Source: Escherichia phage vB_EcoM-pEB20
Sequence record: OP114733
Reading direction: 5' to 3' (one strand)
Length of the DNA stretch: 64,000 nucleotides
Part shown: positions 1 through 64,000 of the stretch, one piece after another
Numbering within the stretch: the first letter of the stretch is position 1
How the letters are laid out: each line of letters begins with the position of its first letter
Translations under genes and position numbers: made by a program
Notes under the pieces: model-generated
What the model was told of the DNA's origin: nothing
The model's input: the letters and a program-made list of their open reading frames with translations, nothing else
The model's database searches: none

Positions 1-1
1 G

Positions 2-238
2 TTAGGATTTATAGGGAACACTGGTGGATTCACAGACCAATGGCAGGACTTACGATATACTCAAGCCTTTGCATCCATTGCATCATTTTGTACTATAGTC
101 TATTTTTACTACGATTTTATAAACCATAACAAGAAAAATAAAAAGGTTTACGCTTCTCAAATGATTAGTTATAATGAACTCCTAGCTAGACGTGAAAATG
201 AAACAATCGAAAACTTTATTAAGGAATGTAGAAAATGA
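2..238 (+). CDS. 5'-truncated hydrophobic protein; C-terminus ENFIKECRK shared with ORF 2387..2692 (paralog)
   Basis: Open frame from window edge to TGA 236-238; ATGA overlap with next start; C-terminal motif match to 2387..2692. Confidence 0.4.
   Translation, partial: LGFIGNTGGFTDQWQDLRYTQAFASIASFCTIVYFYYDFINHNKKNKKVYASQMISYNELLARRENETIENFIKECRK
146..175 (+). promoter_or_regulatory. sigma70-type early promoter (GTTTAC -35, TATAAT -10) embedded in 3' end of upstream CDS
   Basis: GTTTAC at 146-151, 17-18 nt spacer, TATAAT about 170-175, upstream of ATG 235. Confidence 0.45.
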
Positions 239-540
239 GTAAGATTATTGAAATTAAAGTACCAGAGTTTAATGATGCCAAATCCGCTTCAGATGCAATT
301 TATAAACTTCTGAATCAAGCTGAACGTATCGAAGAAGAAGCAACAAAGATCGCAGACCAATATGCCGTATCATTTTCTGTAGGTGATTATGGTAGCGGTC
401 GTACTTATTATCCTAAGGGTGAAATCGTATCCCAGTGGATGAAAGATGAAATTGAAAATAATGGTGGCGATGTTAAGCGTGAAGGTAATGGTTACGTTAT
501 TACTGAAGGTGCTTGGGTTTCGTCTTCTGCGTTGTGCTAA
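235..540 (+). CDS. small acidic protein, member 1 of tandem paralog trio with conserved C-terminal GxWVxSSxxC
   Basis: ORF track; ends ...GAWVSSSALC; two paralogs immediately downstream. Confidence 0.6.
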   Translation: MSKIIEIKVPEFNDAKSASDAIYKLLNQAERIEEEATKIADQYAVSFSVGDYGSGRTYYPKGEIVSQWMKDEIENNGGDVKREGNGYVITEGAWVSSSALC

Positions 541-549
541 GGAATCATT

Positions 550-822
550 ATGTCTAAAGAACAAACCGAACTGGCTGAAGCTGTAGCAAAAATCTATGCA
601 GCTATTGAGGCTGCCAAAGAAATTGCTGATAAACAAAACACAACATTCGACTTGTACCCAGCTTATGGTATGGGTGGAACCTATCATTCACCCGGACATC
701 TTAAAGCCGATCTTGAACGTTGTACAAAAAACGGCTATGCTGAATGGGCTGACGTTTACCAATACGACTACAACCTGAGCCTTGAAGATGGCGGTTGGGT
801 TGCATCTTCTCACACTTGCTAA
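550..822 (+). CDS. paralog 2 of GxWVxSSxxC family
   Basis: ORF track; ends ...GGWVASSHTC. Confidence 0.6.
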   Translation: MSKEQTELAEAVAKIYAAIEAAKEIADKQNTTFDLYPAYGMGGTYHSPGHLKADLERCTKNGYAEWADVYQYDYNLSLEDGGWVASSHTC

Positions 823-831
823 GGAAACAAT

Positions 832-1029
832 ATGTCTCGTGAATTAGATTGTGCTGTACGTACGGCAGTAGCTGCTCTGGAAAACCTGTTCCAAATTGCA
901 ACAGAAGAACGCGAAGAAGTTACATTATGGATTGAAGATAACGCAGGTCTGAATCTCCAGGACGCGATCTCATTATCCCACAATAGTATCACTGTTCAAG
1001 GCTGGGTATCATCTAGTTATTCTTGCTAA
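832..1029 (+). CDS. paralog 3 of GxWVxSSxxC family
   Basis: ORF track; ends ...QGWVSSSYSC. Confidence 0.6.
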   Translation: MSRELDCAVRTAVAALENLFQIATEEREEVTLWIEDNAGLNLQDAISLSHNSITVQGWVSSSYSC

Positions 1030-1033
1030 AACA

Positions 1034-1063
1034 GTTTACAACAAGATAGGGCTATGTTATAGT
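1034..1063 (+). promoter_or_regulatory. early promoter inside imperfect inverted repeat (PeSL-like cassette)
   Basis: GTTTAC 1034-1039; -10 TATAGT near 1058; arms GATAGG/CCTATC flank the -10. Confidence 0.5.
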
Positions 1064-1091
1064 AGTCCTATCAAAACAAATGGAGTCCACA

Positions 1092-1331
1092 ATGATTTAT
1101 TACGAAAGTATCGGAACCAAAGTGGTTGGTAAAACCATTACTCGTGAAAAGTTTGCAAAGATATTCGATATGCGTTATAAAAAATCTGAACACAAAGGCA
1201 TCCGATTCGAAGATGCGCACTGTACAATTTGCCCTTATAATGAAGACATAAACGGTACAATCGTTCCATTGGTAGAGGCTTCACATGATGACCTCTGGGA
1301 TGAATATGATATCGCATGTCGTGAAATTTAA
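1092..1331 (+). CDS. hypothetical protein
   Basis: ORF 1080..1331; second in-frame ATG (M5) follows GGAG RBS in right arm of cassette. Confidence 0.5.
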   Translation: MIYYESIGTKVVGKTITREKFAKIFDMRYKKSEHKGIRFEDAHCTICPYNEDINGTIVPLVEASHDDLWDEYDIACREI

Positions 1332-1359
1332 GTTAATGAATTAATCCGAGGAAAATATT

Positions 1360-2316
1360 ATGATGTTGGTTATTGGTTCTCGTGCACTTCACTATCACGG
1401 TCTTATTGATTCTAGCGCTATTAAAAATAGTGATTGGGACTTTATTGCGGACCAATGTTCTTGGAATGCATTCAAAAATCAAATGATGGGTGTATATGTT
1501 CACCAAGATAACCCTGATGTCCAAGTTTTCAAATGCTTCCATAATGGACGCGAAACTCATTTTGAAGCATATATTGTTCCGGCAATCACTAATGTCCGTG
1601 AATTAGTCGGTGAACTCACTCCTGAAGATTTCACGTCTTCTTATGACCTTTTAAAATACGCCAAGAAAAATTTGACTAAAGACCGTTTGAACGGGTTTTA
1701 CTGGGCAACTCCTGAGATATGTCTTGCAATTAAGATGTCTCATCGTTTCAAGAAAAATAATCCATTCTTTTTAAAGACTATGAACCATATTCAGTATCTT
1801 CGTGGTAAAGGTGTTACACTGGACGATGAACTTACTGAAATTATGCTGAAACGCCAGAAAGAAACCTTGAATTATGCTCACCCAGTTCTTGACACTTCTA
1901 AAAGTGCGTTCTTTAAAGATGACATCTATACATATGACCATGATACTATTCATGAAGCCATTGCACTAACAGACCGTCCAGCGTATACATTTTACATGAA
2001 AGATGGTTCTGAAGTCATGACCTCACGCGAGAAGTTCGAATCATTACCAGAAATGGTCAAATTGGCTGGTGTATACGAAGAATCATGTGTACTAGCGTTA
2101 GAACGTTCTCAGATTCCTAATAACTTTGAAATCCATCCACGTGATAGTTTTATGATGGCTCTTGAAAAGGTCTGTACTTCAATCACATCAGGTTGGTTCC
2201 GTGAATACGCCTGGGAAAACCACAGCAAAGTAGTAAGTATGTACCAAAGCTTAGGACATGACGATTACGTCAAACGTTTCAAACAAAATTTCCATATGGT
2301 AAAACCTTTCAAATAA
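1360..2316 (+). CDS. nucleotidyltransferase-fold protein (GS-x13-DxD motif near N-terminus)
   Basis: IGSRALHYHGLIDSSAIKNSDWDF resembles Pol-beta superfamily hG[GS]x9-13Dh[DE]h motif. Confidence 0.55.
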   Translation: MMLVIGSRALHYHGLIDSSAIKNSDWDFIADQCSWNAFKNQMMGVYVHQDNPDVQVFKCFHNGRETHFEAYIVPAITNVRELVGELTPEDFTSSYDLLKYAKKNLTKDRLNGFYWATPEICLAIKMSHRFKKNNPFFLKTMNHIQYLRGKGVTLDDELTEIMLKRQKETLNYAHPVLDTSKSAFFKDDIYTYDHDTIHEAIALTDRPAYTFYMKDGSEVMTSREKFESLPEMVKLAGVYEESCVLALERSQIPNNFEIHPRDSFMMALEKVCTSITSGWFREYAWENHSKVVSMYQSLGHDDYVKRFKQNFHMVKPFK

Positions 2317-2328
2317 TTTCGCAAAACT

Positions 2329-2366
2329 GTTTACATCTTGATAGGACTATGTTATAGTAGTCCTAT
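2329..2366 (+). promoter_or_regulatory. early promoter in perfect 9-bp inverted repeat (PeSL-like)
   Basis: GTTTAC 2329-2334; arms ATAGGACTA 2341-2349 and TAGTCCTAT 2358-2366 flank -10. Confidence 0.55.
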
Positions 2367-2386
2367 TAAAACATGAGGAGAATATT

Positions 2387-2692
2387 ATGAAATTAGGCGA
2401 AACCAACCGAATTGGTCTTTTAACAATATTTGTATCACTTTTTTACGCAGCTCTTTCTGTTGCAGTATTACAAAAGGCTTACAGTATGGATGGTGTTCCT
2501 GGTTTTGTATTCTTATCGCCGTTTTTGCTATTCGTTGGAGCATTGTTATTATATGCCACGACTAGTTTCGACCATAATGTCTGGGTCAATTATAAATGTA
2601 AATTGTCTGAAGAAGAACACGCAGAAGCTCGTAAAAAAGCTATTGAATCTACCAATCTAGAAAATTTCATTAAAGAATGTCGAGGAAAATAA
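2387..2692 (+). CDS. small membrane protein (2 predicted TM helices)
   Basis: ORF track; hydrophobic N-terminal half; C-terminus ENFIKECRGK. Confidence 0.6.
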   Translation: MKLGETNRIGLLTIFVSLFYAALSVAVLQKAYSMDGVPGFVFLSPFLLFVGALLLYATTSFDHNVWVNYKCKLSEEEHAEARKKAIESTNLENFIKECRGK

Positions 2693-2693
2693 T

Positions 2694-3380
2694 ATGAATA
2701 GTTCTAAAGTGTTTAATAGTCAAGCTCGTGCAGTAGGTGGTTTTGCTCATGCGATTAAAAATGACCAGATTAAAAACGAGCCTATGTTCTTTAACTGCGA
2801 TTTGAATTTTGCTTTTGATAATGGCGGCCCAATTACTCGTAGCTTTATCCAAAATCTTCCTGACGATTGGAAAGACTCGGATGTAGTATTTGATTCACGA
2901 GTCCACATGTTGATGCCTGGTTGGTATCCTGCTATCCCAGGTTATCACCATGACGATGTACCACGCCCGGATATTCCGGTTGGTCAACATTTTATTACTG
3001 CAGGACAACCTGACTATGACAACCCTCGTTACCATTCTGAACATATTCTTGGTCTTGTTAACGCTGATGTGTGTCCTACTCATTTTGCAACAGGAACTGC
3101 AGAGTTCAGTCAGATTCCTGATGGCGAACTTATCTATCGCCAGTGGCACAAAGAAGTCCTCGAAAAAATTGAAAAAGGTGAACTAGAGAAATGGGAAGCT
3201 CCAGACCGTACTCTTCTTCAGTTTGATTGGCAAACATGGCACACTGGCTCTCATGCAATTAGTAATGGATGGCGTTGGTTCGGACGTGTATCTCGTAATA
3301 CAGACCGAGTTAAAAAGATTACCAATGAAATTCGTGTCAATGCTCAAGTTTATCTGGAATTCCCTATGGAAGGCTGGTAA
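2694..3380 (+). CDS. hypothetical protein, His-rich (possible metal-dependent enzyme)
   Basis: ORF track; motifs YHHDD, HFATG, WHTGSH. Confidence 0.55.
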   Translation: MNSSKVFNSQARAVGGFAHAIKNDQIKNEPMFFNCDLNFAFDNGGPITRSFIQNLPDDWKDSDVVFDSRVHMLMPGWYPAIPGYHHDDVPRPDIPVGQHFITAGQPDYDNPRYHSEHILGLVNADVCPTHFATGTAEFSQIPDGELIYRQWHKEVLEKIEKGELEKWEAPDRTLLQFDWQTWHTGSHAISNGWRWFGRVSRNTDRVKKITNEIRVNAQVYLEFPMEGW

Positions 3381-3871
3381 TGATTAACAAAACATATTGG
3401 TCTAATATTGACGACGGCAATGAAGGTATTTCGTACTATTCAGTGGATTGGACAGGATGTCCATCCTACTTAGTGAAACATATTTGCCAAGAATTTAAAA
3501 TCGACCAGCCAGCAGGTATTATTGTGAACAGATACATTAATGGATATCAACCTATCGATGAAGTAATACGAACAACTCAAGCTGAGCTTGAAAAGTTTTT
3601 CAATAAGTGCCAATGGATAACAGGATGGATTATATTTGTACCGTCGGTATGGTTTTTTAGTACTAAGGTGAGTTCTTTCGGTTTTGTTGATATTACTGCT
3701 ATCTTATTAGCATCTAGTATCATAAGTGTTGTTGGTGGCATCATTGGCGGCGGTGCCGCCGCTATCATTATTAATCTTATTAAAAGTAGTTTACAAGAAC
3801 GTAAAGACAAGATAAAAGCCAAGAATAATGAAGTTGAACGTTTTATTACCGAATGCAGGAATTTGAGATGA
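3380..3871 (+). CDS. membrane protein with Gly-rich TM segment
   Basis: ORF track; IISVVGGIIGGGAAAIIINLI hydrophobic stretch. Confidence 0.55.
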   Translation: MINKTYWSNIDDGNEGISYYSVDWTGCPSYLVKHICQEFKIDQPAGIIVNRYINGYQPIDEVIRTTQAELEKFFNKCQWITGWIIFVPSVWFFSTKVSSFGFVDITAILLASSIISVVGGIIGGGAAAIIINLIKSSLQERKDKIKAKNNEVERFITECRNLR

Positions 3872-4104
3872 GTATAGCAATTTACATTAAATCAGAATCA
3901 TGTGATAGTTATCTGTACACATACGATAAAGATGTGTCAGAAGAAAAAATCAAAGACGACCTTAATATGGACCTTGATATGTTCTGTCCTATTGCAGATT
4001 ACAAACTTGCGGTCTCTAATAGTGAAAGTCCATCTAAAGAAACGCGCATTGAAGAATTTATGTCCGAATTAATGGCCAAATCATGGGACCGAGATGATGA
4101 GTAA
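3868..4104 (+). CDS. hypothetical acidic protein
   Basis: ORF 3853..4104; M6 start gives ATGA overlap with upstream stop. Confidence 0.5.
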   Translation: MSIAIYIKSESCDSYLYTYDKDVSEEKIKDDLNMDLDMFCPIADYKLAVSNSESPSKETRIEEFMSELMAKSWDRDDE

Positions 4105-4552
4105 GAAAAATAAAGTGAAAGAACTATCAGCCGGTATTATTTTCCTTACCGAAGATAAAGAATTATTCATGGGGCGTGTAACTGGTTCTCGTCCTAAAGG
4201 TTCTTTAGCTCATCGGTGGGATATTCCTAAAGGACGTGTCGAGCCCGGTGAATCTCCTATTGAAGCCGCTATTCGCGAATGCGAAGAAGAAACTGGGTTT
4301 ACACAATATGACCCTGCCTTCCTGAAAGACCTAGGTGAACATCATTACTCAGACAATAAGAATATTCATCTGTTCCTATATACCATCCCTGTAGAGCACG
4401 AGCAATTCAGAAACAGTGTTTGTAATTCCTATCATACATTCCCAGACGGACGACAGATTCCTGAATTTGATGCATTCGCTTTAATTAAACCTTCTCAATG
4501 GGAATATGTAATGGGCAAATCATTATATAGGGTGCTCACTACCCTCCTATAA
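4094..4552 (+). CDS. nudE: Nudix hydrolase (T4 e.1/NudE-like)
   Basis: Nudix box GRVEPGESPIEAAIRECEEETG; sits immediately upstream of lysozyme as in T4. Confidence 0.85.
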   Translation: MMSKKNKVKELSAGIIFLTEDKELFMGRVTGSRPKGSLAHRWDIPKGRVEPGESPIEAAIRECEEETGFTQYDPAFLKDLGEHHYSDNKNIHLFLYTIPVEHEQFRNSVCNSYHTFPDGRQIPEFDAFALIKPSQWEYVMGKSLYRVLTTLL

Positions 4553-4553
4553 G

Positions 4554-4562
4554 TAATAAATA
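4554..4562 (+). promoter_or_regulatory. candidate late promoter (TAATAAATA, one mismatch to T4 late TATAAATA)
   Basis: Sequence at 4554-4562 just upstream of hairpin and e start codon. Confidence 0.4.
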
Positions 4563-4584
4563 CCTCCTATAAACATGGGAGGTA
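4561..4584 (+). promoter_or_regulatory. RBS-sequestering hairpin of lysozyme gene
   Basis: TACCTCC 4561-4567 pairs with GGAGGTA 4578-4584, which contains the SD GGGAGG. Confidence 0.55.
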
Positions 4585-4586
4585 TT

Positions 4587-5075
4587 ATGAATATATTTGA
4601 AATGCTTCGTAATGACGAAGGTCTTAGACTGACTTTATACAAAGACACTGAAGGCTTTTGGACGATTGGCATCGGCCATTTAGTAACAAAGAACCCGTCT
4701 TTAGCCGTAGCTAAAGCTGAACTTGACAGAATGATCGGTCGTAAATGCAACGGTACAATTACCCTTGATGAGGCTGAAAAGCTATTTAATGAAGACGTTG
4801 ATAAAGCCGTCCGCGGAATCTTGGGTAATGCTAAACTTAAACCGGTATATGATTCTTTAGATGCGGTTCGTCGATGCGCATTGGTTAATATGGTCTTCCA
4901 AATGGGTGTATCAGGCGTCGCCGGTTTTACTAATTCTCTTCGTATGCTTCAACAGAAACGTTGGGATGAAGCGGCAGTAAATCTAGCCCAATCTAAATGG
5001 TATCGTCAGACACCTAATCGTGCGAAACGCGTAATCTCAACATTTAAAACAGGAACTTGGAAAGCGTATATATGA
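4587..5075 (+). CDS. e: endolysin, T4 lysozyme (gp e)
   Basis: [31 protein letters not shown] nearly identical to T4 lysozyme as recalled; 162 aa. Confidence 0.95.
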
Positions 5076-5353
5076 AAACATATAGTGAATTTTTATCAGA
5101 ATCTATTCTTAACGAAGCTACTGACACATTTGCAACTAAGCTAGGTGCAGCTTTGGTTGAAGCTGAAAGTCTATTAGCACGTATTTCTGAACTTGCTAGT
5201 AAGATAGATACTCGCAAATTTGAACGTACCAGCGATATCGCTAAGCTTGAAGCCTTGTTACGTATGTGCGATAAACCGGAAGAAATCGCTAAGAACGGCT
5301 CGCTAATGAAACAACGTCTTGAAAAATATATTTCAGGCGCTTCGGAAAAATAG
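5072..5353 (+). CDS. internal-protein-like with capsid targeting sequence [10 protein letters not shown]
   Basis: N-terminal CTS-like decapeptide typical of T4 IPI/IPII/IPIII; ATGA overlap with e. Confidence 0.6.
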
Positions 5354-5411
5354 TGTTTACTTCCTCCAAGGACTTTGATACTATACATTCATCAACTACT
5401 TGGAGGAAATT

Positions 5412-5825
5412 ATGACCCGTATCAATTTAACACTTGTTTCTGAACTGTCCGACCAACATCTTATGGCTGAGTATCGTGAATTACCACGCGTATTTGGTGC
5501 AGTCCGTAAACATGTTCAAAACGGTAAACGTGTAAAGGATTTTAAAATCTCTCCAACATTTATCTTAGGCACAGGTCACGTAACATTCTTTTACGACAAA
5601 CTCGAATTTTTACGTTTACGACAAATCGAGCTAATCGCTGAATGCTTGAAACGTGGTTTCAAAATCAAGGACACGACTGTCCAGGATATTTCCGACATCC
5701 CTGCCGAATTTCGTAATAATTATGTCCCGTCCGAAGCGTCCATTGCGATAAGTCAAGCACGCTTAGATGAAAAAATTGCTCAACGTCCGACTTGGTACAA
5801 ATACTATGGTAAATCAATTTACTAA
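5412..5825 (+). CDS. denV: endonuclease V, pyrimidine-dimer DNA glycosylase
   Basis: [24 protein letters not shown].. near-identical to T4 EndoV as recalled. Confidence 0.9.
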
Positions 5826-5832
5826 GGAAAAA

Positions 5833-6093
5833 ATGAAAATGTATCAAGAATTTATCACTGAAGCAGATGCCAAAGGTCCTAAATTTAAAGTTAAAGCTTT
5901 CATTGGTGATGCGGAAGACTTTGGCTCATTAAAACGTAATGGGTATTCTTTCTTAGGTGGCAATGGTAAAGAAATCAACACCTATGCAAAACGTAGTGAA
6001 ATTGCTTATGTTGTAGCAAGCCCTAAAGTAGATGTTGACGATATTGGATACGATTTTAACAACTTCGGAATTATTTCTGGCGGTAAAGATTAA
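5833..6093 (+). CDS. internal-protein-like with CTS MKMYQEFITE
   Basis: Start taken at M23 of ORF 5767 (after denV stop, AAGGAAA RBS). Confidence 0.6.
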   Translation: MKMYQEFITEADAKGPKFKVKAFIGDAEDFGSLKRNGYSFLGGNGKEINTYAKRSEIAYVVASPKVDVDDIGYDFNNFGIISGGKD

Positions 6094-6157
6094 ATTGTTT
6101 ACGCTTAAGTATTAATATGGTATAATTACTCTATCAAAACAAACAAGGAAACAAAAA

Positions 6158-6472
6158 ATGAAAACGTATAAAGAATTTATTGCAGAATCCGCCAACCAAC
6201 GCGTTGAAGGTGGTTATATTTGGATTGAACAAGTTGAGCCACCGAGCCGCACTTCTACAGGTAAATGGAAAATTACTGTTGACGGTCCTGGCGGTAAACG
6301 TAGGACTCTTAAAGAAATTAACGGGTACTATGAAGAAGCTCTTTCGGATGCAGGAACTTACATGATGCAAATCATGATTAAAAACCCTGAAAACCGTTTT
6401 GCAGCTAAAGTCTTCCGCCGTATTGGTAATAAACTTTATGATGCATACTCTAAAAACTTCCCTAAAGAATAA
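6158..6472 (+). CDS. internal-protein-like with CTS MKTYKEFIAE
   Basis: ORF track; CTS-like N-terminus. Confidence 0.65.
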   Translation: MKTYKEFIAESANQRVEGGYIWIEQVEPPSRTSTGKWKITVDGPGGKRRTLKEINGYYEEALSDAGTYMMQIMIKNPENRFAAKVFRRIGNKLYDAYSKNFPKE

Positions 6473-6497
6473 CATAAATTAAAACAATAGGAACAAA

Positions 6498-6827
6498 ATG
6501 AAAACATATCAGGAGTTTATCACTGAAGTTACATTATCTGCGGAACAGAAAGCTGCTATCGAAGAAGGTAAAAATCCCAAAGTAACATATAAAGTAAATA
6601 GTAAAGGCGTTTTTGATGGCTTGGTTCAAGACCCTGAATTGAAAAAAGCTCTTTCTAAAACTAATGCGTACTTTGCTCCTAAATTTAACACAGCCGGTGT
6701 ACTTATTGGATTGGATGTATTCAACTCTAAAGGTGTTCTATCTAATGCCTTTGGTTATGCCGCTAACAAAATTACCAAAGCCGCATGGGAATCCAATACC
6801 AAACAAGCTCAAAAGCCTAGAGTATAA
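6498..6827 (+). CDS. internal-protein-like with CTS MKTYQEFITE
   Basis: ORF track; CTS-like N-terminus. Confidence 0.65.
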   Translation: MKTYQEFITEVTLSAEQKAAIEEGKNPKVTYKVNSKGVFDGLVQDPELKKALSKTNAYFAPKFNTAGVLIGLDVFNSKGVLSNAFGYAANKITKAAWESNTKQAQKPRV

Positions 6828-6999
6828 TTCTTGCCTAATAAATGGAAACGCAACCTCTCCTCATGAACGTCGAGTCCTCTGAGTGATGTACCTTTTCCAA
6901 CCTGTAATAAGGTCGAGCGCAATGCGGTAATGGGTTTACATAGCGAGTCGAAGGACCTAACATGTGCCACGGAATGGCCCAAACCTTAAGAGAAATAAT

Positions 7000-7539
7000 A
7001 TGAGAACATTTTTAACTGGACCTTATCTATCCCTGATGAATGCTTTTACACACCATTCTGATGCTAGAGTAGAAGAAATTTGTAAGAACGGTTATGTCCC
7101 GCCATTTGAAGACGTACTCAAGCAGTACTGCACACTTCGTTTAGACGGCGGCCGACAATCAGGTAAATCAATTGCTGTGACTAACTTTGCTGCTAATTGG
7201 CTGTATGATGGTGGAACAGTTATTGTTCTTTCTAATACTTCAGCTTATGCTAAAATTTCTGCTGGCAACATTAAAAAAGAATTTTCTCGTTATTCTAGCG
7301 ATGATATTCGATTCCGTTTATTTACTGATTCTGTTCGTAGTTTTATTGGCAATGAAGGTTCTAAATTCCGTGGATTAACGCTTTCTCGTATTCTGTATAT
7401 AATTGACGAGCCTATTAAAGCTCCTGATATGGATAAGATTTACAATGTACATATTAAAACAGTCCAACACTGTTGCAAAAGCAAATATTGCATCGGCGGT
7501 AATGCTCGTCCTCAATTTTTTGTGATTGGAATGCAATGA
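7000..7539 (+). CDS. hypothetical protein with Walker-A-like GGRQSGKS
   Basis: Start at M13 of ORF 6964 after AGAGAAATAAT; P-loop-like motif. Confidence 0.5.
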   Translation: MRTFLTGPYLSLMNAFTHHSDARVEEICKNGYVPPFEDVLKQYCTLRLDGGRQSGKSIAVTNFAANWLYDGGTVIVLSNTSAYAKISAGNIKKEFSRYSSDDIRFRLFTDSVRSFIGNEGSKFRGLTLSRILYIIDEPIKAPDMDKIYNVHIKTVQHCCKSKYCIGGNARPQFFVIGMQ

Positions 7540-7844
7540 TGACAACTATTGAAGTTTTTGAGTATTGTTATAACAGCCCAGTATGCAATAAAAGGGCTCT
7601 TGTAGAAAATTACGAGATTTACCATTTTAAACCTAAACGATACCGTTTGACTAAAGGTCCGTTCGCAGGGCAGCAGGTTCTTTGTACTGCTCCTAATGCA
7701 CGGTTGATGACTAGTATTCCGCATTTCAAAATGGAATTTATTGACGGGCCATTTAAGGGATTAATCACTCAAAGTTTAATGGCGTTTAATTCCGACCCAT
7801 TTTTGATTAAAGAAAAAACTTGGATAAATTTATTTTCTAATTGA
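7536..7844 (+). CDS. hypothetical protein
   Basis: ORF track; overlaps upstream stop. Confidence 0.5.
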   Translation: MMTTIEVFEYCYNSPVCNKRALVENYEIYHFKPKRYRLTKGPFAGQQVLCTAPNARLMTSIPHFKMEFIDGPFKGLITQSLMAFNSDPFLIKEKTWINLFSN

Positions 7845-7850
7845 GGTTAT

Positions 7851-8213
7851 ATGAAAGCATATCAAATTCTTGAAGGTACACATAAAGGCACTATTTATTT
7901 TGAAGATGGTACTCAAGCCCGGATTATTGTCTCTAAAACTTTTAAAGAAGACGCTATTGTAGACCCAGAAATTTTCTACGGTTTGCATGCCCGTGAAATT
8001 GAAATTGAACATCAACCTAAAGTTAAAATTGAAGGTGGTCAACATCTGAATGTTAACGTTCTGCGTCGTGAAACTCTAGAAGATGCAGTTAAGCATCCGG
8101 AAAAATATCCGCAGCTGACCATCCGTGTATCCGGTTATGCAGTTCGCTTTAACTCTCTGACTCCGGAACAGCAGCGCGACGTTATCGCTCGCACCTTTAC
8201 TGAGAGTCTATAA
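7851..8213 (+). CDS. autonomous glycyl-radical cofactor (GrcA/YfiD-like; T4 Y06I-type)
   Basis: C-terminal [29 protein letters not shown] glycyl radical motif, near identical to E. coli GrcA as recalled. Confidence 0.85.
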
Positions 8214-8437
8214 TGGCTAAATTGATTATAGAAGGGTCTGAAGATGTTTTAAAATGTTTTGCCGCCTGGTTTAGTTGCTCAGGCGAGCAATCATTCACTG
8301 AAGCATTTAGAACGGGTGATATTACTGGAAAATATCCGACAACCGATATCACTGTACGTGGATATGGTATTAATGAGCCTATCCAATTGGTCGAATATGA
8401 CCTTGCCACCGATGAGGAAATTCCTTATGTCGATTGA
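8213..8437 (+). CDS. hypothetical protein
   Basis: ORF track. Confidence 0.5.
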   Translation: MAKLIIEGSEDVLKCFAAWFSCSGEQSFTEAFRTGDITGKYPTTDITVRGYGINEPIQLVEYDLATDEEIPYVD

Positions 8438-8693
8438 AGACATCAAAGGCTACAAGCCGCATACCGATGATAAAATCGGTAAAGTGAACGCTATTAAAGA
8501 TGCAGAAGTCCGTCTTGGATTGTTGTTTGATGCTCTGATTGAAGAAGCATATATCTTGAAAGAAAATGAAACAGAGCAACAAACCAAAGAAGATATGGAT
8601 GCAGTGCAGGCTCTTAAGTATGCTAAGCAACATCTAAAAGAAGCCAGCATGTGGGCGTGTCGTGCAGTATTTCGACCTGAGGAAAAATACTAA
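8427..8693 (+). CDS. hypothetical protein
   Basis: Start at M57 of ORF 8259, GAGGAAA RBS 6 nt upstream. Confidence 0.5.
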   Translation: MSIEDIKGYKPHTDDKIGKVNAIKDAEVRLGLLFDALIEEAYILKENETEQQTKEDMDAVQALKYAKQHLKEASMWACRAVFRPEEKY

Positions 8694-8908
8694 TGGCTTC
8701 TACTATTACTGGGTTATTGGACTTTCAAGAAAAGGTCAACAAAATTTGTAGTGAATACTTAAAGTATCTTGAAGAAGACCTTGAAGATTGTAAGGAAGAA
8801 GGCGAAGAAGACTATGCTGACCAGCGTCGACGCCAAATCGAAGAGATGAGGCATTTCGCCAATATAGTATCTAAAGAATCTTGGGCTTTAACTCCATTTT
8901 ATCAATAA
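8693..8908 (+). CDS. hypothetical acidic protein
   Basis: ORF track. Confidence 0.5.
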   Translation: MASTITGLLDFQEKVNKICSEYLKYLEEDLEDCKEEGEEDYADQRRRQIEEMRHFANIVSKESWALTPFYQ

Positions 8909-8912
8909 AGTA

Positions 8913-8960
8913 GTTTACTTCTCCTCTAGTTGTGTTACTATAGACCTGTCAACTAGAGGA
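8913..8960 (+). promoter_or_regulatory. early promoter within 11-bp perfect inverted repeat (PeSL-like); right arm carries SD
   Basis: GTTTAC 8913-8918; arms TCCTCTAGTTG 8922-8932 and CAACTAGAGGA 8950-8960. Confidence 0.6.
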
Positions 8961-8969
8961 GAAATCAAA

Positions 8970-9428
8970 ATGACTATCAATTCAGACGTTTTTATCCGCC
9001 GTAATAAACTCCGTCGAATCTTTGAAACGGAGTTCCGCAAAATAAATGCCGGTATAAAAGATGCTGCAAAGTCTCTTGGACTACCAGGCTTTCATATCAA
9101 GTATTCTCAACATCTCTTAGATCGTGCCATCCAGAGAGAAATAGATGAGAATTACGTTTTTGAATTATTTCATAAAGTAAAAAATCACGTTAAAGAAGTT
9201 GCAGAATTTTTGTCAATGCCGGCACGTCCAGATGTTGATGAAGATTTTGTCGAAGGTGTCGAGTATCGTCCAGGCCGTTTAGAAATAACTGACGGAAATC
9301 TTTGGTTAGGACTTACAGTTTGTCGCGAAAATCCGGCATTCAAAATGAAGACTCTTCAATGCAGAATGGCTATTATTAACAGTAAACGACTACCAGGAAA
9401 AGCTTCTAAAGCAGTGATTAAAATCTAG
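8970..9428 (+). CDS. regB: RegB endoribonuclease (cleaves GGAG in early mRNAs)
   Basis: MTINSDVFIRRNKLRR..YSQHLLDRAIQREIDE..RLPGKASKAVIK resembles T4 RegB as recalled; 152 aa; synteny. Confidence 0.7.
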   Translation: MTINSDVFIRRNKLRRIFETEFRKINAGIKDAAKSLGLPGFHIKYSQHLLDRAIQREIDENYVFELFHKVKNHVKEVAEFLSMPARPDVDEDFVEGVEYRPGRLEITDGNLWLGLTVCRENPAFKMKTLQCRMAIINSKRLPGKASKAVIKI

Positions 9429-9436
9429 AGGTAAAC

Positions 9437-9979
9437 ATGAGAAAAGCACTACTCGCTGGTCTATTTGCTCTTTCATTATCAGCACATAGCTCCGAGCATA
9501 CTTTTAGTAATGTCCAACTCGATAACTTGAATTATGCTTATCAGTTTGGGGAACAGTTTTCTAAGGACGGAAAATTTAAAACGCATGAAAATATGCATAA
9601 GAAAGGACTTGGATACATAATGGCCGCAATACTATGGCAGGAATCATCCGCCGGTATTAATCTTAAAGATAAGAAAGGTCACCATGCGTATGGAATGTTC
9701 CAAAATTATCTACCAACAATGAGGGCAAGAATTAACCAGCTTGGTTATAATATGACTGATGCCCAAATTAAGAAAATGCTATCTAAGCGGTCTAATTCAG
9801 CCAGATGGGCTTATATCGAATTTTCTTATTGGTTAAATATACATAACGGGGATATAAGAAAAGCTATATCCTCATATAATGCGGGATGGAAGACAAGTGC
9901 TGGAAGTAAATATGCTTCTGAAGTCCTAGAAAAGGCTAATTACCTTAAATCAAATAAACTACTGGAAATAAAAGAATGA
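9437..9979 (+). CDS. secreted lytic-transglycosylase-like protein (SLT motif ES...AYGMFQ) with signal peptide
   Basis: N-terminal signal peptide MRKALLAGLFALSLSAHS; QESSAG..AYGMFQ matches SLT catalytic pattern. Confidence 0.6.
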   Translation: MRKALLAGLFALSLSAHSSEHTFSNVQLDNLNYAYQFGEQFSKDGKFKTHENMHKKGLGYIMAAILWQESSAGINLKDKKGHHAYGMFQNYLPTMRARINQLGYNMTDAQIKKMLSKRSNSARWAYIEFSYWLNIHNGDIRKAISSYNAGWKTSAGSKYASEVLEKANYLKSNKLLEIKE

Positions 9980-10323
9980 CCAAAATGTTGGCTTTAATAG
10001 TTGGCTTGGTTTCATTTAACGCTCTTGCTAATACTACATATACTGATGTAACGGAGTATACAAACAGAACGGCGTCTGATTATTGCGGTAAAAGTCAAGA
10101 GTGTAAAGTAGATTTTTCACAAAAATTGTTATATGCGTATAAAGACGGAGAAAAAGATGGGGCGTCTAGTAGGTTCAAGGCGTCTACCTTAATTAAAAGA
10201 TACTATAAAAAATGGCAAATATTAGAATGCTCGGTGGCGGAACCTAAAGATAAGGCAGCATGCAATTCTATGGTGGACCGTCTAGTTGACTCTTATAATA
10301 GAGGACTTGCAGCAAGTGATTAA
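9976..10323 (+). CDS. small secreted protein (signal peptide, 4 Cys)
   Basis: MTKMLALIVGLVSFNALA signal peptide; 115 aa. Confidence 0.55.
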   Translation: MTKMLALIVGLVSFNALANTTYTDVTEYTNRTASDYCGKSQECKVDFSQKLLYAYKDGEKDGASSRFKASTLIKRYYKKWQILECSVAEPKDKAACNSMVDRLVDSYNRGLAASD

Positions 10324-10783
10324 AAACTATATCAAGGGCGATATTGTCGCCCTGTTTTCTAAAGGTAATAATATTGCTCACGGGTGTAATTGTTTTCATA
10401 CAATGGGCGCCGGTGTAGCAGGCCAATTAGCAAAGGCTTATCCAAAAATTTTAGAAGCCGATAAACTTCAAACCGAATTCGGAGACGAGTCTAAACTCGG
10501 GACTTATTCGGTTTATGAAAAATATTTTAAGACCCATAAAGCTTATTGCTTTAATCTTTATACACAGTTTGAGCCGGGACCTAATTTTGAGTACTCTGCT
10601 TTAATGAATTGTATAATAGAATTAAATGAATTCGGAAAGAATAAGATAACAAAGCCTGTAATTTATATGCCAAGAATTGGTGCAGGTATTGGTGGTGGAA
10701 ACTGGGATGTCATCGAAGAGATTTTAGATACGTATTCCACTAAACTAGAAATTGTGATTGTTGATTGGGAACCGTTATTATGA
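10286..10783 (+). CDS. macro-domain protein (ADP-ribose binding/processing, Macro_2-like)
   Basis: AHGCNCFHTMGAGVAGQLAKAYP and PRIGAGIGGGNW motifs; start is non-ATG (TTG 10286 or GTG 10316). Confidence 0.65.
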   Translation: MTLIIEDLQQVIKNYIKGDIVALFSKGNNIAHGCNCFHTMGAGVAGQLAKAYPKILEADKLQTEFGDESKLGTYSVYEKYFKTHKAYCFNLYTQFEPGPNFEYSALMNCIIELNEFGKNKITKPVIYMPRIGAGIGGGNWDVIEEILDTYSTKLEIVIVDWEPLL

Positions 10784-10992
10784 ATATACATTATCCACAT
10801 CCATATGATCCAAAGAATAAGGCAGTAATTATTCGTCAATGGGAACGCATTTGTCGTACTAAATGTCCAATTAATAGTCCACATGATGTAGATAAAGACT
10901 ACATCGGAACATTCGTTGAATATACCTTTATTGATAAGAAAGGCCGTAAACAACATGTAGAAGAATATTGCTTAAAGGTGACATGGCTATGA
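10780..10992 (+). CDS. hypothetical protein
   Basis: M6 of ORF 10765; ATGA overlap. Confidence 0.45.
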   Translation: MNIHYPHPYDPKNKAVIIRQWERICRTKCPINSPHDVDKDYIGTFVEYTFIDKKGRKQHVEEYCLKVTWL

Positions 10993-11195
10993 GTCAAACA
11001 AAAATTCTTACAGGTGCTAAATGCGAAAAATGCGAATGGCCTGTAGTTTTTGCTTTATGCAATGACGAAATGGCTTGTGATTTTGATTATTGGTGTTACT
11101 GTTCGAACAAAGGTTGTAGCAATCATAAAGGTGAAGGGTTTTACTCAGGATTTTACCCTTACCCAGATTTCGTTAAAGAAGGTGAACCTAAATGA
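10989..11195 (+). CDS. Cys-rich small protein (putative zinc binding)
   Basis: CEKCEW..CNDEMACDFDYWCYCSNKGC; ATGA overlap. Confidence 0.5.
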   Translation: MSQTKILTGAKCEKCEWPVVFALCNDEMACDFDYWCYCSNKGCSNHKGEGFYSGFYPYPDFVKEGEPK

Positions 11196-11374
11196 AATTG
11201 ACTAAAGAAGAGAAAGCTAAACTGTTCGAACTTATCCATGACCTATTGGATGAGCAAGCAGCCACCAATGCGTACGATGAATATGCTCCTTTAACAGATG
11301 AAGAATATAATGCATTGATGGAATCATTTGACAGGAAAGAACAAGAACTCATTGACTACGTGAATTCACTATAA
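11192..11374 (+). CDS. hypothetical acidic protein
   Basis: ORF track. Confidence 0.5.
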   Translation: MKLTKEEKAKLFELIHDLLDEQAATNAYDEYAPLTDEEYNALMESFDRKEQELIDYVNSL

Positions 11375-11383
11375 AGGACTCTT

Positions 11384-11965
11384 ATGGCTAGTTTAATTTT
11401 TACCTATGCCGCTATGAACGCTGGTAAGTCTGCTTCATTACTTACTGCCGCACATAACTATAAAGAACGTGGCATGGGTGTATTAGTTCTTAAACCGGCT
11501 ATTGATACTCGCGATTCAAAAGGTGAAATAGTCTCTCGTATTGGTATTCGTCAGGATGCCAATATAATTACAAAAGACATGGATATCTTTGAATTCTATA
11601 AATGGGCTGCAGCACAAAAGGATATTCACTGTGTATTTGTTGACGAAGCTCAGTTCTTAACTACTGAAAAGGTGTATCAACTTAGTCGTATTGTTGACGT
11701 ATACAATGTGCCGGTAATGGCATATGGACTACGAACAGATTTTAAAGGTAATCTATTTGAAGGTTCTCAAGCATTAATGGCTATTGCCGATAAGCTTGTT
11801 GAACTTAAAGGTGTCTGTCATTGTGGTAAAAAGGCCACAATGGTAGCTAGAGTCACGGAAGACGGACTTCCAATTACAGATGGCAGTCAAATTGAAATTG
11901 GTGATACAGATAGATACGTGTCATTATGCCGGAAGCATTGGAACGATTTGACAGGGTTGTTATAA
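11384..11965 (+). CDS. tk: thymidine kinase
   Basis: MASLIFTYAAMNAGKSASLL P-loop; 193 aa as T4 Tk. Confidence 0.9.
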   Translation: MASLIFTYAAMNAGKSASLLTAAHNYKERGMGVLVLKPAIDTRDSKGEIVSRIGIRQDANIITKDMDIFEFYKWAAAQKDIHCVFVDEAQFLTTEKVYQLSRIVDVYNVPVMAYGLRTDFKGNLFEGSQALMAIADKLVELKGVCHCGKKATMVARVTEDGLPITDGSQIEIGDTDRYVSLCRKHWNDLTGLL

Positions 11966-11992
11966 ATACTAATATCTAACCAAGAGGTATAT

Positions 11993-12205
11993 ATGCAGCA
12001 ATTAAACGAAAGACAACTTCGTAATCTTACTGTAACCCAATTGGATGAAATCCGAAGAGAATTAGGACATTCTATTTCTCATTTAAACGAGGATATCCGT
12101 CAAACTGGTTCTAAAGCTGATTATACACGCAAGCGCAAGCTGGAAAAATACCTCACAGATGTTAAGGCCGTCCAAAGGCGAAAAATAAATACTGGCCAAA
12201 ATTAA
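11993..12205 (+). CDS. hypothetical basic protein
   Basis: ORF track. Confidence 0.5.
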
Positions 12206-12217
12206 CAGGAGGCCTAT

Positions 12218-12520
12218 ATGGCCTTAAGAGCGATAGCTGTCATGGCGATGCTGGGGTTTTTTGCAGCAACAACTCCTATCGTTGGTACTGCATATATCGA
12301 CCCATATTTTGATAACTTTATGGAATCAGGGATTAAAAACGTATATACTTTGTTTGAAATTCAAAATGTCGAGAATTCTGAAAAATTCTATAAGTATATG
12401 GCAAAGCATTACAAAAATAGCCCCTGTGATGATGCATTTGAATGTCATGAACAAGGCATAAAAACTGCCAGACAATTTGCTGAGTTCATGAAAATAAAAT
12501 TAGAGCCTACATCTATCTAA
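12218..12520 (+). CDS. rI: lysis-inhibition protein RI (antiholin)
   Basis: MALRAIAVMAMLGFF..DPYFDNFMESGIKNVY resembles T4 RI as recalled; signal-anchor; adjacent to tk. Confidence 0.75.
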   Translation: MALRAIAVMAMLGFFAATTPIVGTAYIDPYFDNFMESGIKNVYTLFEIQNVENSEKFYKYMAKHYKNSPCDDAFECHEQGIKTARQFAEFMKIKLEPTSI

Positions 12521-12526
12521 TTTACT

Positions 12527-12555
12527 AGCCCCTTCCTTATGGTTGGGGCTTTTTG
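12527..12555 (+). terminator. rho-independent terminator after rI
   Basis: AGCCCCTTCC/GGTTGGGGCT stem followed by TTTTT. Confidence 0.6.
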
Positions 12556-12565
12556 GCATCTATCA

Positions 12566-12616
12566 GTTTACTTCTCCTCAGGTTGTGTTATAGTAGTCCT
12601 TACTTACTAGAGGAGA
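12566..12616 (+). promoter_or_regulatory. early promoter in inverted repeat (PeSL-like)
   Basis: GTTTAC 12566-12571; arms TCTCCTC/GAGGAGA. Confidence 0.5.
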
Positions 12617-12621
12617 ACGTT

Positions 12622-12801
12622 ATGACACGTAAAGAAAAGATTTCTAAGTTAATGTTTTTGATTGAAGAGTACGCTAATGCGGTATCTGATTGGGAAAATG
12701 CCCATGGTTGCGAAGATGGAGACATCGACATTAACAGAGCTATGAAAAAGATGGCCGAAGCCCACACCGAATTGCAAATGTATGTTAACGAGATTATGTG
12801 A
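12622..12801 (+). CDS. hypothetical protein
   Basis: M24 of ORF 12553 (upstream part of ORF lies in promoter). Confidence 0.5.
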   Translation: MTRKEKISKLMFLIEEYANAVSDWENAHGCEDGDIDINRAMKKMAEAHTELQMYVNEIM

Positions 12802-12808
12802 GGATATT

Positions 12809-13015
12809 ATGCTTTACGATTATACTGGAAAATCTGAAGACGGTGTACTTGAACTTTTACCTGAAAGCGCTGAAGATGATGATATGGTGGTGATGTTTTG
12901 TAAAAATGGTCCTGGGGATAAGGGATGGATTTATCTTCGCCAAGAAAATGACCTAATTGTTTTGGACCCTAAACAAGTTGAAGAACTTTATCAACATTTA
13001 AAACATAATCGGTAG
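12809..13015 (+). CDS. hypothetical acidic protein
   Basis: M10 of ORF 12782. Confidence 0.5.
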   Translation: MLYDYTGKSEDGVLELLPESAEDDDMVVMFCKNGPGDKGWIYLRQENDLIVLDPKQVEELYQHLKHNR

Positions 13016-13052
13016 TTTACATGCTAATAGGACTATGATATAGTAGTCCTAT
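13015..13052 (+). promoter_or_regulatory. early promoter in inverted repeat (PeSL-like)
   Basis: GTTTAC 13015-13020; AGGACTA/TAGTCCT arms. Confidence 0.5.
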
Positions 13053-13072
13053 CAAATCAATTGGAGAACAAA

Positions 13073-13183
13073 ATGAAACTTTTGCTTATCGCTTATGTTG
13101 TAGTACAATACAATTATCCGATGTTTACTTATAACATGGTAAACGGCATAGTGAATCTTATTGAAACGAGTATGGTAAAATGA
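13073..13183 (+). CDS. possible 36-aa hydrophobic peptide (below ORF-track cutoff)
   Basis: ATG after GGAGAAC RBS of cassette; MKLLLIAYVVVQYNYPMF... Confidence 0.3.
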   Translation: MKLLLIAYVVVQYNYPMFTYNMVNGIVNLIETSMVK

Positions 13184-13295
13184 CCCGTGAACAAGCTAAT
13201 AAATTGATGGACCTTATTTAATTTTTATAGAAATCAGGTTGATGCTCGTCAGAATGATTTGGTGAATTTTGTTGAAACTTTAATTGGTGAATAAT

Positions 13296-13826
13296 ATGAA
13301 AACTGTAATTGAAACGACTGAGTTGTTTGGTGATTTATGTATCGAAAAACGTGGTTATGCGTACGTTCTGACGCAAGAAGATGATGTTGTTACTATTCTT
13401 CCTATGGAACTAGACAAGATTTTGAAACTCAATCCACCCGGCCATGCATCTGTAATTAACATTGATGAAGACCTTCAAGTTCGTTTTTATCACAGTCTTT
13501 ATAGTGGGGTTAATATCGAAACAGAAGATGAATGCCTTTCTATCAATAATTGGAAAACATTCGTCACTAAGGTGAAAGAATTCATAGAATCTGAAACAGC
13601 CAAAAAGGCCAAACTTCAATGGGCTAAATGCCGTAATGCTTTTATTACAAATCAGGACCGCCCTGACTATACAACAGTCCTAGGCGTTAATCCTTCTTAT
13701 GAAGACGGTGATGTCGTAGTTATTCGCCAAATTGATGACCTTCGTCAGCATATCATTACATTAGACAAAGATGAAGCAGTTGCTCTTAAAGCTTATCTCG
13801 ATTCTATTATCCCGACTTTGAAATAA
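13296..13826 (+). CDS. hypothetical protein
   Basis: M5 of ORF 13284. Confidence 0.55.
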   Translation: MKTVIETTELFGDLCIEKRGYAYVLTQEDDVVTILPMELDKILKLNPPGHASVINIDEDLQVRFYHSLYSGVNIETEDECLSINNWKTFVTKVKEFIESETAKKAKLQWAKCRNAFITNQDRPDYTTVLGVNPSYEDGDVVVIRQIDDLRQHIITLDKDEAVALKAYLDSIIPTLK

Positions 13827-13835
13827 GGAATTATT

Positions 13836-14309
13836 ATGATTATCAATGAAAACTCTTGGCATTTTAAAATTTATGCCGCGTTCAATAGTACATGGAATCG
13901 CCCGAAAACGTTGTGTGCTTATTTTTGGAAAACGTTAATCCCAGTATTGGCTGTTTCAATTATTGGATTTGCGATTTTAGCAGCAGTCACAATCATTGGC
14001 CATGAAATTTTAACTAAATTCTTTGTTTTTAGCAGTCTATGGACATTAGTTCCAGCCTCAATTGGTGTAGGCATTTTATTGGTAGCAGTCATGGCTTTTA
14101 TTTCTACCGGGTTGGTAATTGGTCCGTCTTGGTTGTTAGACAAATATAACGACAGAAAATATTATAAAGAAATTGAGCTCATTGCACAAAACCAAGAACG
14201 AATTAAAAATGGACTTGAGCCTATTGAACGTAAGAAATCATTAATAGGCGAATACCTTAAAGCTCGTAAAGAAAAAGTCTGTCCTACTCTTGAATATAAG
14301 GCTAAATGA
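13836..14309 (+). CDS. membrane protein (3-4 TM helices)
   Basis: ORF track; long hydrophobic segments. Confidence 0.55.
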   Translation: MIINENSWHFKIYAAFNSTWNRPKTLCAYFWKTLIPVLAVSIIGFAILAAVTIIGHEILTKFFVFSSLWTLVPASIGVGILLVAVMAFISTGLVIGPSWLLDKYNDRKYYKEIELIAQNQERIKNGLEPIERKKSLIGEYLKARKEKVCPTLEYKAK

Positions 14310-15295
14310 TGAAAACAATTATGAAAGGCTACTTTGGTAGCCACCTTTATGGAACGTCTACCCCAGAATCTGACGTTGATTTTAAAGAAATTTATGTCCC
14401 TCATGCTCGTGATATCTTGACCGGTAACGTTAAAGAACATATGAGCAAGAACACGAATAACACATCTTCTAAGAACACAAAAGACGACGTGGACCATGAG
14501 TTATATAGTCTCAAATATTTCTTTAAACTAGCTGCGGATGGTGAAACTGTCGCATTAGATATGCTTCACACTCCACCAAGTCTAGTAGTTAAATCTGATT
14601 TGCCTGATGTATGGAAGTATATTCAAGATAACAGGTCTCGTTTCTATACCACTAACATGAAATCTTATTTAGGGTATGTCCGTAAGCAAGCTTCTAAATA
14701 TGGTGTCAAGGGTTCTCGACTGGCTGTTCTTCGTCAAGCCCTTAAACGTTCTAATGAATGGGGACAATACTTTGATAACGGTGCAGTAATTCGTTTATCA
14801 CATATGAAGAATGTTCTGCCTGTAGGTGAATTTGCTTCATGGGTTGAAATCGAAAACGAGAAAACAGGTAAGCAAACATTCTATAATCTGTTAGACCGTA
14901 AATTCCAAGACACGTTAACCAATAAAGAGTTCAATGCCATCCTGGTTAAACTGGAAGAGAACTATGGTGAACGTGCTCGTAAGGCAGAAGCTAACGAAGG
15001 TATTGACTGGAAAGCATTGAGTCATGCATGTCGTGGTGGACTTCAATTATTGGAAATTTACAAAACCGGCGACCTGGTTTACCCACTTCAGGATGCTCCA
15101 TTTATTCTCGATGTTAAGCTTGGTAAACATACGTTTAAAACTGTACAAGAATTCCTAGAAGATATCGTTGACCAAGTTGAACATGCGTCAGAACAAGCTG
15201 CCAAGAATGGTATGCAACAAAAAGTAGATATGAGTTTCTGGGATGATTTCCTTGAGCAGGTCTATCTCGAAAATCATAATTCTTACTATAAATAA
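14306..15295 (+). CDS. nucleotidyltransferase-fold protein (YFGSHLYGTSTPESDVDF)
   Basis: Classic GS...DxD minimal NTase motif near N-terminus. Confidence 0.6.
   Translation: MMKTIMKGYFGSHLYGTSTPESDVDFKEIYVPHARDILTGNVKEHMSKNTNNTSSKNTKDDVDHELYSLKYFFKLAADGETVALDMLHTPPSLVVKSDLPDVWKYIQDNRSRFYTTNMKSYLGYVRKQASKYGVKGSRLAVLRQALKRSNEWGQYFDNGAVIRLSHMKNVLPVGEFASWVEIENEKTGKQTFYNLLDRKFQDTLTNKEFNAILVKLEENYGERARKAEANEGIDWKALSHACRGGLQLLEIYKTGDLVYPLQDAPFILDVKLGKHTFKTVQEFLEDIVDQVEHASEQAAKNGMQQKVDMSFWDDFLEQVYLENHNSYYK
15287..15294 (+). promoter_or_regulatory. candidate late promoter TATAAATA
   Basis: Exact TATAAATA 33 nt upstream of ATG 15327. Confidence 0.4.
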
Positions 15296-15326
15296 ATAGA
15301 TAAATAACCATTAACTTGAGGTAAAT

Positions 15327-15608
15327 ATGAAAAAATTAGTAATTGGTTTATTCGCAGTAATGATGGCATTCTCTGTTGGTGCTACCACGGGTTCAGCCAG
15401 CGGTAGTGCAGGAACTGGTGGTAACCAGTCTTCTGGGCCTTCCAACGGTTCGGTAAATGCATCACATTCTCAGGGTATTGAGAATATCAAATCAAGCTAT
15501 ATTAATAGCACGGCCGGACAAGCAACTGAAGCATGGTCAAAGGGTCGAGTAGTTACACGCTCCGTATTCTGTGATATGCCTAATTATGTTGCTAAGTGCG
15601 ATAAGTAA
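15327..15608 (+). CDS. secreted Gly/Ser-rich small protein with signal peptide
   Basis: MKKLVIGLFAVMMAFSVGA signal peptide; GSASGSAGTGG low complexity. Confidence 0.55.
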   Translation: MKKLVIGLFAVMMAFSVGATTGSASGSAGTGGNQSSGPSNGSVNASHSQGIENIKSSYINSTAGQATEAWSKGRVVTRSVFCDMPNYVAKCDK

Positions 15609-15612
15609 ATGT

Positions 15613-15633
15613 GGGGACCTTCGGGTCCCTTTA
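15613..15633 (+). terminator. stem-loop terminator with UUCG tetraloop
   Basis: GGGACC-TTCG-GGTCCC then T-rich. Confidence 0.5.
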
Positions 15634-15726
15634 GGGGGTTAAAATATTTTTAAAAAGTGGTGTACATGCTTTTAGGATATGTTATTATAGACCTATCGAA
15701 ACGAAATGAGTAAATTGGAGAATAAA

Positions 15727-16707
15727 ATGTTCAACGTTCAAATCAAAAAAGGTATCTATCGTAATAACGAAATCTCTGGTTCTTATGTTGCCACAAAGAC
15801 CTGGTTCCCGGCAAAGCTTAATCCTGAATGTTCCCACTTAGGTGATGGTAAAATTTTCGTTATGATTGATGGTTCTGAACGTGGAGTATGGGTCTTCAAA
15901 TCAGACATCGTAATGGAAGGAGTTGAGACGTCACCGGTTGCAGTTGTTGAAAGCACTGAAGATATGAAAACTCGTATCAACAAACGCTTTAAAGTAATGA
16001 ACATGATGACGAATGGTATTATCGATGGCAAAATTCGTTCACTCATTATTTCAGGTGCAGCCGGTATCGGTAAGACGTATTCTCTGGATAAAGCACTTAA
16101 TAGTGCTAATGATAACGGTTTCATCAAATACAAAAGCATTAATGGTAAAATCTCTGGTATTGGCCTTTACGAACAACTTTGGCTCAACCGTGATGCAGAC
16201 AGCGTTCTCTTAATCGACGACGTTGATGTATTCTCAGATATGGATATCTTGAACCTTCTTAAAGCAGCATTAGATACCGGTGATAAACGCAAAGTTTGTT
16301 GGAGCACTGCGTCATCTTATCTTGATGATAAGGGTATTGATAAAGAATTTGAGTTTGAAGGTACTATCGTTTTCATTACAAACGTTGATATTGATAAAGA
16401 GTTAGAACGCGGTTCGAAACTTGCTCCGCACCTTCAAGCTTTAGTATCTCGTTCAGTGTATCTCGACCTTGGAGTACACTCTAATGAAGAGATTATGGTT
16501 CGAGTTGAAGATGTAATATTATCTACTGACATGATGCAGAAACGTGGCTTGACTGATGCTGAAACGTACAAAGCATTGTCCTGGATGAAGGCTAACGTAT
16601 CTCGTCTTCGCAATGTATCATTACGTACGGCTCTTTATGTAGCAGATTTTATTTCAACTGATAAAGATGGTTGGGAGGAAATCTCTGAAGTAACTTTACT
16701 GAAATAA
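15727..16707 (+). CDS. AAA+/P-loop ATPase (Walker A GAAGIGKT, Walker B LLIDDVD)
   Basis: M8 of ORF 15706 after GGAGAAT RBS; Walker motifs. Confidence 0.6.
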   Translation: MFNVQIKKGIYRNNEISGSYVATKTWFPAKLNPECSHLGDGKIFVMIDGSERGVWVFKSDIVMEGVETSPVAVVESTEDMKTRINKRFKVMNMMTNGIIDGKIRSLIISGAAGIGKTYSLDKALNSANDNGFIKYKSINGKISGIGLYEQLWLNRDADSVLLIDDVDVFSDMDILNLLKAALDTGDKRKVCWSTASSYLDDKGIDKEFEFEGTIVFITNVDIDKELERGSKLAPHLQALVSRSVYLDLGVHSNEEIMVRVEDVILSTDMMQKRGLTDAETYKALSWMKANVSRLRNVSLRTALYVADFISTDKDGWEEISEVTLLK

Positions 16708-16845
16708 GCTTATAGGAAGTTCTGAGGTAACAAAAGCCATAAAGATGAATAATCATATGGCTTACCTCAAAGAAGGACACCAGGAACCTACTGAGGGCAT
16801 AGAAATATTTAAAAATAATGATGTACAAATCAAAGAGGATATGTT

Positions 16846-17133
16846 ATGGATTTTATGCAAAAAATTAAAGCCGCAGTCGAACTGTATGCTCATCGTATGG
16901 TTAGTTCTACAATGCAATATAGCGAGGAGGTTCGCCAGGACTCTTCCTTGAAAGGAAAAACTAAAGCCTTAATTACCTTAGATCGTTTGCAAAAGAATGC
17001 CATAGAGATGCTCCAGTACGACAAGGGTGTATATAAGAAAGAACAGGAAGAGAAACTTAAATCTGAAAAATTACAAAAAATCCCGAAGTCTGTTTGGTTC
17101 AGTGGAAAAAATACCGAAAAAAGTTTCTTTTAG
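16846..17133 (+). CDS. hypothetical protein
   Basis: ORF track; AAAGAGGA RBS 6 nt upstream. Confidence 0.5.
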   Translation: MDFMQKIKAAVELYAHRMVSSTMQYSEEVRQDSSLKGKTKALITLDRLQKNAIEMLQYDKGVYKKEQEEKLKSEKLQKIPKSVWFSGKNTEKSFF

Positions 17134-17135
17134 TT

Positions 17136-17170
17136 GTTTACAAGGTCTATGGTTATGTTATTATAGACCT
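17136..17170 (+). promoter_or_regulatory. early promoter in inverted repeat (PeSL-like)
   Basis: GTTTAC 17136-17141; AGGTCTAT/ATAGACCT arms. Confidence 0.5.
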
Positions 17171-17191
17171 ATCAACTACTGGAGGTAAAAC

Positions 17192-17719
17192 ATGAACGCT
17201 AAAGATATTTTCAACCTGGTAAATTATAACGACGGTAAATTTAAATCTGAAGCACAAAGCAAGTTCTTTAATGACGTTGCTTATGGTAACGAGATTACCG
17301 TGGACGGAGGTCAGATTTTCAAATCTCGCTGGAATTGGATTGTTATCATCGATTCAGTTGGAATTGTGGAAGTCTACAAAAACACTAACAAAAAACGTAC
17401 ATTATTCTGGTCTCGTGAAACTAACGAGCAGTACAAAAAGGATAAAGCATCTCGTTTATCCAAAGTAACCCAGGAAGATATCGAGTTTATCAAGAAAGAT
17501 ATCGAGATGTACGAAAATTTAATCGCTGAAGACCAGGCAGTACTCGATAAGTTTGATGAAATTAAAGCTTCTCGTGAAATCCCTGACTTCATGAAAGAAT
17601 CAGTAAACGAACGATACGCTCTCACTTCAGAACGTATTGCAAACTATACAAAACAGAAAGCAGAACGTATTAGTACTCTTCGGAAATTTGAAGAACGTTT
17701 AAAGACGGTTCACGCATAA
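17192..17719 (+). CDS. hypothetical protein
   Basis: ORF track. Confidence 0.55.
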   Translation: MNAKDIFNLVNYNDGKFKSEAQSKFFNDVAYGNEITVDGGQIFKSRWNWIVIIDSVGIVEVYKNTNKKRTLFWSRETNEQYKKDKASRLSKVTQEDIEFIKKDIEMYENLIAEDQAVLDKFDEIKASREIPDFMKESVNERYALTSERIANYTKQKAERISTLRKFEERLKTVHA

Positions 17720-17781
17720 ACGCTTTACCCAAGGACGGGTTATAATGGTTCTGAGTTCCAATTCAATCTGAGGAAATAGTT

Positions 17782-18777
17782 ATGAGCATTACATCTGATG
17801 CGGTAAAACATGAAATTAACGGTTTATGTGCTTCACAGATTAAAGTGTGGTTTAAAGACCATAATGATCGCAGAGCACTTAATTATGAACAAATTGCTAT
17901 CCAAGTTCATCAATTACTGGTTAGTAAATTTGATTTTCATATGCCGTCTGAAATCTATACTAATCTGCCGCGAGCACTTATTAAAGCGTGTAAAGGTTAT
18001 GGAAAATCAATGGCTGATGGAATCTTCAGCGCGCTGAATAAACTTAACGTTCTGTCGATGATTAACTCTAACAACATCCTTCGTAATCTAGGACGTACTG
18101 ATTTGTTCGGTCGTGAACAGGGTAAAATGCCTTTGAAATGGATTGTTGCTCATCTTAACGAGAACCAAACACGTTTTATGGCCGTAACAGCACGCTTACA
18201 AATGGGCCTAGATCGTCAGATGAACTTTAAAACTCATCCACGTTATTCAGGTTCAACTGACTTTTATAAATGTGAGCTTCAAAAGGTTGCAGGTAAAACT
18301 GTCTTAGTAGTTCGTGTAACGTTTGAAGGACGACGTCAAGGATATTTTGACATAATCGGCTCCGGGCTTAAACATTGTGGATTTATCGACGAAGTTGATA
18401 TCAAGCGAGACGGCATTGGATACCGTATTGGATATGTTTGTACTCTTAAAGAAGAGATTTCAGGACCAGCACCAGGACTAAAAGACGTTAGATATAAAGA
18501 CGAGCTCATTGAAGAAATAAAAGAAGTTGAATATGATATCAACCAAGAAGATGCTCTTAAAGACCTTATTGACGAACTAAACCAAGACTTTATTCCGGTT
18601 CAGAAATTTGAATCAAAACATGCTGAGCAAATCAAATACTTTGAAGCTTTGATTAACGAACTTAATGTAACTATTCAACAGACCGACGATGAAATCTCAC
18701 GATTAGCAGGCTTAAATGGTAAAAATAAAACAGAACGAGCTAATCTTATTCAAGTAGTAAAACTTCTTAAGGAATGA
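17782..18777 (+). CDS. hypothetical protein with C-terminal coiled coil
   Basis: ORF track; own promoter. Confidence 0.55.
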   Translation: MSITSDAVKHEINGLCASQIKVWFKDHNDRRALNYEQIAIQVHQLLVSKFDFHMPSEIYTNLPRALIKACKGYGKSMADGIFSALNKLNVLSMINSNNILRNLGRTDLFGREQGKMPLKWIVAHLNENQTRFMAVTARLQMGLDRQMNFKTHPRYSGSTDFYKCELQKVAGKTVLVVRVTFEGRRQGYFDIIGSGLKHCGFIDEVDIKRDGIGYRIGYVCTLKEEISGPAPGLKDVRYKDELIEEIKEVEYDINQEDALKDLIDELNQDFIPVQKFESKHAEQIKYFEALINELNVTIQQTDDEISRLAGLNGKNKTERANLIQVVKLLKE

Positions 18778-18832
18778 TGTACAACCAAGGAAGGTTGGAG
18801 TATAATAAATTTTTCAACATGAGGAATATAAA

Positions 18833-19768
18833 ATGGCTTCTATTACACGTAGAGAACTTATCAAAGAATTTACCTCGAACGCATATACCCCAGGACCTAA
18901 TCCTATCCGTATGCCTGTAAAGACTCCTGAAGAGATTGAGGAAATCTGTTCATATTATGGGATTAATTCTCGTAAGTTTACTCAATTTGAATGCGTTACT
19001 AACACACCCGTTAAAGAGTTCATTAAAAATGGTGAGTTCAGCCGTTTATTAGCCAAACAGAAACTTCGTAATTTTTGTATCGGCGGTTACGGACAATATT
19101 TCGCTAAGCAGTTCCGGAATAACCTTAACAATCTGATGGCCATTGCTTCTCGTATTCGTCCTCAAGCAATTAACATGAAACATTTGAAATATACTTACGA
19201 TAAGTTGGAAATCATGGTTATCAGTGAGAATGAGTTCACTCTCACGTATAAACCTAAGAATGATAACGTTGCTCGTGTATTCCACCAAGCGTTGGAAGTG
19301 TTAGGTGATAATATTCACCAGATTAAAGCAATTTATTCTCGTGAGCTTAATATTATCAACCCTATCAAGAATAAGGGCCATATCGCTATCCAGGCTCGTG
19401 TATCTATTGGTAAAAAGGTTCCTGCGCCATGGTGGCACAAAGACTCTGAATACTATCAAAATCTTAAAAAGGAAAATGCAACGTTCGAAGCGTCAATTAC
19501 TGCAACACCAATTGGCCATGCTGAAGTTCTAGGTGCATATTCTACTGCTCCATCTATACACATTTCACCGTCGACTAAACTGGAAATCTCTAACGGTCTT
19601 CTTCCTGCCGAAGATTACCATTATAATCAAATCAAGGCCACTGTAGACCAACTATCCGTTGAACTTGACAAAGCACAAGCTAAGCTTCGTGATGCTCAAC
19701 AAGTAGTTACCAAGCTCCAGTTGCAGTACTCTAAACTTTTTAACGCAATGAATGCGTTAAAATCATAA
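18833..19768 (+). CDS. hypothetical protein with C-terminal coiled coil
   Basis: ORF track; own promoter. Confidence 0.55.
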   Translation: MASITRRELIKEFTSNAYTPGPNPIRMPVKTPEEIEEICSYYGINSRKFTQFECVTNTPVKEFIKNGEFSRLLAKQKLRNFCIGGYGQYFAKQFRNNLNNLMAIASRIRPQAINMKHLKYTYDKLEIMVISENEFTLTYKPKNDNVARVFHQALEVLGDNIHQIKAIYSRELNIINPIKNKGHIAIQARVSIGKKVPAPWWHKDSEYYQNLKKENATFEASITATPIGHAEVLGAYSTAPSIHISPSTKLEISNGLLPAEDYHYNQIKATVDQLSVELDKAQAKLRDAQQVVTKLQLQYSKLFNAMNALKS

Positions 19769-19772
19769 ATCA

Positions 19773-19802
19773 GTTTACAACCAAGGATGGTTGGAGTATA
19801 AT
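19773..19802 (+). promoter_or_regulatory. early promoter with spacer hairpin CAACCA-AGGA-TGGTTG
   Basis: GTTTAC 19773-19778; 6-bp stem in spacer; TATAAT 19797-19802. Confidence 0.55.
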
Positions 19803-19830
19803 GAATTTATCTTAACGAGAGGAAAATATT

Positions 19831-20781
19831 ATGACACGTTCACATTACATTGAATACTTTGCAGGTCTTATCGCTAACGTTCATGCCCAACGTGCTTCTG
19901 GTGCACTAGGATTTGATGTTCCACACCGAGATGTAGTAAGTGGTATTCTTCGCGATTTTGGTACATACACAGGCCAAGAAAATCATATCTGTAAAGATAC
20001 TCAGAATGCGTATTCTCATTCATTAGGGACGCTGCTTCAATGGTTCAAACGTTCTCGTTTATTATCTTCTACTGTAGCTCGCGATAACATTAAAAACTTT
20101 ATGAAACCGAGCTTTATTAAATCTGTGACATCTAAAACTGATTTGGTTGAATTCACTATTGTTAATGATGTTAAAAAGACTCATTTGGCTGATTGGTTAT
20201 CTACCATTCCTGAAACTAAATTTGCTGATAAATTTGCTTGTGAATTCAATAAACAAGTGAATATGCTTTTTAAACATTCTCGTAAATTATTCACTGGCGG
20301 TGATGGCCGTACAAATAAAGTTCATGTTAAAGATTGGGTTACTGCAGTATTCAAACCAACTGGTAATGGTAACGCATCATTATCAATTGATATCCAGGTT
20401 CCTTATTACTACTCACGTAATCTCGGTACCATGAAAGCCGAAGAAATTAATAAGCACAACAAAACTATTCGTTCGTTGTCTTATAAACTTATTACATTGT
20501 TAGAGACTATGGATGTTGTTGAAACGTTCGACGAATCCGAAGATAACGGTTCAATGTTATATAGTTCTCGTACCCGAATTAAGTTGAAGAACCCTAACGA
20601 GTATAAACTTAAGACTATTAAAGAACCTAAAGTAGAAAAGGTTGATATCATGGCTGAAGAACGTGAATATCTCAAATCTCGTCTGAAAGAAGTCGAAGCC
20701 CAGATTGCAGAACAAACTAAATCGTTAAAAGCTCTGAATGCGAAAGCGGATGGTTTACGAAATGCCATTGAGGTGTTATAA
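19831..20781 (+). CDS. hypothetical protein with C-terminal coiled coil
   Basis: ORF track. Confidence 0.55.
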   Translation: MTRSHYIEYFAGLIANVHAQRASGALGFDVPHRDVVSGILRDFGTYTGQENHICKDTQNAYSHSLGTLLQWFKRSRLLSSTVARDNIKNFMKPSFIKSVTSKTDLVEFTIVNDVKKTHLADWLSTIPETKFADKFACEFNKQVNMLFKHSRKLFTGGDGRTNKVHVKDWVTAVFKPTGNGNASLSIDIQVPYYYSRNLGTMKAEEINKHNKTIRSLSYKLITLLETMDVVETFDESEDNGSMLYSSRTRIKLKNPNEYKLKTIKEPKVEKVDIMAEEREYLKSRLKEVEAQIAEQTKSLKALNAKADGLRNAIEVL

Positions 20782-21086
20782 TGAGCCTACGTCTTTTAGA
20801 GGATATTGATATGAGCACTAATCATGACTTGGTTAAGTTTATTGACGATAGTTCAAAGATTGAATTTGTTCAGCGAGATAAAATCCACGGTGAAGAAGAG
20901 TTCGTTCCTCCGGCATGGAACGAAATAATGAAAATGGTTGAACGACGTGAAAATGCTGCCAAATCGGCAGCAAAACATCCATGCCCGGAATGTGGAACTA
21001 TCCAAGTCCAACTGGTTAACTGGACCACTGATAACTTGAAATTGAAATGCCGTAAATGCTTCCACAAATTTGAGAGAACATTATAA
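20781..21086 (+). CDS. zinc-ribbon protein
   Basis: CPECG...CRKC pair. Confidence 0.5.
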   Translation: MSLRLLEDIDMSTNHDLVKFIDDSSKIEFVQRDKIHGEEEFVPPAWNEIMKMVERRENAAKSAAKHPCPECGTIQVQLVNWTTDNLKLKCRKCFHKFERTL

Positions 21087-21499
21087 TGAGATATAGCCTT
21101 CGTTGTTTTATCGCAGCTTTAGTTTTTGCTATTATTCCATTCATTTGGAACAGCCAGAATACTTACATGGAAACTAAAGTAATTCCTGTGGAGGTAGTGG
21201 AATTAATCTCAGGCCAATCTACAGGAAAATATTCTAAATTAGAATTTATTGCAGTCTATAAAGATGAGCAAGGACGAGTTTTTGACAGGCGTGTATCACC
21301 GTCGTTTTATACGCTTCTGAATAAAGGTGATACGATAGCTATAGAAATTCGTGAGATGGATATCAAACAAACTACTAAAGATAACTTGATTTGGTTCTTT
21401 GGTACGGTGTTGTTGGTTTCTATCTGTATCACAGGTTTTATTACATGTATTGTATTTGGCATTGCATATTTAATCGATGAAAGGAAAAATAATGTTTAA
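21086..21499 (+). CDS. membrane protein (N- and C-terminal TM helices)
   Basis: ORF track. Confidence 0.5.
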   Translation: MRYSLRCFIAALVFAIIPFIWNSQNTYMETKVIPVEVVELISGQSTGKYSKLEFIAVYKDEQGRVFDRRVSPSFYTLLNKGDTIAIEIREMDIKQTTKDNLIWFFGTVLLVSICITGFITCIVFGIAYLIDERKNNV

Positions 21500-21755
21500 A
21501 GTGTACGGGTATGACTCTACTATTCATAAATGCATTTATTGTGATAATGCGAAACGATTGCTGACTGTTAAGAAACAGCCGTTCGAATTCATTAACGTGA
21601 TGCCAGAAAAAGGTGTTTTTGATGATGAGAAAATTGCTGAGCTTCTGGTTAAGCTTGGACGTGAATCACAAGTCGGATTGACTATGCCTCAAGTGTTTGC
21701 TCCTGACGGAAGTCACATTGGTGGATTTGATCAACTGCGAGAATATTTTAAATGA
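21492..21755 (+). CDS. nrdC: phage thioredoxin/glutaredoxin NrdC
   Basis: MFKVYGYDSTIHKCIYCDNAKRLL...GGFDQLREYFK resembles T4 NrdC as recalled. Confidence 0.9.
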   Translation: MFKVYGYDSTIHKCIYCDNAKRLLTVKKQPFEFINVMPEKGVFDDEKIAELLVKLGRESQVGLTMPQVFAPDGSHIGGFDQLREYFK

Positions 21756-21967
21756 TGCTTGAAGGAACTGATTATATCCATGACTACCGCGGAAGCGCGG
21801 TATATGTAGGTGATGAAGTTGCAGTTTATTATGGGTATGGAACTTTGATGACAGCCAAGGTTATTCAAATTAAAAATAATCGTGCTAAACTCGAAGTTTA
21901 TTATTCTAATGGCGAAAAGTCTATTTCTAAATGGAAATACGGCGATTGCATGGTCAAACTGGGGTAA
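21752..21967 (+). CDS. hypothetical protein
   Basis: ORF track; ATGA overlap. Confidence 0.5.
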   Translation: MMLEGTDYIHDYRGSAVYVGDEVAVYYGYGTLMTAKVIQIKNNRAKLEVYYSNGEKSISKWKYGDCMVKLG

Positions 21968-21969
21968 AT

Positions 21970-22140
21970 ATGATTTACGATATTAGTGCAGCAAGAGCTC
22001 CATCAATGGTTACTATTCCTGTTGAAGAATTAGATCGTCTTCAGAAAATTGAAGAGCTTCTTTGGGAAATTGAATCTGATTTGCCATCTGGGCTAGAATC
22101 CTGGATTGATTATGAAGAACTTAATAAGCTCCGCGGTTAA
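21970..22140 (+). CDS. hypothetical protein
   Basis: M14 of ORF 21931. Confidence 0.45.
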   Translation: MIYDISAARAPSMVTIPVEELDRLQKIEELLWEIESDLPSGLESWIDYEELNKLRG

Positions 22141-22268
22141 ACCATGGTATTCGGCTCGATGGGAGACGGTCGAGCCAGACGTCGAAACAGTTTACAACGA
22201 CGAAGAAACGTGTTATGATGAACCTTCAATAAATGAATTAATTGATATGGAAATGGGAAGAGATTATT

Positions 22269-22439
22269 ATGCAAGTTAAATTATTGTACCGTTTATTAAA
22301 AAATGGCAAGCATGATTGGTATTTGCTTATTAAAACCGATCCGAATTTTTTCTCTGGACAACCATTTACAGTTCGTCCTACTAAACGTCAGCTTCGCAAA
22401 GCTAAACGTTCTCATCGTAACTTTTATAGAGAATATTGA
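22269..22439 (+). CDS. small basic protein
   Basis: M10 of ORF 22242 after GGGAAGAG. Confidence 0.45.
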   Translation: MQVKLLYRLLKNGKHDWYLLIKTDPNFFSGQPFTVRPTKRQLRKAKRSHRNFYREY

Positions 22440-22440
22440 T

Positions 22441-22866
22441 ATGAATATTTCTGAAACTCGCGGTAAATGGTTCAAGATTGTTAAAGAAGATGAAGAACTA
22501 CAAGTCAAGTTTCCTGAATTAAAGAAAGGAACAATCATCAAGGTAATTGGTACTACGACCGAAGATGGTTATGGCGACCATGGCATTATTGAAGTGATGT
22601 TGAACACTGGTGAGAAACTTTGCATCTATGACCGTGATACTTCTCTTTGGTGCTTCTGGGAATCACATTCAATAGATGAACTCGAAGAAATTGATTCGGC
22701 TGATATTGCGGATGTGCTAGGTAGTAAACTTGGCGAATTCGAAGGTGAACGTATTTCTTATGCATTAGCTAAATTAGCCGGACAAGAAAATAACGACGGC
22801 TATGAAGGTAACCTGATGCAAGCAGCCGCAGAATACATTGAATATTTAGAAAGACGTTTAAGTTAA
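22441..22866 (+). CDS. hypothetical acidic protein
   Basis: M47 of ORF 22303. Confidence 0.5.
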   Translation: MNISETRGKWFKIVKEDEELQVKFPELKKGTIIKVIGTTTEDGYGDHGIIEVMLNTGEKLCIYDRDTSLWCFWESHSIDELEEIDSADIADVLGSKLGEFEGERISYALAKLAGQENNDGYEGNLMQAAAEYIEYLERRLS

Positions 22867-22872
22867 TAAATA
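22864..22872 (+). promoter_or_regulatory. candidate late promoter TAATAAATA upstream of gene 49
   Basis: Same motif as upstream of e. Confidence 0.4.
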
Positions 22873-22896
22873 CCCTTATCTATTTAAGGTAAGGGT
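22872..22896 (+). promoter_or_regulatory. RBS-sequestering hairpin of gene 49
   Basis: ACCCTTA 22872-22878 pairs with TAAGGGT 22890-22896, which contains the SD. Confidence 0.5.
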
Positions 22897-22901
22897 TTAT
22901 C

Positions 22902-23375
22902 ATGTTATTATCAGGCGCAAAATATAAAGAAGAAAAACAAAAATTTTATGATGCACAGAACGGTAAGTGTCCTATTTGCCACCGTGAATTAGACCCTGAT
23001 GTTCAAGGTAACCATCTTGACCACGACCACGAATTAAACGGGCCAAAAGCAGGTAGAGTTCGTGGGTTACTCTGTTCTCTGTGCAACGCAGCAGAAGGTC
23101 AAATGAAGCATAAGTTCAACCGTTCCGGTCTTAAAGGTCGTGATGTCAACTACCTAGAATGGCTTGAAGCTCTTCTTGCTTATTTGAAACAAGATTATTC
23201 TGATAATAATATCCATCCTAATTTTGTTCCAGACAAAACTAAAGAGTTCTCAAGACTAGGTAAAGAGGAAATGATGGCCGAGATGCTTCAAAGAGGATTT
23301 GAATATAATGAATCTGATACTAAAACACAATTAATAGCTTCATTCAAAAAGCAGCTTAGAAAGAGTTTAAAATGA
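22902..23375 (+). CDS. 49: endonuclease VII (Holliday junction resolvase)
   Basis: MLLSGAKYKEEKQKFYDAQNGKCPICHRELDPDVQGNHLDHDHE... resembles T4 gp49 as recalled; 157 aa. Confidence 0.9.
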   Translation: MLLSGAKYKEEKQKFYDAQNGKCPICHRELDPDVQGNHLDHDHELNGPKAGRVRGLLCSLCNAAEGQMKHKFNRSGLKGRDVNYLEWLEALLAYLKQDYSDNNIHPNFVPDKTKEFSRLGKEEMMAEMLQRGFEYNESDTKTQLIASFKKQLRKSLK

Positions 23376-25189
23376 AAATTGAAAAAGAAATTGAAGGATT
23401 AATTCATAAAACTAATAAAGATCTTTTGAACGAGAACGCTAATAAAGATTCTCGTGTTTTTCCAACTCAACGGGACCTTATGGCTGGTATTGTGTCTAAG
23501 CACATTGCCAAAAATATGGTCCCGTCTTTTATTATGAATGCGCATGAAAGCGGAATCATTCACATGCATGATATTGATTATTCTCCTGCTCTTCCGTTTA
23601 CCAATTGCTGTTTAGTCGATTTAAAGGGGATGCTTGAGAATGGATTTAAATTAGGCAATGCTCAAATTGAAACGCCTAAATCTATTGGTGTTGCTACTGC
23701 AATTATGGCACAAATTACTGCACAAGTTGCTTCACACCAGTATGGCGGAACTACATTTGCGAATGTCGATAAAGTTCTTTCTCCTTATGTTAAACGCACA
23801 TACGCTAAACATGTTGAAGATGCAGAAAAATGGCAAATCGCTGATGCGTTGAATTATGCTCAATCCAAAACAGAAAAAGATGTCTATGACGCGTTCCAAG
23901 CTTATGAATATGAAGTAAATACTCTCTTTAGTTCAAACGGACAAACGCCTTTTGTAACAATTACATTTGGTATGGGAACTGACTGGACTGAACGAATGAT
24001 TCAGAAGGCAATTCTTAAAAACCGCATTAAAGGTCTTGGTCGTGATGGAATAACTCCTATTTTTCCTAAACTTGTTATGTTTGTTGAAGAAGGTGTTAAT
24101 CTTTATAAAGATGATCCAAACTATGATATTAAACAACTTGCGTTAGAATGTGCAAGCAAAAGAATGTATCCTGACATTATTTCGGTTAAGAATAATAAAG
24201 CTATTACCGGTTCTTCAGTTCCAGTTTCTCCAATGGGTTGCCGTAGTTTCTTGAGCGTATGGAAAGATTCGACTGGTAATGAAATTCTTGATGGACGTAA
24301 TAATCTTGGTGTTGTAACACTGAATCTTCCTCGTATCGCATTAGATTCTTATATTGGAACACAGTTCAATGAACAGAAATTTATCGAATTGTTTAATGAA
24401 CGAATGGATCTGTGTTTTGAAGCTTTGATGTGTAGAATTAGTTCCTTAAAAGGAGTTAAAGCGACTGTTGCTCCTATTCTTTACCAAGAAGGTGCATTCG
24501 GGGTTCGTCTTAAACCTGATGACGATATAATTGAGTTATTTAAAAACGGTAGAAGTTCAGTGTCTTTGGGATACATTGGTATTCACGAATTGAATATTCT
24601 TGTCGGTCGTGATATTGGACAAGAAATTTTAACTAAAATGAATGCTCATCTTAAACAGTGGACTGAAAGAACTGGTTTTGCTTTTAGTTTATATTCTACT
24701 CCTGCTGAAAACCTTTGTTATCGCTTCTGTAAACTCGATACAGAAAAATATGGAAGTGTAAAGGATGTTACCGATAAAGGCTGGTACACTAATAGTTTCC
24801 ATGTTTCAGTAGAAGAAAATATTACTCCGTTTGAAAAGATTTCTCGTGAAGCGCCATATCATTTCATTGCGACAGGTGGTCACATTTCTTATGTTGAACT
24901 TCCAGATATGAAAAACAATTTAAAGGGACTTGAGGCTGTCTGGGATTATGCTGCACAACATTTAGATTATTTTGGTGTTAATATGCCAGTGGATAAATGT
25001 TTTACATGCGGAAGTACTCATGAAATGACTCCCACTGAAAACGGATTTGTTTGTTCAGTTTGTGGAGAAACTGATCCTAAAAAGATGAACACAATAAGAA
25101 GAACATGTGGTTATTTGGGAAATCCGAACGAACGCGGATTTAATCTCGGTAAAAATAAAGAAATCATGCATAGGGTTAAACACCAATGA
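23372..25189 (+). CDS. nrdD: anaerobic ribonucleoside-triphosphate reductase
   Basis: 605 aa; C-terminal glycyl radical site RTCGYLG; Cys cluster CFTCG...CSVCG; uninterrupted ORF. Confidence 0.9.
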   Translation: MKIEKEIEGLIHKTNKDLLNENANKDSRVFPTQRDLMAGIVSKHIAKNMVPSFIMNAHESGIIHMHDIDYSPALPFTNCCLVDLKGMLENGFKLGNAQIETPKSIGVATAIMAQITAQVASHQYGGTTFANVDKVLSPYVKRTYAKHVEDAEKWQIADALNYAQSKTEKDVYDAFQAYEYEVNTLFSSNGQTPFVTITFGMGTDWTERMIQKAILKNRIKGLGRDGITPIFPKLVMFVEEGVNLYKDDPNYDIKQLALECASKRMYPDIISVKNNKAITGSSVPVSPMGCRSFLSVWKDSTGNEILDGRNNLGVVTLNLPRIALDSYIGTQFNEQKFIELFNERMDLCFEALMCRISSLKGVKATVAPILYQEGAFGVRLKPDDDIIELFKNGRSSVSLGYIGIHELNILVGRDIGQEILTKMNAHLKQWTERTGFAFSLYSTPAENLCYRFCKLDTEKYGSVKDVTDKGWYTNSFHVSVEENITPFEKISREAPYHFIATGGHISYVELPDMKNNLKGLEAVWDYAAQHLDYFGVNMPVDKCFTCGSTHEMTPTENGFVCSVCGETDPKKMNTIRRTCGYLGNPNERGFNLGKNKEIMHRVKHQ

Positions 25190-25656
25190 ATTATGATAGA
25201 TTTTATCCTTGCGATTTTGTGAATGGCCCTGGCTGCAGGGTCGTTCTTTTCGTTACAGGTTGTTTGCATAAATGCGAAGGGTGTTATAATAAATCAACAT
25301 GGAATGCTAGAAATGGTATTCCATTCACTGGAGAGACACTAGAACAATTGATTGAATGTTTGAATAATGATTATATAGAAGGATTAACTATAACCGGAGG
25401 AGACCCTCTCTATCCTGATAATCGAGATGTTATTCATTGCATTGTTCAAACAGTAAAACATCTTTATCCCAATAAAAGCATTTGGTTGTGGACAGGATAT
25501 AAGTTTGAAGATATTAAACAACTAGAAATGCTTAAATATGTTGATGTTATTATTGATGGGAAGTATGAGAAAAATCTTCCGACTAAAAAGCTGTGGCGAG
25601 GATCAGATAATCAGCGACTTTGGTCAAATACCGATGGGGTGTGGAAACATGATTAA
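25186..25656 (+). CDS. nrdG: anaerobic RNR activating enzyme (radical SAM)
   Basis: GCLHKCEGC CxxxCxxC motif; follows nrdD. Confidence 0.85.
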   Translation: MNYDRFYPCDFVNGPGCRVVLFVTGCLHKCEGCYNKSTWNARNGIPFTGETLEQLIECLNNDYIEGLTITGGDPLYPDNRDVIHCIVQTVKHLYPNKSIWLWTGYKFEDIKQLEMLKYVDVIIDGKYEKNLPTKKLWRGSDNQRLWSNTDGVWKHD

Positions 25657-25766
25657 ATTGAATTACATTATGGATACTATAAATGATATGATTTTTCGTT
25701 TTGGTCCAGAATTTTATTCGCAATATAGTTTAGTGCTTATCAATGCTTAGTTAATTAAGGGCAAAT

Positions 25767-25982
25767 ATGTATAAATTTCGTAAAGGTTTAGCTGATTTTC
25801 TTACAACTGTAACGTTCTTTTTGTTTATGGCAGTTGGAGCTATTTTTCTTATTCCTTTTACTGTTGTATTTTTCGTGATTAGTTTAATTTCTCCGGAAAA
25901 GGGTTTATCCTCCAGCGAATTCAATGAACGTTTGGACAAAATTACTAATAAACTGAATTCTGTTCTTGATAAAAAGGCTTAA
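25767..25982 (+). CDS. small membrane protein
   Basis: ORF track; hydrophobic core. Confidence 0.5.
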   Translation: MYKFRKGLADFLTTVTFFLFMAVGAIFLIPFTVVFFVISLISPEKGLSSSEFNERLDKITNKLNSVLDKKA

Positions 25983-25984
25983 TT

Positions 25985-26302
25985 ATGATTAGTTTTGAGC
26001 GGTATGTAGTAGAGAGTTGGAATGGTTTTGATATGTTCGGTAATGACTATTATTTCTATGAATGTAGTCTGAACCCAAGCTTCTGGGCTGGACGTGAACA
26101 AGACCTCGAAGAAATCAACGCTCGTGCCGATTTGTTAGGTGAACTGCCTACGGTTTATTTTACCTTTGATGAATCCGGCTTCGTTATCCAGGTTTATTTT
26201 CCTGAAGAAAACTCTGGTGAGGATTCTGTTAATCCTCCTTATTGGGCTTACCAAGGAATTATTTCTCGTGGAACAAAACTCGAACTTAAAGAACAAGATT
26301 GA
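25985..26302 (+). CDS. hypothetical protein
   Basis: ORF track. Confidence 0.5.
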   Translation: MISFERYVVESWNGFDMFGNDYYFYECSLNPSFWAGREQDLEEINARADLLGELPTVYFTFDESGFVIQVYFPEENSGEDSVNPPYWAYQGIISRGTKLELKEQD

Positions 26303-26591
26303 AATTTATGGCATCCCTGAAGAAGTTGGACGTTGTCCAGGATGTTATACTGTTACAAAACTTTTAAAGGAGCTCAATGCTCCTTATACATTTTATAAAG
26401 TCCTCACTAATAATGGTAAGATTGAATATGACCGTCCTTTAATCGTATCTCTTGCTAAACGTGCAGGATTCACTTCACTTAATATTCGTTATCCTGTCAT
26501 ATTTTTAAATGATAAGAAACAAAAGAATATTGCAGAGTTTAAAAAGTCCTTGATTTCATTAGGATATGACTCTGATATCATAGAAGATTGA
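26298..26591 (+). CDS. glutaredoxin-like protein (CPGC active site); no in-frame ATG start
   Basis: IEIYGIPEEVGRCPGCYTVTKLL redoxin fold pattern; start uncertain (ATT 26298 or frameshift from upstream ORF). Confidence 0.4.
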   Translation: MEIYGIPEEVGRCPGCYTVTKLLKELNAPYTFYKVLTNNGKIEYDRPLIVSLAKRAGFTSLNIRYPVIFLNDKKQKNIAEFKKSLISLGYDSDIIED

Positions 26592-26616
26592 CCAGGTGCC
26601 GCCTGGTCTTCTTTAT
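26590..26616 (+). terminator. rho-independent terminator
   Basis: GACCAGG-TGCCG-CCTGGTC then T-rich. Confidence 0.55.
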
Positions 26617-26757
26617 CTCATTTCTAATATAATCCATTGGAATCTTCACTTCACTATCTCCTTGTGCCCCTCTCAAATCAAAAATATTTCATAAAACCAG
26701 TTTACATCCTCGATAGATATGTTAAGATTAACACCATCTACTATAGAGGAAAATAAA

Positions 26758-27006
26758 ATGATTAGTTTAGATTCAAAGAAAGTTGTTCTAACCCTTAAAG
26801 TTAATGACGAGCGTCTGGTATTCGTTACCATTTCCGATTTGCATGTTGAAATTGCTAATGGCGTTCGTACTTATCAAGCAAATAAAACTCATTGGGATTA
26901 TATCCCAATGTTGACGCTTACTCAGCGTTTAGAATCAATCGGTCTTAAAGACCTTTCAGTAAGTGAAGTGAATTTTATCAAACGCGTTGTATCAATCAAC
27001 CTCTGA
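26758..27006 (+). CDS. hypothetical protein
   Basis: M14 of ORF 26719 after AGAGGAAAATAAA. Confidence 0.5.
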   Translation: MISLDSKKVVLTLKVNDERLVFVTISDLHVEIANGVRTYQANKTHWDYIPMLTLTQRLESIGLKDLSVSEVNFIKRVVSINL

Positions 27007-27013
27007 GGTACTT

Positions 27014-27307
27014 ATGGGTAAAACATATCGTCGTAAAGATTTGAAAGTTCGCGATTACGACTATTTTGGTAAGCGTAAAGCTCCTGACGGTGTTAGCCAC
27101 AAAGACATGGTTGAAAACATTTTCCGCTCAGATAAATGGAAACGTATGAAAGGCGTTGATTCTGAAGTCAAGAACGAAATGAATCGACAACTCCGCAAAG
27201 AAGTTCGTAAGTTGAAAAAAGATGTTTACAGTAAAGAAGATTATGATTATAATACTTCTCATACTGAAGCCAAACGTAAAGCTAACGAATGTTATCGTTA
27301 CAGTTGA
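27014..27307 (+). CDS. hypothetical basic protein
   Basis: M10 of ORF 26987. Confidence 0.5.
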   Translation: MGKTYRRKDLKVRDYDYFGKRKAPDGVSHKDMVENIFRSDKWKRMKGVDSEVKNEMNRQLRKEVRKLKKDVYSKEDYDYNTSHTEAKRKANECYRYS

Positions 27308-27314
27308 GGAAATT

Positions 27315-27449
27315 ATGAATATCAAACGAATGCTTTTTAAGCAGGGATTATATACTTTAAATGTTAATCCAAAGGGTGATACAACTAAATGGTCTGTAAA
27401 TGACTGGATTAAGTTCATCGATGAAAATGGGGCCTGGAACACAAAATGA
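27315..27449 (+). CDS. hypothetical small protein
   Basis: M32 of ORF 27222. Confidence 0.4.
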   Translation: MNIKRMLFKQGLYTLNVNPKGDTTKWSVNDWIKFIDENGAWNTK

Positions 27450-27646
27450 ATCCTGAATCTATGTTATCGCAAAAGCTTCGTGAAGAACGTGCCGAATTCT
27501 TTGCCAATATGAAACTCAACGGCGTTGAGGATGAAGACTTCTTACGCTGGTTCTGGATTTACAAATACAAAGAATGCCAACATGCCGTGCTATTGACTTG
27601 CGCAGTTATGTACGAAGGCTGGAAAGGCGCTAAAAAGTTCGGTTAA
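27446..27646 (+). CDS. hypothetical protein
   Basis: ORF track. Confidence 0.5.
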   Translation: MNPESMLSQKLREERAEFFANMKLNGVEDEDFLRWFWIYKYKECQHAVLLTCAVMYEGWKGAKKFG

Positions 27647-27709
27647 TAATGTACAACGATAGGAAGATAATAACATGACTTCCTATCGTCTTAAAATGAG
27701 GAAAATATC

Positions 27710-27949
27710 ATGGCCCAAGAATTAGATTTTATCAAATTCAAAAAACACCTCGACGTTAAAATTGGGGATTCAATTGTTAGGATTGAGTATGACATTTTAA
27801 CAGATGCTATTACTGTTAGTTGTGATGGAAATAGTTTCAGCTTCGATACAACCGAAAACAAATACCCAATCTATAAAGGCATCTTTGATATGGGTGTTGA
27901 TATTACTCCACGTGATACAAATTACTTACTTTTCATGCTTAAAAAATAA
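27710..27949 (+). CDS. hypothetical protein
   Basis: ORF track. Confidence 0.5.
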   Translation: MAQELDFIKFKKHLDVKIGDSIVRIEYDILTDAITVSCDGNSFSFDTTENKYPIYKGIFDMGVDITPRDTNYLLFMLKK

Positions 27950-28015
27950 TATACAAACTCTTGAGAGATGAGTATAATGCTCTCGTTGGATAATAAAATA
28001 ACCGAGGAAAATAAT

Positions 28016-28348
28016 ATGTCTACTAAAATCAAAAACGTAGTTAATTCTTTCGCTTTCGATAAAGTTGTTGCTCTTCTGGAATCCGGCAATATTGTTACTC
28101 CTCAAGTTCTTGACGCGTGGGAATTCCGTCTTTATGAAATCATGCAAAAACACGACCAGAAAATTGGACGTAATTCTATTCGTGAAATTCTAGTACAATA
28201 TATTCTTTCTGAATTTGGCGTTGCTGCATTTGGTGTTGAATCTAAAGCTTATCAGAAACATGAAATCTCTGAAAAGACTATCCGTCGTATGAAAAATCAA
28301 CGTAAGAAAAAATTCGTTGACCTGAAAATTGTTAAGGCGGCAAAATGA
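28016..28348 (+). CDS. hypothetical protein
   Basis: M17 of ORF 27968. Confidence 0.5.
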   Translation: MSTKIKNVVNSFAFDKVVALLESGNIVTPQVLDAWEFRLYEIMQKHDQKIGRNSIREILVQYILSEFGVAAFGVESKAYQKHEISEKTIRRMKNQRKKKFVDLKIVKAAK

Positions 28349-28572
28349 GCGTATTAACAGAAACTTTGATTAATGACCTGCGTCTAGCTGGTTACGAAGT
28401 TGGTACAAATAGCCTAGGTCTTCCTCAGATTGAAGGTCCTGGATTTATTCTAGAATATGAATTCAAACAATGGTGGTTATATGCTACGGTTGATGATGCG
28501 ATGAATATTGATTTCGTCGACCAATTTGATTCGCTGGATGCTGCTCTTGAAGCAGCAAAGGAACTAGAATGA
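28345..28572 (+). CDS. hypothetical acidic protein
   Basis: ORF track. Confidence 0.5.
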   Translation: MSVLTETLINDLRLAGYEVGTNSLGLPQIEGPGFILEYEFKQWWLYATVDDAMNIDFVDQFDSLDAALEAAKELE

Positions 28573-28838
28573 AATTAACTCGAATCAGTATAACTGAAGA
28601 AAAGCTGGGCGAATTTTATGTTGACGAATACATGAAAGTTACGTATTTTCCATTCGTTAAAGGTGTTGGTTTTTGGGAAACTCATGTATCTCAATTAAAC
28701 GAAGGCGACTATAACGAAACACATGAGAACTTTTTAGATTTTCTTTATAATGCCGGTCTTACTGAGCTTTATATCGATATCCATGAGTTCAAACGTTTAA
28801 TGGAAAAAGTGTTTCAGGCTTATTGTTTGCTCCGATAG
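28569..28838 (+). CDS. hypothetical protein
   Basis: ORF track. Confidence 0.5.
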   Translation: MKLTRISITEEKLGEFYVDEYMKVTYFPFVKGVGFWETHVSQLNEGDYNETHENFLDFLYNAGLTELYIDIHEFKRLMEKVFQAYCLLR

Positions 28839-28910
28839 TATCTCGTGCTTTAAGATAGGTCTCTAAATATTATGATATAATAGACCTATGAATTGAGCCA
28901 AGAGGTACTT

Positions 28911-29468
28911 ATGACTGAACAAAAACCTAAAAATAACTATGTGAATAATAAAGAGCTTCTCGCCGCTATAATCGAGTGGAAAAAGGAGCTCTTAAATAAT
29001 AAAGACCCAAACAAAATTATTCGTCAGAATGATACCATCGGTTTAGCAATTATGCTTATCGCCGAAGGCCTGTCCAAACGTTTCAACTTTTCAGGATATA
29101 CCCAGTCTTGGAAGCAGGAGATGATTGCAGATGGGATTGAAGCCTCTATTAAGGGACTTCATAATTTCGACGAAACTAAGTACAATAACCCACATGCATA
29201 CATAACTCGAGCTTGTTTTAATGCTTTTGTCCAACGTATCAAAAAAGAACGTAAGGAAGTTGCAAAGAAATACAGTTACTTCGTTCATAATGTCTACGAC
29301 AGTCATGACGATGATATGGTAGCGTTGGTAGATGAAACGTTTATTCAAGACATCTACGATAAAATGACGCATTATGAAGAATCCGCTTATAAAGCTCCTG
29401 GGGCTGAAAAGAAGGAAGTTGTTAGCGATTCGCCTAGTTTGGATTTTTTATATGAGGATGACAATTGA
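28911..29468 (+). CDS. 55: late-transcription sigma factor gp55
   Basis: [50 protein letters not shown] resembles T4 gp55 as recalled; 185 aa. Confidence 0.9.
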
Positions 29469-29667
29469 CATCTCTAACTACTTAGAAGAACCTTTTGACG
29501 AAGCAATCCCTTATTTGGTAAAACTGTTGGGTCGGGAATTTAAAATTAATTTTGACATCGACCCTTTGAACCCACATGACGTGTCATTTTCGATAAATGG
29601 GACTCCGGTTGAGTATGAGTTCTGTATTGAAGAGGATGGACGTTTTTATTTTAATTTAATGAGATAA
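29452..29667 (+). CDS. hypothetical protein
   Basis: M27 of ORF 29374. Confidence 0.45.
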
Positions 29668-29668
29668 T

Positions 29669-29992
29669 ATGACTACCGAGATTATTGAAAATAAAGAAGC
29701 AGAAGATGCAGTAGCTAAAATGCTACAAGAAATCCAAAAGAAAAATGAAGCTGAAGCACGTAAAAAATCCGAAAAGATTCTTAAAAAGAATCGTTTTGAA
29801 CTAAACCGTCTTTATGCTCATGCTCAAGAAGCAGCAATTCAAAACAACTTCGAAGCTTACGAATATGCTATTAAGAAATCTCGGGATATTCTACGACAAC
29901 CATATAATGACAAGTTAATTAAAATCCAGTGGGTTACTACTCGTCAGGCTATTGAGGACATCATTAATGGCGCTAGTTCAAACAAAGTTTAA
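29669..29992 (+). CDS. hypothetical protein
   Basis: ORF track. Confidence 0.5.
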   Translation: MTTEIIENKEAEDAVAKMLQEIQKKNEAEARKKSEKILKKNRFELNRLYAHAQEAAIQNNFEAYEYAIKKSRDILRQPYNDKLIKIQWVTTRQAIEDIINGASSNKV

Positions 29993-30173
29993 ACGTCTGA
30001 AGCTGAACGCAGGGTTCACCCTTAAATTGGGAGGTCCTCTTTGTGTTAAAATTTCTGAAAAGGAATATCACGATGGTTCTATTACAGAAATTTGTCCGCC
30101 TATTGTAAAGGCAGACCCAAAACAACTTGTGTGGGTTGATTCATTTCAAGTTAAGAAATGGTGGAAACGATGA
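29967..30173 (+). CDS. hypothetical protein
   Basis: M6 of ORF 29952. Confidence 0.45.
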   Translation: MALVQTKFKRLKLNAGFTLKLGGPLCVKISEKEYHDGSITEICPPIVKADPKQLVWVDSFQVKKWWKR

Positions 30174-30212
30174 GAGAAATTGATTTAGGCATTTTCTGAG
30201 AGGTGCTTATGC

Positions 30213-30386
30213 ATGACGAACATCCCGACTTCTGAAAATTTCGATAAAATCCGTAAAGGCAAAGCAGAAAGAATGAGACGTTTTAAAGAGTCTTATGATA
30301 AAGCTAAAGCCGAAGGAACTATTACGTACAAGCCCATTCGATTTAAAAGTTCAAATGAGCCTCTGTACGGTGTACTATGTGGATAG
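30213..30386 (+). CDS. 57-aa basic protein at the position of T4 alpha-gt (below ORF-track cutoff)
   Basis: ATG after GAGAGGTG RBS; followed immediately by terminator. Confidence 0.4.
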   Translation: MTNIPTSENFDKIRKGKAERMRRFKESYDKAKAEGTITYKPIRFKSSNEPLYGVLCG

Positions 30387-30409
30387 GAACTCTTCGGAGT
30401 TCCTTTTTT
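30386..30409 (+). terminator. rho-independent terminator (UUCG tetraloop)
   Basis: GGAACTC-TTCG-GAGTTCC-TTTTTT. Confidence 0.7.
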
Positions 30410-30432
30410 GCTTTATAAACGGATGATAGAAT
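30409..30432 (+). promoter_or_regulatory. candidate MotA-type middle promoter for gene 47
   Basis: TGCTTTA box 30409-30415, about 11 nt, then TAGAAT. Confidence 0.3.
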
Positions 30433-30455
30433 GAATTAACTAATGAGGAAATAAT

Positions 30456-31475
30456 ATGAAAATTTTGCACTTAGGCGACTTCCATATCGGAGTCAAACAA
30501 GACGACCCATGGGTTCAAGATATTCAACGTGATGGTATTCGTCAAGCAATTGAATACTCTAAGAAACACGGGATTAAAACTTGGATTCAGTACGGTGATT
30601 GGTTTGACGTCCGTAAAGCAATAACACATCGTACAATGGAATTCAATCGTGAAATCGTTGATATGATTTCTAAAGCAGACATTCACGTTCATGTCACGAT
30701 AGGAAACCATGACATGGCGTTTAAGAATACAATAACACCTAACACTGTTTCTGAATTGTTAACTCAATTTGAAAACTTTACTATTTACGAGCATCCGACT
30801 ACTGTAGATTTTGATGGATGTCTGATTGATATCGTTCCATGGATGTGTGAAGAAAATACAGGTGAAATCTTAGAGCACATCAAGACTTCTTCTGCCGCAT
30901 ATTGTGTTGGTCACTGGGAATTAAATGGCTTCTATTTCTATAAAGGAATGAAGTCTCATGGGCTTGAACCTGATTTCTTAAAGACCTATAAACAAGTCTG
31001 GTCCGGCCACTTCCACACAATCTCTGAAGCTGCTAACGTCAAATATATTGGGACACCATGGACCCTTACTGCAGGCGATGAGAACGACCCACGCGGATTC
31101 TGGGTATTTGACACTGATGTTGAACATATGGAATTTATTCCTAATGAAACAACATGGCATCGACGAATCACTTATCCGTTTAAAGGCAAAATTAATTATT
31201 CTGATTATACTAATCTAGCCGTACGTGTTATAGTATCAGAAATTGATTCAGAGTTGACTAAGTTTGAATCTGAACTTGAAAAAGTAGTTCACTCTCTTCG
31301 TATGGTTTCTAAAGTTGATAACAGTGTTGAATCTGATGATGACCAGGAAATCGAGATTAAATCACTTCAAGATATCATTAAAGAATATATTGACGCGATT
31401 CCAGATATCTCAGACGAAGACAGAGAAGCGCTGGTCAAATATTCCAACGAACTTTATATTGAGGCAACACAATGA
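30456..31475 (+). CDS. 47: recombination nuclease subunit gp47 (Mre11-like)
   Basis: HLGDFH and GNHD phosphoesterase motifs; 339 aa; synteny with 46. Confidence 0.9.
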   Translation: MKILHLGDFHIGVKQDDPWVQDIQRDGIRQAIEYSKKHGIKTWIQYGDWFDVRKAITHRTMEFNREIVDMISKADIHVHVTIGNHDMAFKNTITPNTVSELLTQFENFTIYEHPTTVDFDGCLIDIVPWMCEENTGEILEHIKTSSAAYCVGHWELNGFYFYKGMKSHGLEPDFLKTYKQVWSGHFHTISEAANVKYIGTPWTLTAGDENDPRGFWVFDTDVEHMEFIPNETTWHRRITYPFKGKINYSDYTNLAVRVIVSEIDSELTKFESELEKVVHSLRMVSKVDNSVESDDDQEIEIKSLQDIIKEYIDAIPDISDEDREALVKYSNELYIEATQ

Positions 31476-31729
31476 CTTTAGATGAATTTAACAATGCTGG
31501 GCTCGGGCTTGAAGTTGAAATGGACGTTAAAGATGATGATGGATTCGAGAACACTATCAAGTATTGGATTGAACCATTACGTGTTGAAGGCAATGAAGTT
31601 AAAGCAGTTCATGTTTGTACCGACTGGGCTATTGAATTTAGCTTTAATATAATGGACAATGATACTCCTGGCTCTATTCTTAAAATGGCTGAAGCGTGTA
31701 TCGAGGATGCGTATAATGACGAAGACTGA
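31472..31729 (+). CDS. hypothetical acidic protein
   Basis: ORF track. Confidence 0.5.
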   Translation: MTLDEFNNAGLGLEVEMDVKDDDGFENTIKYWIEPLRVEGNEVKAVHVCTDWAIEFSFNIMDNDTPGSILKMAEACIEDAYNDED

Positions 31730-31955
31730 TTATGAAATCCATCGTCATGAATTTAGTATTGGTGACGGTTATATTGGTATTGTTGAATGGACTGAGAATT
31801 ACGAGGAATCAACTCCTCGTTTCTTTGGAACAATGTATGTTACCTGTGAGTATGCACCAGGTGTTGTTATGTATGCAGAACTAGATGAGTATTTTGCTGA
31901 TAGAGATGACATGTTAAAATATGTAGAGGACTTCATTCGAAGAGAATACATATGA
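31716..31955 (+). CDS. hypothetical protein
   Basis: M20 of ORF 31659 after GAGGA RBS. Confidence 0.45.
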   Translation: MTKTDYEIHRHEFSIGDGYIGIVEWTENYEESTPRFFGTMYVTCEYAPGVVMYAELDEYFADRDDMLKYVEDFIRREYI

Positions 31956-33640
31956 AATCATTTAAATTAAATCGTGTTCGTTATCAAAACATCATGTCGG
32001 TAGGTGGGAATCCTATTGATATCCAATTAGATAAAGTCCAAAAGACATTAATCACTGGTAAAAATGGCGGTGGTAAATCTACGATGTTAGAAGCCATTAC
32101 TTTCGGACTTTTCGGTAAACCATTTCGTGATGTTAAGAAAGGACAAATCATTAATAGCACGAACAAGAAAGAGCTCTTAGTTGAGCTTTGGATGGAATTC
32201 GATGATAAAAAATACTTCATTAAACGTGGCCAAAAGCCCAATATTTTCGAAATCTCCGTTGACGGTGTTCGTCTTGATGAATCTGCCAGCAGTCGTGACT
32301 TCCAAGAAGAATTTGAACGTAGCATCGGAATGTCATACGCGTCTTTTAAACAAATCGTTGTGCTTGGGACGGCAGGGTATACCCCTTTCATGGCTCTTAG
32401 CACCCCTGCTCGTAGAAAACTTGTCGAAGACCTTTTAGAAGTAGGCACACTCGCTGAAATGGATAAAATCAATAAGTCTCAAGTTCGAGAACTTAATTCC
32501 CAGGGACAAGTTCTCGATGCCAAGAAAGATGGTGTTATCCAACAAATTAAGATTTATAATGAGAATATCGAACGTCAAAAGAAATTATCTGGTGATAATG
32601 TAGCGCGTCTACAGAATATGTATGACGACCTAGCCAAAGAAGCTCGTTCATTAAAAGCAGAAATCGAAGAAGCTAATGAGCGACTACTTAATATCGTTCT
32701 TGATGAAGACCCTACTGAGGCATTCAACAAGATAGGACAAGAAGCATTCTTGATTAAATCTAAAATCGACTCATATAACAAAGTTATTAAGATGTATCAT
32801 GATGGCGGTACATGTCCTACTTGTGCATCACAGTTGCACCAGGGTGATCCTATTGTCTCTAAGATTACCGATAAGCTTCATGAATGTAATCACTCATTCG
32901 AGCAACTTACCTGTCACAGAGATAATCTGAGTGTCCTAGTGGACGAATATAGAGCTAATGTTAAGACTAAACAGGACCTTGCATCTGATATTCGTACCAA
33001 GAAACAAGCAATGATTGCCACTATTGATAAAGCTAAGAAAGTTAAAGCTGCAATAGAACAAGCCTCAGCAGAATTTATCGACCATGCCGATGAGATAGCT
33101 TTGCTTCAAAAAGAACTTGATAAAATCATTAAAACAAAATCGGATATCGTTCTTGAAAAATACCATCGTGGTATTATCACAGATATGTTAAAAGATTCTG
33201 GTATTAAAGGTGCTATCATTAAAAAATATGTGCCTCTGTTTAATAAGCAGATTAACCATTATCTTAAAATCATGGAAGCTGATTACGTGTTTTCTATTGA
33301 TGAAGAATTCAATGAATCTATAAAATCACGTGGTCGTGAAGAGTTCAGTTATGCTTCATTTAGTCAAGGTGAAAAAGCACGTATCGATATTGCACTGTTG
33401 TTTACATGGCGAGATATTGCTGAAAAGGTCTCTGGTGTTAGAATCAATACATTAATTATGGACGAAGTCATGGATTCCGCGACTGATTCTGAAGGTATTA
33501 AAGCTATTTCAACAATTCTTAACTCTCTAACCGATGCAAACGTGTTTATAATTAGTCACAGAGACCATGACCCACAAGCTTATGGACAACATCTTCAAAT
33601 GAGCAAAGTTGGACGATTTACTGTAATGACTGTTTCATAA
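31952..33640 (+). CDS. 46: recombination ATPase gp46 (Rad50/SbcC-like)
   Basis: Walker A GKNGGGKST, central coiled coil with CPTC zinc hook, C-terminal Walker B LIMDE; 562 aa. Confidence 0.9.
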   Translation: MKSFKLNRVRYQNIMSVGGNPIDIQLDKVQKTLITGKNGGGKSTMLEAITFGLFGKPFRDVKKGQIINSTNKKELLVELWMEFDDKKYFIKRGQKPNIFEISVDGVRLDESASSRDFQEEFERSIGMSYASFKQIVVLGTAGYTPFMALSTPARRKLVEDLLEVGTLAEMDKINKSQVRELNSQGQVLDAKKDGVIQQIKIYNENIERQKKLSGDNVARLQNMYDDLAKEARSLKAEIEEANERLLNIVLDEDPTEAFNKIGQEAFLIKSKIDSYNKVIKMYHDGGTCPTCASQLHQGDPIVSKITDKLHECNHSFEQLTCHRDNLSVLVDEYRANVKTKQDLASDIRTKKQAMIATIDKAKKVKAAIEQASAEFIDHADEIALLQKELDKIIKTKSDIVLEKYHRGIITDMLKDSGIKGAIIKKYVPLFNKQINHYLKIMEADYVFSIDEEFNESIKSRGREEFSYASFSQGEKARIDIALLFTWRDIAEKVSGVRINTLIMDEVMDSATDSEGIKAISTILNSLTDANVFIISHRDHDPQAYGQHLQMSKVGRFTVMTVS

Positions 33641-33694
33641 ACGCTTTAACACGATGTGGTTATAATGACCACATCAAATTAAATGGAGAACAAC

Positions 33695-33883
33695 ATGGAG
33701 TATTCAACCGGACAACATCTTCTTGTTGTCCCTGAAATTAAAAAATATGTTTTGACCAATACGTTTTCAGGTGAAGAACATATTGTTACTGAACAAATGC
33801 TCAAATCTGCTTTTAAAGATGAGTATAATAAAATAATGTCTAATCGCAATTCCGCATGGACAGTTACCGACTTCTACGAATAA
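33695..33883 (+). CDS. hypothetical protein (T4 45.2 position)
   Basis: M5 of ORF 33683. Confidence 0.5.
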   Translation: MEYSTGQHLLVVPEIKKYVLTNTFSGEEHIVTEQMLKSAFKDEYNKIMSNRNSAWTVTDFYE

Positions 33884-33895
33884 GAGAGAAATAAT

Positions 33896-34312
33896 ATGTT
33901 TACTACTGCTAAAGGTTTCACTGCTGCTGATCTGAAAGTTACTTCTATCCGTACTGACGCTAACCCACATAACCATAATCGTGTTCGTAAAGCATGGGTC
34001 CTGCATTGTGATGACGCAAGTGCTAAAAAGCTTCAATCTCTTCCACAAGAAACTCGTTTCATGATTTATGGCTTTATTGATAACGATGTGTCTGATATGT
34101 GGATTCATTTGATGCGTAAGCACTATAAAGATTCTATCGAAGCAGGTGCTAAAATCGTTCTTGATAAAGACGGTTCTGAACGCCTTGAAGATTTTTACTG
34201 TGTTGATGCCGACGAACAACTAATTGCAGCTGGCGAAATTGTTGCTTCTAAAATTCCAGAATATATTGAATCACTGCCTGAAGCTATTAAAAAGCAGATG
34301 GTTGCTGCATAA
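33896..34312 (+). CDS. rpbA: RNA polymerase binding protein RpbA-like
   Basis: Position between 46 and 45 as in T4; size; weak sequence recall. Confidence 0.55.
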   Translation: MFTTAKGFTAADLKVTSIRTDANPHNHNRVRKAWVLHCDDASAKKLQSLPQETRFMIYGFIDNDVSDMWIHLMRKHYKDSIEAGAKIVLDKDGSERLEDFYCVDADEQLIAAGEIVASKIPEYIESLPEAIKKQMVAA

Positions 34313-34354
34313 TAAATTTGTTATAAACTTTGAATTGTCTTGAAAGGAAATAAA

Positions 34355-35041
34355 ATGAAACTGTCTAAAGATACTATCGCTATTCTGAAAAACTTCGCTT
34401 CTATTAACTCTGGCATCCTGCTGAGTCAAGGTAAATTTATTATGACTCGTGCAGTTAATGGCACCACTTACGCAGAAGCAAATATCTCTGATGAAATTGA
34501 TTTTGACGTAGCACTTTATGATTTGAATAGCTTCTTAAGCATTTTGAGTCTAGTGTCTGATGATGCTGAAATTTCAATGCACACCGATGGCAATATTAAA
34601 ATTGCAGATACACGTTCTACTGTTTATTGGCCTGCCGCAGACAAGAGCACTATCGTGTTCCCGAATAAGCCAATTCAGTTCCCAGTAGCTTCCGTTATTA
34701 CTGAAATTAAAGCTGAAGACCTCCAACAATTGCTCCGAGTTTCACGTGGACTGCAGATTGATACAATTGCTATTACAAATAAAGATGGTAAAATTGTTAT
34801 CAATGGCTATAATAAAGTTGAAGATTCTGGACTAACTCGTCCTAAGTATTCTTTGACTCTTACCGATTATGATGGTTCTAACAACTTTAACTTCGTAATC
34901 AATATGGCTAATATGAAAATCCAGCCAGGTAACTATAAAGTAATGTTGTGGGGAGCTGGTGATAAAGTTGCAGCCAAGTTTGAAAGCTCTCAAGTAAGTT
35001 ATGTTATTGCGATGGAAGCCGATTCTACTCACGACTTCTAA
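34355..35041 (+). CDS. 45: sliding clamp gp45
   Basis: 228 aa from M6 of ORF 34340; MKLSKDTIAILKNFASINSGILL as T4/RB69 gp45. Confidence 0.9.
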   Translation: MKLSKDTIAILKNFASINSGILLSQGKFIMTRAVNGTTYAEANISDEIDFDVALYDLNSFLSILSLVSDDAEISMHTDGNIKIADTRSTVYWPAADKSTIVFPNKPIQFPVASVITEIKAEDLQQLLRVSRGLQIDTIAITNKDGKIVINGYNKVEDSGLTRPKYSLTLTDYDGSNNFNFVINMANMKIQPGNYKVMLWGAGDKVAAKFESSQVSYVIAMEADSTHDF

Positions 35042-35116
35042 GTCAAAGCTTTACGTTTATTGTGATACGATTATGGAGGAGAAATCCTCCAGTTTAATGA
35101 TAATGAGGAAAATTAC

Positions 35117-36079
35117 ATGATTACTATCAATTCCAAAGAACACATTCTAGAACAGAAATATCGTCCTTCTTCCATTGACGAATGTATTCTGCCTGCGTAT
35201 GACCATGAAACATTCAAGTCTTTAGTATCTAAAGGAAAACTTCCTCATATTATTTTACACTCTCCATCTCCTGGTACCGGTAAAACAACCGTGGCAAAAG
35301 CATTATGTAACGATATCAACGCTGAAATGATGTTCGTCAACGGTTCTGATTGTAAAATTGATTTTGTACGTGGTCCGTTAACTGCATTCGCTCGTTCAGT
35401 CTCAATGGAAGGCAAGCCGAAAGTTATCGTTATCGATGAATTTGACCGTAGTGGCCTTGCTGAATCACAACGGCACCTTCGTACGTTTATGGAAGAATTC
35501 TCTAGTAACTGTTCTATTATTATTACTGCCAACAACATCGATGGAATTATCGAACCGTTACGTAGTCGTTGTCGAGTTATCGAATTCGGACGTCCAACCG
35601 AAGAAGATAAAATCTCAATGATGAAGAAAATGATTCATCGCATGGTTGAAATCTGTAAGAACGAAAATATCGAAATCGCTGATATGAAAGTTGTTGCAGC
35701 TCTGGTTAAAAAGAACTTCCCAGACTTTCGTCGTACAATTGGCCAATTAGACCAGTACTCGTCTAAAGGTGTTCTTGATGCGGGTATTTTGTCGATTGTA
35801 ACCAATGATCGTGGCACGGTAGATGATGTCATAGAAGCAATGAAAAATAAAGATATCAAACAGCTTCGTGCATTAGCTCCAAAATATGCCGCTGATTATT
35901 CATGGTTCATCGATAAATTAGTTTCTGAGTGTTATGACAAAGTTGCACCGGGTAAAAGTATTATTTCGCTTTACGAAATTGCAGGCGAAAATAATAAGTT
36001 TCATGGGCTAGCTAGTAATATTGAATTACATGTTATGTATATGCTTCTTCAATTGACTTGTGAATTGACTTGGAAATAA
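35117..36079 (+). CDS. 44: clamp loader large subunit gp44 (AAA+)
   Basis: Walker [11 protein letters not shown]; 320 aa; synteny. Confidence 0.9.
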
Positions 36080-36080
36080 T

Positions 36081-36644
36081 ATGAACTTATTTGATGATGA
36101 CGTCCAACTTAACGAGCACCAAATCGCATGGAAGTCTAATGACGCTGATGCGATTCAAAAATGTGCTGATATGTTTAAAGAAAAACCTGAGAATGAATTC
36201 TTTAAAATCATTAATGCTATTAATGAAAAGAAATCTATGTCAATTGCTCAGGTTGACTACTCAAAATTTATGGTTGAGAACTCATTATCCCAGTTCCCGG
36301 AATGTATGCCTGCAGTTTACATGATGAACTTGGTCGGCTCTGAATTAAGCGATGAAGCACACTTCAACTACATGATGGCCGCCATTCCGCGTGGTCGTCG
36401 ATTCTCTAAATGGGCTAAACTAGTTGAAGACACTTCAGAGTTACTAGTTATCAAACTGTTGATGAAACATTACATAATCAACATGAATGATGCCACCGAG
36501 TATAAGCGGCTCCTTGAAAAAAATAACAAGTTGCCAATAGTCCTTAAAGAACTGAAGGCCATGGTCACTGATGAGTTTCTCAAAGAAGTTACAAAAAATG
36601 TGAAAGAACAAAAACAATTTAAAAAATTAGCATTGGAATGGTAA
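36081..36644 (+). CDS. 62: clamp loader small subunit gp62
   Basis: 187 aa; between 44 and regA. Confidence 0.85.
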
Positions 36645-36646
36645 AA

Positions 36647-37015
36647 ATGATTGAAATTAAATTGAAGAACCCTGAAGATTTTCTGAAAGTCAAAGAGACT
36701 TTGACCCGTATGGGCATCGCTAATAACAAGGATAAAGTCCTTTATCAGTCCTGTCATATCCTCCAAAAGCAAGGTAAATATTACATCGTCCACTTTAAAG
36801 AAATGCTGCGAATGGACGGACGTCAGGTTGATATTGATGGTGAAGACTATCAGCGACGTGATTCGATTGCTCAGTTGCTTGAAGACTGGGGATTGATTGT
36901 TATTGAAGACTCTGCTCGTGAAGATCTGTTTGGCCTGACTAATAACTTCCGTGTTATCTCTTTTAAACAGAAAGATGACTGGACTTTGAAAGCAAAATAT
37001 ACAATTGGTAATTAA
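36647..37015 (+). CDS. regA: translational repressor RegA
   Basis: MIEIKLKNPEDFLKVKETLTRMGIANNKDKVLYQSCHILQK resembles T4 RegA as recalled. Confidence 0.9.
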   Translation: MIEIKLKNPEDFLKVKETLTRMGIANNKDKVLYQSCHILQKQGKYYIVHFKEMLRMDGRQVDIDGEDYQRRDSIAQLLEDWGLIVIEDSAREDLFGLTNNFRVISFKQKDDWTLKAKYTIGN

Positions 37016-37018
37016 AGC

Positions 37019-37038
37019 AATGGGACTTCGGTCCCATT
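37019..37038 (+). promoter_or_regulatory. 8-bp stem / UUCG-loop hairpin between regA and gene 43 (terminator or part of gp43 operator)
   Basis: AATGGGAC-TTCG-GTCCCATT, no U-run; 59 nt upstream of gp43 ATG. Confidence 0.4.
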
Positions 37039-37096
37039 TGGAGTATAATAAGTTCATCAACAAACAAAAGACAATAACTCGTCTAAAGGAAATTAA

Positions 37097-39808
37097 ATGA
37101 AAGAATTTTACTTAACGGTTGAACAGATTGGTGATTCAATTTTTGAACGTTACATCGATTCTAATGGCCGTGAACGTACTCGTGAAGTAGAATATAAACC
37201 ATCACTGTTTGCTCATTGTCCAGAAAGTCAGGCTACAAAATATTTCGATATCTACGGTAAGCCGTGTACTCGTAAGTTGTTCGCTAATATGCGTGATGCC
37301 TCCCAATGGATTAAACGCATGGAAGATATCGGACTTGAAGCACTTGGCATGGACGATTTCAAATTGGCGTATTTGTCTGACACTTATAACTATGAAATCA
37401 AATACGACCATACAAAAATTCGTGTGGCTAACTTCGACATCGAAGTAACATCTCCGGACGGGTTCCCTGAGCCGTCACAAGCAAAACATCCGATTGATGC
37501 TATCACCCATTATGACTCAATTGACGACAGGTTCTACGTATTTGATCTATTGAATTCTCCATATGGTAATGTAGAAGAATGGTCTATTGAAATCGCTGCT
37601 AAGCTTCAAGAACAAGGTGGTGATGAAGTTCCATCTGAAATTATCGATAAAATCATTTATATGCCGTTCGATAGCGAAAAAGAATTGTTGATGGAATATC
37701 TCAACTTCTGGCAACAGAAAACTCCTGTCATTTTGACTGGATGGAACGTTGAGTCATTTGATATTCCATATGTGTATAACCGAATCAAGAATATTTTTGG
37801 CGAATCTACTGCGAAACGTTTATCACCACATCGTAAAACTCGTGTTAAAGTTATCGAAAACATGTATGGTTCTCGTGAAATCATTACATTGTTCGGTATC
37901 TCTGTTCTTGATTACATTGACCTTTACAAAAAATTCTCTTTTACCAATCAACCGTCGTATTCTCTGGATTACATTTCAGAATTTGAATTGAACGTTGGTA
38001 AACTGAAATATGACGGCCCTATTTCTAAGCTTCGTGAAAGCAATCACCAACGATATATTTCTTATAACATTATCGACGTGTATCGTGTATTGCAAATTGA
38101 TGCTAAGCGTCAGTTCATCAACTTGAGCTTGGACATGGGTTATTATGCTAAGATACAGATTCAATCTGTGTTCAGCCCAATTAAAACATGGGATGCCATT
38201 ATTTTTAATAGCCTTAAAGAGCAGAACAAGGTGATTCCACAAGGTCGTTCTCACCCGGTTCAACCTTATCCTGGCGCTTTTGTTAAGGAACCTATTCCAA
38301 ATCGATACAAATATGTAATGAGTTTCGACCTTACATCTCTGTATCCAAGTATTATTCGCCAAGTGAATATTAGCCCGGAAACAATAGCAGGAACGTTTAA
38401 AGTAGCTCCACTGCATGATTATATTAACGCTGTTGCTGAACGTCCTTCAGATGTGTACAGTTGTTCTCCTAACGGCATGATGTATTATAAAGACCGTGAT
38501 GGTGTAGTTCCAACTGAAATCACTAAGGTCTTTAATCAACGTAAAGAACATAAAGGTTACATGCTTGCAGCTCAACGTAATGGTGAAATAATTAAAGAGG
38601 CATTGCATAATCCTAATCTTTCTGTTGACGAACCATTAGATGTTGATTATCGTTTCGACTTCAGCGATGAGATTAAAGAAAAGATTAAAAAGTTGTCTGC
38701 TAAATCTCTTAATGAAATGTTGTTTAGAGCTCAACGTACTGAAGTTGCAGGTATGACTGCACAAATTAACCGTAAATTGCTCATCAACTCACTTTATGGT
38801 GCACTTGGAAACGTTTGGTTCCGTTATTATGATTTGCGTAATGCTACTGCAATCACAACATTCGGGCAAATGGCTTTACAGTGGATTGAACGTAAAGTTA
38901 ATGAATATCTGAATGAGGTTTGTGGTACAGAAGGCGAAGCTTTCGTTCTATATGGTGATACAGACTCCATTTACGTATCTGCAGATAAAATTATTGATAA
39001 GGTTGGTGAATCTAAATTCCGTGATACCAACCATTGGGTAGACTTCTTAGATAAGTTCGCTCGTGAACGTATGGAACCAGCTATTGATAGAGGTTTCCGT
39101 GAAATGTGTGAATACATGAACAATAAACAACACTTAATGTTCATGGACCGAGAAGCTATCGCTGGGCCTCCGCTCGGTTCTAAAGGTATTGGTGGATTCT
39201 GGACTGGTAAGAAACGTTATGCATTAAACGTGTGGGATATGGAAGGTACTCGTTACGCTGAGCCTAAACTCAAAATCATGGGTCTCGAAACACAGAAATC
39301 TTCGACTCCTAAAGCAGTACAGAAAGCTCTTAAGGAATGTATTCGTCGTATGCTTCAAGAAGGTGAAGAATCATTACAAGAATATTTTAAAGAGTTTGAA
39401 AAAGAATTCCGTCAATTGAATTATATTAGCATCGCGTCGGTATCTTCTGCGAATAACATTGCTAAATATGACGTCGGTGGATTCCCTGGCCCCAAATGTC
39501 CGTTCCATATTCGTGGAATTCTGACATATAACCGGGCTATCAAAGGTAATATTGATGCTCCACAAGTTGTAGAAGGTGAAAAAGTATATGTTCTGCCTTT
39601 ACGTGAAGGAAACCCATTCGGTGATAAATGTATCGCATGGCCTTCTGGTACTGAAATCACAGATTTAATTAAAGACGACGTACTTCATTGGATGGACTAC
39701 ACTGTTCTCCTTGAGAAGACATTTATTAAACCACTTGAAGGATTCACATCAGCAGCGAAACTCGATTACGAGAAGAAAGCATCTCTGTTCGATATGTTCG
39801 ATTTTTGA
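37097..39808 (+). CDS. 43: DNA polymerase gp43 (family B)
   Basis: 903 aa; exo motifs FDIEV and YGDTDS; matches RB69 gp43 as recalled. Confidence 0.97.
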   Translation: MKEFYLTVEQIGDSIFERYIDSNGRERTREVEYKPSLFAHCPESQATKYFDIYGKPCTRKLFANMRDASQWIKRMEDIGLEALGMDDFKLAYLSDTYNYEIKYDHTKIRVANFDIEVTSPDGFPEPSQAKHPIDAITHYDSIDDRFYVFDLLNSPYGNVEEWSIEIAAKLQEQGGDEVPSEIIDKIIYMPFDSEKELLMEYLNFWQQKTPVILTGWNVESFDIPYVYNRIKNIFGESTAKRLSPHRKTRVKVIENMYGSREIITLFGISVLDYIDLYKKFSFTNQPSYSLDYISEFELNVGKLKYDGPISKLRESNHQRYISYNIIDVYRVLQIDAKRQFINLSLDMGYYAKIQIQSVFSPIKTWDAIIFNSLKEQNKVIPQGRSHPVQPYPGAFVKEPIPNRYKYVMSFDLTSLYPSIIRQVNISPETIAGTFKVAPLHDYINAVAERPSDVYSCSPNGMMYYKDRDGVVPTEITKVFNQRKEHKGYMLAAQRNGEIIKEALHNPNLSVDEPLDVDYRFDFSDEIKEKIKKLSAKSLNEMLFRAQRTEVAGMTAQINRKLLINSLYGALGNVWFRYYDLRNATAITTFGQMALQWIERKVNEYLNEVCGTEGEAFVLYGDTDSIYVSADKIIDKVGESKFRDTNHWVDFLDKFARERMEPAIDRGFREMCEYMNNKQHLMFMDREAIAGPPLGSKGIGGFWTGKKRYALNVWDMEGTRYAEPKLKIMGLETQKSSTPKAVQKALKECIRRMLQEGEESLQEYFKEFEKEFRQLNYISIASVSSANNIAKYDVGGFPGPKCPFHIRGILTYNRAIKGNIDAPQVVEGEKVYVLPLREGNPFGDKCIAWPSGTEITDLIKDDVLHWMDYTVLLEKTFIKPLEGFTSAAKLDYEKKASLFDMFDF

Positions 39809-39848
39809 TATAATGTCATGGACGGTAAACTAATTAAATGAGAGAAAT

Positions 39849-40484
39849 ATGAAAACTACTCCTATTACTATCGCTATTGACGCAATTATAAAACAAGCTT
39901 CTTCTTTGGCCGCTATGGCCAAAGTAATTAGTCAAAACCCTGCTCGTTATAATGCTATTCTAGAAACTCTTCGACGCCCTGGACTTAGTAATTATGAAAG
40001 CCGGGTAATTATTACAGGTGTTGGTAAGAATGCTAATATCGCAACTAAAGCTTCCGAGACTTTTGCTTCACTCGGTATCCCGAGTATGTACTTGAACACT
40101 GGGCATTATTCTCACGGTGATGCAGGATTCATTGCGCCTAATGATGTGTTGATTCATATTAGTCGTTCTGGTAAAACTGAAGAAATGATAGGCGTGGCTA
40201 AGCATCTTAAAATGATTCGTCCGAATGTCAAACAGATTCTGTTGCATTGTAACCCAGACATTCCACAAGAAAATGAAGCCCTTTTTGATTACTCTTTCTG
40301 TACAGGCATCGCGGTAGAGGTTGATGAGAATTCTCTGGCTCCGACTATGTCCACTACATTGTTGTTAGCGCTTATCGATACGTTTGCTATCAACCTTTCG
40401 TCTGAGCGTGGATTTACCTCTAATGACTTCCTTAAGTTCCATCCAGGCGGTGCACTAGGTGCCATGTTACGAGGCGAACAATGA
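39849..40484 (+). CDS. SIS-domain sugar-phosphate isomerase (KdsD/GutQ-like arabinose-5-phosphate isomerase core, no CBS domains)
   Basis: VIITGVGKNANIATK, HGDAGF, LAPTMSTT, FHPGGALGAML match KdsD SIS domain pattern. Confidence 0.7.
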   Translation: MKTTPITIAIDAIIKQASSLAAMAKVISQNPARYNAILETLRRPGLSNYESRVIITGVGKNANIATKASETFASLGIPSMYLNTGHYSHGDAGFIAPNDVLIHISRSGKTEEMIGVAKHLKMIRPNVKQILLHCNPDIPQENEALFDYSFCTGIAVEVDENSLAPTMSTTLLLALIDTFAINLSSERGFTSNDFLKFHPGGALGAMLRGEQ

Positions 40485-40624
40485 AAGCAATAACAATAGG
40501 ACTTTTACTATTGATGCTTGTCATGACTATCTACTGGAGCTTAACGGCTCCAGTAATGATTCCAACACTTGTAATTGGATGGATTATGATTGGACTACAA
40601 GCAAAGTATGAATGCTTTAACTAG
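40481..40624 (+). CDS. 47-aa two-TM membrane peptide (below ORF-track cutoff)
   Basis: ATGA overlap with SIS gene stop. Confidence 0.35.
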   Translation: MKAITIGLLLLMLVMTIYWSLTAPVMIPTLVIGWIMIGLQAKYECFN

Positions 40625-40665
40625 AATAGTGTACAATACTCCTACTTACCAATGAGGACTTCAAC

Positions 40666-42351
40666 ATGAAAAAAGCTGTTATTCTTGGTGCTGGACTGGC
40701 AACTCGTTTGTATCCAATAACGCACCATATTCCTAAGGTGCTTGTTAACTATAAACAAGACACTATTCTAAGCAATTTGTATACAATTTATTCTGACCTT
40801 GGCGCAGATGAAATTATTGTAGTAGTTCATTCAAAATTTGCTGAAACTGTTCGAGCTTATTGTGAGCAAGAAGGGTTCAATGTGACTATTCGTACAGTTG
40901 ATGAAGCGTATGGTTCTGCTTATGCTCTTGCTAAATTACACAAAGATTTAGACGGCCATAATGTAATTGTTAACTGGTGTGATATTATTCCTGATTTTGG
41001 TTCATGGTCTTGGAATGTTAACGCAATCTATGTTAAGGGTGACGAATGTCGATATAATTTCGACGGTGAAAATATCACTAACGTAGGTTCAACAGGTGGT
41101 AATGTTGTAGGAATTTATCAGTTCAAAGACTGGGAATTCTATATGGGTTCTACTGATGAGGAAATTCATGAATACTGCAAAGGACGTGATTTCGTAGAAT
41201 TCCTTTACGGCAGCGCATTCAATAAATCAGAGCTTATGAATCTAATTGATTTAGGTGATATGCCTAAACTTGAAAAAGCTCATGAAGTTCGTGAACTTAA
41301 TCGTAGTTTTAATGCAGTTGAAATTGGTGAAGAAACTGTAACTAAATTCGCATTAACCGAACAGGGTCGAGCTCTTCAGAAAGATGAGATTTCATGGTAT
41401 CTTAAAGTGAAATCAGATTCAGTTCCTCAGTTAGTTTCGGTAAATGAAAATAATTTTGAAATGGAACGTATTAAAGGTAAGCCGGCATTTGAATATATTA
41501 AATCCAAATCAAGTCTTGCTCGTCCACAAATTGTTGATGCAATTTTAGATGCACTGAAATTCAGCACAGACACTTATTTTGTAAGTCCTGAAACTGTTCG
41601 TCGTGATTTCACTAAAGAGTTCTATACGAAAGTTATTGATCGTTGTGAAAGCATTCAACCATTGATTGATTCATTTGGTAAAATCACACATGTGAACTAC
41701 ACTAAGATTGGACGTCTGAAGCCAATGCTGAAACAAGCTTTAGAACACCTTATTCGTTATCATAACCGTTCTCAGGGACAGTACTCTGTTATTCATGGTG
41801 ACCCGAACTTCAGTAATACTATGATTACTGATAACGGCGAAGTCAAGTTTATAGACCCTCGTGGATATTTTGGCGAAACCAAGATTTATGGGCCAAAATT
41901 GTATGATGAAGCTAAAGTGCTTTATGCTGTTTCAGGATATGATGAATTCAATGCTAATCCGACCTGGGGACAGTTTACTATTGATGAAACAACTTGTAAT
42001 GTGACTATTAACATCAATCCATTAGTTTACAAATATGGAAAGATGAGTTCGTTTAACGAGTATCATCATTTGGCTGTAGCAATTATCTGGATTGCATTAG
42101 GTGGTTATTTCAAGAATAATCCACTTAAAGCGGTAGCCGCATATTATAAAGGTATGGAACTTCTGACTAAGCAATTACGTAACATGGGCCGTGTACTTCA
42201 GGACGGCTCTATTAGTTATGACGTAGCAGAACCTGTAACGGCTACTCTGATTACAAAAAATCCTGGTAAATGGGTACTAACTGATAAAGAAACCGGTGTT
42301 TCCTATCGTCCAATCGGTGGCGATATCACTCATCAATGGGAACGAATTTAA
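40666..42351 (+). CDS. bifunctional sugar-1-phosphate nucleotidyltransferase (N) / sugar kinase of APH-ChoK fold (C)
   Basis: N-terminal GAGLATRLYPIT (RmlA-like); C-terminal HGDPNFSN...IDPRG (Brenner motif plus metal-binding Asp). Confidence 0.7.
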   Translation: MKKAVILGAGLATRLYPITHHIPKVLVNYKQDTILSNLYTIYSDLGADEIIVVVHSKFAETVRAYCEQEGFNVTIRTVDEAYGSAYALAKLHKDLDGHNVIVNWCDIIPDFGSWSWNVNAIYVKGDECRYNFDGENITNVGSTGGNVVGIYQFKDWEFYMGSTDEEIHEYCKGRDFVEFLYGSAFNKSELMNLIDLGDMPKLEKAHEVRELNRSFNAVEIGEETVTKFALTEQGRALQKDEISWYLKVKSDSVPQLVSVNENNFEMERIKGKPAFEYIKSKSSLARPQIVDAILDALKFSTDTYFVSPETVRRDFTKEFYTKVIDRCESIQPLIDSFGKITHVNYTKIGRLKPMLKQALEHLIRYHNRSQGQYSVIHGDPNFSNTMITDNGEVKFIDPRGYFGETKIYGPKLYDEAKVLYAVSGYDEFNANPTWGQFTIDETTCNVTININPLVYKYGKMSSFNEYHHLAVAIIWIALGGYFKNNPLKAVAAYYKGMELLTKQLRNMGRVLQDGSISYDVAEPVTATLITKNPGKWVLTDKETGVSYRPIGGDITHQWERI

Positions 42352-42716
42352 TGCAACTATGCTTCGATGTCGATGATTGTATAACCGAATGGAATAACAA
42401 TCGTGATTACGCTAATTTTAAACCGGACCTAGAAATGGTGGCAGCCATTAATGCCTTGTATGACGCAGGGCATACCATCACGCTTTACACTGCTCGTGGT
42501 ATGAAGTCTGTAGGTCCTGGACGTATTGCTGTAGATATCCTACCAGGTCTGTTACAGAACTTAGCTAACATTGGTTTGAAGTATCATAATTTGCTAACAC
42601 ATAAACCAGTATATGATTGGATTATCGACGACAAAGCTATGCGTCCTGACGAATTCAAAGCTCTTATGAATAAAGGCGAATTCGAAACATTTAAATCATA
42701 TAAACCAAATCTATAA
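42351..42716 (+). CDS. small HAD-superfamily phosphatase
   Basis: N-terminal FDVDDCIT (DxD motif I), ITLYTARG, WIIDDKAM; TAATG coupling to upstream gene. Confidence 0.6.
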   Translation: MQLCFDVDDCITEWNNNRDYANFKPDLEMVAAINALYDAGHTITLYTARGMKSVGPGRIAVDILPGLLQNLANIGLKYHNLLTHKPVYDWIIDDKAMRPDEFKALMNKGEFETFKSYKPNL

Positions 42717-42762
42717 TAATTTAAGTAAGACCTGCAAAAACCGTCGCATCAATTAACGCGAG

Positions 42763-43932
42763 ATGCAAAAAATGAATACTTTTAAAATTGGAACGAATTT
42801 CGATTTAGCTCTTCTTGATAAAATCGTAGAGCTCAATAAAACTTATCCTAATAGCTTGATAAATGAAGTATACGGCTCTACAAGAGAAATGGCTTTTGTA
42901 GCAGCCAGACCTGATTTTAGGCTTCCTGACGTTGACAAAAAGATGTTAGAAGACTACGTTAAACGTTGTAACGAATTAGGTATTTGCTTTAACTATACAC
43001 TCAACACGATAAATCCTGGTTCAAAAAGAGAACTAGTTGAGTGGAAGAAGAAAGCTATTCAGGATTATGTTCAGTATCTTTGGTCAATAGGCGTATGGCG
43101 TATTACTATCGCTAACCCTGTTGTTATGGAAATTGTTCGTGAAGTCAATAAAGACATTGAGATTGAAGTTTCAACAATTCTACATGTCGATGCTGTAACT
43201 CAAATCAAATACTTGCATGACCAGTATAATATCAAAAAGGTCTGCTGTGGAATTCATAAGAACCGTTCAGTTTCTTTCCTGAAGCGTGCAGCAGAGTTTT
43301 GCAATAAGAACAATATAATATTTGAAGTTCTTGTAAATGAGTTCTGTTCTAATGCTGGTAAAGGGTATACAACACATTGTAGCTATCGTGACTCTTGCTA
43401 TATTTTCCATAGTACTGATGTTACAGCTGATGATGCTAAATCCTTAAACGGATATCCTATGCAGCACTGTATTAAAGCTCGTGATACAGACCCATTTAAC
43501 TGGTTGAGAACTCGTTTTGTTCGTCCTCAAGATTTGAAACTTTATAATGATATTGGTATCACTCAATTTAAAGTTTCAGGACGTACAGGTAGCACAGACT
43601 ACATTTTGAAAGTTCTTGAAGCATACGCTTCTGAAAAGTTTGAAGGTAATTTGTTAGAACTGTGGAAGCCTTTAGAGACTATTTTCACTCTTGAAAACGA
43701 AACTGAGTTTTCACATACGGTAAATATTGAAACCTCTTTGTTAGACGGCTTTTTAGAAAAAAGGTGGTTCAGACATCCAGATTTCGATTGTGCTAATGAA
43801 ATCTGCGGGACGACGTGTACATATTGTGAAAGATATTATAAACGTCAGTTATCTAAAAATGGGTTATCAGAAAACTCTATATCTATTATTGATATAACTA
43901 ACTCTGATGACGCTTTGAGGTACCCGGAATGA
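42763..43932 (+). CDS. Cys-rich enzyme of unknown function (C-terminal CX4CX3CX2C); candidate Fe-S protein or transferase
   Basis: ORF track; CANEICGTTCTYC near C-terminus. Confidence 0.55.
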   Translation: MQKMNTFKIGTNFDLALLDKIVELNKTYPNSLINEVYGSTREMAFVAARPDFRLPDVDKKMLEDYVKRCNELGICFNYTLNTINPGSKRELVEWKKKAIQDYVQYLWSIGVWRITIANPVVMEIVREVNKDIEIEVSTILHVDAVTQIKYLHDQYNIKKVCCGIHKNRSVSFLKRAAEFCNKNNIIFEVLVNEFCSNAGKGYTTHCSYRDSCYIFHSTDVTADDAKSLNGYPMQHCIKARDTDPFNWLRTRFVRPQDLKLYNDIGITQFKVSGRTGSTDYILKVLEAYASEKFEGNLLELWKPLETIFTLENETEFSHTVNIETSLLDGFLEKRWFRHPDFDCANEICGTTCTYCERYYKRQLSKNGLSENSISIIDITNSDDALRYPE

Positions 43933-44168
43933 TTTCTAGAAAAACTTTTAACCACCAACTTAATGAAGAGATTTTGACTATAAAACTGAACACTAACGAA
44001 CAAATTCTTAAAAAGGCCCTGATGGGCCTGTTTGAAACTAAAGCGGCTAAAGTGATTAAAGAACCTGTTCAATTGGAATACTACGCTGATGCATTTCTTC
44101 ATAGTGTTCTTGGAAGTATCGATGCTGAAGCTTTACGTTATATCAACATTGTCAAGAAATTCAAATAA
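43929..44168 (+). CDS. hypothetical protein
   Basis: ORF track. Confidence 0.5.
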   Translation: MISRKTFNHQLNEEILTIKLNTNEQILKKALMGLFETKAAKVIKEPVQLEYYADAFLHSVLGSIDAEALRYINIVKKFK

Positions 44169-44210
44169 GCTTTACGAATTGAGTATATAATAAATTGTAT
44201 TGAGGTAAAC

Positions 44211-44927
44211 ATGGGAAAACATAACACAATGAAATATATCAAAGCCGCAGATTTTCAAACCGCATTTAAAGCAGTCAATCGTGAAATTTTAGAAAACCCG
44301 GAATTCGTAACTGATTCTCGTATTGGACGTTGTAATGAAATTGGGTCTATGACAGTAGTTGTTGACACTCCATCATCATTCAAAATGACCGACCCACGTA
44401 TTAACCGCATCTCTTATGAATATGCCGAAGACTTCTGGAAGTTTATGATTTCTGGTGGTACCAACGCAGAAGAAGCGTTTAAGGCATATCCTAATGTCGC
44501 TAAATTTATTTCTAAACCAAAATCAGATGTTTTGCCGGCGAACTTCAACACTTTCTATGGTCCTCGCATTGCGGCCCAATTACCAGCTCTTCTAAAAGAA
44601 CTTAAAGAGAAGCCTAACTCTCGAAGAGTTGTGTTCCAAATTCTAGAAAGTTCTGATCAGGCTTTGCTTGATTCAGACGAAACGCTTGAATATCCATGTA
44701 CTGACTCAGTGACTTATTATATTCGTGATGGTAAGCTTTATACCCACTGTCATATGCGTTCTCAGAACTGTGCTGTTGTTATGCAGTTGGATTTTTATCT
44801 CCAAGGAAAATTACTTCATTATATCGCTAACGAATGCGGTGTAGAAGTTGGTGATTATACTCATACCATGGTAAGTGCCCATGTGTTTGAACGTGATTTT
44901 GATTATGTTAAAGGATTCCTTGACTAA
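44211..44927 (+). CDS. 42: thymidylate-synthase-fold pyrimidine hydroxymethylase (gp42-like dCMP hydroxymethylase)
   Basis: NSRR..PCTDSVTYYIRDGKL..HMRSQN pattern parallels T4 gp42 active-site region as recalled; position between 43 and uvsX. Confidence 0.6.
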   Translation: MGKHNTMKYIKAADFQTAFKAVNREILENPEFVTDSRIGRCNEIGSMTVVVDTPSSFKMTDPRINRISYEYAEDFWKFMISGGTNAEEAFKAYPNVAKFISKPKSDVLPANFNTFYGPRIAAQLPALLKELKEKPNSRRVVFQILESSDQALLDSDETLEYPCTDSVTYYIRDGKLYTHCHMRSQNCAVVMQLDFYLQGKLLHYIANECGVEVGDYTHTMVSAHVFERDFDYVKGFLD

Positions 44928-45826
44928 TGGCTATTTTCCGCGTACCTATCTTGAGTATGCGGTCTTATGAAACTGGACAGTATGCTATCCTTAAGGATGG
45001 CAACTTCCAACTTCATTTGCACCGTGCTAATCCGGGTGATGTGATTACATATCCACGTAATGCATCTGATATTAAAGAATGCGAACGTCTTTTCCCAGAA
45101 TTTAAGTTTGTTCCGTTATGGTATAAAGATAACGCATATAATACTCGTAAATATTTCTGGTCTGAAAATGAATTTGTAGTTGATTCGTTGATTGCTTATT
45201 ATGATTGTGATTTTCTCATCACGGATATCACTGGATATGATGGTGCTTTTGACGTAGAATTCAATTTCAATATCACTGCAGACCCTAATAAACCACGTTT
45301 TTATATTGACGAATTCTTAAAAACTGATATGTTGTCGGTTAATCGTTCACTTCAAACTACTGTGTTGAATGAACGTCAAAAAGAAGTGCTGGTTAACGCA
45401 GGTGCAGATGGTAATAAGATTATCGTAACGCAGAAAGTTATACGTCCTTCCATCATGCAGCGTCTTGTAGGTGATTTGGCTCCTATTCATCTAGATGGTA
45501 TTTTTCATCCATTTCGAATTAGTGACCCGTGCTATCGTTTTGAACAAGTGGTTGAATGTGCAATTCAATTAGGCCAACCGCTTTATATAACCGATCCAAA
45601 TAATAGCTTCGACAGAAATAAGTATCCTGAAGAAGCACTGATTCGAATTTTTAAACCAACTAAAACTGAGTACTATCAAATTCTTAAAGGACGTCCGAAG
45701 ATTCAATATTTCGAAAATCCTGAAGAAGTATTCCATCCAGGTCTTGGTGAGTTCATCTACTTTAACGCTTTAATTTCTTCGCCGTATAATATACCTAAAT
45801 ATGAAGATGTCGTAATCGAGGAATAA
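44927..45826 (+). CDS. hypothetical 299-aa protein at beta-gt position; candidate DNA glycosyltransferase
   Basis: ORF track; no motif recognised; synteny only. Confidence 0.5.
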   Translation: MAIFRVPILSMRSYETGQYAILKDGNFQLHLHRANPGDVITYPRNASDIKECERLFPEFKFVPLWYKDNAYNTRKYFWSENEFVVDSLIAYYDCDFLITDITGYDGAFDVEFNFNITADPNKPRFYIDEFLKTDMLSVNRSLQTTVLNERQKEVLVNAGADGNKIIVTQKVIRPSIMQRLVGDLAPIHLDGIFHPFRISDPCYRFEQVVECAIQLGQPLYITDPNNSFDRNKYPEEALIRIFKPTKTEYYQILKGRPKIQYFENPEEVFHPGLGEFIYFNALISSPYNIPKYEDVVIEE

Positions 45827-45827
45827 A

Positions 45828-46376
45828 ATGGCTAAAATTATTTTAGTAGATGGCCCGGATAATGCTGGTAAAACAACTTTCATTAATGACATAATGGAAA
45901 TTAGTGAAAGATATGTAAAGATTGATTTCCCTAAACGAACAGTTGATGGGCGTTTCGATGTTAAGTCTCGAAATGAAGTTGGCTGTTTCGAAACGATGTT
46001 GAATTATTTAGACCCTACTAAGATTTATCTGTTAGACCGTGGATATATTAGTAACTGGGTTTATGGACGTATTCGACAAGATGCGGACTCGATTCTTGAC
46101 GTTTATGAACAGGACTATGTTCGTCTTTGCCAAAACCATGATGTGTTCACAATTATTTTAACACGTAACGAAATGACTGAAAGTTTTGAAGACGACCTTA
46201 TTACTTTGTCTTCACTCAGTTTCAATACAGTCATTTCACATTTTGAAGAGTTTGCAATTCATAACAAAATCCAAACGTATCAATTACTTAATCATGATGG
46301 TGCTAACAAAGTTATAGGATTTAATGCAAGCGAACGTAATTATTTGATTACAGAAATTATCAAATGGGCTCGTTAA
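45828..46376 (+). CDS. P-loop (deoxy)nucleotide/nucleoside kinase-like
   Basis: Walker A GPDNAGKTT; LLDRGYISNWVYG resembles dNK/TMPK DR motif. Confidence 0.6.
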   Translation: MAKIILVDGPDNAGKTTFINDIMEISERYVKIDFPKRTVDGRFDVKSRNEVGCFETMLNYLDPTKIYLLDRGYISNWVYGRIRQDADSILDVYEQDYVRLCQNHDVFTIILTRNEMTESFEDDLITLSSLSFNTVISHFEEFAIHNKIQTYQLLNHDGANKVIGFNASERNYLITEIIKWAR

Positions 46377-46474
46377 GAGCCATTTAAAGTTTTAAATGCT
46401 GTATAACCCTTAGTATATAATCATCTTATCTTTTAAACATGAGTAAAATATAATGATGCCTATGGAAAAATACA

Positions 46475-47647
46475 ATGTCTGATTTAAAATCTCGTCTGAT
46501 TAAAGCTTCTACTTCTAAAATGACTGCGGACTTGACTAAGTCTAAGCTGTTTAATAATCGCGATGAAGTCCCTACTCGTATTCCGATGTTGAATATTGCA
46601 TTAGGCGGTGCACTGAATGCCGGGTTGCAATCAGGCTTAACTATTTTTGCTGCTCCTTCTAAACACTTTAAAACGTTGTTTGGACTGACCATGGTTGCAG
46701 CGTATATGAAGAAATATAAAGATGCAATCTGTTTGTTTTATGACTCAGAATTCGGTGCTTCAGAATCTTATTTTCGTTCAATGGGTGTTGATTTAGACCG
46801 TGTAGTTCATACTCCTATTCAATCTGTCGAACAACTTAAAGTTGATATGACTAATCAGCTAGATGCAATCGAACGTGGCGAGAAAGTTATTATCTTTATT
46901 GACTCAATCGGTAACACTGCATCTAAGAAAGAAACCGAAGATGCTTTGAACGAGAAAGTTGTAGGCGATATGTCTCGTGCTAAGGCACTTAAATCTTTAT
47001 TTCGTATCGTAACGCCTTATCTGACTATTAAAGATATTCCGTGCGTTGCAATTAACCACACTGCTATGGAAATTGGTGGATTATATCCTAAAGAGATTAT
47101 GGGTGGTGGTACAGGTATTCTTTATTCAGCCAACACCGTATTCTTTATCTCTAAACGTCAGGTTAAAGAAGGTACAGAATTGACCGGTTATGACTTCACG
47201 TTGAAAGCAGAAAAATCTCGTACAGTTAAAGAGAAATCTACTTTCCCAATCACGGTTAATTTTGATGGCGGTATTGACCCATTCAGTGGCTTGTTAGAAA
47301 TGGCAACTGAAATTGGTTTTGTAGTTAAGCCTAAAGCCGGTTGGTATGCTCGTGAATTCCTTGACGAAGAAACAGGTGAAATGATTCGTGAAGAGAAATC
47401 GTGGCGTGCTAAAGCTACTGATTGTGTAGAATTCTGGGGACCTTTGTTTAAACATAAGCCTTTCCGTGACGCAATTGAAATGAAATATAAGCTAGGCGCT
47501 ATCTCGTCTATTAAAGAAGTTGATGACGCTGTTAACGACCTTATTAATTGCAAAGCAACAACTAAAGTTCCGGTTAAAGCTTCTGATGCTCCATCTGCAG
47601 CAGATATTGAAAACGACCTGGACGAAATGGAAAATTTTGATGAATAA
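46475..47647 (+). CDS. uvsX: recombinase UvsX (RecA-like)
   Basis: MSDLKSRLIKASTSKMTA...; 390 aa; resembles T4 UvsX as recalled. Confidence 0.95.
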   Translation: MSDLKSRLIKASTSKMTADLTKSKLFNNRDEVPTRIPMLNIALGGALNAGLQSGLTIFAAPSKHFKTLFGLTMVAAYMKKYKDAICLFYDSEFGASESYFRSMGVDLDRVVHTPIQSVEQLKVDMTNQLDAIERGEKVIIFIDSIGNTASKKETEDALNEKVVGDMSRAKALKSLFRIVTPYLTIKDIPCVAINHTAMEIGGLYPKEIMGGGTGILYSANTVFFISKRQVKEGTELTGYDFTLKAEKSRTVKEKSTFPITVNFDGGIDPFSGLLEMATEIGFVVKPKAGWYAREFLDEETGEMIREEKSWRAKATDCVEFWGPLFKHKPFRDAIEMKYKLGAISSIKEVDDAVNDLINCKATTKVPVKASDAPSAADIENDLDEMENFDE

Positions 47648-47981
47648 TCTCGATGATTTAAATCTAGAAATCGTTGATGAATCCCCTTCTTCGGAAGGGG
47701 AAGACATTCGCAAAGAACGAGTGTTTAATGAATCTCTTAAAATTGTCCGTTCAGCAATGGAAAATGTCATTCAAGAGATTCTGATTACACTTGAAGACGG
47801 TTCCCATCATATAGTCTATATTACAAAACTAGACTGGGTTGATGGTAAAATCGTAATGGACTTTGCAGTTCTTGACCAGGACAGAAAAGCAGAACTTGCA
47901 CCACACGTTGAAAAATGTGTTACAATGCAAGTACAACAAGCTTTTAATGAACGGACCAAGAAAAAATTTAAATTCTTTTAA
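47640..47981 (+). CDS. gp40-like protein (by synteny)
   Basis: M41 of ORF 47520; 113 aa between uvsX and 41. Confidence 0.5.
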   Translation: MNNLDDLNLEIVDESPSSEGEDIRKERVFNESLKIVRSAMENVIQEILITLEDGSHHIVYITKLDWVDGKIVMDFAVLDQDRKAELAPHVEKCVTMQVQQAFNERTKKKFKFF

Positions 47982-47990
47982 GGAGTTATC

Positions 47991-49433
47991 GTGGTAGAAA
48001 TTATTTTGTCTCATCTAGTATATGACCAGGCTTATTTTTCTAAGGTCTGGCCTTATATGGATTCTGAGTATTTTGAGCGTGGACCGGCAAAAAATGTCTT
48101 TAAAATTATAAAGAGCCACGTTAACGAATATAATGCAATGCCATCTATCAATGCGTTAAAGGTGGCTTTAGATAACAGTTCTTTAACTGAAGCCGAATAT
48201 AAAGGAACTTCAGACCTAATTGAAAAATTGGCTGATACTCCTGAAGACCACGAATGGTTGGTTAAAGAAACCGAGAAATATGTCCAGCAAAAAGCGATGT
48301 ATAATGCTACGTCCAAAATCATTGAGATTCAGTCTAATGCTGAACTACCTCCAGAACAACGTAACAAGAAAATGCCTGACGTAGGAGCTATTCCTGATAT
48401 TATGCGTCAAGCACTTTCAATTTCGTTCGATAGTTATGTTGGACATGACTGGATGGAAGACTACGAAGCACGCTGGCTTTCTTATCTAAATAAAGCACGT
48501 AAGGTCCCGTTCAAATTAAACATTTTGAATAAAATCACTAAAGGTGGTGCTGAAACCGGTACACTGAATGTTTTAATGGCCGGTGTTAACGTTGGTAAAT
48601 CTTTAGGCCTTTGTTCACTTGCTGCAGATTATCTTCAAACAGGTCATAACGTTCTTTATATTTCTATGGAAATGGCTGAAGAAGTTTGTGCTAAGCGTAT
48701 CGATGCAAACATGCTTGACGTATCACTTGATGATATTGATGATGGTAACGTATCTTATGCTGAATATAAAGCCAAGATGGAAAAATGGCGTTCAAAATCC
48801 ACATTAGGACGTTTAGTAGTTAAACAGTATCCTACTGGTGGAGCTAATGCTAATACATTTCGTGCATTGCTTAATGAGTTAAAACTTAAGAAGAACTTTG
48901 TACCATCTGTAATCATGGTTGATTACTTAGGTATTTGTGGGTCTTGTCGTATCAGAGTTTACACTGAAAATAGCTACACATTAGTTAAAGCTATCGCAGA
49001 AGAACTTCGTGCATTAGCAGTAGAATCTGAAACAGTTCTATGGACTGCAGCTCAAGTAGGACGTGCAGCATGGGATGCTTCAGACATGAACATGAGTGAT
49101 ATCGCAGAATCAGCAGGTTTACCAGCAACGGCAGATTTCATGTTGGCCGTAATTGAAACCGAAGAACTTGCACAAGCTGAACAACAACTTATCAAACAAA
49201 TCAAATCACGATATGGCGATAAGAATAAGTGGAATAAATTCCTGATGGGTGTACGTAAAGGCAACCAGAAATGGGTTGAGATTGAGCAAGAAGGCATGAA
49301 CACACCTAACACAGTAAATGAAAACGCAGGTGCTCAGATGCGTCAGGCAGAGGTGAATCGTACGGAACGCGTAGGTAAAGCCAAAGCAACACGTGCTGAC
49401 CTAGATAGCTTAGCCAATGAGTTAAAATTTTAA
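47991..49433 (+). CDS. 41: replicative DNA helicase gp41 (DnaB-like)
   Basis: Walker A GVNVGKS; 480 aa; start in ORF track is GTG after AAGGAG. Confidence 0.9.
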   Translation: MVEIILSHLVYDQAYFSKVWPYMDSEYFERGPAKNVFKIIKSHVNEYNAMPSINALKVALDNSSLTEAEYKGTSDLIEKLADTPEDHEWLVKETEKYVQQKAMYNATSKIIEIQSNAELPPEQRNKKMPDVGAIPDIMRQALSISFDSYVGHDWMEDYEARWLSYLNKARKVPFKLNILNKITKGGAETGTLNVLMAGVNVGKSLGLCSLAADYLQTGHNVLYISMEMAEEVCAKRIDANMLDVSLDDIDDGNVSYAEYKAKMEKWRSKSTLGRLVVKQYPTGGANANTFRALLNELKLKKNFVPSVIMVDYLGICGSCRIRVYTENSYTLVKAIAEELRALAVESETVLWTAAQVGRAAWDASDMNMSDIAESAGLPATADFMLAVIETEELAQAEQQLIKQIKSRYGDKNKWNKFLMGVRKGNQKWVEIEQEGMNTPNTVNENAGAQMRQAEVNRTERVGKAKATRADLDSLANELKF

Positions 49434-49436
49434 TAA

Positions 49437-49458
49437 AAAGGAGACTTCGGTCTCCTTT
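49437..49458 (+). terminator. rho-independent terminator (UUCG tetraloop)
   Basis: AAAGGAGAC-TTCG-GTCTCCTTT. Confidence 0.6.
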
Positions 49459-49521
49459 CGGGGTTTACATCTTCCTCTAGGCATGATATGATGAACTTAC
49501 ACCAACCAAGAGGAAAACATT

Positions 49522-49896
49522 ATGAATATGTCTCAAGCAATTTTTACTGCAATCACCGAAAACACAACTGTTGAAGTAGTTTCTCCGCTGGCAACCTACG
49601 TTATTCTTGCTCCTAAAACTATTGTATCTCGTATGGAAAACATGGGCAAACGTATCGTACAAATTGTTGGAGCCGGAAATCAAAAACTTGATTATCTGCG
49701 AACCATCAAAGCTTATGAACATTTCCAACTCGAAAAAGGTTCTCCTATCCAGGTAGAACTCGTAAATGGTGATATCGTTCGAGCAATGTTCCATCATTTC
49801 TATGCATTGAATGACCCATCTAAAGCAGTTCGTTTAATTGCATACGACGCAAACCAAAACGAAATCAACGCGGATATATCTAAATTACGTTTTTAA
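49522..49896 (+). CDS. hypothetical protein
   Basis: ORF track. Confidence 0.55.
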   Translation: MNMSQAIFTAITENTTVEVVSPLATYVILAPKTIVSRMENMGKRIVQIVGAGNQKLDYLRTIKAYEHFQLEKGSPIQVELVNGDIVRAMFHHFYALNDPSKAVRLIAYDANQNEINADISKLRF

Positions 49897-49945
49897 GTTT
49901 ACTTCTCCAGTAGTTGTGTTATTATAGACCTATCAACTACTGGAG
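49897..49945 (+). promoter_or_regulatory. early promoter in 12-bp perfect inverted repeat (PeSL-like)
   Basis: GTTTAC 49897-49902; arms CTCCAGTAGTTG 49905-49916 and CAACTACTGGAG 49934-49945. Confidence 0.6.
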
Positions 49946-49951
49946 AACAAA

Positions 49952-50269
49952 ATGAAAACCATCGATTGTAAAGCAGAATTTAAGATTTTTTATCACGGTT
50001 CAAGTAGTTCAGCTAACATCGAAAACATGCTTTGTCCTCCTGAAGAAACAGGAGTTCTGTCTGAAACTGGACGTAAGAAAAACTTGGATCGTGTATTCTT
50101 TACTGAAGATATCGGTTTAGCAAAGATTTATGCAGGACGAGCAGCCCGCTCTTATGGAGGTGAACCACGTCTCTATCGAGTAATTTCTCCGGTAGATGTA
50201 GTTCAAATGAATGATACTAAAGGCGCTACAGTTTATCACGCTGAATGGGCCTTCTGTGAGGAAATATGA
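49952..50269 (+). CDS. hypothetical protein
   Basis: ORF track. Confidence 0.55.
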   Translation: MKTIDCKAEFKIFYHGSSSSANIENMLCPPEETGVLSETGRKKNLDRVFFTEDIGLAKIYAGRAARSYGGEPRLYRVISPVDVVQMNDTKGATVYHAEWAFCEEI

Positions 50270-50454
50270 GCAAATTAACTAAAGTTACTTTTATCGGTTG
50301 GTTTAAAAGCGGTGAGATGTTCACTAAAGATATCATGTTATCAGGTGATCGCGAAGAAATCGAGTGGGTTGCGGTACAACTTGCTGAAGTGAACAAAGCA
50401 TTAGTTAAAGCATTTGTTAATGACGAGAAAGTTTTCGAAGCAGATTTTCGATAA
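50266..50454 (+). CDS. dmd: Dmd antitoxin (inhibitor of RnlA/LsoA toxins)
   Basis: VTFIGWFKSGEMFTKDI..AEVNKALVKAF resembles T4 Dmd as recalled; about 60 aa. Confidence 0.8.
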   Translation: MSKLTKVTFIGWFKSGEMFTKDIMLSGDREEIEWVAVQLAEVNKALVKAFVNDEKVFEADFR

Positions 50455-50525
50455 TTTTAAAATAACTGTTTACAAGCCCCACATACTGTGTTACTATCTT
50501 TCTATCAACTACAGAGGAAATTGAA

Positions 50526-50894
50526 ATGAAAAAATTAATCGCTTTAGCAATGGTATTTGGATTAACCGGATGTGGTGCCCATGGCTTTATCCCTAATAAC
50601 GTTGGCCAACTGATTTACAATCCGAATGTTAAACAGTACGACCACCCTAAAGTTGAAGTGGAAGACCCGGTTACTGTAGGTAATCGAATGATTCAAGCTG
50701 ATGCCCATGCTCAACGTTATCGTGACTCTGATACTGTAGCATTGTCAAAAGAACAACGCGTTAAAGAACATTGCTTACAGGCTACTGAAATCGCATTCAT
50801 TCGCTATGTTGAAACAACTGGTAAAGAGCCTACCCAGAAACAAATCGCGAATAACTACGTACAGTGTATTGAACGTTTAAACAAATTTAATTAA
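50526..50894 (+). CDS. predicted lipoprotein
   Basis: Signal peptide with lipobox LTGC. Confidence 0.55.
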   Translation: MKKLIALAMVFGLTGCGAHGFIPNNVGQLIYNPNVKQYDHPKVEVEDPVTVGNRMIQADAHAQRYRDSDTVALSKEQRVKEHCLQATEIAFIRYVETTGKEPTQKQIANNYVQCIERLNKFN

Positions 50895-50955
50895 TTGGTT
50901 TACACCAAAGTTAAAATAAGATACTATAAACATAACAAATCAAGAGGAAATTAAC

Positions 50956-51204
50956 ATGGAATTATTCGTAGCTAGTTCAGTAGCAGTTTTAATCGCAGGT
51001 ATTGGTTCAATCATCATTTACATGTTGCCTTGGGTAATCGCACTTATTCGTGGTACAAAAAGCACAACAGCAATCTTCTTTGTATCTTTACTCTTTAACT
51101 GGACGATGATTGGTTGGATTGGAACTTTAATTTGGTCTATCGTTGCCGAAAAGAAATCTGCTCAGCAGCCTCAACAAGTAATTATTATTCGCGAAAAAGA
51201 ATAA
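50956..51204 (+). CDS. superinfection-immunity-family small membrane protein
   Basis: MLPWVIALIRGTKSTTAIFFVSLLFNWTMIGWIGTLIWSIV resembles Imm_superinfect family pattern. Confidence 0.55.
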   Translation: MELFVASSVAVLIAGIGSIIIYMLPWVIALIRGTKSTTAIFFVSLLFNWTMIGWIGTLIWSIVAEKKSAQQPQQVIIIREKE

Positions 51205-51208
51205 ACTT

Positions 51209-51243
51209 GTTTACATTATAGATGGACTATAGTATAGTAGTCC
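51209..51243 (+). promoter_or_regulatory. early promoter in inverted repeat (PeSL-like)
   Basis: GTTTAC 51209-51214; GGACTA/TAGTCC arms. Confidence 0.5.
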
Positions 51244-51267
51244 TATCAAATCAACTAAGGAGTTAAA

Positions 51268-51561
51268 ATGAAAAAGTTATCATTGGCAGCAATCTTACTT
51301 GCAGTATCATGTGCACCAGCTCCAGTTACGGCAGGTTATGATAAAGACCTCTGTGAGTGGTCAATGACTGCAAATCAAGAAGATGTTGAACAACAAATCT
51401 TCTCTGATATCATGAACATCACTAAAAGAGACCGTCCTAATATGGTTAATAAAGTTGTTGAACAACTTAAGTCTGGCGGTATCATGCAGTACAACTATGT
51501 TTTGTATTGTGACCCTAATTTCGATAACAAAGATATCGTAACCGAAATCACAGGTGAATAA
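51268..51561 (+). CDS. sp: spackle periplasmic protein (inhibitor of gp5 lysozyme)
   Basis: Signal peptide; GYDKDLCEWSMTA and MQYNYVLYCD resemble T4 Sp as recalled; 97 aa. Confidence 0.8.
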   Translation: MKKLSLAAILLAVSCAPAPVTAGYDKDLCEWSMTANQEDVEQQIFSDIMNITKRDRPNMVNKVVEQLKSGGIMQYNYVLYCDPNFDNKDIVTEITGE

Positions 51562-51562
51562 T

Positions 51563-52213
51563 ATGATTTATTATATGCACAAAAACGCGCCATTTAAATA
51601 TGGTAAATTTCCTAATGCACAATGTTATAATATAACGCCGAATGAAAATAATAATGGATACCATATTGGTGTAATTTTTGTAATTGTTAAAGATAATGAA
51701 ATCGTTGCCTGGGCAGATTTTAAAGGTACAACATATGATGTTAATCCGGTGCCTTTCACATATTACAATATAATGGATTTGGCATATGATTATAATTGGT
51801 TTAATCATGACACGTTGGCTCATATTGAAGGTGTAGGATTTGACATCTCTTATTCTAGCTATTCATTATGTCCTATGAGCCGAGCTCACGGTAAAGATGC
51901 ATCATATCTTTCAATTCGGAAACGTGTAAACTTCAAACGTAGTACAGAGTATGTTGGTGGACTCTTTGTTAAAGATAATAAAATAACCCGTATTAGTTAT
52001 CCTTTAAGTGTAGGTCAAAAAGATGTTGATGTTGATTTGGACTTAACTGAAAATAACATTAATCGCATTGCTTCTGTATATTTTGATATCGATGAAAAAA
52101 TTGTAGTGTGTGGATACGAATTACCACCTGAAGAAAAGGCTGAAGCAATTGAAGTCGAATTAGAAATTTCTGTTGATGACCAAATATTTAATGCATTTAT
52201 GAATCGAGGTTAA
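51563..52213 (+). CDS. hypothetical protein
   Basis: M4 of ORF 51554. Confidence 0.5.
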   Translation: MIYYMHKNAPFKYGKFPNAQCYNITPNENNNGYHIGVIFVIVKDNEIVAWADFKGTTYDVNPVPFTYYNIMDLAYDYNWFNHDTLAHIEGVGFDISYSSYSLCPMSRAHGKDASYLSIRKRVNFKRSTEYVGGLFVKDNKITRISYPLSVGQKDVDVDLDLTENNINRIASVYFDIDEKIVVCGYELPPEEKAEAIEVELEISVDDQIFNAFMNRG

Positions 52214-52214
52214 A

Positions 52215-52412
52215 ATGACTACTGCAATTTGCACTGGTTCTAAAATTAGTGTTTTTACAAGTTTTGAAGATTATGAAGTTGTTTCAAAACACCAATGCCA
52301 TATTAGCGTAAAAGCTAATGATGGTGTAATTTGGAATATTCCACAGTATGAAGGCACTACATATGAAGTCACAGATATAAATGGTGATAAAGCGATCTTT
52401 GTGATTGATTAA
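52215..52412 (+). CDS. hypothetical protein
   Basis: ORF track. Confidence 0.5.
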   Translation: MTTAICTGSKISVFTSFEDYEVVSKHQCHISVKANDGVIWNIPQYEGTTYEVTDINGDKAIFVID

Positions 52413-52431
52413 ATATACTCAGGAGGTACCT

Positions 52432-52899
52432 ATGGGTATTATTAACACTGCAATAGATTCTGTTTATGCATATAAGTTTATTCGACTAATGCAAAAACCT
52501 TTTACTGAATGGAAAGCATACGAAGCCAAAATCATCGATGAACGTGGAAGTGTTCTTAAACGTCCTTCCACTCCTGAAGAGAAAGCGGCTTATACACCTT
52601 TTCATGCTTCAGTTCGTTCAATGAAGCGAATGATGAGCACTGTTCCAGGTCTTAATGGAATGGCCTCAATGATGTCTGCTTGGAGTGCTGTAGCTTCACG
52701 CTATAACATTACGGAAGAACAACAGAAAGAAATATTTAAAGAACTCCCTTTATTTGAGGATATGGTTGCTGGCGATTCAGGTGGCAGCCCTCAAGCTATT
52801 GCATCAGGAACAACTACAGGTGCAGTCGTAAATAAAGGTCCAGAACAAATTCCTTCCAAGAAAAGAAAGCGAATTAAAGTAAATATTAACAAGTTGTGA
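52432..52899 (+). CDS. hypothetical protein
   Basis: M10 of ORF 52405 after CAGGAGG RBS. Confidence 0.5.
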   Translation: MGIINTAIDSVYAYKFIRLMQKPFTEWKAYEAKIIDERGSVLKRPSTPEEKAAYTPFHASVRSMKRMMSTVPGLNGMASMMSAWSAVASRYNITEEQQKEIFKELPLFEDMVAGDSGGSPQAIASGTTTGAVVNKGPEQIPSKKRKRIKVNINKL

Positions 52900-52938
52900 T
52901 ATGATGGCCTTATTAATTTAAGGCCTCTGGAGAATACT

Positions 52939-53961
52939 ATGGCTGAATGGATAGATAATGAATTTGCTTATCGTGCGTTTTCTCACCTACCTCGTTTTAG
53001 ACAAATCAATAATTCAAGCACATTTAAATTAACGTTTCGTTGTCCAGTTTGTGGCGACTCTCAGACAGATGCAATGAAAGCCCGCGGATGGTATTATGGC
53101 GGTACTCCTGGTAATGTACATTGCTATAACTGCCAATACCACAATACAATTTCCGGATACTTAAAAGAGTATGATGAAGAGCTTTATCGCGAATATCTAA
53201 TGGAAGTTCGTAAAGAAAAGGCTAGAATGGAACCAAAGATTGAAAAGGTTCCTGAACATAAACCAGAACCGGAGAAAAAGACTATAAATTCTTTGCCGTC
53301 TTGTTCTCGTCTAGACAAGTTGCCTGAAGAGCATCCTATTGTGAAATATGTTAAGTCTCGGTGTATTCCTAAAGAATCGTGGAACAGATTATGGTTCACA
53401 TTGGAATGGCCTAAATTGGTCAACAAGATTCAACCTGGCACATATAAGAAAGAGATTCCCGAACCACGTTTAGTTATTCCTATTTTTAATAAAGATGGGA
53501 AGGCCGAGTCATTCCAAGGACGTGCACTTCGTAAAGATGCTCCTCAGAAATATATCACTATTAAAGCGTTTGAGTCTGCAACAAAAATTTATGGTGTTGA
53601 ACGTGTTAAGGAAGGAGACGTCTGGGTAATGGAAGGCCCTATTGATAGTTTATTCATACCAAACGCAATCGCTATTACAGGCGGCTCAATAGATTTAGAT
53701 GTGGTACCATTTAAAGAACGTCGGGTATGGGTAATGGATAATGAACCTAGGCATCCAGATACTATAGCTCGCATGAAGCGATTAGTTGATGCAGGCGAAC
53801 GTGTCATGTTCTGGGACCGAGCTCCGTGGAGTTCAAAGGATGTGAATGATATGGTAATGAAAGAAAATGCAACACCACAAGAAATTTTAGAATATATGAA
53901 ACAGAATATTTCAAGTGGGTTGCATGCTAAAATGAGATTATCTCGTTATTCGAAGATTTAA
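52939..53961 (+). CDS. 61: DNA primase gp61
   Basis: Zinc ribbon CPVCGDS...CYNC, Toprim-like core; 340 aa; synteny. Confidence 0.9.
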   Translation: MAEWIDNEFAYRAFSHLPRFRQINNSSTFKLTFRCPVCGDSQTDAMKARGWYYGGTPGNVHCYNCQYHNTISGYLKEYDEELYREYLMEVRKEKARMEPKIEKVPEHKPEPEKKTINSLPSCSRLDKLPEEHPIVKYVKSRCIPKESWNRLWFTLEWPKLVNKIQPGTYKKEIPEPRLVIPIFNKDGKAESFQGRALRKDAPQKYITIKAFESATKIYGVERVKEGDVWVMEGPIDSLFIPNAIAITGGSIDLDVVPFKERRVWVMDNEPRHPDTIARMKRLVDAGERVMFWDRAPWSSKDVNDMVMKENATPQEILEYMKQNISSGLHAKMRLSRYSKI

Positions 53962-54155
53962 ACCAGTCCTACAATAGCAAAGGCCAAATCAACTACAGTA
54001 TCCAATGGAACAGAAGGAACTATAATACCATGGGCAACTAACAATGGTGCAATCCCGAAGTTCCATGAAATAATGCCACCTACAACTATTGCAGCGATAG
54101 CAGTTTTCTTTTTATTGCCTTTAATAGCGTTGATTAACGATGGAAGTTTAAACAT
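53958..54155 (-). CDS. small membrane protein on minus strand (convergent with primase); probable late gene
   Basis: Only minus-strand ORF lying in a + strand gap; AAGGAG RBS 7 nt upstream on minus strand; TAATAAATA-like motif upstream. Confidence 0.6.
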   Translation of the reverse strand: MFKLPSLINAIKGNKKKTAIAAIVVGGIISWNFGIAPLLVAHGIIVPSVPLDTVVDLAFAIVGLV

Positions 54156-54245
54156 AATAATCTCCTTAGTTACCTATTATTTATTACGCTTTATAAAATT
54201 AATGTTAGAATTAAACTCTCTTATACTGAATTGAAAGGAAAAATA

Positions 54246-54767
54246 ATGGCGCACTTTAACGAATGTTCACAACTTATTTCTGGTGTTGATAAAGCAGAAG
54301 AAGCTTATTTTAATGCTCTGATTCACGAAGATAAAGACCCACTGCAGGTAATGCTTGATATGCAGAAATCTTTACAGGTTCGTCTGGCAAATGACAAGCC
54401 TGAACATAACAAACATCCTGATGAATTGGCTACTGCTGGTGATGTTGTTGATTGGCTGCGTAATCAGAAAGATTATATTGATGACGAATTCCGTGAACTA
54501 CTGACTTCACTTGGTGGTATGTCCAATGGTGAAAAAGCCGCTAGCTCTGTGTGGAAGCCATGGAAAGCACAACATGCCGAATATCGTAATCGTCGTATCG
54601 ATGAACTGTCTCCTGAAGACCAGCTTGAAATTAAATTTGAGATGATTGATATCCTCCACTTTGTTCTGAATATGTTCCAAGGTCTGGGTCTTTCTGCTGA
54701 AGAAATCTTTAAACTTTACTACTTGAAAAACCAACACAACTTTGAACGCCAGAATAATGGTTACTGA
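54246..54767 (+). CDS. 56: dCTP pyrophosphatase (dCTPase/dUTPase) gp56
   Basis: MAHFNEC...DPLQVMLDMQ...LEIKFE..DILHFVLNMF resembles T4 gp56 as recalled. Confidence 0.9.
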   Translation: MAHFNECSQLISGVDKAEEAYFNALIHEDKDPLQVMLDMQKSLQVRLANDKPEHNKHPDELATAGDVVDWLRNQKDYIDDEFRELLTSLGGMSNGEKAASSVWKPWKAQHAEYRNRRIDELSPEDQLEIKFEMIDILHFVLNMFQGLGLSAEEIFKLYYLKNQHNFERQNNGY

Positions 54768-54773
54768 TTAAGT

Positions 54774-54781
54774 TATAAATA
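54774..54781 (+). promoter_or_regulatory. late promoter TATAAATA upstream of soc
   Basis: Exact TATAAATA 32 nt upstream of soc ATG. Confidence 0.6.
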
Positions 54782-54812
54782 CACCTGTAATTAAACAACA
54801 AAGGAGTTAATT

Positions 54813-55049
54813 ATGGGTGGTTATGTAAACATCAAAACCTTTACGCATCCTGCGGGTGAAGGTAAAGAAGTTAAAGGTATGGAAGTTTCTGTACCGTTTG
54901 AGATTTATTCAAACGAACATCGGATTGCAGATTCTCATTACCAAATCTTTCCATCAGAAAAGGCAGCTTATTCTACTGTAGTTTCTGATGCAGCTGACTG
55001 GAAAACTAAGAACGCTGCAATGTTTACCCCTACACCAGTAAGTGGTTAA
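54813..55049 (+). CDS. soc: small outer capsid protein Soc
   Basis: GYVNIKTF and HYQIFPSEKAAYSTV resemble T4 Soc as recalled; 78 aa. Confidence 0.85.
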   Translation: MGGYVNIKTFTHPAGEGKEVKGMEVSVPFEIYSNEHRIADSHYQIFPSEKAAYSTVVSDAADWKTKNAAMFTPTPVSG

Positions 55050-55056
55050 ATAATTT

Positions 55057-55086
55057 AAGGAATCCTTCGGGATTCCTTTTTTTTTT
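55057..55086 (+). terminator. rho-independent terminator (UUCG tetraloop, long U-run)
   Basis: AAGGAATCC-TTCG-GGATTCCTT then run of T. Confidence 0.8.
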
Positions 55087-55153
55087 GTTTCTACAGTTTA
55101 CAACCACTAAAAACTGTGTTAAGATATTCTTACTTACTCAAGAGGAGAACAAT

Positions 55154-55381
55154 ATGTTAAATCGTTGGATTAAACCTAATAACACATTAGGTGCTTTGAT
55201 TGCTCAAGAAGTTTCGTTGAAATACGGTCTTGGATATTACGATGATGTAGTCGTACACTCATTCATGATGGATGTTGAAGACGTCAAATTTAATGCCGAA
55301 ATCCGCTGGGATGATGGTGGTGTTCGTTTTGTTCGAGGAACAATTAATGCTTACGATACTGAAGAAGTTGTTTGCTGTTAA
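55154..55381 (+). CDS. hypothetical protein
   Basis: M24 of ORF 55085 after AGAGGAGAAC. Confidence 0.5.
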   Translation: MLNRWIKPNNTLGALIAQEVSLKYGLGYYDDVVVHSFMMDVEDVKFNAEIRWDDGGVRFVRGTINAYDTEEVVCC

Positions 55382-55394
55382 ACCAGGCGAAGGT

Positions 55395-55595
55395 ATGATG
55401 CCTATTCCTGATACACACGAAAAAAGTTGGGAATATATCGGTGACGGAATGATGGAAGAAGTTGTTCGTCCAAAAACAAAACAGGTTAATGCTTCAAGCT
55501 CTTCAAGTTATAATCATTCATACGTATCGTCTTGGCCTGGTGATTCCGGGTCAAGTTATTCTGATTGTGGTTCAAGCTCAGGGAGCTGCGAATGA
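55395..55595 (+). CDS. hypothetical Ser-rich protein
   Basis: M42 of ORF 55272. Confidence 0.45.
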   Translation: MMPIPDTHEKSWEYIGDGMMEEVVRPKTKQVNASSSSSYNHSYVSSWPGDSGSSYSDCGSSSGSCE

Positions 55596-55771
55596 ACAAG
55601 ATAGTTAAATGGTTTAAAAGCTGGGACGATGGTGTCGGTCCAGAAGATTGGCTGGATGTTCTTGAAGAGAATATGGCTAAAGAATTCCAGAAACATGAAG
55701 AAAAGCTCGTCGAAGATGAAGGCGAACGTATTGTAAAACTTTATATGGGTGAACCATCGAGGAAATTATAA
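55592..55771 (+). CDS. hypothetical protein
   Basis: M10 of ORF 55565. Confidence 0.45.
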   Translation: MNKIVKWFKSWDDGVGPEDWLDVLEENMAKEFQKHEEKLVEDEGERIVKLYMGEPSRKL

Positions 55772-56235
55772 TGGATGCTATGCTATTTAAAATGTATTTG
55801 CTTGAAGCCAAGTCATTTAAACATATACCAGTGGAAGATAAGACTCCACTAGAAATAGCTATTCTCATTAACAAAAGTCTAAATAATCCGCAATATATCG
55901 TAGAAGAATTCTGCAAATTGCAGATTCCTAAAGGTTACAAAATTCGTGTAGAGCGAGTTGGAGCTATTACTCGTTCTAAAAATTCTCCGTTTAGTCTTGA
56001 AGAAGGCATAAAGGACTTAGGTTACGAATCTACGGAAAATGCCGTTTATGTGAATCCTGAAAAGCGTTTAGACTTGTTTGAAAAGCGAGACCATAAGTAT
56101 TTTGCCAAAAAATACTTTATTACATCATTAGCAGATTTAATCCATTTGCAACGAGCTATTTGGAAATTTTTTAAGACAAAAGGTGTAGCGCTAGAAACAT
56201 TCTCCGAGCAGCCTAGTTTTTATTTAGGTGAATAA
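55771..56235 (+). CDS. hypothetical protein
   Basis: ORF track. Confidence 0.5.
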   Translation: MDAMLFKMYLLEAKSFKHIPVEDKTPLEIAILINKSLNNPQYIVEEFCKLQIPKGYKIRVERVGAITRSKNSPFSLEEGIKDLGYESTENAVYVNPEKRLDLFEKRDHKYFAKKYFITSLADLIHLQRAIWKFFKTKGVALETFSEQPSFYLGE

Positions 56236-56236
56236 T

Positions 56237-56416
56237 ATGGACCTTATGAGTATGTTTGACGAGCCTGAAGTTGAGGCTCCTAAAGTGCATCGTAGTGAAC
56301 TTGTTGATGAACTAGATAGTATTATACAACGACACGGCTTTAGTTTACCTGTTGAAGTCCTGAAAGACCTCGCCTCTTATTATGACGACCCTCCACCATG
56401 GAGTCCTTGGAAATGA
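56237..56416 (+). CDS. hypothetical acidic protein
   Basis: M4 of ORF 56228. Confidence 0.45.
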   Translation: MDLMSMFDEPEVEAPKVHRSELVDELDSIIQRHGFSLPVEVLKDLASYYDDPPPWSPWK

Positions 56417-56577
56417 AAGAGAAATTGAAAGAGAAATTCTTACTAGAAATCAAGGAAAAAGACTTTGAGACATGGTATCGAATGGTGAAAGGGTTGACAT
56501 TGCTTTTTAAAGCATCTTTATTCATGTTAGAACAACCTGGTCCTGATGGACCTTTAGTAGGAAAGCTTAAAAAGTAG
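56413..56577 (+). CDS. 54-aa ORF (below cutoff) with tandem 12-nt repeat at 5' end
   Basis: ATGA overlap with upstream stop; stop codon overlaps next -35. Confidence 0.35.
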   Translation: MKEKLKEKFLLEIKEKDFETWYRMVKGLTLLFKASLFMLEQPGPDGPLVGKLKK

Positions 56578-56632
56578 TTTACATTCCCTCCTCTCGTGTT
56601 ATGATAGGCTTATCTTTAAATGGAGGTCTATC

Positions 56633-57214
56633 ATGACATGTCAATCTGAACTTCAAGAACGTGAATACCTAACAAATCTGATTGATAGCAAATTCACCCG
56701 CCAAGAACAAAACATTCTCTGGGCTTGCACCGATTCTAAGGAAGACCCGGATTTCCACTATGAATTAGACCATCTTGTTCGTAAGCATATGACTTCTACA
56801 GTACCAGTAGAACTCTACCGTGGTGTAACTCCAGAAGAAGTAGAACGTCTTTCACTTCTTTCTGTTGGATGCCATTGGTCTCCTGGACGAGTAACATCGT
56901 TCACAACTGATTTCAGTACAGCTCGTCAATTCTCCGGGAGATGGGAATACCAGACGTACACTATTCTTAGTCTCAGGAATGCTCCATTCATTTTTGATTA
57001 CTACCAAAACATGGTTAACATTGTACTCGCCGGAAAGAACCCTAAGCATGTTATGGAAGAAACGCGTGTTGATGTCCTAGATATGATTGAATCTGAACAA
57101 GAGTACATGGTCTCAGGTATCTCTAGATTTGAGATTGTGGAAATTGAAGACTTAGAATATGACCCTTTATCTCGATTATACAAAATCATTCATTTGAAAA
57201 TGTTGAATTTTTAG
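56633..57214 (+). CDS. mono-ADP-ribosyltransferase, ModA/ModB family (first paralog)
   Basis: R-S-E triad: LYRGV, FTTDFST, SEQEYMVSG; about 193 aa. Confidence 0.7.
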   Translation: MTCQSELQEREYLTNLIDSKFTRQEQNILWACTDSKEDPDFHYELDHLVRKHMTSTVPVELYRGVTPEEVERLSLLSVGCHWSPGRVTSFTTDFSTARQFSGRWEYQTYTILSLRNAPFIFDYYQNMVNIVLAGKNPKHVMEETRVDVLDMIESEQEYMVSGISRFEIVEIEDLEYDPLSRLYKIIHLKMLNF

Positions 57215-57271
57215 TGTACAAACTCTTCCGATGATGATACTATACCTTTATCAACCACAGGAGAAACCTAA

Positions 57272-57880
57272 ATGTTTATGCCGTATAACGAGTGTGAAAT
57301 TGAAGAAATGGTTCGTCGTGCTCAAAACCCCGAATATCAAGATGTATTGCAGTACGAAATTGATAGTCAATTCAGCGACATTGAACAAAGTGTACTGTGG
57401 CAGTGTATGGAAAACAAGCCAGACTGTATTCAACAGGAGTTAAGTTCAATCGTTCGTAGAAATTGGACGTCTTCTGTTCCTGAGACAATGTATCGTGGAA
57501 TCTCTAAGAAAACTATGGCCGCACTCGATGATAAAGGCGTTGGTAGTATTATTAAATTTGACAGAGTAATGAGCTTCAGCCCAGTGTTCGGTGTAGCACG
57601 TAACTTTGCTTCGTATAATTTTTACGGAACATTTAATATGTTCTGCATCAAAGATGCACCATTTGCTTTCAACTTCCGTGAACATATGCTTAACATGATT
57701 CTGGCTGCGCCATCTTGTGAGTTCAATGGAGCTTTCCCTGAAGCGACAAGACGGTCTAATGCTAGACTTATATCCGACGAATGTGAATTTATGCTCCCTA
57801 TAGGGACTACACTGCGTGTAGATTCTATTATTCAAGATGGACATTATACAATCTGGAATCTGTCTATTGTCAGTTACTGA
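57272..57880 (+). CDS. mono-ADP-ribosyltransferase, ModA/ModB family (second paralog)
   Basis: MYRGI, SFSPVFG, DECEFMLP; about 202 aa. Confidence 0.7.
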   Translation: MFMPYNECEIEEMVRRAQNPEYQDVLQYEIDSQFSDIEQSVLWQCMENKPDCIQQELSSIVRRNWTSSVPETMYRGISKKTMAALDDKGVGSIIKFDRVMSFSPVFGVARNFASYNFYGTFNMFCIKDAPFAFNFREHMLNMILAAPSCEFNGAFPEATRRSNARLISDECEFMLPIGTTLRVDSIIQDGHYTIWNLSIVSY

Positions 57881-58033
57881 CTGAATTGGAATAACCGGAT
57901 GGAACTCAGAACCATTATAACACATAAAAAATTAAAGCATTTTACGAAAAAAGAGTGTACACTACCTGAGGGCATGATATTATAAGCTTATCAGCTAAAT
58001 GGCCTTAACGTCCGTAAGACAGAGGAAAATATT

Positions 58034-58780
58034 ATGTTATCAAATAATAAAATTAACAAAATCAATCGTCGTCTTGACCACACCAGAGCTTCTGCGAAGA
58101 GACGCTCTAAGGATTTTAACTTAGACTTTAATTACCTTAAAAACATTCTTGATCAAAAGGTCTGCGCTTACTCAGGTGAATCTTTTAATAACTCTGTTGA
58201 AGGTGAGAAATTATCCTTAGAACGTTTTAATAATGATATAGGCTACATTAAAGGTAATGTTATCCCAGTTAAGAAAAAATATAACACGGCTCGTTCTGAT
58301 TTAACACTAGAAGAACTTATTGAGAAACGTGACGCTGTTGCAAGACGTATTGCTAATCCTTCTGCCCGTAAAGTAGATAAACTTAATCTCGACGAGAAGA
58401 AATGGGCCCAAATTAAAAATGTTTATGGTACTATTTTAAAAATCCGAGCAAAACGTGAAAATCGTGTTAAGCATATGGCGAACATGATGAAAAATCAACC
58501 TTTATCTAACGAATCTAAACTTAGAATTGTTGCTTTGAAAGCACGCATTAATGGCTCACATCAAGCAGAAGGCCATGAACTTACTAAACTCAACGTTCTT
58601 CTTAAAGGCTCTGACTGGAAAACTAAAACTAAATTAACTGACGCTGAATCGCTTTTCGATACATATGATAAAGTTATCCAAGGTCTGCAACGTTTTGAAA
58701 AGATTGGTTTCATCGGTAAATTAAAATTGAAACGTGGCTTACCACTTAGCGCATCATTATTCCAACTGATTAAAGGTTAA
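58034..58780 (+). CDS. Srd-like protein (by synteny between mod genes and dda)
   Basis: 248 aa basic protein; position matches T4 srd. Confidence 0.45.
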   Translation: MLSNNKINKINRRLDHTRASAKRRSKDFNLDFNYLKNILDQKVCAYSGESFNNSVEGEKLSLERFNNDIGYIKGNVIPVKKKYNTARSDLTLEELIEKRDAVARRIANPSARKVDKLNLDEKKWAQIKNVYGTILKIRAKRENRVKHMANMMKNQPLSNESKLRIVALKARINGSHQAEGHELTKLNVLLKGSDWKTKTKLTDAESLFDTYDKVIQGLQRFEKIGFIGKLKLKRGLPLSASLFQLIKG

Positions 58781-58782
58781 TT

Positions 58783-59094
58783 ATGGTTTATGTATATGCA
58801 ATAGTTTATCGAGATATGGAAGGATTTACTGTCCCGGTTCCACTTGATGAGCATCGTCCTGCGGTATTTTTTAGAAAGGATATTGCAGATAAAGTTTTCG
58901 ATACTTTGAAAACACAATATAAAACAGATTTAAAAATGGGAGTTCTAAGAATGGTCGAAACTCCGCGTAAGTTCTGGTTTAATAAGCTTGAAATGAAACA
59001 CGTTAAACTAGATGCGGAGACGCAAAGATTGTATCAACGAATTCTGGACACAGGCCGTATTGTTAGTATTCCAATTGCAGGGACTTTACGATGA
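58783..59094 (+). CDS. hypothetical protein
   Basis: ORF track. Confidence 0.5.
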   Translation: MVYVYAIVYRDMEGFTVPVPLDEHRPAVFFRKDIADKVFDTLKTQYKTDLKMGVLRMVETPRKFWFNKLEMKHVKLDAETQRLYQRILDTGRIVSIPIAGTLR

Positions 59095-60404
59095 CATTTG
59101 ATGATTTGACTGAAGGCCAGAAAAACGCCTTCAACGTTGTTATGAACGCTATTAAAGAAAAGAAACATCATGTAACTATTAACGGTCCCGCTGGTACAGG
59201 TAAAACAACCCTTACTAGATTCATCGTTGAAGCTCTTATTTCTGCCGGAGAATCAGGTATTATTTTAGCAGCACCAACACATGCTGCTAAAAAGGTTCTA
59301 AGCAAACTTGCGGGTCAAGAAGCATCGACTATTCATAGTATTCTTAAAATCAACCCGATAACGTATGAAGAAAACGTATTGTTTGAACAGAAAAAGGTTC
59401 CCGACTTAGCCTTGTGTCGTGTACTGTTATTTGATGAAGCGTCAATGTGCGACCGTTCTCTGTTTAAAATAATGTTAGCTAGTATCCCTAAATGGTGTAC
59501 AGTAATTGGAATCGGCGACCGATGCCAGATTCGTCCGGTAGACCCAGGCGAATCAACTGCGTATCTAAGTCCTTTCTTCACTCACAAAGACTTTGTGCAA
59601 TGCAACCTTACAGAAGTTAAACGTAGCAATGCACCAATTATTGATGTTGCGACTGATATTCGTAATGGCAAATGGATTTACGATAAAGTAGTTGATGGGC
59701 ACGGTGTTCATGGATATACAGACCTTAAATCGTATATGATGAACTATTTTAACGTTGTTAAAACTCCTGAAGACCTTTTCGAAAATCGAATGATGGCATT
59801 CACAAATAAGTCGGTGGACAAGTTAAATTCAATTATTCGCCGAAAACTTCTTGAAACAGAAAAACCATTTATTAAAGACGAAGTCATTGTTCTACAAGAG
59901 CCATTTACTAAGACATATAAGCTAGATGGTAAAAATATGACCGAAATGCTTTTCAATAATGGGCAATTCGTTCGTATTCGAGATGCTGTAGAAACGTCTA
60001 CATTCGTTAAAGCACGTGGTGTTTCGGGCGAATATATGATACGATACTGGAATCTTACAGTAGAAACATATGGGGATGATGAAGAATACATCCGCGAAGA
60101 TATAAAGGTTATTTCTTCTGAAGAAGAGCTTTATAAATTCAATTTGTTTTTGGCTAAGACCGCAGAAACATACAAATTCTGGAATAAAGGTGGTAAAGCT
60201 CCATGGAGTGAATTCTGGGATGCTAAACGTATGTTCACTAAGGTGAAGGCACTACCAGTATCAACCTTCCATAAGGCCCAGGGTATGTCTGTTGACACGG
60301 CCTTTGTTTATACACCGTGTATCCATTATGCCGATTCAGAATTAGCTAAACAGTTATTGTATGTCGGCACAACTCGTGGTCGTTTTGACGTCCATTTTAT
60401 TTGA
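59091..60404 (+). CDS. dda: Dda SF1B DNA helicase
   Basis: Walker A GPAGTGKTT; 437 aa; synteny. Confidence 0.85.
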   Translation: MTFDDLTEGQKNAFNVVMNAIKEKKHHVTINGPAGTGKTTLTRFIVEALISAGESGIILAAPTHAAKKVLSKLAGQEASTIHSILKINPITYEENVLFEQKKVPDLALCRVLLFDEASMCDRSLFKIMLASIPKWCTVIGIGDRCQIRPVDPGESTAYLSPFFTHKDFVQCNLTEVKRSNAPIIDVATDIRNGKWIYDKVVDGHGVHGYTDLKSYMMNYFNVVKTPEDLFENRMMAFTNKSVDKLNSIIRRKLLETEKPFIKDEVIVLQEPFTKTYKLDGKNMTEMLFNNGQFVRIRDAVETSTFVKARGVSGEYMIRYWNLTVETYGDDEEYIREDIKVISSEEELYKFNLFLAKTAETYKFWNKGGKAPWSEFWDAKRMFTKVKALPVSTFHKAQGMSVDTAFVYTPCIHYADSELAKQLLYVGTTRGRFDVHFI

Positions 60405-60413
60405 GAGAAAATT

Positions 60414-61091
60414 ATGAGCACTGATGTTATTATAGATTTTGAAACATTCGGCAATACATCAAAAGCGGCTGTTATTGACCTTGCGGTTATTGCATATAAT
60501 TCCGACCCTGAAGTTGTTGAATCATTTGAAGAACTTGTTCAACGAGGTAAGCGAATTAAATTTAATTTAGCTTCTCAGAAAGGGAAGCGAGTTTTCGCTA
60601 AATCCACTATGAAATGGTGGAAAGAACAATCAGCAGAAGCACGTAAAAACCTGGCTCCGTCTGAAGACGATGTCACTACGCTTGAAGGCATTAAAATCTT
60701 TTTAGATTATTGTCGAGCTAATAAAGTTGACCAATGGAAATCACAGATGTGGTGCCGTGGTATGAGCTTTGACTTCCCGATCTTGGTCGATTTGATTCGT
60801 GACCTCTATCGTGATGAAGGTGTTCTTGAACCAGATATTGATACTGATAAATTAGAACCTGTTAAATTCTGGGCTCAACGTGATATTCGTACGGCAATCG
60901 AAGCTTACTCGTTGACACGAGGATTAAGTATGTGTCCATTACCGATGGGTACGCTAAAAGGATTCGTTGCCCATGATAGTATTCATGATTGTGCTAAAGA
61001 TATTTTGATGTTAAAATATGCTCAGCGTTATGCGCTTGGCCTTGAAGATGTCCCTGAGAATCCTGACCCGTTAAGTGTAAAACAGCGATAA
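60414..61091 (+). CDS. dexA: exonuclease A (DEDD-type)
   Basis: IIDFETFG..AVIDLAVIAY..CRGMSFDFPILVDLIRD resembles T4 DexA as recalled. Confidence 0.85.
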   Translation: MSTDVIIDFETFGNTSKAAVIDLAVIAYNSDPEVVESFEELVQRGKRIKFNLASQKGKRVFAKSTMKWWKEQSAEARKNLAPSEDDVTTLEGIKIFLDYCRANKVDQWKSQMWCRGMSFDFPILVDLIRDLYRDEGVLEPDIDTDKLEPVKFWAQRDIRTAIEAYSLTRGLSMCPLPMGTLKGFVAHDSIHDCAKDILMLKYAQRYALGLEDVPENPDPLSVKQR

Positions 61092-61096
61092 AAACA

Positions 61097-61126
61097 GTTT
61101 ACAACCAAGGATGGTTGGAGTATAAT
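61097..61126 (+). promoter_or_regulatory. early promoter with spacer hairpin CAACCA-AGGA-TGGTTG
   Basis: GTTTAC 61097-61102; stem 61102-61107/61112-61117; TATAAT 61121-61126. Confidence 0.55.
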
Positions 61127-61157
61127 TTTTCTATCTTAACCAAACAGGAAAAACATT

Positions 61158-61652
61158 ATGAATATCAATACCATGGCCACTTACATCCTGAAAGACGAAA
61201 AACAAATCAACTGGTACAGTGCTTCAGTGCGAGCTTATGAAAAGTTTTGTGAAATTTTAGGTGCCACTCAAGGTAATAGTTTCACTATTGTTAACTTCAT
61301 CAAACAAGCTGAAGGCCCTTGGTTATTCTTAGAAATTAAAAATTCATACGGTACAATTTCTACTACCGCCCTTCCAAGCACCGACTTTGAACTGTTGATT
61401 GAAGAAGTAGAACCCGTTAAAGACCTCTGTATTGATATGGATATCGCTTGTATGTACGGTACTCTGATTAAGCCTATTGAGCCTACTGATTTGTTGTGTA
61501 AAGCTGTTTCAATTCGACGTCCGTTCGCAGGTCCAGTGAGTGGATGGGTAACTGATCAGTGGATTGAAGATGGTGTTGAACTTCTGAACGTTGTTCACGC
61601 AGGTGATTTTAGTGTAGTTCCACGTAGTGCTGTAGTTAATATCCTTAATTAA
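61158..61652 (+). CDS. paralog family B member 1 (C-terminal DQW[IV]EDG motif)
   Basis: C-terminus ...GWVTDQWIEDGVELLNVVHAGDFSVV. Confidence 0.55.
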   Translation: MNINTMATYILKDEKQINWYSASVRAYEKFCEILGATQGNSFTIVNFIKQAEGPWLFLEIKNSYGTISTTALPSTDFELLIEEVEPVKDLCIDMDIACMYGTLIKPIEPTDLLCKAVSIRRPFAGPVSGWVTDQWIEDGVELLNVVHAGDFSVVPRSAVVNILN

Positions 61653-61712
61653 TGTTGTACATCCAAGGATGGATGGAGTATAATGAATTCAACTTAAACA
61701 AAGAGAGAAATT

Positions 61713-62177
61713 ATGATTACTATTGGTGAAATTAAACGTGTATCGACAGTGTCTCGTTCTAAAGCTGCAGGAAAGCTGGTTGAAGTAGTAGGACTTCGTA
61801 CTAATGGCATGGGCCGTATTAAAGAAGTTAAAGTTCGAATCATTCCTAGTTCTGGAAAAACTGAAACTCAGTTCGCCTATGTAAGTCCTAAATTCTTGGA
61901 AACTCCTGTGAGCGCTCATTTTGCTTCAAGCGATATCGTTGAGCCTACTACACAGTTCAAATGGGCCTTGTGTAAAGGTGTTGAATTCCAGACTGATAAA
62001 GAATTTGACTTCATCGATGAATACGGTTATCCAAGCAAAACTGATACTATGTGTGGCTTCATTAGTGACCAATGGGTAGAAGATGGTAAAAAGCTATACA
62101 ATATTGTATTCTTAGGTGACTTCCGAGTTGTTGAAGAATCTGAAATCACTCGCTATGTGTCTCCTCGTAAAGCTTAA
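61713..62177 (+). CDS. paralog family B member 2
   Basis: ...GFISDQWVEDGKKLYNIVFLGDFRVV; homologous over full length to next ORF. Confidence 0.6.
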   Translation: MITIGEIKRVSTVSRSKAAGKLVEVVGLRTNGMGRIKEVKVRIIPSSGKTETQFAYVSPKFLETPVSAHFASSDIVEPTTQFKWALCKGVEFQTDKEFDFIDEYGYPSKTDTMCGFISDQWVEDGKKLYNIVFLGDFRVVEESEITRYVSPRKA

Positions 62178-62186
62178 GGAATTATT

Positions 62187-62606
62187 ATGAATATTGCAAA
62201 TCTCTCTATTGGTGATTATGTACATGTATCGGATGCTTCTCGCTCTAAAGTTGCTGGGAAGTTGGTTGAAGTTCTTTCTGTGAGTGATCCGGTTTTTGGA
62301 CGTAACGAAGTTAAAGTTCGTGACGCCGATGGTAACATTGGTTACGTTAAAAGCCAGTTCATTGAGCCAGAAGAACGTACGTTCAAATGGAAACTGTGCA
62401 GGTCTGTTTTAGTTGTAAAAGACCATGAATTTACTATTGCTGCTGCAACTGACGGGTCTCCATGGACAACGAATCAAGTTGCTGGTTTTATTTCGGACCA
62501 ATGGGTAGAAGATGGTGTTAAGCTTTATAACATCGTTTTCGCTGGACAGTTCATGGTAGTTCCTGAGTTCCAAATCAAAAAATATTGTCCAGCATCTTTT
62601 GCATAA
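62187..62606 (+). CDS. paralog family B member 3
   Basis: ...GFISDQWVEDGVKLYNIVFAGQFMVV. Confidence 0.6.
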   Translation: MNIANLSIGDYVHVSDASRSKVAGKLVEVLSVSDPVFGRNEVKVRDADGNIGYVKSQFIEPEERTFKWKLCRSVLVVKDHEFTIAAATDGSPWTTNQVAGFISDQWVEDGVKLYNIVFAGQFMVVPEFQIKKYCPASFA

Positions 62607-62610
62607 AGTT

Positions 62611-62660
62611 GTTTACTTCTCCTCTGGTTTTGATATTATAACCGTATCAACCAGAGGAGA
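62611..62660 (+). promoter_or_regulatory. early promoter in 12-bp perfect inverted repeat (PeSL-like)
   Basis: GTTTAC 62611-62616; arms TCTCCTCTGGTT and AACCAGAGGAGA. Confidence 0.6.
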
Positions 62661-62665
62661 ATAAT

Positions 62666-63190
62666 ATGTTAGTTTACCGCGTAGAACGTAGTTTTTGTAC
62701 TCAACGTGAATCATTACCCGGAATTGCTATCGAAGACGGTAAAGCCGTCAGAATTTGGGAAACCTCTTGGAATAAAGAACCTCGCTCGCCATACGGTTGG
62801 TCGGGCACCGACAACTCTGAAGAAACATGGGAGTTCCTTGATAAGCATGGAATACTCTCAGGTAACTTCTACCATCACGGCGACAACTATAATGTCCCTA
62901 ATCGTCCTACAGTAAATGAAGACAAACTCCTTGAACAAAATATCTTAAGATACTATAGAATTGAGCACACATTTGAATTGAACGAAGATTGGGCTCAAGG
63001 GTTCTATTTTGGATTTGAAAGTGTTGATGCGGTTTATGCATGGTTTGACGACCAGGTGGATGTTGAACTCTTGAAAGCTAAAGGATACTATATCGCGGTC
63101 TATGAAGCACCTGATTTCATCCTCGGAAGTTGTCAATTAATGTTTAGACGTTCATTGGCAGAACAAGTTGATTTTATTTTGCTAAAATGA
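62666..63190 (+). CDS. hypothetical protein
   Basis: ORF track. Confidence 0.55.
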   Translation: MLVYRVERSFCTQRESLPGIAIEDGKAVRIWETSWNKEPRSPYGWSGTDNSEETWEFLDKHGILSGNFYHHGDNYNVPNRPTVNEDKLLEQNILRYYRIEHTFELNEDWAQGFYFGFESVDAVYAWFDDQVDVELLKAKGYYIAVYEAPDFILGSCQLMFRRSLAEQVDFILLK

Positions 63191-63247
63191 TGTACAATAA
63201 CTATAGTCTATGATACTATAAACCTATCAAAACAAGAGGAGAATATT

Positions 63248-63475
63248 ATGAAACGTCAAATCATTAAAAACGTAACTACTGATTCAAACATCGATGAGTT
63301 TGAAGATGTTCTGTTTAATCCTGATTTAGTTGTTGTACAGAAAAGCTGGACTGAATTTTTATGCTACACTGAAGTGGTTTACGTTTACGAAAAACTCGGT
63401 GACGAAATGCCTATCTATGGCATCTTCCGTGAAATCACTGAAAACGGTACAACTTATTGGAAGGAAACTTACTAA
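63248..63475 (+). CDS. hypothetical acidic protein
   Basis: ORF track. Confidence 0.5.
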
Positions 63476-63888
63476 TGGCTAATAAATTCCGCGTTAACTC
63501 ATGGTACCAATTTAAAGATAAACGTGCCCAAGAAGAGTTTATTAAAGACCACACCGATAATGGGATTTATGCACGACGTCTTGGCATGGAACCATTTAAA
63601 GTATTAGATGTTGACCATCTTGGTCGTCCTACTAAAATTGTGACATCTACTGGCATGGTTGGATACGCAACAGGCGGTGATATCCTTGATGAAAACTTTA
63701 TCTGGCTCTCCACGAATGAAGCAGAGTTCTTTGTCGAAGTTGGAAATCCGTATCAAGCGTCCGAAGAGCAAGATTCTGGTGAACTTGACGAATTGTCTGA
63801 ATTTCCGGTGATGACGATTACTATCGAAAATAACGACCAGGCGTGGTCTTTGTATAAAATGTTGAAAGCTCACTTTAAGGAACAATAA
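63475..63888 (+). CDS. hypothetical protein
   Basis: M7 of ORF 63457; TAATG coupling. Confidence 0.5.
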
Positions 63889-64000
63889 TGCCGTTATACG
63901 ACTATAAATGCCAATCTGAAGATTGTGGTCATGAATATGAAAAAATTAAAAGAATTTCTGAACGAGAAAACGATGTTTGCCCTGAATGTCATCGTCTGTC
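63888..64000 (+). CDS. 3'-truncated zinc-ribbon protein (CxxC...CxxC)
   Basis: ATG after AAGGAAC; [18 protein letters not shown]...VCPECHRL; runs off window. Confidence 0.45.
   Translation, partial: MPLYDYKCQSEDCGHEYEKIKRISERENDVCPECHRL

What the first reader, a model, noticed from the sequence alone, without database searches (positions are those of the whole stretch)
235..1029. Tandem trio of small proteins with conserved C-terminal G-x-W-V-x-S-S-x-x-C
Three adjacent ORFs of 101, 90 and 65 aa end in GAWVSSSALC, GGWVASSHTC and QGWVSSSYSC, with divergent N-terminal parts. An invariant C-terminal Cys three residues from the end and a conserved Trp suggest a shared C-terminal interaction or modification module. 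I do not recognise the family.
Basis: seen in the sequence. Interest (0 to 1): 0.5.

Follow-up and report, generated by a model that had tools for sequence, protein, structure and literature searches.

The report
Cys-tailed phage mini-proteins with partner enzyme
The three small genes are real members of a large, uncharacterised, phage-only family of acidic mini-proteins ending in W-x-x-S-S-x-x-Cys, and almost everywhere they sit just upstream of one uncharacterised, probably nucleotide-transferring enzyme, which points to an undescribed two-part phage system.

Summary
The window is an RB69-like T-even phage (Mosigvirus). The trio corresponds to RB69ORF139c, 137c and 136c.

- **Motif.** The tail W-x-x-S-S-(0-3 residues)-Cys-stop is conserved at protein level in T4-like, Phapecoctavirus, jumbo Xanthomonas and many metagenomic phages. 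A profile search found 968 clusters of 60-150 aa with the domain at the C-terminus in all 150 hits listed. 290 of 308 retrieved proteins end in Cys.
- **Proteins.** They are acidic (median pI 4.45). They have no Pfam family, and a confident AlphaFold model (pLDDT 90) matches no solved structure.
- **Main new result.** One to six tandem copies lie directly upstream, on the same strand, of a DUF7277+DUF7275 protein (window 1360-2316). This held in 76 of 79 evaluable loci found through the enzyme and in 25 of 25 evaluable loci found through the small protein. No third gene is conserved.
- **Enzyme.** Its N-terminus has the invariant G-S...D-x-D...E pattern of Pol-beta-type nucleotidyltransferases. 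Statistical support for that assignment is lacking.
- **Best reading (inferred).** The small proteins are dedicated partners, probably substrates, of this enzyme, and the tail is the site acted on. The module is an early-expressed host-takeover or counter-defence system.

Function is untested.

The parts
235..540 (+). ORF1, 101 aa, class A Cys-tail protein (orthologue of RB69ORF139c). N-terminal helix, D-Y-G-S-G-R-T-Y-Y motif, tail G-A-W-V-S-S-S-A-L-C-stop. Its start codon overlaps the stop of the upstream e.3-like membrane-protein gene (ATGA).
   Evidence: (phrog_899, E 1e-22)
550..822 (+). ORF2, 90 aa, class B Cys-tail protein (orthologue of RB69ORF137c). This is the most widespread class: A-Y-G-M-G-G-T-Y motif, tail G-G-W-V-A-S-S-H-T-C-stop.
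   Evidence: (AF2 pLDDT 89.9)
832..1029 (+). ORF3, 65 aa, class C Cys-tail protein (orthologue of RB69ORF136c, phrog_4882). It shares only the tail Q-G-W-V-S-S-S-Y-S-C-stop detectably with ORF1 and ORF2.
514..537 (+). Tail motif of ORF1 (W94-C101)
796..819 (+). Tail motif of ORF2 (W83-C90)
1003..1026 (+). Tail motif of ORF3 (W58-C65)
147..175 (+). Promoter-like site (TTTACG-17-TATAAT) inside the upstream e.3-like gene. The same position is annotated as a T4 middle-promoter-like site in phage SA79RD. It is the likely promoter for the trio.
1035..1072 (+). T4-early-promoter-like site (TTTACA-17-TATAGT, 1035-1063) overlapping a stable hairpin (1045-1072, -16 kcal/mol, z -4.9). It separates the trio from the next transcription unit and is annotated as a terminator in SA79RD.
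1360..2316 (+). 318-aa DUF7277 + DUF7275 protein (orthologue of RB69ORF134c, phrog_2141). It is the conserved partner gene of the Cys-tail family. It carries an N-terminal G6-S7...D25-x-D27...E69 nucleotidyltransferase-like signature and many invariant His, Asp, Glu, Arg and Lys residues plus one invariant Cys (C272) in the C-terminal domain.

Best explanation
The trio are three paralogues of a large, phage-restricted family of small (60-150 aa), acidic, cytoplasmic proteins.

**Shown.** The family is defined by a C-terminal tail, G-W-x-[S/A/P]-S-S-(0-3 residues)-Cys, almost always followed by the stop codon. One to six tandem copies form a two-part gene module with the enzyme-like DUF7277+DUF7275 protein encoded just downstream.

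**Inferred (1).** That protein is a Pol-beta-type nucleotidyltransferase joined to a metal-binding helical domain.

**Inferred (2).** The small proteins are its dedicated protein partners. Most likely they are substrates or carriers whose exposed Ser-Ser...Cys tail enters the active site and is covalently modified, for example O- or S-nucleotidylylated. The Trp anchors the tail to the small alpha/beta body, and the divergent, acidic bodies give each paralogue a different downstream target.

**Inferred (3).** The genes lie behind early/middle promoter-like sites in a hyperplastic accessory region of lytic phages. The module therefore probably acts early in infection, in host takeover or counter-defence.
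For: **Family and tail**
- Five paralogue classes in T4-like phages keep only M1, W, S, S and the terminal C invariant.
- In the 72-sequence alignment of classes A and B, G42, W83, S86 and C90 are invariant.
- 968 clusters (representatives at 50% identity) match the profile at E<=1e-3, and in all 150 hits listed the match reaches the protein's C-terminus.
- 290 of 308 retrieved proteins end in Cys and 13 more end in Cys plus one residue.
- The tail is the most conserved part of the protein, yet the last 10-residue block has the lowest model confidence (mean pLDDT 78, against 94-98 in the preceding three blocks, residues 51-80). This is as expected for an exposed functional peptide.

**Module**
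- Of 80 viral loci retrieved with the enzyme alone, 70 have at least one profile hit to the small family. All are on the same strand and all but one lie within about 2.5 kb upstream.
- Six more loci have divergent W..SS..C-stop ORFs upstream, and one locus has no upstream DNA, giving 76 of 79.
- Of 28 loci retrieved with the small protein alone, 25 have the enzyme downstream. The other 3 contigs end before it could appear.
- Across 113 loci in 35 enzyme lineages, the small family is the only widely shared neighbour (29 lineages; the next family is in 5).
- The pairing recurs in a Xanthomonas jumbo phage, a Phapecoctavirus and unrelated metagenomic phages.
- In many loci the genes abut or overlap, for example a 16-nt gap in L009 and overlapping genes in L123.

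**Enzyme**
- G6, S7, D25 and D27 are invariant in 32 diverse sequences, and position 69 is E or D in 30 of 32, in the pattern hhhGS-x(10-17)-DhDhh...hEhhh.
- The family consensus gives a weak hit to Pfam PF10706, aminoglycoside 2''-adenylyltransferase (E 0.12).
- hhalign places GS and DxD on G27-G28 and D44/D46 of ANT(2'')-Ia.
- One GenBank annotator independently named an orthologue 'putative nucleotidyltransferase'.
- The C-terminal domain has about 45 invariant residues rich in H, D, E, R and K, as enzymes do.

**Phage restriction**
- There are 6 hits in 185,579 bacterial and archaeal species genomes, all on MAG contigs, and no full-length homologue on plasmids (three partial matches at 31-34% identity).

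**Early expression**
- Promoter-like sites lie upstream.
Against: - No experiment or structure links the tail to the enzyme. Synteny shows partnership, not its chemistry.
- The nucleotidyltransferase assignment rests on a short motif. The Pfam hit is below threshold, hhalign probability is 0.4%, profile searches of the PDB find nothing, and the single-sequence AlphaFold model of the enzyme is unusable (pLDDT 42).
- The spacing between Ser-Ser and Cys varies (0, 2 or 3 residues), so a single rigid active-site geometry for both groups is unlikely.
- In Acinetobacter T4-like phages some tails have lost the Cys (...SPSSESY...NSNWSNSES) while the enzyme is unchanged.
- Three evaluable loci have the enzyme without any partner. 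Distant actinophage and roseophage homologues of the enzyme also lack the partner.
- In the window itself a promoter/hairpin and an 83-aa gene separate the trio from the enzyme gene.
Confidence: 0.4

Rival explanations
1. The partnership is non-covalent. The small proteins are regulatory subunits, specificity adaptors or inhibitors of the enzyme. The tail docks into it, for example with the terminal Cys thiolate capping an active-site metal like a 'cysteine switch', or the small acidic protein acts like an antitoxin towards a toxic nucleotidyltransferase. The several paralogues direct or restrain the enzyme towards different host targets.
For: - The synteny evidence is the same as for the best explanation.
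- The gene order, with a small acidic protein upstream of a larger enzyme, is the classic antitoxin-toxin arrangement.
- The enzyme has invariant His, Asp and Glu residues that could bind a metal, and one invariant Cys (C272).
- Variable Ser-Ser-to-Cys spacing and occasional loss of the Cys are easier to tolerate in a docking peptide than in a substrate.
Against: - Up to six paralogous inhibitors for one enzyme has no obvious rationale.
- The absolute invariance of two consecutive Ser residues suggests chemistry rather than mere docking.
- These are lytic phages, where addiction modules are unusual.
Confidence: 0.3
2. The small proteins are autonomous effectors, for example ligand or nucleotide 'sponges', decoys, or acidic mimics that bind a host protein. 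The Gly-rich Y-G-M-G-G-T-Y loop plus the Ser-Ser...Cys tail would form their own binding site. The enzyme is only a co-regulated neighbour acting in the same pathway, for example making or destroying the ligand.
For: - The proteins are small, acidic (median pI 4.45, net charge -8) and occur as tandem paralogues. From general knowledge, these features are typical of phage anti-defence sponges and mimics.
- There are two conserved Gly/Ser/Thr-rich elements, Y-G-M-G-G-T-Y and S-S-x-x-C.
- The fold is a confident, compact, independent domain.
- A few loci have the enzyme without partners.
Against: - Classes C and D lack the Y-G-M-G-G loop but keep the tail.
- A reciprocal association of about 96-100% across 29 of 35 lineages is tighter than is usual for merely co-regulated accessory genes in hyperplastic regions.
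- There is no similarity to any solved structure, known sponges included, and the BFVD matches are all uncharacterised family members.
Confidence: 0.17
3. The proteins are RiPP-like or carrier-like and undergo C-terminal chemistry. The tail would be processed into a thioether (a Ser-derived dehydroalanine plus Cys, lanthionine-like) or the terminal carboxylate would be activated, as in ThiS/MoaD, microcin C or AviCys systems.
For: - Ser-x-x-Cys-COOH resembles the ring-forming motifs of lanthipeptides and AviCys peptides (from general knowledge of those families).
- The arrangement is tandem precursor-like genes next to one enzyme.
- All spacing variants (0-3 residues) could still give small rings.
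Against: - No LanB/LanM/LanKC, LanD, YcaO, radical-SAM or E1-like gene is conserved nearby. The only conserved neighbour is DUF7277/DUF7275.
- The bodies are folded domains of 60-100 aa, not leader peptides.
- The tail also functions internally, in class D (W-L-N-S-S-C-Y-G-E-E) and in the two-domain fusion P0171. Thirteen proteins carry one residue after the Cys. A free Cys carboxylate is therefore not required.
- The fold is not beta-grasp and the proteins do not end in Gly-Gly.
Confidence: 0.06
4. The shared tail is an artefact: chance, a DNA-level repeat, or a by-product of the overlapping Shine-Dalgarno and stop signals (TGC-TAA-GGA) used for translational coupling.
For: Two of the three junctions read TGCTAAGGA, where the stop codon overlaps the next gene's ribosome-binding site.
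Against: - ORF3 keeps the motif with no coupled downstream gene.
- Codons differ synonymously between copies.
- The motif is conserved in hundreds of distant proteins with unrelated DNA.
- Window-wide counts exclude chance.
Confidence: 0.01

Closest known systems
PHROG families phrog_899 (ORF1, ORF2) and phrog_4882 (ORF3), with phrog_2141 / Pfam DUF7277 (PF23942) + DUF7275 (PF23940) for the neighbouring enzyme
   Same: These are direct, significant sequence matches (E 1e-19 to 1e-149). They are the same families.
   Different: All are catalogued only as 'unknown function'. As far as the searches here could see, no source records the tail motif, the tandem arrays or the pairing of the small family with DUF7277/DUF7275.
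Protein nucleotidylylation pairs built on Pol-beta-fold nucleotidyltransferases: GlnD-PII (uridylylation of a small signalling protein by an NTase+HD enzyme), MntA-HepT (AMPylation of a partner encoded next door), and MdcG/CitX, which attach a nucleotide-derived prosthetic group to a Ser of a small acidic carrier protein
   Same: In each case, as inferred here, an enzyme with a G-S...D-x-D signature sits next to, or acts on, a small dedicated protein partner. In the MdcG/CitX case the partner is acidic and the acceptor is a Ser. This comparison uses general knowledge of those systems; the motif evidence is.
   Different: There is no significant sequence or profile similarity to any of these families. 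The small proteins have neither a PII, HEPN nor ACP fold. The acceptor would be a C-terminal Ser-Ser...Cys tail. There are one to six paralogous partners. The system is confined to lytic phages.
Aminoglycoside 2''-nucleotidyltransferase ANT(2'')-Ia (Pfam PF10706, PDB 4WQK)
   Same: It is the only known family touched by the enzyme's N-terminal consensus (E 0.12). hhalign superposes G6-S7 and D25/D27 on G27-G28 and D44/D46.
   Different: The match is below any significance threshold (probability 0.4%). The phage protein has a 190-aa conserved C-terminal domain that ANT(2'') lacks.
Type II antitoxins of the Phd/YefM/RelB fold
Lanthipeptide / AviCys-type RiPP precursors
   Same: They occur as tandem small genes with a conserved Ser...Cys C-terminal segment next to an enzyme gene.
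   Different: No known RiPP enzyme is present. The bodies are folded and conserved, while the 'core' is invariant rather than variable. The motif also occurs internally.

Membership tests
Cys-tail small-protein family (phrog_899 / phrog_4882) | Significant profile match to the PHROG models | tested here: met
   ORF1 E 1.3e-22 and ORF2 E 4.8e-19 to phrog_899; ORF3 E 7.7e-37 to phrog_4882.
Cys-tail small-protein family (as defined here) | C-terminal W-x-x-S-S-(0-3 residues)-Cys at or one residue from the stop codon | tested here: met
   All three window ORFs have it. 290 of 308 family members end in Cys, and 13 more in Cys plus one residue.
Cys-tail small-protein family (as defined here) | Located upstream, on the same strand, of a DUF7277+DUF7275 gene | tested here: met
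   The window trio ends at 1029 and the enzyme gene is at 1360-2316. The rule holds generally: 76/79 and 25/25 evaluable loci.
Pfam DUF7277 + DUF7275 (neighbouring enzyme) | Score above Pfam gathering threshold for both domains | tested here: met
   DUF7275 scores 261.9 bits (cut-off 27) and DUF7277 scores 96.7 bits (cut-off 27).
Pol-beta-type nucleotidyltransferase superfamily (for the neighbouring enzyme) | hG[GS] motif followed after about 9-17 residues by [DE]h[DE]h | tested here: met
   G6, S7, D25 and D27 are invariant in 32 diverse sequences, with spacing of 10-17 residues.
Pol-beta-type nucleotidyltransferase superfamily (for the neighbouring enzyme) | Third catalytic carboxylate on a downstream beta-strand | tested here: inconclusive
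   Position 69 is E or D in 30 of 32 sequences, in an h-E-h-x-I-h pattern. The strand assignment could not be verified without a usable model.
Pol-beta-type nucleotidyltransferase superfamily (for the neighbouring enzyme) | Significant sequence or profile similarity to a recognised member family | tested here: not met
   The best result is PF10706 at E 0.12, below its cut-off. hhalign against ANT(2'')-Ia gives probability 0.4%. There are no PDB hits.
Pol-beta-type nucleotidyltransferase superfamily (for the neighbouring enzyme) | alpha-beta-alpha-beta-alpha-beta core fold | not testable with these tools
   Homologues could not be supplied to the structure predictor. The single-sequence model has pLDDT 42.
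Phd/YefM-type antitoxins | Significant structural similarity to the fold | tested here: not met
Lanthipeptide / RiPP precursor | Conserved neighbouring RiPP maturation enzyme (LanB/M/KC/L, LanD, YcaO, radical SAM) | tested here: not met
   The only neighbour conserved across lineages is DUF7277/DUF7275. The Pfam scan of that protein finds no such domain.
Ubiquitin-like / sulfur-carrier proteins (ThiS, MoaD) | Beta-grasp fold and C-terminal Gly-Gly | tested here: not met
   The model is a long helix plus a three-stranded sheet plus short helices. The C-terminus is Cys.
Known anti-defence / defence protein families (PADLOC-DB) | Profile match | tested here: not met
   There is no hit better than E 0.009 for any of the five proteins.

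The most novel reading that the evidence does not exclude
The module is a previously unknown phage protein-modification system. An orphan nucleotidyltransferase-like enzyme covalently loads a nucleotide or nucleotide-derived group onto the Ser-Ser...Cys tail of a set of dedicated, ribosomally made carrier proteins. The loaded paralogues then act as effectors, each against a different host target or immune signal. This would be a new class of enzyme-armed phage counter-defence or host-takeover proteins.
Probability: 0.25. Interest if true: 0.85.

Novelty: new variant of a known kind. Interest (0 to 1): 0.66.

Why it matters
T-even and other large lytic phages carry hundreds of small early genes of unknown function in hyperplastic regions. 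Many recently solved cases turned out to be counter-defence or host-takeover factors.

This work turns three anonymous ORFs into a defined, testable system:
- a family of about 1,000 sequence clusters with a very simple signature (W-x-x-S-S-x-x-Cys-stop);
- a fold with no solved relative;
- a single, near-obligate enzyme partner (DUF7277/DUF7275) found in more than 700 sequenced phages infecting Escherichia, Klebsiella, Acinetobacter, Aeromonas, Pseudomonas, Xanthomonas, Vibrio and other hosts.

The pairing gives both DUF domains their first functional context. It also suggests a direct experiment: co-expression followed by mass spectrometry of a 65-101 aa protein.

If the tail is enzymatically modified, this would be a new kind of phage-encoded post-translational chemistry. 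If it is only bound, it would be a new adaptor or inhibitor logic for a phage enzyme. Both outcomes matter for phage-host biology and for annotating phage genomes used in therapy.

Tried and rejected
1. **Annotation libraries.** Pfam, NCBIfam and PADLOC scans of the three proteins gave nothing significant.
2. **PDB by sequence.** Searches with the single protein and with profiles, for both the small family and the enzyme, returned only noise such as designed helical proteins and PsaB.
4. **Structure of the enzyme.** The single-sequence model has pLDDT 42 and was not used.
5. **Nucleotidyltransferase test.** The consensus scan and hhalign against ANT(2'')-Ia gave the right motif register but no statistical support. 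The assignment is therefore kept as an inference only.
6. **Is ORF3 a full-length homologue of ORF1 and ORF2?** With tails removed, hhalign gives probability 2%. Homology beyond the tail is not demonstrable.
7. **A third conserved component.** The 83-aa ORF at 1080-1331 (phrog_3723) is confined to 3 of 35 lineages, and no other family exceeds 5 lineages. This idea was rejected.
8. **Bacterial or plasmid origin.** There are 6 MAG contigs in 185,579 genomes and no full-length plasmid homologue (three partial matches at 31-34% identity). This idea was rejected.
9. **Literature.** Searches by Pfam and PHROG ids, RB69 ORF names, protein accessions, motif strings and keywords found no description.
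10. **Disulfide or multi-Cys metal site within one chain.** 161 of 303 members have only the terminal Cys. This idea was rejected.
11. **Chance, DNA repeat or Shine-Dalgarno artefact.** Rejected.
Full report
**1.

The first 2.4 kb of the window is 98.5% identical to Escherichia phage APCEc01 and about 98% identical to many other Mosigvirus (RB69-like T-even) phages. The three ORFs lie between the e.3-like membrane-protein gene and the e.2 / nudE / lysozyme (e) block, in a region that T4 itself does not have. They correspond to RB69ORF139c, 137c and 136c.

ORFs 235-540, 550-822 and 832-1029 encode 101, 90 and 65 aa. They end in GAWVSSSALC, GGWVASSHTC and QGWVSSSYSC.

The pattern is not chance. 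Only 4 of 282 window ORFs of 50 aa or more end in Cys, and three of them are the trio. W..SS.{0,3}C occurs only 4 times in all six-frame ORFs, three times here. The three tails are only 70-75% identical in DNA and differ at synonymous positions. ORF3 keeps the tail although it is followed by a hairpin and promoter rather than a coupled gene. The constraint is therefore on the protein.

**2. The family**

In JS98, Enterobacter phage Q7622, Klebsiella phage F48, Edwardsiella phage PEi20 and Pectobacterium phage PM2, the same locus carries three to five tandem small genes. They fall into five classes:
- **Class A** is like ORF1.
- **Class B** is like ORF2.
- **Class C** is like ORF3.
- **Class D** is about 75 aa and carries the motif twice, internally as D-W-L-N-S-S-C-Y-G-E-E and at the end as W-Y-P-S-S-C-stop.
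- **Class E** ends in F-W-Y-S-S-S-M-Q-N-C-stop.

A Xanthomonas jumbo phage, XbC2, has two adjacent members. In a 30-sequence alignment of all classes, the only invariant columns are the initiator Met and W, S, S and the terminal C.

Profile searches widen the family greatly. The word-indexed search found 561 proteins. An exhaustive HMMER search of 1.84 billion cluster representatives found 968 at E<=1e-3 and 426 at E<=1e-10. All 150 listed are 72-149 aa, and in all of them the match runs to the protein's C-terminus.

The canonical (class B) layout is:
- an N-terminal amphipathic helix;
- an F-x-F strand;
- A-Y-G-M-G-G-T-Y-Y;
- a variable, often very acidic linker of 4 to about 50 residues;
- G-W-x-[S/A/P]-S-S-x-x-C-stop.

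Among 308 retrieved sequences:

| Feature | Count or value |
|---|---|
| End in Cys | 290 |
| End in Cys plus one residue | 13 |
| Truncated, frameshifted or aberrant | 5 |
| Two residues between Ser-Ser and Cys | 241 (plus 13 that carry one residue after the Cys) |
| No residues between Ser-Ser and Cys | 35 |
| Three residues between Ser-Ser and Cys | 13 |
| Median pI | 4.45 |
| Median net charge | -8 |
| Only one Cys in the chain | 161 of 303 |

ORF1 and ORF2 belong to one profile. With the tail removed, the body of ORF3 is not detectably related to them (hhalign probability 2%). The tail is thus the unifying element. The family has no Pfam, NCBIfam or PADLOC model, and PHROGs lists it as 'unknown function'.

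**3. Structure of the small protein**

AlphaFold2 on ORF2 with the 72-sequence alignment gave a confident model (mean pLDDT 89.9, pTM 0.73). Its elements are helix 3-29, strands 32-35 and 43-46 flanking the Gly-rich loop, helix 48-60, a short helix, strand 81-85 (G-G-W-V-A) and a terminal turn 86-89.

My inference from the strand pattern is that the Trp packs into the core. Position -6 is variable and often polar. Position -5 is small. A22 and A26 on the helix are nearly invariant. Together these suggest the Trp packs against those Ala residues, fixing the start of an exposed tail. Consistent with that, the most conserved segment has the lowest block confidence (78).

No solved structure resembles the model:
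- Foldseek against the PDB gives nothing.
- BFVD returns only uncharacterised family members from Yersinia, Pseudomonas, Acinetobacter and Aeromonas phages.

**4. The conserved partner**

Two distant metagenomic members (P0148, P0164) lie immediately upstream of a DUF7277+DUF7275 protein. This is the same Pfam architecture as window ORF 1360-2316 and as XbC2 gp84. I tested the link in both directions.

- **From the enzyme.** I retrieved 80 viral loci. Of these, 70 contain one to six profile hits to the small family, all on the enzyme's strand and all but one within about 2.5 kb upstream. Of the ten misses, six have obvious divergent W..SS..C-stop ORFs upstream, one has no upstream DNA, and three (two of them near-identical) have none. 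That makes 76 of 79 evaluable loci.
- **From the small protein.** I retrieved 28 loci. Of these, 25 have the enzyme downstream, and the other three contigs end within 900 nt.
- **Neighbourhood clustering.** BLAST clustering of all neighbouring ORFs covered 113 loci, some of them the same contigs fetched twice, grouped into 35 lineages at 60% enzyme identity. The small family is the only broadly shared neighbour (29 lineages, 103 loci, 246 genes). The next family reaches 5 lineages. The 83-aa ORF at 1080-1331 reaches only 3.

The pairing also holds in a Phapecoctavirus, which again has a trio, of classes B, D and A.

The enzyme occurs in 733 GenBank phage records across many host genera. It is essentially absent from cellular genomes, with 6 MAG contigs in 185,579 species, and no full-length homologue on plasmids.

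The exceptions are informative:
- In Acinetobacter T4-like phages the tails are degenerate and some lack the Cys.
- Distant actinophage and roseophage homologues of the enzyme lack the S-G-W-F-R-E-Y-A-W-E-N motif, have no Cys-tail partner, and sit near RNA-repair or tRNA genes.

**5. What the enzyme might be**

In 32 diverse sequences G6, S7, D25 and D27 are invariant, and position 69 is E or D in 30 of them. The pattern is hhhGS-x(10-17)-DhDhh...hEhIh. This is the signature of Pol-beta-type nucleotidyltransferases, as established in the general literature on that superfamily.

Support beyond the motif is weak:
- The family consensus hits Pfam PF10706 (ANT(2'')) at E 0.12.
- hhalign puts the motifs in register with G27-G28 and D44/D46 of ANT(2'')-Ia, but at probability 0.4%.
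- One GenBank submitter calls an orthologue 'putative nucleotidyltransferase'.

Profile searches of the PDB found nothing.

The DUF7275 domain has about 45 invariant residues. They include K125, H128, H174, H194-D195, H198, E240-E241, E248-R249, C272 and W279-R281-E282. This looks like a catalytic or metal- and phosphate-binding domain. Any resemblance to HD-type phosphohydrolases is only my impression and was not tested.

**6. Mechanism**

*Shown.* There is a phage-restricted two-gene module: tandem Cys-tail mini-proteins followed by a DUF7277/DUF7275 enzyme. The tail is invariant, the bodies are divergent and acidic, and the genes lie behind early/middle promoter-like sites.

*Inferred.* I propose that the enzyme is a nucleotidyltransferase and that the small proteins are its dedicated partners through the tail. 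My preferred version (confidence 0.4) is covalent modification of the tail's Ser or Cys. The paralogous bodies would then direct the product to different targets.

The main rival (0.3) is non-covalent regulation, adaptor function or inhibition, in the manner of an antitoxin or a cysteine switch. A third reading (0.17) treats the small proteins as autonomous binders or sponges and the enzyme as a pathway neighbour.

RiPP-like or C-terminal-activation chemistry is unlikely (0.06), for three reasons:
- No known maturation enzyme is conserved nearby.
- The bodies are folded domains.
- The motif also works internally or with a trailing residue.

Artefact explanations are excluded.

**7. Comparison with known systems, and novelty**

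Functionally, the nearest analogies are protein-nucleotidylylation pairs (GlnD-PII, MntA-HepT) and the NTase-fold holo-ACP synthases MdcG/CitX, which load a small acidic carrier protein on a Ser. Membership in any of these families is not supported: there is no significant sequence or fold similarity for either component.

The sequences are already catalogued (PHROGs and Pfam DUFs), but only as unknowns. Searches by identifiers, accessions, motif strings and keywords found no paper describing the tail, the arrays or the pairing.

I rate it a new variant of a known kind, namely an enzyme plus a dedicated small-protein partner. There is a real chance (about 0.25) that it is a new protein-modification system. 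Interest is 0.66: it is a large, sharply defined, experimentally tractable orphan module in well-studied model phages, but its function is still inferred.

Noticed in passing
window 1-238 (e.3-like gene end), 2387-2692, 3380-3871; also L003-L007, L034: A second, unrelated C-terminal motif recurs in the small, mostly membrane, proteins around the trio: ...F-I-x-E-C-R-(x)-K/R-stop. Examples are ENFIKECRK, NFIKECRGK and RFITECRNLR in the window, and FIAECRE, FIKECKS, FIQMCRGN, FIKYCRGK, FINQCRRK and FIRMCRKN in related phages. It may mark another paralogous family of early membrane proteins.
   Followed up: no
window 1031-1078 and 2322-2372: A nearly identical 45-nt element occurs after ORF3 and again after the enzyme gene. 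It combines a T4-early-promoter-like site (TTTACA-17-TATAGT) with a stable hairpin (-16 kcal/mol, z -4.9). The hairpin is not followed by a T-run, yet it is annotated as a terminator in phage SA79RD.
   Followed up: partly
window 2317-2386 versus L001 5336-5658, L002 5317-5655: Most close relatives carry an extra insert of about 270 bp with a 201-bp coiled-coil ORF (SA79RD_132, APCEc01_170) between the enzyme gene and the next gene. This window lacks it, as do a few other phages such as CAU_ECP01 and AV111.
   Followed up: no
P0002 (RB69 ORF139c, 71 aa), P0117 (phage mar005P1, 75 aa), P0006: Natural truncations of individual paralogues exist. In RB69 itself the ORF1 orthologue is frameshifted and loses the tail, and in mar005P1 the ORF2 orthologue is frameshifted. 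Single copies are therefore dispensable, at least in the laboratory or in some hosts.
   Followed up: partly
window 1080-1331: An 83-aa ORF (phrog_3723, ...RFEDAHC.ICPYNEDI...) sits between the trio and the enzyme gene. It is conserved in that position only in enterobacterial T4-like phages (3 of 35 lineages), so it is not a core part of the module.
   Followed up: partly
L128 (Streptomyces phage Muntaha), L129 (Gordonia phage Aphelion), L130 (roseophage DSS3_VP1): Distant homologues of the enzyme keep the G-S...D-x-D N-terminus. They lack the W-F-R-E-Y-A-W-E-N motif and have no Cys-tail partner. They sit next to polynucleotide kinase, RNA ligase 2 / phosphoesterase, or a tRNA gene cluster, which hints that the ancestral enzyme may act on RNA.
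   Followed up: no
P0018 (Klebsiella phage vB_KpnM-VAC36) and hit H116 (Escherichia phage vB_EcoM_JQD51): There are public mis-annotations. A 77-aa class D Cys-tail protein and a DUF7275 orthologue are each labelled 'major capsid protein' in GenBank records.
   Followed up: no
P0171 (134 aa, metagenome): This is a natural fusion of two Cys-tail domains in one chain. The first tail is internal (...F-G-W-A-A-S-S-Q-S-C-W-E-M-N...) and the second is degenerate (...V-W-D-H-S-G-C-A-F).
   Followed up: no

Follow-up and report, generated by a model that had tools for sequence, protein, structure and literature searches.

Translational control of the lysozyme gene e of bacteriophage T4 was reportedly described in 1986 by McPheeters, Christensen, Young, Stormo and Gold (Nucleic Acids Res 14:5813). 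Early T4 transcripts extend into e and form an inhibitory structure that brings lysozyme synthesis down about 100-fold, and the formation of this structure, the block of initiation and late starts inside the structure are established (Uzan & Miller 2010, PMC3014915). For close T4-type relatives, the part of this review that deals with e leaders depicts leaders of a similar kind, in each of which the DNA for the 5' strand contains a late promoter (PMC3014915, its Fig. 5). The RB69 leader is presumably among those drawn, because RB69 is not named in the lists given there of phages without the structure, without e or identical to T4. Genes 49 and soc and the I-TevI gene of T4 follow the same principle, in that their late promoters are positioned to leave the inhibitory 5' strand out of late transcripts only (PMC3014915); these are other genes, and their leaders are not homologous to that of e.

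The T4 late promoter box lies at -13 to -6 (Nolan et al. 2006, PMC1524935). Among 50 listed T4 late promoters, 32 have the perfect box TATAAATA and nine have A instead of T at -13 (Geiduschek & Kassavetis, PMC2988020). Conservation of the T at -13 is poor in RB69 and other T4-like phages, where A or T commonly fills this position (PMC1524935). A(-13) is the commonest accepted late-promoter variant (PMC2988020, PMC1524935).

The stretch of DNA analyzed here (64,000 nucleotides of Escherichia phage vB_EcoM-pEB20, record OP114733; hereafter the window) is ~98% identical to Mosigvirus (RB69-like) T-even coliphages. We consider it very likely that its lysozyme locus represents T4 gene e translational control in its Mosigvirus (RB69-type) form. 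As the mechanism has been established in T4 since 1986 and was pointed out as conserved in relatives in 2010, the locus is an ordinary, well-behaved example of something already known and opens no new biological question. The product of the gene is 83% identical to T4 e over 161 amino acids (E = 1e-103; Pfam PF00959), and its ATG (4587-4589) starts a 162-codon ORF with the N-terminus MNIFEMLR. A nudE gene lies immediately upstream of e here, as it does in T4 and RB69, and its stop codon TAA (4550-4552) falls within the upstream copy of a direct repeat. By its sequence, the gene is the T4 e orthologue, in the conserved nudE-e context that goes with T4 gene e-type control. The leader and its surroundings (4541-4589) read ACCCTCCTATAAGTAATAAATACCTCCTATAAACATGGGAGGTATTATG, and the features discussed below are listed in Table 1.

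Table 1 Features of the e locus and of leaders with a comparable layout in the window
Feature	Position	Strand	Basis
nudE (Nudix hydrolase, T4 e.1 orthologue; early-region gene)	4094..4552	+	ORF; Pfam NUDIX PF00293; relatives annotated nudix hydrolase
Upstream copy of direct repeat CCTCCTATAA	4543..4552	+	nudE last codons (Leu-Leu) and stop
Near-box TATAAGTA, one mismatch (G at -8)	4548..4555	+	sequence
Candidate late promoter box AATAAATA, A(-13) variant of gp55-dependent TATAAATA	4555..4562	+	sequence, conservation
Hairpin 5' arm AAUACCUCCUAU, including anti-SD CCUCC 4563-4567	4559..4570	+	folding
Predicted late +1	4568	+	box at -13 to -6 (PMC1524935) and 5'-end scan
Decayed proximal box TATAAACA, counterpart of the second perfect TATAAATA of T4	4568..4575	+	comparison with T4
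Hairpin loop AAAC	4571..4574	+	folding
Hairpin 3' arm AUGGGAGGUAUU, containing Shine-Dalgarno GGAGG 4578-4582	4575..4586	+	folding
Gene e (endolysin / T4 lysozyme orthologue, 162 aa)	4587..5075	+	ORF, T4 e identity, PF00959
Late boxes besides that of e	11961, 12184, 15287-15306, 22865, 54774	+	[T/A/G]ATAAATA scan of the window
Starts behind those boxes: rI.-1-like; rI-like (AATAAATA box); soc-like	11993; 12218; 54813		
Early-promoter hairpin leaders, starts	5412 (denV), 8970 (regB-like), 12622, 49952, 56633, 62666		
Promoters of those starts, respectively	5355, 8913, 12566, 49897, 56577, 62611		

RNA folding gives a single dominant fold of the e leader, with 12 contiguous pairs between 4559-4570 and 4575-4586. 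Its free energy is -16.0 kcal/mol as against -5.7 +/- 2.0 kcal/mol for dinucleotide shuffles (z = -5.1); 0 of 200 shuffles fold as well, and within a 121-nt context the minimum-free-energy fold again contains this stem. The original prediction, made from the sequence alone, had proposed that TACCTCC (4561-4567) pairs with GGAGGTA (4578-4584) around the Shine-Dalgarno sequence (SD) of e. This pairing is present and is larger than the 7 bp listed; the coordinates of both segments are correct, as are those of TAATAAATA (4554-4562) and of the ATG (4587-4589), and the stable predicted hairpin on which the proposal depended is found at -16.0 kcal/mol. The whole GGAGG is buried in the stem, whose last base directly precedes the AUG, so that the start codon abuts the stem. 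As a background control, we calculated the ensemble free-energy cost of keeping positions -14 to +2 single-stranded for the 90 SD-bearing + strand starts in the window. Exposure of the SD and AUG of e costs 17.2 kcal/mol compared to a median of 5.5 kcal/mol, and ranks 5th among the 90 starts. Long transcripts are thus predicted to carry a stable leader hairpin that pairs the SD and reaches the AUG. When 4300-4800 was scanned against Rfam with an E cutoff of 10, only three chance-level matches came up (E of at least 5.8, with scores well short of the gathering thresholds); they all lie outside the leader, at 4340-4480 on the - strand, and no curated Rfam family matches the e leader element in that segment.

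The late-promoter-like motif that the original prediction had placed at the 5' arm is also present, not as a perfect TATAAATA but as the A(-13) variant AATAAATA (4555-4562), an imperfect box that matches at 7 of 8 positions. The last four bases of this box are the first four bases of the hairpin 5' arm, and the predicted +1 lies just past the anti-SD. At the sequence level, the locus has a gp55-type box that would place the transcript start inside or after the 5' arm. In order to see how occlusion depends on the start, opening energies of 4573-4589 were computed at varied transcript 5' ends. They are 16-19 kcal/mol for a 5' end at 4559 or further upstream, 14.1 kcal/mol at 4561, 11.5 kcal/mol at 4563, 6.4 kcal/mol at 4565 and 5.0 kcal/mol for 5' ends at 4566-4573. 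The calculation predicts a sharp switch, with the predicted start safely on the open side, and any start from 4566 to 4573 yields the same computed outcome. The comparison of early and late 5' ends suggested in the original prediction agrees with it in silico: opening of the SD is predicted to fall from 17 to 5 kcal/mol, and the best box predicts a start downstream of 4561 and not upstream of it.

In the late RNA the SD region is predicted to remain paired with the early coding sequence to the extent of ~5 kcal/mol, similar to T4 (4.7 kcal/mol). Within 4569-4620 of this RNA, the SD region GAGGUAUU can pair weakly with e codons 10-12 (AAUGCUUC). This pairing competes with a coding-region hairpin (4606-4621) and is not significant compared to shuffles (z -1.9).

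The likeness to T4 extends from the orthologous e (83% amino acid identity) and its nudE neighbour to the leader itself, in which T4 TATAAATACCTTCTATAAATACTTAGGAGGTATTATG and window AATAAATACCTCCTATAAACATGGGAGGTATTATG are homologous base for base. In both, the 3' arm holds GGAGG and GUAUU up to the AUG, the anti-SD directly follows ATAAATA, and the predicted late start lies just past the anti-SD. By the same calculation, the opening energy falls from 15.4 to 4.7 kcal/mol in T4 (distal late promoter) and from 17.2 to 5.0 kcal/mol here. The claim that the locus matches the known control of T4 gene e is thus well supported by orthology, by leader homology, by a predicted +1 at ~4568 past the anti-SD and by a 17 to 5 kcal/mol drop like that of T4, because homology, geometry and thermodynamics all agree. 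T4 differs in having two perfect TATAAATA boxes, whereas here AATAAATA stands at the distal position and the decayed TATAAACA at the proximal one; in having a stem of 11 bp with an 8-nt loop and CCUUC with a G-U pair, compared to 12 bp, a 4-nt loop and CCUCC here; and in a distance from box to AUG that is 2 nt longer than in the window. The GenBank and RefSeq records of T4 carry no promoter features at the e locus. RB69 is closer still: from the nudE stop to the AUG it is identical to the window but for one base, G where the window has A4575 (called a loop base), so that the difference is essentially a single nucleotide, and both CCTCCTATAA copies are present.

The stop codon of e overlaps the start of the next gene (ATGA, 5072-5075), an internal-head-protein-like ORF (5072-5353) for which Pfam gave no match. 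In RB69 the two genes overlap likewise; in T4, e and ipIII are separated by 87 nt. The overlap suggests translational coupling, as well as sharing of the e late promoter with the downstream ORF. The A(-13) box, the loss of the proximal promoter, the tighter 12-bp stem with its 4-nt loop and the ATGA overlap are the only differences from T4, all at the level of the lineage.

A protein-guided scan of viral contigs identified 54 loci, 23 of them T-even-type (L002-L024), with proteins 60-99% identical to that of the window. The window, T4 and 15 leaders from among L002-L024 make up 17 distinct leaders. In all 17, [T/A/G]ATAAATA abuts the anti-SD and a hairpin of -7.5 to -16.6 kcal/mol includes the SD, with opening energies of 10-19 kcal/mol for early and 1.4-8 kcal/mol for late RNA. 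Loops and upper-stem pairs vary by lineage, the stem register is shifted in the CC31-like group, and one clean compensatory change was found (L022, with SD GGGGG paired with CCCC). From L025 onward, where the lysozyme homologues are more distant, the arrangement is absent. By blastn, the 141-nt leader region matched 780 phage records; an exact-pattern scan of viral contigs for ATAAATACCTCCTATAAAC hit mostly unrelated sites, whose reverse complement serves as the SD of a different gene.

RNAalifold applied to a MAFFT alignment of 16 leaders yielded 5 pairs with 0 double-sided (compensatory) changes. When the 12-bp stem of the window was mapped on the alignment, its covariation score was 0.143 (0.125 in shuffles, of which 24 of 500 scored as high). 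This is not significant, as expected with a 3' arm that consists of the SD and scarcely varies. We therefore claim no support from covariation and rely on folding of each sequence, since the SD arm is near-invariant and MAFFT misaligns lineages with a shifted stem register. The elements themselves, their geometry and predicted energetics, the homology to T4 and the conservation of the layout are direct observations at this locus.

In the proposed switch, host RNA polymerase would start early at upstream early promoters and read through the packed + strand genes and nudE into e. On such long RNAs the 12-bp hairpin would lock GGAGG and abut the AUG, so that 30S subunits could not bind and no premature lysozyme would be made. 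Late, polymerase modified by gp55, gp33 and gp45 would recognize AATAAATA and start at ~4568, and the resulting RNA, having no anti-SD CCUCC, would not form the hairpin and would leave the SD exposed for translation of lysozyme. We infer for this phage that the box is active as a late promoter, that this is the exact start site and that early transcripts read through. The four ORFs that precede e on the + strand overlap or abut one another, and a terminator scan listed no terminator-like site between nudE and e. A T4-type early promoter pattern (GTTTAC and TAnnnT separated by 15-19 nt) is matched at 25 sites on the + strand and at 3 on the - strand; the GTTTAC-type matches upstream of e lie at 146, 1034 and, nearest, 2329. 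The packing of the genes, the lack of a terminator and the promoter matches are consistent with early transcripts entering e as they do in T4.

The activity of the box as a late promoter is the point at issue in the best of the alternatives, in which the hairpin represses e on long RNAs while AATAAATA is inactive, late lysozyme being made from the same RNAs through coupling to the nudE stop or through endonucleolytic removal of the 5' arm. We regard this as unlikely. The box is imperfect, and the RB69 site identical to it is absent from the 31 HMM-predicted late promoters of RB69 (Nolan et al. 2006, supplementary list), a list that does include the perfect gene 49 box of RB69; this absence is a mild caution on the promoter call. 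As for removal of the 5' arm, some mapped late 5' ends could be processing products (Geiduschek & Kassavetis, PMC2988020). As for coupling, the nudE stop lies 6 nt ahead of the stem, and when 4535-4564 is held single-stranded, as by a ribosome at that stop, the computed opening energy falls from 17.2 to 8.2 kcal/mol. A terminating nudE ribosome may thus partly open the hairpin and make repression on early RNA leaky, but T4, with the same spacing from stop to stem, still represses early translation ~100-fold (PMC3014915).

Conservation of the box also argues against its being inactive. In 16 aligned T-even e leaders ATAAATAC is invariant at this exact position, preceded by T, A or G, while the flanks and loops have diverged. 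A(-13) is an accepted variant, and wherever such a box occurs in the window it is in a promoter position. The six independent + strand [T/A/G]ATAAATA sites all lie 28-40 nt upstream of a start codon, a placement shared by 7.6% of window positions as background, and the genes behind them are e, rI.-1, rI, a secreted protein, gene 49 and soc. The perfect TATAAATA occurs 3 times on the + strand and 0 times on the - strand, compared to ~6 expected per strand from base composition. There is no other late box in the 4.5 kb of the window upstream of e. AATAAATA can be flagged as a probable working late-promoter form in this phage group. The secreted or lipoprotein-like ORF at 15327 is preceded by a triple cluster of overlapping boxes, TATAAATAAATAGATAAATA.

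Another explanation is that the stem-loop serves mainly the nudE message, as an element of mRNA stability, processing or termination, for example by shielding the GGAG of the SD from the RegB endoribonuclease, with sequestration of the SD as a side effect. The hairpin does lie at the 3' end of nudE, GGAG is the RegB target motif, and a RegB homologue is encoded (annotated 'endoribonuclease' in APCEc01 and regB in RB69). The stem, nevertheless, pairs the SD with its complement and stops at the AUG, a geometry suited to occlusion, and its T4 homologue was shown to block initiation (PMC3014915). A role in the nudE message would also leave the abutting, conserved late box unexplained, and we find it very improbable. 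The hairpin was likewise rejected as an intrinsic terminator, since no U-tract follows the stem and the terminator scan does not list it.

That an SD complement and a TATA-like string came together by chance in an AT-rich intergenic region has almost no probability: such strings are frequent in AT-rich T-even intergenic DNA, three one-mismatch boxes lie within 30 nt at e and the direct repeat alone is compatible with chance, but a hairpin with z = -5.1 and 0 of 200 shuffles as good, a start ranking 5th of 90 and, above all, a layout that is kept in 17 distinct leaders and is homologous to a proven element effectively refute it.

Two further near-boxes flank the AATAAATA box. The upstream one, TATAAGTA, would if used give a +1 at ~4561 and an RNA that keeps a 10-bp hairpin, with a predicted occlusion of 14.1 kcal/mol at that 5' end; its sole other copy in the window (12389) sits inside an ORF, and it is probably inactive. 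The proximal one, TATAAACA, has 4 copies in the window, 2 of them inside ORFs, and would if used start RNA at ~4581, within the SD. It has decayed further, to TATAAACG, in RB69, APCEc01 and phiE142. The second perfect late box, a feature of T4, is not found here and is absent altogether from most other lineages among the leaders compared; it belongs to T4 and its near relatives only and is not a defining part of the mechanism. One could speculate that, with the proximal promoter decayed, the timing of the lysis enzyme in RB69-type phages rests on a single weakened A(-13) promoter, while TATAAGTA would give a non-productive RNA that tunes the amount of lysozyme. We hold this to be a long shot; if true, it would amount, together with the ATGA coupling of e to the internal-head-protein gene, to a lineage-specific rewiring of the classical switch.

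The 10-nt direct repeat noticed in the original prediction does occur twice, with an exact second copy of CCTCCTATAA at 4563-4572. It is a weak signal: the window has 8 exact repeats of this kind (10 nt or longer, offset by 10-30) compared to 2.1 +/- 1.5 in Markov simulations. The upstream copy is exact in RB69, matches at 9 of 10 positions in APCEc01 and at 8 of 10 in phiE142, and varies in its first two bases. A role of this copy as a back-up anti-SD was rejected: mutation of its CCUCC does not lower the computed occlusion (18.0 compared to 17.2 kcal/mol), and when the proximal copy is mutated the upstream one adds only ~1.7 kcal/mol (7.0 compared to 5.3). By these calculations the repeat is probably incidental, with no predicted structural role.

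Similar layouts are found elsewhere in the window. At gene 49 (endonuclease VII; CDS 22902-23375), a AATAAATA box (22865-22872) abuts an anti-SD, ACCCUUAUC, that pairs with the SD region UAAGGGU. The opening energy is 15.7 kcal/mol in read-through RNA compared to 3.3 kcal/mol from the predicted late start at 22878, and RB69 has a perfect TATAAATA where the window has AATAAATA. Gene 49 is a known T4 case of control by a late promoter and an occluded SD (PMC3014915). Occlusion at the soc-like start is predicted to be moderate only (10.4 to 5.4 kcal/mol).

A family of leaders carries a T4-type early promoter inside a hairpin that occludes the SD. In these leaders an anti-SD (TTCTCCTC or TTCCTCC) comes directly after the -35 GTTTAC, the loop contains the -10, and GAGGAGAA or GGAGG is carried on the 3' arm. 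Their opening energy is 12-20 kcal/mol in read-through RNA compared to 3-5 kcal/mol in RNA from the internal promoter, and the drop is at least 6 kcal/mol in 6 of 17 early-promoter leaders. According to these predicted energies, such leaders would apply the logic of gene e to sigma-70 early promoters. No description of an early promoter inside an SD-occluding hairpin was found in the literature searched; T4 reviews may cover it.

The leader comparison also bears on annotation. The RB69 RefSeq entry for e (NC_004928 65200-65673; L067 7201-7674) begins at an in-frame ATG five codons downstream, gives a product of 157 aa, and bypasses the GGAGG-N4-ATG start conserved with T4 (MNIFEML...). The start codon in that entry is probably mis-annotated, and 4587 is confirmed as the true start of e in the window.

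What the first reader, a model, noticed from the sequence alone, without database searches (positions are those of the whole stretch)
5072..6827. Four tandem genes with capsid-targeting N-termini (internal-protein-like), interrupted by denV
ORFs at 5072, 5833, 6158 and 6498 start [30 protein letters not shown] and MKTYQEFITE. These resemble the T4 capsid targeting sequence cleaved by the prohead protease. The bodies are unrelated. Internal proteins are injected with the DNA, and T4 IPI is an anti-restriction factor. These four are candidate packaged anti-defence effectors.
Basis: partly seen in the sequence, partly recalled or inferred. Interest (0 to 1): 0.6.

Follow-up and report, generated by a model that had tools for sequence, protein, structure and literature searches.

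The report
T4-type internal protein gene cassettes
These are four small genes of an RB69-like coliphage that carry the well-known T4 "capsid targeting" leader, so they are ordinary members of the long-described, highly variable internal-protein locus whose T4 products are injected with the DNA and block host restriction enzymes.

Summary
The window is a Mosigvirus about 98% identical to RB69. Four + strand genes (5072, 5833, 6158, 6498) begin with MK[TM]YxEF[IL]xE. That motif occurs nowhere else in the six-frame translation of the 64 kb. T4 IpII and IpIII begin MKTYQEFIAE. denV lies between the first and second gene.

With the leader removed, the four bodies are unrelated to each other and to T4 IpI, IpII and IpIII.

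- Gene 1 belongs to the Ip5 family of Repoila 1994.
- Gene 2 matches the VR25 gp125 "internal head protein".
- Gene 3 belongs to the Ip10 family.
- Gene 4 is an orphan, found only in some Mosigviruses and in Dhakavirus.

The e–denV–vs.8 interval is a known hypervariable Ip locus. T4, teqhal, VR25, WG01, Shf125875 and Karamvirus each hold different leader-bearing cassettes there.

Published work shows that T4 Ip1, Ip2 and Ip3 each inhibit a distinct GmrSD type IV restriction enzyme, and it proposes the same role for all Ip-locus genes. Packaging, processing and targets of these four proteins remain untested. Novelty is low.

The parts
4575..5075 (+). Gene e (T4-type soluble lysozyme). It is the left conserved flank of the Ip locus.
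   Evidence: Pfam Phage_lysozyme 6e-14 and PHROG endolysin. It is annotated e in RB69.
5072..5353 (+). IP-A, an internal protein of the Ip5 family (93 aa). The leader is [11 protein letters not shown] second, family-conserved LNE site lies at residues 13-15. The ATG overlaps the stop of e.
   Evidence: phrog_3499 'internal head protein' 2e-46. With the leader removed, the body is 47% identical to RB15 Ip5 (E 7e-19) and 90% identical to VR25 ip5. It corresponds to RB69ORF127c.
5355..5408 (+). T4-early-type promoter-like site (GTTTAC-N18-TACTAT, 5355-5384), overlapped by an inverted repeat (5361-5375 / 5394-5408) that includes the denV Shine-Dalgarno sequence.
   Evidence: Regex scan and inverted repeat I3, 87% complementary. 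The function is inferred. Such promoter plus stem-loop elements are reported at Ip loci (PMC2839356).
5412..5825 (+). denV, pyrimidine-dimer DNA glycosylase (endonuclease V). It is a conserved gene embedded in the Ip locus.
   Evidence: Pfam PF03013 4.8e-14 and phrog_1183 3e-62. RB69 annotation.
5833..6093 (+). IP-B, an internal protein (86 aa) with leader MKMYQEFITE.
   Evidence: phrog_2667 'internal head protein' 3e-21. The body is 73% identical to VR25 gp125 'internal head protein'. It was found in 217 phage records. It corresponds to RB69ORF125c.
6097..6126 (+). T4-early-type or sigma-70-like promoter site (GTTTAC-N18-TATAAT, with TG) upstream of IP-C.
   Evidence: It is the best promoter-like site in the scan, 10 of 12 matches, and it was also found by regex. 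The function is inferred.
6158..6472 (+). IP-C, an internal protein of the Ip10 family (104 aa) with leader MKTYKEFIAE. The mature part is basic (pI 9.6).
   Evidence: It is 72% identical to VR25 ip10 and Shigella phage SP18 Ip10, and 97% identical to the Tequatrovirus teqhal 'putative internal head protein'. It corresponds to RB69ORF124c, which is frameshifted in the reference.
6498..6827 (+). IP-D, an orphan leader-bearing protein (109 aa) with leader MKTYQEFITE. The mature part is basic (pI 9.7).
   Evidence: Real homologues occur only in 76 close Mosigvirus-type records and in Dhakavirus (WG01 ORF115, 36-39% identity), which also carries the leader and sits in the same slot. It corresponds to RB69ORF123c 'hypothetical'. 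The AF2 model has pLDDT 79 and no solved-structure relative.
6934..6963 (+). T4-early-type promoter-like site (GTTTAC-N18-TAACAT) before vs.8.
   Evidence: Regex scan. The function is inferred.
7000..7539 (+). vs.8 homologue, the right conserved flank of the Ip locus. The exact start is uncertain (6964 GTG, 7000 ATG or 7036).
   Evidence: RB69 and NRG-P0074 annotations and the ORF list.

Best explanation
The four genes are T4-type internal protein (Ip) cassettes in the hypervariable e-denV-vs.8 locus of an RB69-like Mosigvirus.

Likely mechanism, step by step:
- The roughly 10-residue N-terminal capsid targeting sequence docks each precursor onto the scaffolding core while the prohead assembles.
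- The gp21 prohead protease then cuts after the Glu of the [IL]-x-E motif. For IP-B, IP-C and IP-D this is after residue 10. For the Ip5-like IP-A it is probably after the family-conserved E15, and possibly after E10 as well.
- This releases mature proteins of about 8-11 kDa, which stay in the head and are ejected into the cell with the DNA.
- Being present before any phage gene is expressed, each most likely binds and inactivates one variant of an early-acting nuclease defence. By analogy with T4 Ip1, Ip2 and Ip3, the most probable targets are GmrSD-family type IV restriction enzymes that attack sugar-modified hmC DNA. RB69 DNA carries arabinosyl-hmC.
- The shared leader-coding sequence, together with early-promoter and stem-loop elements at cassette borders, allows cassettes to be swapped, reordered and replaced between phages.

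What is shown here: the leader, the protease motif, the locus, homology to Ip5 and Ip10, purifying selection and cassette turnover. What is inferred: packaging, cleavage, injection and the identity of the targets.
For: - The leader occurs only at these four ORF starts in 64 kb. It is 7-9 of 10 residues identical to the T4 IpII/IpIII leader MKTYQEFIAE, and [IL]xE lies at residues 8-10 in all four.
- The codons of the leader differ synonymously between copies (ACA/ACG, GAA/GAG, ATC/ATT), so the peptide is what is conserved.
- The window is about 98% identical to RB69 and other Mosigviruses. RB69 encodes the gp21 protease, the gp22, gp67 and gp68 core proteins, and a second Ip locus with ipI.
- IP-A is homologous to Ip5 of RB15, and IP-C to Ip10. 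IP-B matches annotated internal head proteins.
- The same interval holds other leader-bearing genes in other phages: T4 has ipIII and ipII; teqhal has an ip10-like gene and ip4; VR25 has ip5, ip10, gp125 and ip7; WG01 has four, including an IpIII homologue; Mosigvirus Shf125875 has a T4 IpII homologue where this window has IP-C and IP-D; a Karamvirus has an Ip10-like gene in the slot between e and denV.
- dN/dS is 0.03-0.19 for IP-A, IP-B and IP-C against other genera.
- From the literature: the first 10 residues of IpIII suffice for packaging (PMC9026906). T4 Ip1, Ip2 and Ip3 each inhibit a distinct GmrSD, and all Ip-locus genes are proposed to do so (PMC12373910). IpIII is needed on ECOR17 (PMC9391042). 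More than 30 Ip variants are known, and promoter plus stem-loop elements lie at the two Ip loci (PMC2839356). RB69 DNA is arabinosyl-hmC and is cut by GmrSD (PMC6024577).
Against: - I found no virion proteomics or N-terminal sequencing for these four proteins.
- None of the bodies is homologous to T4 Ip1, Ip2 or Ip3, so the GmrSD target rests on analogy and position only.
- There is no exact T4 late promoter (TATAAATA) inside the locus. Late expression must be assumed from read-through, for example from gene e, or from imperfect sites.
- IP-A and IP-B are near neutral, unlike the basic T4 Ips.
- The RB69 reference carries frameshifts in ORF127c and ORF124c and lacks E10 in ORF123c. If these are real, some of the genes are dispensable in the laboratory.
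- The IP-D model has no fold-level link to any known anti-restriction protein, and the IP-C model is unreliable.
Confidence: 0.8

Rival explanations
1. The proteins are packaged and injected as described, but their targets are not GmrSD-type type IV restriction enzymes. They would act on other early defences or host functions, for example other nucleases, abortive-infection sensors or host transcription.
For: The bodies share no homology with Ip1, Ip2 or Ip3. IP-D has a small SH3-like barrel with no informative structural neighbour. RB69-type DNA carries arabinose, not glucose (PMC6024577), so its set of enemies may differ. T4 also packages Alt, an enzyme cargo with another role (my own knowledge, not checked here).
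Against: All three T4 Ips tested so far hit GmrSD variants, although they are mutually unrelated in sequence (PMC12373910). In Shf125875 a T4 IpII homologue occupies the same slot as IP-C and IP-D. RB69 DNA is a GmrSD substrate.
Confidence: 0.25
2. The proteins are head-internal cargo with a structural or physical role only, such as neutralising DNA charge, helping DNA condensation or ejection, or filling the scaffolding core. On this view they are not anti-defence effectors.
For: Mature IP-C and IP-D are basic (pI 9.6 and 9.7), like T4 IpII and IpIII. Internal proteins are abundant in T4 heads (PMC7697877, abstract).
Against: IP-A and IP-B are near neutral. A generic physical role does not explain unrelated bodies, cassette replacement between close relatives or purifying selection on each specific body. 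T4 Ip1, Ip2 and Ip3 have specific defence targets.
Confidence: 0.1
3. The shared start is a nucleotide-level element, such as a translation-initiation region or a recombination site, or a remnant of duplication. It would have no protein-targeting function, and the ORFs would be ordinary cytoplasmic early genes.
For: The 30-32 nt leader-coding segment is a dispersed direct repeat, 69-81% identical, and early-type promoters precede some of the genes.
Against: Synonymous differences between copies keep the peptide constant. The same peptide heads experimentally packaged T4 proteins, and 10 residues suffice for targeting. The motif ends in the protease consensus in all four. It is found only in the Ip loci.
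Confidence: 0.03

Closest known systems
T4 internal proteins IpI, IpII and IpIII, which carry the capsid targeting sequence and inhibit GmrSD type IV restriction enzymes
   Same: They share the N-terminal leader (T4 IpII/IpIII MKTYQEFIAE) and the [IL]xE gp21 motif. They are of small size. ipII and ipIII lie in the same e-denV-vs.8 locus. The bodies are mutually unrelated behind a common leader.
   Different: There is no sequence homology beyond the leader, and they fall in different PHROG families (4363, 7857 and 5341 against 3499, 2667 and 3966). The gene order around denV differs. Activity and targets of the four proteins here are untested.
[not shown]
   Same: IP-A is a homologue over its whole body, 47% identical to RB15 Ip5 and 90% identical to VR25 ip5. 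A conserved [IL]-x-E lies at residues 13-15.
   Different: In RB15 and other Tequatroviruses, Ip5 sits in the other Ip locus (57B-trna.4). Here it follows gene e. Its function is unknown in all of them.
Ip10 (Shigella phage SP18, VR25, VR7 and VR20 annotations)
   Same: IP-C is 72% identical to Ip10 of VR25 and SP18 and 97% identical to a Tequatrovirus copy. It lies in the same locus.
   Different: The slot and the neighbours differ between genera. In Karamvirus the gene lies between e and denV. Its function is unknown.
Anti-CRISPR and anti-defence 'hotspot' loci in phage genomes
   Same: Both are a fixed genomic slot, between conserved genes, that is filled with small, mutually unrelated and rapidly exchanged genes. 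The analogy is drawn in PMC12373910.
   Different: Here the products are marked by a common packaging leader and are delivered as protein with the DNA, rather than expressed after entry.

Membership tests
T4-type internal proteins (prohead-core cargo bearing the capsid targeting sequence) | An N-terminal capsid targeting sequence matching the T4 IpII/IpIII leader MKTYQEFIAE | tested here: met
   All four start MK[TM]YxEF[IL]xE, and the motif is unique to these ORF starts in 64 kb.
T4-type internal proteins (prohead-core cargo bearing the capsid targeting sequence) | A gp21 prohead-protease cleavage motif, (L/I)-x-E, at the end of the leader | tested here: met
   The sites are LSE, ITE, IAE and ITE at residues 8-10. 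IP-A also has the Ip5-family-conserved LNE at 13-15. This was tested by sequence only.
T4-type internal proteins (prohead-core cargo bearing the capsid targeting sequence) | The gene lies in one of the two hypervariable Ip loci of T-even-type genomes (e-denV-vs.8 or 57B-trna.4) | tested here: met
   All four lie between e and vs.8. The same interval carries ipIII and ipII in T4, and other ip genes in teqhal, VR25, WG01 and Shf125875.
T4-type internal proteins (prohead-core cargo bearing the capsid targeting sequence) | The phage encodes the gp21 protease and the gp22, gp67 and gp68 scaffolding core that receive and process the cargo | tested here: inconclusive
   These genes lie outside the 64 kb window. 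They are present in RB69, which is about 98% identical across the locus.
T4-type internal proteins (prohead-core cargo bearing the capsid targeting sequence) | The protein is physically present in mature heads with a processed N-terminus, and is ejected into the host | not testable with these tools
   The held literature contained no proteomic data for these proteins.
Ip5 family | Sequence homology to Ip5 beyond the leader | tested here: met
   The IP-A body against the RB15 Ip5 body gives 47% identity over 74 aa, E 7e-19. tblastn gives 2e-15.
Ip10 family | Sequence homology to Ip10 beyond the leader | tested here: met
   The IP-C body against VR25 ip10 gives 72% identity, E 2e-51. SP18 Ip10 (P0004) gives 72% identity, E 2e-44.
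T4 Ip1, Ip2 and Ip3 (GmrSD inhibitors) | Sequence homology of the mature protein to Ip1, Ip2 or Ip3 | tested here: not met
   Only the leader aligns, and the PHROG families are distinct.
T4 Ip1, Ip2 and Ip3 (GmrSD inhibitors) | Specific inhibition of a GmrSD-family type IV restriction enzyme | not testable with these tools
   This needs plaque assays or biochemistry. The supporting evidence is only by analogy and position.
Known anti-restriction folds, including solved T4 IPI* (tested for IP-D) | Structural similarity of the model to a solved anti-restriction protein | tested here: not met
   [not shown]

The most novel reading that the evidence does not exclude
IP-D is the orphan of the four. 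It occurs only in a subset of Mosigviruses and in Dhakavirus, is basic, has an SH3-like core with no informative structural neighbour, and is labelled 'hypothetical' in nearly all the records listed, with one evident mislabel. It might be a packaged inhibitor of a defence that is not among the GmrSD variants already known as Ip targets. One example would be a nuclease specific for arabinosyl-hmC DNA. That would make it a new anti-defence protein family. More broadly, the RB69-type set of at least six Ips might be tuned to the arabinose modification.
Probability: 0.2. Interest if true: 0.5.

Novelty: already known. Interest (0 to 1): 0.22.

Why it matters
Internal proteins are the first phage molecules to meet host immunity, and their repertoire helps set host range. 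This matters for choosing and engineering T4-like therapeutic phages. After the 2025 demonstration that T4 Ip1, Ip2 and Ip3 each disarm a different GmrSD enzyme, the many uncharacterised Ip cassettes became a ready list of candidate inhibitors, and possibly of probes for unrecognised type IV systems. That list includes Ip5, Ip10, the gp125-type protein and the orphan IP-D seen here. This window adds no new principle. It is a clean example of a known locus.

Tried and rejected
1. **IP-C and IP-D as paralogues.** Both score about 1e-33 on phrog_3966, and BLASTP with the leader gave 32% identity over 72 aa. I rejected paralogy. With the leader removed there is no BLAST hit. hhalign of the two family alignments aligns only the leader. 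HMMER of IP-D against 1.84 billion representatives does not recover Ip10.
2. **An RNA gene in the 6830-6960 gap.** There is no Rfam hit in 4400-7400, no tRNA in the window, and the fold is no better than shuffles (z = +1.1).
3. **Exact T4 late promoters at the locus.** There are none, only one-mismatch sites.
4. **Word-index homologue searches for IP-C and IP-D.** They gave only 2-3 close relatives, so the AlphaFold alignments were shallow. The IP-C model is unusable (pLDDT 49).
5. **The afdb50 fold library.** It was not available.
6. **A paper search for 'Ip10' and 'Ip5' as whole words.** It returned only unrelated papers. Repoila 1994 (PMC395341) is not held.
7. **IP-D related to Ip4 or Ip7.** BLAST E-values were 0.2. 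Weak BFVD matches to uncharacterised T4-like phage proteins had TM about 0.5. This is too weak to claim.
Full report
**Identity of the window.** Megablast of 4500-7600 finds 841 phage records. The best are Mosigviruses (JK36, G53, mar005P1, RB69) at about 98% identity over the whole query. In the RB69 RefSeq record the four genes are RB69ORF127c, 125c, 124c and 123c. They lie between e (lysozyme) and vs.8, with denV after the first. RefSeq names 127c and 125c 'internal head protein' and the other two 'hypothetical'.

**The observation.**
- The four + strand genes are 5072-5353, 5833-6093, 6158-6472 and 6498-6827. They start [30 protein letters not shown] and MKTYQEFITE.
- A six-frame regex scan of all 64 kb finds the motif only at these four starts. 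The shorter core Y.EF[ILV].E is expected 0.1 times in shuffled sequence.
- T4 IpII and IpIII start MKTYQEFIAE. T4 IpI has a longer 19-residue variant that ends ITE.
- All four carry [IL]-x-E at residues 8-10, which is the gp21 cleavage consensus.
- The leader codons differ synonymously between copies, so selection acts on the peptide.
- The 30-32 nt leader-coding segment also shows up as a four-copy dispersed direct repeat.
- denV at 5412-5825 is confirmed by Pfam and PHROGs.

**Are the bodies unrelated?** Yes.
- BLASTP among the four proteins and the three T4 Ips aligns essentially only the first 10-18 residues.
- IP-C and IP-D both hit phrog_3966 strongly, so I tested paralogy. With the leader removed BLAST finds nothing. 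hhalign of small family alignments aligns only 11 leader columns, and the bodies give probability 0.2%.
- The T4 Ips belong to other PHROGs.

**What each gene is.**
  - In the Ip5 family the conserved [IL]-x-E lies at residues 13-15.
  - VR25 lacks Glu10.
  - IP-A is therefore probably cleaved after E15, perhaps also after E10.
- **IP-B** matches phrog_2667 'internal head protein' and VR25 gp125 (73% identity). It occurs in 217 records.
- **IP-C** is an Ip10 homologue. It is 72% identical to VR25 and SP18 Ip10 and 97% identical to a Tequatrovirus copy. Relatives at about 55% identity occur in Karamvirus and Kanagawavirus.
- **IP-D** is an orphan.
  - tblastn finds it in 90 records, namely 76 close copies plus Dhakavirus proteins at about 36% identity.
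  - An exhaustive HMMER search of 1.84 billion representatives finds only its own cluster and the Dhakavirus homologue. The remaining hits are long proteins matched only over short or repeated stretches, which I take to be spurious.
  - The Dhakavirus protein also has the leader (MKTYQQFITE) and sits after denV.

**The locus.** Across Tevenvirinae, the e-denV-vs.8 interval is a slot filled with different leader-bearing cassettes.

| Phage (genus) | Content of the interval |
|---|---|
| T4 | ipIII, ipII, denV |
| teqhal (Tequatrovirus) | denV, Ip10-like, Ip4 |
| VR25 (Gaprivervirus) | ip5, denV, ip10, gp125, ip7 (IP-B-type and IP-C-type genes in the opposite order to this window) |
| WG01 (Dhakavirus) | two Ips including an IpIII homologue, denV, IP-D-like, one more |
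| Shf125875 (Mosigvirus) | Ip5-like, denV, IP-B-like, then a T4 IpII homologue where this window has IP-C and IP-D |
| fGh-Ecl04 (Karamvirus) | a single Ip10-like gene between e and denV |

- RB69 also has the second Ip locus (57B, ORF156 'internal head protein', ipI, tRNA.4), and it encodes the gp21 protease with the gp22, gp67 and gp68 core.
- dN/dS for IP-A, IP-B and IP-C against other genera is 0.03-0.19, so these are constrained protein-coding genes.
- T4-early-type promoter-like sites (GTTTAC-N18-TAnnnT) lie at 5355, 6097 and 6934, which are cassette borders.
  - The first is overlapped by a 15-bp inverted repeat that includes the denV ribosome binding site.
  - This resembles the promoter plus stem-loop elements reported at the Ip loci (PMC2839356). 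Its function here is inferred.
- No exact late promoter is present. The IP-A ATG overlaps the stop of the late gene e, which suggests coupled late expression. This too is an inference.

**Literature.**
- The first ten residues of IpIII suffice for packaging, with positions 4 and 7 critical, and the propeptide is removed by the prohead protease (review PMC9026906).
- More than 30 Ip variants were already known by 2007, in two hypervariable loci (PMC2839356).
- T4 IpIII is needed to infect ECOR17, and it works from the cytoplasm without its leader (PMC9391042).
- T4 Ip1, Ip2 and Ip3 each inhibit one distinct GmrSD type IV restriction enzyme, with no cross-protection. The authors propose that all genes of the two Ip loci target GmrSD variants (PMC12373910).
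- RB69 DNA carries arabinosyl-hmC, is cut by GmrSD, and is protected by its IpI homologue (PMC6024577; PMC13326640).
- I found no virion proteomics for Mosigvirus Ips.

**Structure.**
- PDB sequence searches for all four proteins are negative.
- AlphaFold2 with very shallow alignments gave an unusable IP-C model (pLDDT 49) and a fair IP-D model (pLDDT 79, pTM 0.69). The IP-D model has an N-terminal helical leader region and a small beta-barrel with flanking helices.
- BFVD returns only IP-D's own family, plus weak matches to uncharacterised proteins of other T4-like phages.
- No functional inference follows from the fold.

**Conclusion.**
It is a textbook feature of T-even-type genomes, and the anti-defence hypothesis is already published as a general proposal.
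- Confidence that these are packaged, gp21-processed internal proteins is high, about 0.85-0.9, from sequence and context.
- Confidence that they are anti-defence effectors is moderate to high.
- Confidence that the targets are GmrSD-family enzymes is about even.
- The only mildly new points are these:
  - IP-D is an unannotated, narrowly distributed Ip with no detectable relatives.
  - The Ip5-like protein probably uses a 15-residue leader.
  - The RB69 reference carries frameshifts in two of these genes.

Noticed in passing
window 5072-5110 compared with L001 (RB69) 3573-3612; window 6380-6472 compared with L001 4879-4929: The RB69 reference sequence has a -1/+1 indel pair inside the leader-coding part of ORF127c. 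This gives MKTYMNFYQNLSLNE instead of [15 protein letters not shown]. It also has an extra G in ORF124c that truncates the Ip10-like protein to 90 aa. The window and the other Mosigviruses compared at each site are intact. The cause is either old sequencing errors or decay of these genes in the laboratory stock.
   Followed up: partly
window 5072-5119 (IP-A residues 1-16): In the Ip5 family the conserved protease motif is at residues 13-15 (window LNE, RB15 ITE, VR25 LNE), and VR25 lacks Glu10.
   Followed up: partly
L001 (RB69) 4998-5327, homologue of window 6498-6827: RB69 ORF123c reads MKTYQEFIAA, with Ala in place of the Glu10 cleavage residue, whereas the window has ITE. The next IxE is IEE at residues 21-23. 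Processing of IP-D may therefore differ between close relatives.
   Followed up: no
window 5355-5408: A T4-early-type promoter-like site is overlapped by a 15-bp inverted repeat (5361-5375 / 5394-5408) whose 3' arm contains the denV Shine-Dalgarno sequence GGAGGAA. It could be a promoter plus stem-loop element of the kind reported at Ip cassette borders, or a translational control of denV.
   Followed up: partly
window 6158-6472 compared with L006 (Tequatrovirus teqhal) 3001-3318: The Ip10-like gene is 97% identical in protein and 89% in DNA (dS 0.68) between Mosigvirus and a Tequatrovirus. The adjacent denV is only 77% and 68% identical, with saturated synonymous sites. This suggests that the cassette moved between genera after they split.
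   Followed up: partly
L010 (Escherichia phage vB_EcoM_ESCO10, OM386655) 1-5336: The deposited annotation of this record appears shifted or mis-assigned. The lysozyme, nudE and Ip genes are labelled baseplate subunits, RNA polymerase ADP-ribosylase, DNA ligase and so on. Product names from this record should not be trusted.
   Followed up: no
window 6828-6963: The non-coding gap of about 135 nt between IP-D and vs.8 has no Rfam match, no tRNA and no fold better than shuffles. One relative annotates a 42-aa minus-strand ORF here (NRG-P0074). It contains an early-type promoter-like site at 6934.
   Followed up: yes
window 1-64000: ARAGORN detects no tRNA gene anywhere in the window. The two RB69 tRNAs lie beyond its left end in RB69 coordinates.
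   Followed up: yes
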